NCBI GenBank assembly: GCA_051748045.1
Contig: JBNJGY010000050.1
Span: 1 to 12,341 of the forward strand
From: Thermotogota bacterium
GTDB lineage: Bacteria > Thermotogota > Thermotogae > Petrotogales > Petrotogaceae
DNA length: 12,341 nt
Direction of reading: 5' to 3'
In this document: piece after piece, positions 1 to 12,341 of the stretch
Position numbering within the stretch: position 1 is the first letter of the stretch
Layout of the letters: the number at the start of each line of letters is the position of its first letter
Position numbers and translations under genes: made by a program
Notes under the pieces: generated by a model
The model's input: the letters and a program-made list of their open reading frames with translations, nothing else
The model's database searches: none
Told to the model about the DNA's origin: nothing

Positions 1-64
1 GAATAAAAAATGGAATGGATATTCCTAAAGCAATTAATAATAAAATAATTTGTTTTACAGTCAT
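1..64 (-). CDS. 5' end of a membrane or exported protein, running off the left edge (MTVKQIILLLIALGISIPFFI...)
   Basis: Manual translation from ATG at 64-62. SD GAGGAG lies 8 nt upstream. The frame is open to the window edge and encodes a hydrophobic N-terminal helix. Confidence 0.75.
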   Translation of the reverse strand, partial: MTVKQIILLLIALGISIPFFI

Positions 65-135
65 TTTCTTTTCTCCTCTTTGTTTTTATTATTTTTTTTG
101 AAATTATTTAAGTATAAAATTTCATTTAAGTTCAT
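61..135 (-). CDS. 24-aa small ORF MNLNEILYLNNFKKNNKNKEEKRK
   Basis: Strong SD (GAAGGAGGAG, 141-150) 5 nt before ATG 135. Its TGA overlaps the next ATG (ATGA). Confidence 0.5.
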   Translation of the reverse strand: MNLNEILYLNNFKKNNKNKEEKRK

Positions 136-214
136 GCTATCTCCTCCTTCAAGTAATTACACATAAATATTAATATAAAAAGAGAAGTTTTTTACCCAAC
201 TAAAGTAAGGGAAT

Positions 215-241
215 AAAAAAATCTGGCTAAAAGCCAGATTT
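215..241 (-). terminator. Rho-independent terminator downstream of the GNAT gene
   Basis: Stem AAATCTGGCT (219-228) / AGCCAGATTT (232-241), followed on the minus strand by a T-run, just after the stop at 245. Confidence 0.85.
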
Positions 242-244
242 AAA

Positions 245-1123
245 TCATAAATTTTTAATTTCATTGGGAGAAGATATTCCGTAAATTACAAAGTCATTTT
301 TTTCTTCAGATGCTTCTACAAATCCTTTTTCAACTAATAGATTTCTAAGTATATTATCATCTTCACACATATATAAAAATTCTGTTCCTTGTCTATGAAT
401 CATATTATATTTACTAATTGCAAAATTCAAAGCTTTATCATAATAATCTTTTCCCCAAATAAACGAGATCGACATAATTCCTTCTTTATTATACAATTTA
501 CTTAAAATAATTAACGATACTATTTCTCCATTTATTTTTTTTACAAAAACTTCTTTTCTTTCAACTAATTTTTTTAATAATTCTTCACTTGCTTTTATAG
601 CTGTCCAATCAAAAGTTAAATATCCTTGTCTCTTTTTTAATTGTTCTGATTCTAATATAAAAAGAACGTCTTTAAAATTTTTTATTAATTCATAATTTTC
701 AATATTTTCAATTTTGGGTTGATTTTCTATTCTATATATTTTCAATGAGTTAAGTAAATAAAAACCATATTTTTTAACAATATCAACACTTCTACTAGTA
801 TAAAATGTTGCCATTGAAACTAAGTTAAAATCAAAACTTTTAATCTTTTTTAAGTATTCTTCTGTTAAATATTTTGCATATCCCTTTCCTTGATAATCAG
901 GGTGAATTCTTAGTCCTTCAAGCCAGTATTCTTTATCTTGTAGATAGGTTAATTTAATAGTACCAATAACTTTTTCATCTTTTTCTAACACAGAAAAATC
1001 ACTGTTTTTTTCATTAACCCATTTTTCAAAAATATTTTTCAGATAATCATGTCCCTCCCAAGTTGAATTAGAAATTTCGGTAATATCTCTTTTATCTTTA
1101 ATTTGAGCTTTTCTAAGAATCAT
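245..1123 (-). CDS. GNAT family N-acetyltransferase (292 aa; N-terminal GNAT domain plus C-terminal extension)
   Basis: Acetyl-CoA motif A (LEGLRIHPDYQGKGYA). Start moved from 1189 to ATG 1123 (MILRKAQ) because SD AAGGGGG lies directly upstream. Confidence 0.85.
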   Translation of the reverse strand: MILRKAQIKDKRDITEISNSTWEGHDYLKNIFEKWVNEKNSDFSVLEKDEKVIGTIKLTYLQDKEYWLEGLRIHPDYQGKGYAKYLTEEYLKKIKSFDFNLVSMATFYTSRSVDIVKKYGFYLLNSLKIYRIENQPKIENIENYELIKNFKDVLFILESEQLKKRQGYLTFDWTAIKASEELLKKLVERKEVFVKKINGEIVSLIILSKLYNKEGIMSISFIWGKDYYDKALNFAISKYNMIHRQGTEFLYMCEDDNILRNLLVEKGFVEASEEKNDFVIYGISSPNEIKNL

Positions 1124-1288
1124 GTTTAACCCCCTTATTTTATTTATATCTATTATATTATATATAATTTTGTAAGTATCACAAACCATTTATTTGTATA
1201 AAACAGAATTAATTTTTCATTTTTGTGTAAAGATATTGTATAATATTTATATATAGTGAAAAATATATCTCATTGGGAGGGGATTAAA

Positions 1289-1738
1289 ATGTACTATTTT
1301 GCTTACGGGAATAACATGAATCCTGATATGATAAAAGAACAAGGTGTTGAGTATTTTGATCGAAGAAAAGGTATTATAAGAGGTTACAGAATTATCTTCA
1401 ATAAGAAAGCTAAAGATGAAGAATATTCTTTTGCCAATATAGAACAAACTGGAAATGATGAAGATATTATTGAAGGAATTCTATATGAGCTAGATAATTG
1501 TGAGATGAAAGAAATCGATAGAAAAGAAGGTTTTCCAACACAATATAATAAATACAGAATAAATGTTGAGACTGATGATGGAACAGTACAAGCTTTTGTA
1601 TATATAGCACAGCCTGAATGGATAAATAACAACTTAAAACCACCAAAGTTTTATATCAACAATATGTTAAAGGGTAAAGATCTTATTTCTCCTAACTACT
1701 TAAATTTTATAGAAAATGTTGAAACTTATGAAGAATAA
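1289..1738 (+). CDS. Gamma-glutamylcyclotransferase (GGCT/AIG2-like) family protein, 149 aa
   Basis: N-terminal YFAYGNNM (family YFAYGSN motif), GILYEL, IDRKEG containing the catalytic Glu position, and AFVY. SD GGAGG precedes ATG 1289. Confidence 0.88.
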   Translation: MYYFAYGNNMNPDMIKEQGVEYFDRRKGIIRGYRIIFNKKAKDEEYSFANIEQTGNDEDIIEGILYELDNCEMKEIDRKEGFPTQYNKYRINVETDDGTVQAFVYIAQPEWINNNLKPPKFYINNMLKGKDLISPNYLNFIENVETYEE

Positions 1739-1760
1739 AATAATATAAAGGAGTGTTTAG

Positions 1761-2591
1761 ATGCAAGACTTTAGTCTATTTAGTCCAGAAGTGATTTTCG
1801 CATTTATACTAACCATCTTTGCTGGTTTATCTACAGGTATTGGAAGTGCTTTAGCATTCTTTACAAAAAAAACAAATGAGACGTTTCTTTCTGCTTCATT
1901 AGGGTTTTCAGCTGGAGTTATGATTTATGTATCATTTGTTGAAATTTTTGTGAAAGCAAAAGAATCTTTGATCTCAGCATTGGGAGATGGTCAAGGGTAT
2001 TTAGTTACAACAATAGCTTTTTTTGCTGGAATAGCTCTTATTGGGTTAATAGACAAATTTGTTCCAAGTTATGAAAATCCTCATGAAATAAGAGATGCTT
2101 CAGAAATGAAAAAAAGCTTAAGTGATAAAACCAATCATAAAGAATTAATGAGAATGGGTATGTTTTCTGCATTGGCTATCGCGATTCATAATTTTCCAGA
2201 AGGACTTGCTACTTTTGTGGGAGCTTTACAAGATCCTTCAATAGGTATTAGTATTGCAGTAGCTATTGCTATTCATAATATTCCTGAAGGTATAGCAGTG
2301 TCAGTTCCGATTTATTATGCAACTGGTAGTAAAAAGAAAGCATTTTGGTATTCTTTGTTATCAGGTTTAGCTGAACCTATTGGAGCGTTGGTAGGATTTA
2401 CAATACTATTACCATTTTTTAATGACTTGACATTTGGAATATTGTTTGCAATGGTAGCTGGTATTATGGTTTATATATCATTAGATGAATTGCTTCCAAC
2501 AGCTGAAAAATACGCAAAACATCATATAGCAATTTGGGGATTAATTTCTGGAATGGCGGTAATGTCAATAAGTTTAGTTTTATTTGCATAA
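1761..2591 (+). CDS. zupT: ZIP family divalent metal (zinc) transporter ZupT
   Basis: Metal-site motifs HNFPEG and HNIPEG, GFSAGVMIYVSFVEI, DELLP, about 8 hydrophobic segments. SD AAGGAG. Starts 22 nt after the GGCT stop. Confidence 0.93.
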   Translation: MQDFSLFSPEVIFAFILTIFAGLSTGIGSALAFFTKKTNETFLSASLGFSAGVMIYVSFVEIFVKAKESLISALGDGQGYLVTTIAFFAGIALIGLIDKFVPSYENPHEIRDASEMKKSLSDKTNHKELMRMGMFSALAIAIHNFPEGLATFVGALQDPSIGISIAVAIAIHNIPEGIAVSVPIYYATGSKKKAFWYSLLSGLAEPIGALVGFTILLPFFNDLTFGILFAMVAGIMVYISLDELLPTAEKYAKHHIAIWGLISGMAVMSISLVLFA

Positions 2592-2623
2592 AAAAAGAGG
2601 TGATTTAAATCACCTCTTTTTTT
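2590..2623. terminator. Bidirectional intrinsic terminator between convergent zupT and the 570-aa gene
   Basis: Perfect 34-bp palindrome A7-GAGGTGATTT-AAATCACCTC-T7 filling the gap between the two stop codons. Confidence 0.92.
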
Positions 2624-4335
2624 TACATAAGATCGTTAATATTTTTCTTATTATTTTTTAAAAAATCATCGAAAATATATATTTCTTCTTTATTATCTAA
2701 TATTTCTCCTGCTTTGTAAGAATTTTCAAAACTAGCAAGTTTATCTTCAGGTATTCCAGAAAAATATGATAATTTCTTCTTGTCTTTCAATAAGTTTATA
2801 AATATTTCTGGATATTTTTCTATGTAAAAATTGAGTTCATTTTCCTCATTATAAAGCAATCCCTCTTTATCTAAAATATGATAATAAGCTTCTTTTGTAC
2901 CTGTTTTATTTGCAATTGTAAGAGCTTCTAAAAGTACCAAATTTTTATTCAGTTTATCCCAGTTAACTATTTCTGGGTAGTCATTTTTTAAGTTTTTAAA
3001 ATACTGAACAGCTTTTTCAGCTTCTTCAAAATTTTTAGTATAGTTAGCCATTAAAGAATAATGAACAATCTTTTTATAAACATAATTAAAATCAAAATTG
3101 GTTATTTTCTCTTTGTTTAACAAGGATTTTATTTCTTCTAAAATAAGTCTAGTTTTATTGTAATAAGATGTGTTCAAATCATCTCCGAAAAATCTATCTT
3201 CGTTGTAAGCTAAAAATTCCATTCCTCTGATATTCATTGTTTCAATTATATCTTCAACAACATTCTCGAACCCAATGTTTAGTAGTTCTAAATTTTTAAA
3301 ATAAGGATCTATATATTTTTTTAATTCAATATTGAAACTGTTTACACTAATAATTTCACCTTCTGAAAAATAAATATGTTCACTATTTTTTTTGTCAAAA
3401 CCATAAACATTTACATTTTTTGGAATTTCAAATTCATTCACTAAGATAAACTTATTATCGTATAAAAAATATTCTCCAGTACTTACTTCATCTATTTGGT
3501 GTTTAAGAGCAAAATATTTTTTAACTCTTGAATCCTTGTTGCTATCTATATAAGCTAAATCTGGATATAAAAGTTTCCCAATGTTACCTAAAGTTATTCT
3601 TGAAAAGTTCTTTTCCGGTAAAAATATCTTATTAGTACTTACAGCATCTAAACGATTATCATAATGATAAATCCAATCTTTATCTATACTGTAAAAACTT
3701 TGACTAAAAGAAGTTTCAAATTTTGAAATATTTTTGAAAGGGTCAGAAAAATTTCTTATATAATTAATATCATATTTTTCACCATCTTGATTAGCTTTAA
3801 AATCAGAGATAATAAAAACCTTATCAAAAATTTTAATTCTAGATTTTAGTGAGAATGGGTTTGATTTTTCACTATATTTTAAAAGATGAATATCTTTGTT
3901 ATTTTTATAATCAACAAAATGAAACTCTGAAGTATCTCCGTTTATTACTTTGATAATTATTATTTCTCCGTTTGGATGAAAATAAACGTCTGATGCTTTT
4001 TTCAAAATAACATAATTCAAATTTACTTCTGAATCATAAACATAAACCAAATTATTTTTTGCAATACTCGCTAGTTTGAGTCCATCGTTTGATATAATAT
4101 ATTCAGAAAATTCTTCTCCAGTATACAATGATTTTATATTGTTTAAATCAGATGAGTCCCAAGCATATATATCATAGGTATTATTATCAAAAACATGAGT
4201 AACTAATATATTCATTTCATCATAAAATGTTCCAGTATATGTATAGTTGGTTTGTTTTTCATATTCTTCAAAAGTAATAGAAAAAATAAAAATATTAAAA
4301 ATTAAGAATATCATTATAAAAAGTTTTTTATACAT
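2623..4335 (-). CDS. Exported hypothetical protein, 570 aa (signal peptide, probable beta-propeller N-half, helical/TPR-like C-half)
   Basis: Long ORF with SD AAGGGGG. Signal-like MYKKLFIMIFLIFNIFIFS. WD40-like turns ISNDGLKLASI and VYFHPNGEIIII. Helical segment NFEEAEKAVQYF. Fold assignment is inference. Confidence 0.75.
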   Translation of the reverse strand: MYKKLFIMIFLIFNIFIFSITFEEYEKQTNYTYTGTFYDEMNILVTHVFDNNTYDIYAWDSSDLNNIKSLYTGEEFSEYIISNDGLKLASIAKNNLVYVYDSEVNLNYVILKKASDVYFHPNGEIIIIKVINGDTSEFHFVDYKNNKDIHLLKYSEKSNPFSLKSRIKIFDKVFIISDFKANQDGEKYDINYIRNFSDPFKNISKFETSFSQSFYSIDKDWIYHYDNRLDAVSTNKIFLPEKNFSRITLGNIGKLLYPDLAYIDSNKDSRVKKYFALKHQIDEVSTGEYFLYDNKFILVNEFEIPKNVNVYGFDKKNSEHIYFSEGEIISVNSFNIELKKYIDPYFKNLELLNIGFENVVEDIIETMNIRGMEFLAYNEDRFFGDDLNTSYYNKTRLILEEIKSLLNKEKITNFDFNYVYKKIVHYSLMANYTKNFEEAEKAVQYFKNLKNDYPEIVNWDKLNKNLVLLEALTIANKTGTKEAYYHILDKEGLLYNEENELNFYIEKYPEIFINLLKDKKKLSYFSGIPEDKLASFENSYKAGEILDNKEEIYIFDDFLKNNKKNINDLM

Positions 4336-4386
4336 GGAAATTCCCCCTTCTGATTATTAAATAAAAATTAATTAATGGTTAATAAA

Positions 4387-4395
4387 ATTATACCA
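4387..4395 (-). promoter_or_regulatory. Extended -10 promoter element (TGGTATAAT) for the 570-aa gene
   Basis: Perfect TGn-TATAAT about 50 nt upstream of the start. The same 9-mer occurs at 9124 (+) and 11450 (-). Confidence 0.6.
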
Positions 4396-4421
4396 TATTA
4401 ACAATCAGAGAAGTGATTTTT

Positions 4422-5585
4422 CTAAAAAGCTTCTAAAATGACTCTATCTAAAACTCCATGTAAATAAGATATAATTACCCCATAATTGAAAATAGGAATA
4501 TTTAACCTTTTAATATGTTCTAATCTTCTCATCATCATTGTTCTTGTAAGTGTACACCCTCCACAATGTATAATTATTTTAGTGTTTTCTGTATCCTTTT
4601 TATCTGGAAATTCTTTTCCTGCTATAAAATCAAAAATCAACTCTTTGTTACTATATTTTTTTAACCAGTTAGGTATTTTAACTCTACCAATGTCCTCAGC
4701 TAATGGTCTGTGAGAGCATCCTTCCATAATTAAGATTCTATCACCATCTTCGAGTTCTTCAATAATATCTATATCTTTAGATAAAATATCCAAATCACCT
4801 TTATGTCTAGCTTCTAAAACAGAAAAAGTTGTCAAATTAATACCTTTTGGAACTAATTGATTTACTTCTTTGATTGCTTGTGAATCTGTTATTACAAGCT
4901 TCGGTTTTTCTTTCAATTTGCTCAAAATTTTTGGTATTCCTTCTACAGAAGTTTGAATTGGAAAAGATTCTCTGTCTAATAATTCTCTAATAGCAGTAAC
5001 TTGTGGCATTATTAGTCTGCCTTTTGGTGCTCCTGTATCAACTGGAATAACCAATACTACTATATCATTTTCTTTAATGAATTCTGGGATTAAAGGAACA
5101 TCCTTTTCTTCTGGTTTTATTTCTGTTATTTTTTGTTTCAATTCTTCTATTCCAGCGTTCTTTTTTGCTGATACTTTGATAAAATTATTATCTTTAATAT
5201 TTTCATTATTAATATCAATTTTATTTAAAACAATCAAATATGGAATATCATACTTTTTGAATTTTTCGATTATTTTATTATCATGCTCATCTAATTCATT
5301 ATCTATAATTAATAGACCTATGTCACCTTTCATAAAAGCTCTTTCAGCTATTTTTACTCTTTTTTCTCCTATTTCCCCAACATCATCTATTCCTGGAGTA
5401 TCTATTAGAGTTACTGGACCAATTGGTTGCAATTCCATTGTCTTATAAACAGGATCAGTTGTAGTTCCTGGAGTATCAGAAACCAGAGAAATATCCTGTT
5501 TTAAAAGAGCATTAATCAATGATGATTTTCCAACATTTCTTTTTCCAGTAATTATTATATTTAATCTATATCCACCTATTGACAT
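4422..5585 (-). CDS. hydF: [FeFe]-hydrogenase H-cluster maturation GTPase/scaffold HydF
   Basis: GTPase motifs GKRNVGKS, TTTDPV, DTPG, NKID, VSA. Also PKGRLIMPQV and ITDSQ, and the Fe-S ligands CSH...HCGGC. Confidence 0.97.
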   Translation of the reverse strand: MSIGGYRLNIIITGKRNVGKSSLINALLKQDISLVSDTPGTTTDPVYKTMELQPIGPVTLIDTPGIDDVGEIGEKRVKIAERAFMKGDIGLLIIDNELDEHDNKIIEKFKKYDIPYLIVLNKIDINNENIKDNNFIKVSAKKNAGIEELKQKITEIKPEEKDVPLIPEFIKENDIVVLVIPVDTGAPKGRLIMPQVTAIRELLDRESFPIQTSVEGIPKILSKLKEKPKLVITDSQAIKEVNQLVPKGINLTTFSVLEARHKGDLDILSKDIDIIEELEDGDRILIMEGCSHRPLAEDIGRVKIPNWLKKYSNKELIFDFIAGKEFPDKKDTENTKIIIHCGGCTLTRTMMMRRLEHIKRLNIPIFNYGVIISYLHGVLDRVILEAF

Positions 5586-5589
5586 TTTT

Positions 5590-6645
5590 TCACCTTCCCA
5601 AAGCTTTTGTTGTTATAGGACATATTTTAATGTTTCTTTTTTCAAGTTCATCTATTGTTTCAAAAAAGTCTATTTTAGCTTTATTATCATAGATATTATA
5701 GTTTTCTCTAAATTTATTTGGAGTAATATTAACCATAACTACATTACAAAAATATTCCAAAGCATCGTAATGTGTTTTAAGATCAAGTGTACCTAAAGCT
5801 GTAGTAACTGGCATCTGAGCATTTGGCACTACAAACCTCGCAGCACAACAAGCATTCATTGTTTTAGTTATTGAACCATTTTCTAAATTTTCATAAGGTG
5901 TATTTTTTGATGCAATAAGTGGACCTATTCCAATCATAATAACTTTTTCATTTCTAATAAACAACAAATCATCTGCAATGTTTGAATCAGTTTGACCAGG
6001 TAACCCTATAATAAAACCTGAACCAGTCACATAACCTATAGAATTCGCATACTTTAAAAGCCCCAGTCTTTTTTCATAATTTTTATCTGGATTTACTTTT
6101 TCAAATAAATTTTGGTTAACACTTTCATGTTTTAAAAGAGTTCTTATAGCCCCAGCTTTTTTATATCTGAAATATGACTCAAAATCTCTTTCACCTATAG
6201 AAATTGAAATGGGGAGTTTAGTTAAATTCTTAATTTTTTTAACAATACTAATAATCTTTTCATCATCATAGAAAAAATCTTCTCCACTTTGGAGGACTAT
6301 TGTATCCAGACCTAAATCTTTAACCTTCTCAACAGCATTTATTATGTCTTCTTCAGACATTCTATATCTTTTTATAGAACTATTATCTCTTCTGATACCG
6401 CAGTAATCACAGTTTTTTGAGCAATAATTGCTAAATTCAATTAGTCCTTTTATAGAAACATAATCAGCAGTAAAAATTTTTTTAACTAAAGAAGAAGCCT
6501 TATAAATCAGTTCCCTTTGAGGGTCATCTTTTTCCAAACTCAAAATATACAAAATATGTTCTTTATTTAGAGTTTTGTGTTCAGTAAAATAATCTAAAAG
6601 TTTTCTTCCTTGATCATCTAATTTATCATAAACGCTTTCAAACAT
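5590..6645 (-). CDS. hydE: [FeFe]-hydrogenase H-cluster radical SAM maturase HydE
   Basis: IEFSNYCSKNCDYCGIR (CX3CX2C), RYRM, VLQSGED, GLPGQT, TTAL and C-terminal YxxY (YNIYDNK). Located between hydG and hydF. Confidence 0.92.
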   Translation of the reverse strand: MFESVYDKLDDQGRKLLDYFTEHKTLNKEHILYILSLEKDDPQRELIYKASSLVKKIFTADYVSIKGLIEFSNYCSKNCDYCGIRRDNSSIKRYRMSEEDIINAVEKVKDLGLDTIVLQSGEDFFYDDEKIISIVKKIKNLTKLPISISIGERDFESYFRYKKAGAIRTLLKHESVNQNLFEKVNPDKNYEKRLGLLKYANSIGYVTGSGFIIGLPGQTDSNIADDLLFIRNEKVIMIGIGPLIASKNTPYENLENGSITKTMNACCAARFVVPNAQMPVTTALGTLDLKTHYDALEYFCNVVMVNITPNKFRENYNIYDNKAKIDFFETIDELEKRNIKICPITTKALGR

Positions 6646-6654
6646 ATAACACCT

Positions 6655-8067
6655 CTAAAAGTATAAATCTCTTTCTCCAAATTTTATTTTTTCAATATTT
6701 TTAATCAATGCAGTTTTCATTTTTTCATCTTTTATGTTGTTAATTTCTTTATCTATAACGCTTAGACAAGATTCCTTCGTTTCTTCAGAAGCATAATCAG
6801 TCACATACTCCATAAGCGTGCTAACCGCGTTTGGAGTACAAAATCTTTTAACAAAACCTGGAATTGCAAATTCCATAAAATGTTCACCCGTTCTTCCAAG
6901 TCTATAACAACCAGTACAAAATGAAGGAAGATAGTTTTCATCTGTGAGTTGTCTTATAACTTCATCAAGAGTTCTTTGATCTCCAAGAACAAACTGAGAT
7001 TTCTTGTAAGCTTCTTCATCCTCCGTTGAGTAAGCCCCAACACCAATGTTAGAACCAGCATCTATTTGTGATACACCAAATTTCATCAACTCGTTTCTAA
7101 TTTCAAGAGATTCTCTTGCTGTTAAGATTAACCCTGTATAAGGAACAGCTAATCTCAAAATAGCAACCAATTTTTTAAAAGTGTAATCATCTACTAAATG
7201 AGGAGGTTGTTCAGAAATTGGAGTGTTTAAAGCTGGTTCAATCCTCGGAAAAGATATTGTGTGAGGACCCACGTTGAACCTTTCCTCAAAATGAATAGTA
7301 TGAGATAACAATCCCATCATTTCAAACTTCCAATCGTACAAACCAAACAATGCCCCTATTCCAACGTCATCAATTCCAGCTTTAAAAGCTCTATCTAAAG
7401 AATAAAGTCTCCATCTATAACTGGATTTTGGACCACTAGGATGTACTTTTTTATAAGTTTCTTCATGATAAGTTTCTTGAAAAACCTGATAAGTTCCAAT
7501 TCCAACATCTTTTATCTTTTTAAAGTTTTCTACAGTTTGAGGAGCAGCGTTTATATTAACCCTTCTAATATTCCCTTTTCCACTCTGAACAGAATAAACT
7601 TCTTTCACTGTATCTGCAATAAAATCCGCATCATATTTAGGATGTTCACCATAAACAAGGATCAACCTTTTGTGTCCGCTATCCACTAAAGAAGTTGTTT
7701 CATTTTTCACTTGTTTTAAATTCAAAGAATTTCTATAAATTTCATCATTAGATACTCTAAATGCACAATACTCACAATCATTAACACAATCATTTCCGAT
7801 ATACATAGGAGCGAAAAGAACAATTCTATTTCCATACACGCGTTCTTTTAAAGTTCTTGCTCCTTCAAATATTTTCTTCACAAGCTCTTCATCTTCACAG
7901 TTCAATAAAACAGCCATTTCTTCTAACTCTAGTCTTTGTTTATTCAAAGATTTATTTATTATTTCTTCAACTCTTGCTTTTTCTGGATTTTTAGTTTCTT
8001 CCAACAAATAATTTATTTTTTCTTCATCTATAAAAGTTTTAGTTTCATTGTCTTTTAAATAGAACAT
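6655..8067 (-). CDS. hydG: [FeFe]-hydrogenase H-cluster radical SAM maturase HydG (tyrosine lyase)
   Basis: N-terminal CVNDCEYC, FQETYH, GPHTISFPR (dangler-Fe His), and a C-terminal auxiliary cluster motif CX2CX22C (CTGC...FCTPNA) that distinguishes it from ThiH. Confidence 0.97.
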   Translation of the reverse strand: MFYLKDNETKTFIDEEKINYLLEETKNPEKARVEEIINKSLNKQRLELEEMAVLLNCEDEELVKKIFEGARTLKERVYGNRIVLFAPMYIGNDCVNDCEYCAFRVSNDEIYRNSLNLKQVKNETTSLVDSGHKRLILVYGEHPKYDADFIADTVKEVYSVQSGKGNIRRVNINAAPQTVENFKKIKDVGIGTYQVFQETYHEETYKKVHPSGPKSSYRWRLYSLDRAFKAGIDDVGIGALFGLYDWKFEMMGLLSHTIHFEERFNVGPHTISFPRIEPALNTPISEQPPHLVDDYTFKKLVAILRLAVPYTGLILTARESLEIRNELMKFGVSQIDAGSNIGVGAYSTEDEEAYKKSQFVLGDQRTLDEVIRQLTDENYLPSFCTGCYRLGRTGEHFMEFAIPGFVKRFCTPNAVSTLMEYVTDYASEETKESCLSVIDKEINNIKDEKMKTALIKNIEKIKFGERDLYF

Positions 8068-8077
8068 AATATCACCT

Positions 8078-8326
8078 CTAATATTTTAAAGTATGTGATT
8101 TAACTTTTACTCCATTAATTTGTCCTAACTTACCATTAAGAGAACCTATTTCGTCTGTAGTACCTTTGAAAACAATAAAAATAATTGCAACATTATCATC
8201 TTTCATTGGGTACCCTACTCTCAAATGTATGTTTTCAGCATTCAAATGCAGGACTTCATTCACTTTATTATAAGCATTTTCTCTGTCTGAAATAGCAATA
8301 GAAATCATAGCAGTTTTAATTTCCAT
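8078..8326 (-). CDS. TM1266-family iron-only hydrogenase system putative regulator (82 aa, ACT/ferredoxin-like fold)
   Basis: VNEVLH...IHLRVGYP...IGSLNGKLGQINGVKVKS pattern typical of this family. Sits directly upstream of hydG. Strong SD AAGGAGGGGG. Confidence 0.9.
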   Translation of the reverse strand: MEIKTAMISIAISDRENAYNKVNEVLHLNAENIHLRVGYPMKDDNVAIIFIVFKGTTDEIGSLNGKLGQINGVKVKSHTLKY

Positions 8327-8333
8327 AAAAAAA

Positions 8334-8468
8334 TCCCCCTCCTTGTTATAAAATTCTCAAAGGAAGAGGGGAAAATATATCAAATCACGCACTATAAAGT
8401 GCGAGATGATTCCATTTATTTTCGTCTTCCTTTGATGTCAGAAATACTCCTTCACCTCAGGAAAAATA
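8334..8468 (-). ncRNA. Candidate cis-regulatory leader RNA of the hyd maturation operon (alternative anti-SD structures)
   Basis: Long imperfect hairpin 8357-8435 with an 11-bp perfect basal stem TCAAAGGAAGA/TCTTCCTTTGA and apical CGCACT/AGTGCG. Its 3' arm can instead pair with the SD. Pairings were found by eye. Confidence 0.55.
8343..8360. promoter_or_regulatory. Rex-like operator 2 (TTGTTAT-AAAA-TTCTCAA), abutting the SD of the first operon gene
   Basis: 18-bp 7-4-7 imperfect palindrome resembling the Rex consensus TTGTGAA/TTGTTAA-N4-TTCACAA/TTAACAA. Confidence 0.55.
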
Positions 8469-8473
8469 TTTAC

Positions 8474-8491
8474 TTGTTCAAATATTAACAA
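8474..8491. promoter_or_regulatory. Rex-like operator 1 (TTGTTCA-AATA-TTAACAA) overlapping the predicted transcription start
   Basis: 18-bp palindrome, one mismatch from TTGTTAA-N4-TTAACAA with an AT-only spacer, 4 nt downstream of the -10 element. Confidence 0.72.
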
Positions 8492-8495
8492 TCTC

Positions 8496-8504
8496 AGTAT
8501 AACA
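8496..8504 (-). promoter_or_regulatory. Extended -10 promoter (TGtTATACT) of the hyd maturation operon
   Basis: TGn-TATACT immediately downstream of the upstream gene's terminator. No clear -35. Confidence 0.6.
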
Positions 8505-8516
8505 ATCAAACTTTAC

Positions 8517-8563
8517 AAAAAAATTAAGAAAAGAATGATAAAATAAACCATTCTTTTCTTAAT
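8517..8563 (-). terminator. Rho-independent terminator of the small GNAT gene, insulating the hyd operon
   Basis: 15-bp perfect stem ATTAAGAAAAGAATG (8523-8537) / CATTCTTTTCTTAAT (8549-8563), followed by a T-run on the minus strand. Confidence 0.8.
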
Positions 8564-8571
8564 GATAAAAA

Positions 8572-9045
8572 TTATAGTTCTTTAGACATTCTATAATTTG
8601 TTATGTTGAAACCCATTTTTTTATACAATTCAAATGCTGATTCATTATGTCCAAAAACATGCAGATCTATCTTTTTAAAACCTTTTTCCTTTGCTGTTTC
8701 TTCGAGAACTTTCATAGCTTCTTTCCCATATCCTTTTCCTCTGAAATCTTCAAAAATAATTATATCTGCCAAAAAAGCTGTTTCTCCTTGTTCTATAAAC
8801 CAGATATAACCAATATGTTCCTTATTTTCAGATAAATAAATATTATACATATAGTTATTTTTAGTATCGGGTCCTTCAGGAAGCATTTTATCAAAAGTTT
8901 CTTTTGCTAAGTTATAGGCTTCTTTTTCAGACCAATTTCCAGATTTGACTTTTTCATCTGCATAGTTTTTAATTGCATAATCAGAATAATTCTTATAACT
9001 ATCTACATCCATTTTCAAAAATAAAACTTTACTTTCTCCCATCAT
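8572..9045 (-). CDS. GNAT family N-acetyltransferase (single domain, YycN-like)
   Basis: IIFEDFRGKGYGKEAM (motif A) and LHVFGHNESAFELYKKMGF (motif B). SD AAGGTG. Confidence 0.92.
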   Translation of the reverse strand: MMGESKVLFLKMDVDSYKNYSDYAIKNYADEKVKSGNWSEKEAYNLAKETFDKMLPEGPDTKNNYMYNIYLSENKEHIGYIWFIEQGETAFLADIIIFEDFRGKGYGKEAMKVLEETAKEKGFKKIDLHVFGHNESAFELYKKMGFNITNYRMSKEL

Positions 9046-9123
9046 AATCCCACCTTTTTTAAGAATTATTAATATTATAATATAAAAAATAAAATAATTT
9101 AAGTTACTTTTTATATACTACAA

Positions 9124-9132
9124 TGGTATAAT
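9124..9132 (+). promoter_or_regulatory. Extended -10 promoter element (TGGTATAAT) for the AI-2E gene
   Basis: Perfect TGn-TATAAT about 40 nt upstream of the start. Confidence 0.62.
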
Positions 9133-9171
9133 AAAATTGTGTCGATAATTTATTTTTAAGAGGTGTTTTTA

Positions 9172-10212
9172 GTGAGCAAAAGAATTGTTGCTGGGATATT
9201 TTCTATAATTTATATAAGCTTGTTTTTTTTAGTAGGAGTCTTCTCCATGAGAGTTTTTGCAACAATAGTTTTTTCACTTGGGATGGTTCTTGTAGTAAAA
9301 CTATTTTCTAAAATACTAAAAAAATATTTTGGAATACCTGATAAACTATCAATTTCAGTTTCACTTATTATTATTTTTGCAGGCTTAGCATTTTTATTGT
9401 TTTTTTTAATACCTATGGTATTTGGAGAAGTAAGAAATTTTGTTATGTTTATAAATAATTTCTTTGAAAATAGAGAGTGGGAAGGACTATTTACTACAGA
9501 TAATATATTACCAGAAAGCAATGTTTTTCCTGAAATAGAAAAAAATGTATCTGAATATTTATCTTCTTTGAGACCGAAAATTGTTGATTTTTTCAATCAA
9601 TGGATAGCTGAGTTACCAAATATTGGTCAACAATTAGGATCATTTGTTTTTTTCCATGTACTCATAACAATTTATCTGAGTTTTTATTTTGATACATTTA
9701 AAAAAAACATACATAAAATTTATCCCAAAAATGTACGTAATATAGCTACTAATTTTTTAAAAGATTTGCATATTAATTTAAATAATTTTGTAGTTTCAAC
9801 TATTTTTGCTTCTCTCTTTGTTGGTATTGGAGCTTTTGTTGCAATGAATTTTTTAGGTATAAGATATTCTCTTTTATTAAGTTTCTGGGCAGGATTAACC
9901 AATTTCATACCTATAGTTGGGGTTATTTTCGAATTTATTCCTTTGATAATTGTTGGTATTTCTAGTGGGCTTGTAAAGATGCTTATTTTACTTATTATAA
10001 TGGCAATACTACATGGAGCAGCTTTTATATTCTTTTTATACATAATGAAAGGTAAAGCAAGAATAAATCCAGTCGGGGTAATATTATCCATCCTTATTTT
10101 TGGAGCGGCCTTTGGTTTTATTGGTTCTCTAATAGCAGCTCCTGCGTCTTTAGTTATAAAAGTGCTTTGGATGCATTTTGTTCAACCAGAATTAGATAGT
10201 AAAAAAAGTTAA
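9172..10212 (+). CDS. AI-2E family (UPF0118/PerM) transporter
   Basis: Multi-TM protein with NFIPIVG, INPVGVILSILIFG and GFIGSLIAAP signatures. Start placed at GTG 9172, 6 nt after SD GAGGTG. Confidence 0.88.
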   Translation: MSKRIVAGIFSIIYISLFFLVGVFSMRVFATIVFSLGMVLVVKLFSKILKKYFGIPDKLSISVSLIIIFAGLAFLLFFLIPMVFGEVRNFVMFINNFFENREWEGLFTTDNILPESNVFPEIEKNVSEYLSSLRPKIVDFFNQWIAELPNIGQQLGSFVFFHVLITIYLSFYFDTFKKNIHKIYPKNVRNIATNFLKDLHINLNNFVVSTIFASLFVGIGAFVAMNFLGIRYSLLLSFWAGLTNFIPIVGVIFEFIPLIIVGISSGLVKMLILLIIMAILHGAAFIFFLYIMKGKARINPVGVILSILIFGAAFGFIGSLIAAPASLVIKVLWMHFVQPELDSKKS

Positions 10213-10222
10213 ATATAATATA

Positions 10223-10258
10223 AAAAAGGATATCTTTATTAATAAAGATATCCTTTTT
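10223..10258. terminator. Bidirectional intrinsic terminator between convergent AI-2E and YihY genes
   Basis: Perfect 36-bp palindrome AAAAAGGATATCTTTATT-AATAAAGATATCCTTTTT. Confidence 0.9.
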
Positions 10259-11111
10259 AATTACTGTTTAAATGCAAACAACCGTTTATCTCTGCTCCGA
10301 TAATAATCATAAGACTTGTTATATATACCCAAATAAGAGAAATTACAATACCTCCTAAACTACCATAAGTAGTGGAAAAAATATCAAAATTGTTAATATA
10401 ATCAGAAAATATAGAAGAGCTTATAATCCATCCAACCGTTGTGAATATAGAACCAGGCAAAGTGTAAATAAACTTAGTGCTTGTTCTTTTGTTGAAAGAG
10501 ATGCTAAATTTATACAGAAGTCCAAATATAAGTACCATAGAAACAAAAGGAATAATAATTCTCATGACATTCCAAAAAGAATAAAAAGAGCCATTAGCTT
10601 GTAACTCATTAAAAATCTCATTAGTAATAATCTCTCCAAAAACAAGAGTAAAAAGAACAATTATAATTAGAACTACCAGTAAAACTGTAAAAACAATAGA
10701 AATCAACTTCAATTTCCAATAAGGCAACTCTTCTTTAATACTGTAAGCCTTGTTGATTGATCTAATAATGGCTGTGATTCCAATAGAACCAGCCCAAATA
10801 GAAAATATCAAACTCACAGACAAAAGAGTCTGAGAACTAGAACTAATAGTCTCGTTAATAATAGTCTTCAAAATATCTTGTGTTTCAGGAGGTATCTCTA
10901 TCAAAATATTTTCTATAAAATCTTGATGAGCTATTGGAGTATATCTCAACAAATTAAAGAAAAAAATAAAAAACGGAAAAATAGACAACAAAAGAAAAAA
11001 AGATATATACCCAGCAATAAAGCCAATATCATCTTCTCTTGATTTAATATACAATTTTTTCACAAAATCAAAAAACTTATTATCTTCAAAACTCTTAAGA
11101 AAATTCTTCAT
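10257..11111 (-). CDS. YihY/virulence factor BrkB family membrane protein (284 aa)
   Basis: DD...AGYISFFLLLSIFP, INKAY, LPGS, TYGSLGGIV...WVY...IIIGAEIN motifs. Start ATG 11111 follows SD GGGGG. Confidence 0.92.
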   Translation of the reverse strand: MKNFLKSFEDNKFFDFVKKLYIKSREDDIGFIAGYISFFLLLSIFPFFIFFFNLLRYTPIAHQDFIENILIEIPPETQDILKTIINETISSSSQTLLSVSLIFSIWAGSIGITAIIRSINKAYSIKEELPYWKLKLISIVFTVLLVVLIIIVLFTLVFGEIITNEIFNELQANGSFYSFWNVMRIIIPFVSMVLIFGLLYKFSISFNKRTSTKFIYTLPGSIFTTVGWIISSSIFSDYINNFDIFSTTYGSLGGIVISLIWVYITSLMIIIGAEINGCLHLNSN

Positions 11112-11140
11112 AACATCCCCCAAATAAAAATCTTACTTAA

Positions 11141-11169
11141 ATTTTAATACAATTCTCTAATTTAGTCAA
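11141..11169 (-). promoter_or_regulatory. Sigma70-type promoter for the YihY gene
   Basis: TTGACT (11169-11164), 17-nt spacer, TAAAAT (11146-11141), about 30 nt upstream of the start. Confidence 0.7.
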
Positions 11170-11204
11170 AATATATTTCATTTTATCAGTTCCTATGAAT
11201 TATC

Positions 11205-11436
11205 TTATTTTAATCCGTTTAATCTTATTTCATTTAACTCATCTATTCCAAGAGTTTCATTTTGATATAGGTTTATAAATTCTTGAGATACGCTGTTATC
11301 AAAAATTATTATGTCGTCAGTATTAATCGTTACTTTTACTCCGTTTTTATATAGTTTTTTATGATGAAGCTCTTTTTAAATATATATTGCTAAAGGGGCA
11401 TATGTTGAGTTGAATTTCTTTATCTTTTAATAATTT
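11205..11436 (-). pseudogene. 3' remnant of an adenosine deaminase-family gene, frameshifted
   Basis: Frame A reads KLLKDKEIQLNICPFSNIYLKRASS* (stop 11359-11361). Frame B reads KKLYKNGVKVTINTDDIIIFDNSVSQEFINLY...ELNEIRLNGLK* (stop 11205-11207). These match the ADA motifs CPxSN and G(V)xVTINTDD. No start or SD is present. Confidence 0.82.
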
Positions 11437-11449
11437 TTTACTTATTTTT

Positions 11450-11473
11450 ATTATACCAATATATTGATATAAT
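11450..11473. promoter_or_regulatory. Back-to-back extended -10 elements: TGGTATAAT (-, 11450-11458) and TGATATAAT (+, 11465-11473)
   Basis: Both are TGn-TATAAT. Together they form a 24-bp near-palindrome between the pseudogene and the CPT-like gene. Confidence 0.55.
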
Positions 11474-11504
11474 ATATTTAATAAATGTTAGATAGGGGGA
11501 AATC

Positions 11505-12005
11505 ATGAATAAAGGACATATTATTTTCTTGAATGGAATTTCTAGCTCTGGAAAGACTACTCTTGCAAAAGAACTGTTTAAAAAACTACCAGACTATTTT
11601 CATGTTGGTTTGGATAATTTTGACAATTTTATAGATTCTATGGAAGATAGAAAGAATAAAAGGCTTATTCCTGTGGAAACGGAGTATTTTTTTCATAGGA
11701 ATATTGCCATGTTTTCTGATGAAGAAGTTGATTTGATAGTTGATCATGTTTTGTCTGATGAGTTTACTAAAAATGATTTTTTTGAGGTGTTTTCTGATTA
11801 TCCAGTTTTATATGTTGGCGTTTATTGCCCATTAGAGGAATTGATCAGAAGAGAAAAGCTTAGGGGGGATAGGCCCAAAGGACTTGCAGAACAACAATAT
11901 GACTTTGTTCATAAAGGTATAGAGTATGATGTTGAAGTTAATACTTTTTATGAAAACACTGAAGAATGTGTGAATAAAATCATTGATAAATTTCAATTGA
12001 ACTAA
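11505..12005 (+). CDS. Chloramphenicol phosphotransferase (CPT)-like P-loop kinase
   Basis: IIFLNGISSSGKTT Walker A, VGVYCPLEELIRREKLRGDRPKGLA lid, YDVEVNT. SD GGGGG. Confidence 0.85.
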   Translation: MNKGHIIFLNGISSSGKTTLAKELFKKLPDYFHVGLDNFDNFIDSMEDRKNKRLIPVETEYFFHRNIAMFSDEEVDLIVDHVLSDEFTKNDFFEVFSDYPVLYVGVYCPLEELIRREKLRGDRPKGLAEQQYDFVHKGIEYDVEVNTFYENTEECVNKIIDKFQLN

Positions 12006-12042
12006 AGCTAATATTTTGATATATTGGTTTTAGTTTTTATTT
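12000..12042 (+). terminator. Probable intrinsic terminator of the CPT-like gene
   Basis: 15-bp stem 12000-12014 / 12021-12035 with two G-U pairs, followed by a T-rich tract. Confidence 0.6.
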
Positions 12043-12179
12043 TCTTTGTGTAAGATTGAATATAATAAAGAAAAATTATCATAATGGAAAATAATCTAGT
12101 ATAATTGACTATAATCAATTAGATAAAAAAACTAAAATTATTCAAACTAAGAAATATAATTGTATCTGAGGTGATAATA

Positions 12180-12341
12180 ATGCTAAATAGTCTGAAATCT
12201 AAAATCTTATTTTTGGTAATTATATTAATTGTTATAATAGGCATGTTGGGGATTTTTTCTTCTTCTAGTCTTTATCAAATGACTAATGAAGTTAAATTAT
12301 TGGTATCAAATAATTATGATTCTATAAAAGCTCTAAATCAA
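12180..12341 (+). CDS. 5' end of a membrane sensor protein (histidine kinase or MCP with a four-helix-bundle sensor), running off the right edge
   Basis: SD GAGGTG, then MLNSLKSKILFLVIILIVIIGMLGIFSSSSLYQMTNEVKLLVSNNYDSIKALNQ. The SLKxK + TM helix + amphipathic helix with NYxS pattern resembles 4HB_MCP-type sensors. Confidence 0.7.
   Translation, partial: MLNSLKSKILFLVIILIVIIGMLGIFSSSSLYQMTNEVKLLVSNNYDSIKALNQ

Follow-up and report, generated by a model that had tools for sequence, protein, structure and literature searches.

A widely conserved hairpin RNA in the leader of a TM1266-hydG-hydE-hydF gene cluster with the apparent logic of an attenuation and translation switch

Genes and features of the locus

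The window, i.e. the whole stretch of 12,341 nucleotides analyzed here, is a single entire contig of a 2.41-Mb genome. Its minus strand carries a gene for a GNAT domain protein, followed by a TM1266-family gene and by hydG, hydE and hydF (Table 1). The TM1266, HydG, HydE and HydF assignments all exceeded the curated family cut-offs and agreed with the Pfam results, and hydG-hydE-hydF (4422..8067) appear to be the H-cluster maturase genes under the predicted control of the leader described in the following. A gap of 245 nt separates the GNAT gene from the TM1266-family gene and contains the switch element. The intrinsic terminator of the GNAT gene (8563-8523) is the upstream limit of the leader unit. 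As remarked in a first-pass annotation that had been made from the sequence, the leader is richer in GC than its surroundings, with 36.3% in 8334-8468 compared to 27.0% for the window and 13.6-27.8% for nine intergenic stretches.

Directly upstream of the leader, a promoter-like site was read that agrees with the consensus at 8 of 12 positions. It was missing from the consensus scan because that scan required 9 of 12. In relatives, similar TATAAT-like boxes are found directly 5' of the conserved motif. The transcription start implied by the promoter-like site would lie at about position 8475, around 10 nt 5' of the sensor hairpin. Metatranscriptome run X2 yielded contigs identical to positions 7600-7888, 7966-8117 and 8110-8341 and none across 8342-8475; at a depth of about 2-3, these contigs cannot show where transcripts start or end, and the gap speaks neither for nor against transcription or termination of the leader.

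Table 1. Positions of the genes, leader segments and predicted structural elements in the window
Feature	Position	Strand	Basis or remark
GNAT gene	9045-8572	minus	GNAT domain (Pfam)
Intrinsic terminator of the upstream GNAT gene	8523..8563	minus	17-pair stem and T run (terminator scan)
Promoter-like site	8482..8509	minus	TTGATT 8509-8504, 16-nt spacer with TG 8490-8489, TAATAT 8487-8482; sequence reading
Segment A	8468-8457	minus	UAUUUUUCCUGA
Conserved sensor hairpin (A:B element), about 41 nt	8425..8465	minus	MFE fold, covariation, covariance models
Sensor P1	8465-8459/8431-8425	minus	7 bp
Sensor 2x2 loop 1	8458-8457 vs 8433-8432	minus	GA vs AA
Sensor P2	8456-8453/8437-8434	minus	4 bp
Sensor 2x2 loop 2	8452-8451 vs 8439-8438	minus	AA vs GA
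Sensor P3	8450-8448/8442-8440	minus	3 bp in the window (3-4 bp among relatives)
Sensor variable end loop	8447-8443	minus	
Segment B	8435-8417	minus	UCAAAGGAAGACGAAAAUA
Variable middle hairpin	8371..8423	minus	fold; predicted in both states, nucleates the antiterminator
Segment C	8377-8357	minus	UAUUUUCCCCUCUUCCUUUGA
Segment C core	8357..8367	minus	UCUUCCUUUGA; forms the antiterminator (ON) through 11 bp with 8435-8425; alternative partner is the SD segment
Terminator-like, SD-sequestering hairpin	8335..8369	minus	MFE fold; CCUCUUCCUU 8369-8360 with AAGGAGGGGG 8344-8335, 10 bp, 15-nt loop
Segment D	8343-8334	minus	AGGAGGGGGA
U7 tract	8327..8333	minus	sequence; between the hairpin (A at 8334) and ATG 8326-8324
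TM1266-family gene, 82 aa, first after the leader	8078..8326	minus	PF21699 91 bits; TIGR03959 92 bits; PDB 2NZC E 1e-23
hydG	8067-6655	minus	TIGR03955, 523 bits
hydE	6645-5590	minus	TIGR03956, 292 bits
hydF	5585-4422	minus	TIGR03918, 502 bits

Alternative folds of the leader

The first-pass annotation had proposed that four leader segments, A to D, can pair in two mutually exclusive ways, and all four were recovered exactly on the minus strand. The hairpin that it formed from B and C is complete, with its 11-bp base (8435-8425/8367-8357), the 7-bp GAAAAUA/UAUUUUC helix and the apical CGCACU-UUAU-AGUGCG stem. The opposite arrangement, in which A closes on B and C pairs with the SD, proved to be the unconstrained MFE fold, which consists of the A:B hairpin, a middle hairpin and an SD hairpin. 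The C:D register originally read from the sequence (8373-8364/8343-8334, with two G-U pairs) is legal and represents a slipped equal of the MFE pairing.

The MFE fold of 8475-8320 has an energy of -46.5 kcal/mol (z = -4.5), and none of 200 shuffled sequences was as stable. At 37 C, the OFF state has -46.7 kcal/mol and the ON state with forced B:C pairing -45.3 kcal/mol. As forcing B:C costs only 1.4 kcal/mol, the two states are near-isoenergetic. The proposed 1-2-3-4 logic of the switch thus holds, with the alternative pairings present in the sequence and the OFF and ON energies close to each other. In the model, these energies converge with rising temperature and are equal at 75 C. When shorter transcripts were folded, the RNA ending at C (8357) was predicted to adopt the B:C form (-41.3 kcal/mol) and the RNA ending at D to return to the three-hairpin OFF form. 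Neither the length nor the sequence of the middle hairpin is conserved among relatives.

Since the SD hairpin is followed by an A and seven U residues before the ATG, it resembles an intrinsic terminator, too. The scan for terminators did not list it because loops were limited to 3-8 nt in that scan and the hairpin has a 15-nt loop. Such a loop is long for a terminator, and termination at this site is a prediction.

A conserved sensor hairpin with two-fold symmetry

Comparison of TM1266 upstream regions revealed an element of about 41 nt that is common to 18 of 25 related genomes; the stretch from there down to the start codon is variable. This sensor is the inner structure of A:B and more than the plain A:B helix described before, since two further helices and a pair of conserved 2x2 purine loops lie within it. 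In a MAFFT alignment of the 18 leaders, 94.4% of the cells were paired and compensatory changes occurred at 6 of the 14 pairs (for example AU/GC/GU at 14-37, AU/GC at 21-30 and CG/UA at 6-45). Pairing fell to 45-64% when the 3' partners were slid in this alignment, and slid controls overall ranged from 34.8 to 64.3% paired. Compensatory changes were present at 10/14 pairs among 84 matches from several phyla and at 9/14 pairs among 72 non-Thermotogota matches, the latter two alignments having been fitted to the model and therefore leaning towards it. Conservation and covariation were thus both found in orthologous leaders and, as judged by comparison of sequences, the cis-regulatory RNA at 8465-8425 is real and widely conserved.

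Column counts for the 84 matches yielded the consensus CUGA-N4-AAGG for both strands of the sensor. The counts were C 84, U 84, G 73, A 72 and A 61, A 68, G 73, G 81 for the top strand and C 81, U 74, G 55, A 67 and A 60, A 77, G 80, G 84 for the bottom strand. Occurrence of the same consensus on both strands implies a two-fold axis through P2, which in some relatives is a palindrome (GAUC/GAUC).

Covariance model R1, the seed of which comprised the 18 leaders including the window copy, matched a single site in the genome of the window with an E-value of 1e-13. Model R3 was seeded with non-Thermotogota sequences only and likewise recognized one site in this 2.41-Mb genome, namely 8424-8468 on the minus strand (40.6 bits, E 8e-7); the E-values of both models are rough. 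When positions 8200-8650 were compared with Rfam 15, no family reached its gathering score and none was found at E <= 0.01. The top-scoring model was PyrR (20.6 bits compared to a gathering score of 54, E 1.6) and the lowest E-value was that of anti-hemB (19.6 bits compared to 49.5, E 0.031). Membership in the PyrR family (RF00515) is ruled out by this score. The same picture emerged for 12 related loci from several phyla, with no Rfam match at E <= 0.05. In line with the initial impression from the sequence, the leader therefore falls outside every Rfam 15 family, including T-box, SAM-I to SAM-VI, TPP, cobalamin and glycine elements, and as far as the searched libraries go it appears to represent an uncatalogued RNA family.

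Distribution of the motif and genes following it

In a sample of 151 genomes from the phylum of the window, the motif was present in 83, TM1266 in 89 and HydG in 95. Motif and TM1266 occurred together in 80 genomes, the motif alone in 3, TM1266 alone in 9 and neither of them in 59. The three motif-only genomes are 94% (G057), 76% (G086) and 94% (G135) complete, and two of them are also devoid of HydG. Six of the 95 genomes encoding HydG have neither motif nor TM1266. Five of these belong to one genus and are 99% complete, and in the two of these that were inspected, the tmRNA-like gene end known from a sister genome also stands before hydG, but the leader-TM1266 block is missing. None of the nine genomes with TM1266 alone gave a match to R1; application of model R2 to five of them resulted in a weak match at hydG in G054. 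The TM1266-hydG clusters of two others, G003 and G065, gave no model match and are preceded only by a diverged look-alike leader of the type ACCUGA-CAG-AAA-AGA(GAAA)UCU-AAA-CUG-AA-AGG, which is followed by a terminator. The number of matches per genome is one to three only. A match in G125:C8 (29.6 bits) resides within a coding region beside sufBD/sufS-like genes and is probably due to chance.

At least 80 TM1266 loci were found in species genomes of Cloacimonadota, Melioribacter/Ignavibacteria, Neomarinimicrobiota, Fidelibacterota and Thermotogota (Marinitoga, Thermosipho, Pseudothermotoga). Among the matches listed, the motif is located just 5' of TM1266 on the same strand in 78 of 80 cases. 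These comprise all seven Thermotogota-named loci among the matches listed (R1) and 71 of the 73 remaining loci listed (R2), each with a distance of 40-150 nt between motif and gene; one of the two exceptions lacks upstream sequence. Each of the five complete genomes among the matches listed has one motif match, always at TM1266. In an even sample of 150 genomes from the phylum of the Ignavibacteria-type genome, three contained the motif, and all three had a TM1266-like ORF downstream as judged from the N-terminal sequence.

The element is not limited to one operon but is also found before hydG, hydF-aspA, transporter and TonB-receptor genes, and its occurrence extends over several phyla. The arrangement TM1266-hydG-(small ORF)-hydE(-hydF) includes the window. 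In other cases the motif precedes hydG-hydE-hydF without TM1266, which is then encoded at a distant locus that is devoid of the motif, and a second motif copy occurs 5' of hydF-aspA(-sdaAB). Loci of the Neomarinimicrobiota type have the order TM1266-hydE-hydG. In Ignavibacteria-type loci, TM1266 is followed by a gene for a TonB-dependent receptor, the best matches of which, all below threshold, are heme/hemoglobin receptors. One complete genome without HydG has kept the combination of motif, TM1266 and TonB receptor. Furthermore, the motif precedes an SsuA/NMT1-like ABC transporter in one genus and an ECF S-component followed by TM1266-aspA-hydF on one metagenome contig. A pattern scan of metagenome contigs located 29 sites on 28 contigs. 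Their neighbors, judged by N-terminal translations and, for some, by Pfam, covered the spectrum just described. According to one account of H-cluster assembly, aspA/sdaA are linked to the nitrogen of the dithiomethylamine bridge (PMC11736057), which places them in the same pathway as the hyd genes. In one RNA-seq table for Thermotoga neapolitana, the TM1266 homolog, hydG and hydE appear together among the CO2-induced genes (PMC7039931).

Predicted mechanism of the switch

Based on folding models, the leader from 8475 to 8327 appears to be a combined transcription-attenuation and translation switch with its sensor at 8465-8425. During transcription, the 3' half of the hairpin (8435-8425) would have a choice of two partners, the 5' half and segment C (8367-8357). 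Without anything to keep the hairpin closed, B:C would form and lengthen the middle hairpin by 11 bp, leaving the SD free and allowing read-through, and the operon would be ON. A bound factor that keeps the hairpin closed would leave C unpaired and able to form the hairpin with the SD (8344-8335) that is followed by U7. Transcription would then stop before the ATG, the SD would be hidden in any full-length RNA and the operon would be OFF. Stabilization of the sensor should mean OFF because its 3' half pairs alternatively with the 5' arm of the terminator/SD hairpin. Since B:C is predicted to win until D has been made, whatever holds the hairpin over about 25 nt of synthesis would decide the outcome. 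From the folding models we infer that the decision in the window must be kinetic, and the direction of the switch is deduced from the same models. At equilibrium without any factor the model slightly favors OFF, which counts against a factor-driven switch. Besides the translational control originally proposed, through hiding of the SD, there is probably a transcriptional level of control through the terminator-like hairpin with U7.

Beyond the hairpin, conservation extends to the logic but not to the sequence. A pyrimidine segment farther downstream can pair with the 3' half of the sensor and some adjoining G-rich bases, and it is also the 5' arm of a hairpin with a U run shortly before the start codon. 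A set of 62 TM1266 leaders was analyzed, consisting of full-length R1 matches upstream of TM1266 genes plus L168. Partial matches (L067, L100, L139, L154, L161, L165, L169) and the leaders L004, L042, L044, L048, L063-L066, L073, L074, L076, L078 and L082 were excluded. A strict script detected hairpin and U run in 39 of the 62; many of the 23 leaders without a strict U run stem from Cloacimonadota and have diverged motifs. The full RNA keeps the sensor in 36 of these 39 leaders, and in 35 of 39 the RNA cut before the 3' arm of the terminator re-pairs the 3' half of the sensor downstream. After L026, L019 and L105 had been dropped because the script had picked an earlier U run, re-pairing was seen in 35/36 leaders compared to 219/720 (30%) when the downstream part was dinucleotide-shuffled. 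Thermotogota use GGGAGGGG/CCCCUUCC for this pairing and the other phyla GGGAUGG/CCAUCCC, indicating that the three-way complementarity has persisted although the sequences have changed.

One family of relatives has no separate SD segment of this kind: the 3' strand of the sensor doubles as the SD, be it for hydF, TM1266 or a short upstream ORF with a terminator after it. In every architecture the closed sensor would correspond to OFF according to the folding models, i.e. the same polarity would be achieved on another platform. The leaders share with known attenuators a stem-loop followed by a U run and an exclusive antiterminator that uses the 5' arm of the terminator. They share with riboswitches a conserved sensor on varied platforms (terminator, SD-in-P1, upstream ORF).

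Candidate factors acting on the sensor

As the factor that closes the hairpin we favor the TM1266-family protein, possibly loaded with a ligand, and assign a probability of roughly 0.45 to this proposal. The ACT-like homotetramer of TM1266 would bind the two-fold symmetric RNA with CUGA-N4-AAGG on both strands, and the operon would be self-repressed in a way comparable to PyrR acting on the pyr leader. In favor of this proposal, TM1266 is present in 80 of the 83 motif-containing genomes of the 151-genome sample, the exceptions being 76-94% complete. The TM1266 gene is also present in genomes whose motif stands at hydG or hydF with no TM1266 gene nearby, in one genus after the lepA and endonuclease V genes. 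TM1266 is the first gene after the motif at most loci, and the pair survives in a genome without HydG. Membership of the candidate regulator's gene in the regulon and its co-occurrence with the RNA are features shared with autoregulatory leaders of the PyrR or r-protein type. A DNA-binding domain was not found in TM1266 with Pfam and TIGRFAM-type profiles. The structure 2NZC is described as a homotetramer (PMC12626770), which suits an RNA with a dyad.

Several observations speak against TM1266. The same Pfam and TIGRFAM-type profiles revealed no recognized RNA-binding domain, and the charge of the protein is about neutral with 10 K/R and 9 D/E residues. As a rule, ACT-like domains are binders of small molecules. 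Motif and TM1266 both travel with the hyd genes and are thus confounded, and joint loss is uninformative because TM1266 is usually adjacent to the motif and one deletion removes both. The nine genomes with TM1266 and no R1 match, among them those with the diverged look-alike leader, count against the proposal as well. Furthermore, three transporter classes, an ECF S-component, an SsuA-like ABC transporter and a TonB receptor, belong to the regulon, and the presence of several transporter classes is a classic signature of metabolite riboswitches. A PDB sequence profile search with TM1266, a structural-genomics protein deposited in 2006, retrieved 2NZC and beyond that the RelA ACT domain and NikR at E~0.3, a likeness that was set aside as too weak.

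The transporter genes lead to the alternative that the two purine loops directly bind a small molecule or an ion, perhaps two copies of a ligand or a symmetric one, and that the RNA is a true riboswitch that is OFF when the hairpin is stabilized. TM1266 would then be a regulated gene for handling of the ligand. We regard this as the main rival, somewhat less likely than TM1266. Both kinds of effector suggested in the first-pass annotation, a metabolite and the TM1266 product, are still candidates. It would account well for the near-invariance of the loop and closing-pair nucleotides in five phyla in the face of variable flanks and a variable end loop, for the combination of one sensor with at least three platforms (terminator, direct SD occlusion, upstream ORF) and for the occurrence of uptake genes of three unrelated classes alongside biosynthetic genes, and the size of the element is within the range of known small riboswitches. 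However, we find no candidate ligand for which OFF would make sense for H-cluster synthesis and a heme/iron-type TonB receptor at the same time, and the hairpin is simple and rod-like, has no junction and gave no sign of a pseudoknot in the alignments. The tie to TM1266 at the genome level, which persists when the gene is unlinked or HydG is lacking, is not required by a riboswitch, and the exact dyad more naturally fits a symmetric protein such as the TM1266 oligomer that we prefer.

Action of another trans factor or of none, be it a global regulator recognizing GGA such as CsrA, a different protein, a small RNA or an RNA thermometer, is unlikely. AAGG(A/G) is indeed found on both strands of the sensor and again in the SD, but a global regulator would be expected to have many targets, whereas there are only one to three matches per genome, and the examined matches lie at hyd/TM1266 genes except for the leaders of two transporters within a single genus and the probable chance match in a coding region. 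The GGA bases, moreover, are mostly paired in P3 and P1 and in this respect differ from a CsrA site, which presents GGA in a hairpin loop, and the conserved CUGA falls outside such a site. The modeled convergence of the ON and OFF energies up to 75 C would suit a thermometer, yet the sequence-specific conservation of the loops exceeds what a thermometer needs. That the structured 5' UTR or chance complementarities have no regulatory role at all is very improbable. The ease with which purine-rich, SD-like repeats pair with pyrimidine runs in AT-rich genomes, reflected in re-pairing of 30% of the shuffled sequences, would agree with it. Against it stand the conservation across phyla with compensatory changes, the match of the independent model R3 to this site alone in 2.4 Mb and the consistent position before the same gene family.

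If the favored assignment to TM1266 is taken further, the protein might be the founder of a new class of attenuation proteins that bind RNA with an ACT fold, probably in response to a ligand, and that occur in at least five phyla; we put this forward as a tentative proposal with somewhat less than an even chance of being correct. A symmetric TM1266 oligomer would then clamp the CUGA-N4-AAGG dyad operator and switch off the H-cluster maturases, their ammonia-lyase partners and, in some lineages, uptake genes of the iron/heme type.

Relation to published work and known regulatory systems

In the parts of the literature covered by our searches, no published description was found for regulation of [FeFe]-hydrogenase H-cluster synthesis (hydE/F/G), for an RNA element at hyd genes or for the function of TM1266. 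What is new here is the RNA family; the mechanism of attenuation combined with SD occlusion is standard in itself. The element is of interest because of its wide occurrence among phyla, its connection with TM1266 and the first handle that it provides on control of [FeFe]-hydrogenase maturation: 45 nt with an OFF logic, present in five phyla. With it, the role of TM1266 as a "putative regulator" can be put to a direct test. It also places aspA/sdaA in the same regulon as hydF and may be of use as a control part for engineered hydrogen production in thermophiles.

Among known systems, the PyrR attenuator (RF00515) has the same four-part logic with a stabilized anti-antiterminator, an antiterminator and a terminator. 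There, the operon starts with the gene for its own regulator, which acts at several sites per regulon, an arrangement also seen here with TM1266 as the candidate. PyrR is the only Rfam model that aligned with the full leader (8325-8470), and it did so by the three-hairpin shape only. Sequence and shape of the sensor differ, and the candidate protein is ACT-like instead of having a phosphoribosyltransferase fold. THF-II/folE and NMT1/xanthine riboswitches consist of an interrupted helix of about 40-55 nt with the ligand pocket in internal loops. Like the present element, they have conserved loop nucleotides and an OFF platform that involves the 3' strand of P1; unlike them, the leader studied here has two loops in exact dyad and no Rfam match. 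In the SAM-III/SMK box the SD is located within the sensor helix, as in one family of relatives of our leader. There is, however, no similarity of sequence or at the level of the model, and in the window the SD would be sequestered by a separate segment and U7 would add termination.

The GA versus AA oppositions (RA/RA) with conserved closing pairs recall the tandem sheared purines of kink-turn/L7Ae-type motifs. A kink-turn was rejected because it has a 3-nt bulge followed by tandem G.A/A.G pairs, whereas both 2x2 loops in our sensor are symmetric, have no such bulge and occur as copies 4 bp apart in dyad. TRAP and HutP are small oligomeric proteins that are activated by ligands and bind single-stranded triplet repeats in leader RNA. 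The concept of a choice between terminator and antiterminator is alike, but the target here is a base-paired, covarying hairpin and the candidate belongs to an unrelated protein family.

Expression platforms and apparent rearrangements of the hyd leaders

The short hairpin that serves as the sensor in the leader of the TM1266-hydG-hydE-hydF operon was found to be coupled to another type of output in seven of the related leaders (L076, L085, L073, L084, L189, L193 and L204). Here, the 3' strand of the sensor doubles as the Shine-Dalgarno sequence of a short upstream ORF of 13-60 codons, which is followed by a terminator-like hairpin; translation of the main gene would begin another 130-240 nt along. 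In these leaders the same sensor is combined with a different expression platform.

At one locus, represented by L100 and L200, the motif occurs twice. The two copies are separated by 2.1 kb and enclose an AbiEi-like gene together with an ORF of 265 aa, with the second copy residing upstream of TM1266-hydE-hydG. This arrangement has the appearance of an insertion within the leader, with duplication of the sensor. In four loci from a single genus (L026, L023, L214 and L215), a tRNA-like 3' end (...GGTTCGATTCCCGCCGTCTCCACCA) precedes either the hyd leader or hydG directly, and the block consisting of leader and TM1266 is present or absent at one identical junction after this end, which probably belongs to a tmRNA gene. 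Within the window, position 8388 of the plus strand is A rather than C in a single contig from the DNA metagenome run X1 (depth ~4), a substitution that alters the base pair closing the apical stem in the variable middle hairpin.

Features of the window and of related loci
Feature	Location	Strand	Remarks
Motif, first copy	L100 307-347 (= L200 8779-8809)
Motif, second copy	L100 2399-2439 (= L200 6687-6717)
Look-alike leader	L086 (genome G003), L087 (genome G065)		ACCUGA...GAAAGG; upstream of TM1266
570-aa ORF	window 2623-4335	-	86 nt 3' of hydF, same strand
~85-aa ORF	L079 2075-2341; L064 1772-2041; L076 2142-2396		between hydG and hydE
Model match L068	G125:C8:41848-41894		29.6 bits; inside coding region

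The look-alike leaders of genomes G003 and G065 are diverged and were not detected by the motif covariance models. Their hairpin has a P2 of 3 bp and a 3x3 A-rich loop and is followed by a terminator, the 5' arm of which matches the 3' strand of the hairpin. The HydG of the G003 cluster scored 629 bits, as opposed to 495-551 bits in most of the phylum and 512 bits in G065, and this unusually high score suggests that the G003 hyd cluster is of different origin.

Neighboring genes

In Ignavibacteria/Melioribacter-type loci (L150, L121, L094 and L193), the gene after motif and TM1266 encodes a TonB-dependent receptor of ~765 aa, whose nearest families, below cut-off, are heme/hemoglobin receptors; in one contig of this group an EamA transporter is also next in line. 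No HydG was found in the complete genome carrying L150. The model match in genome G125 lies just 5' of sufBD-like and cysteine-desulfurase-like genes, i.e. at an Fe-S assembly locus, and is probably due to chance.

Many relatives share a conserved ORF of ~85 aa, without Pfam match, in the hydG-hydE gap; it is missing from the window, where hydG and hydE are 9 nt apart. The 570-aa ORF, for which searches of Pfam and NCBIfam returned no match, could be the terminal gene of the hyd operon.
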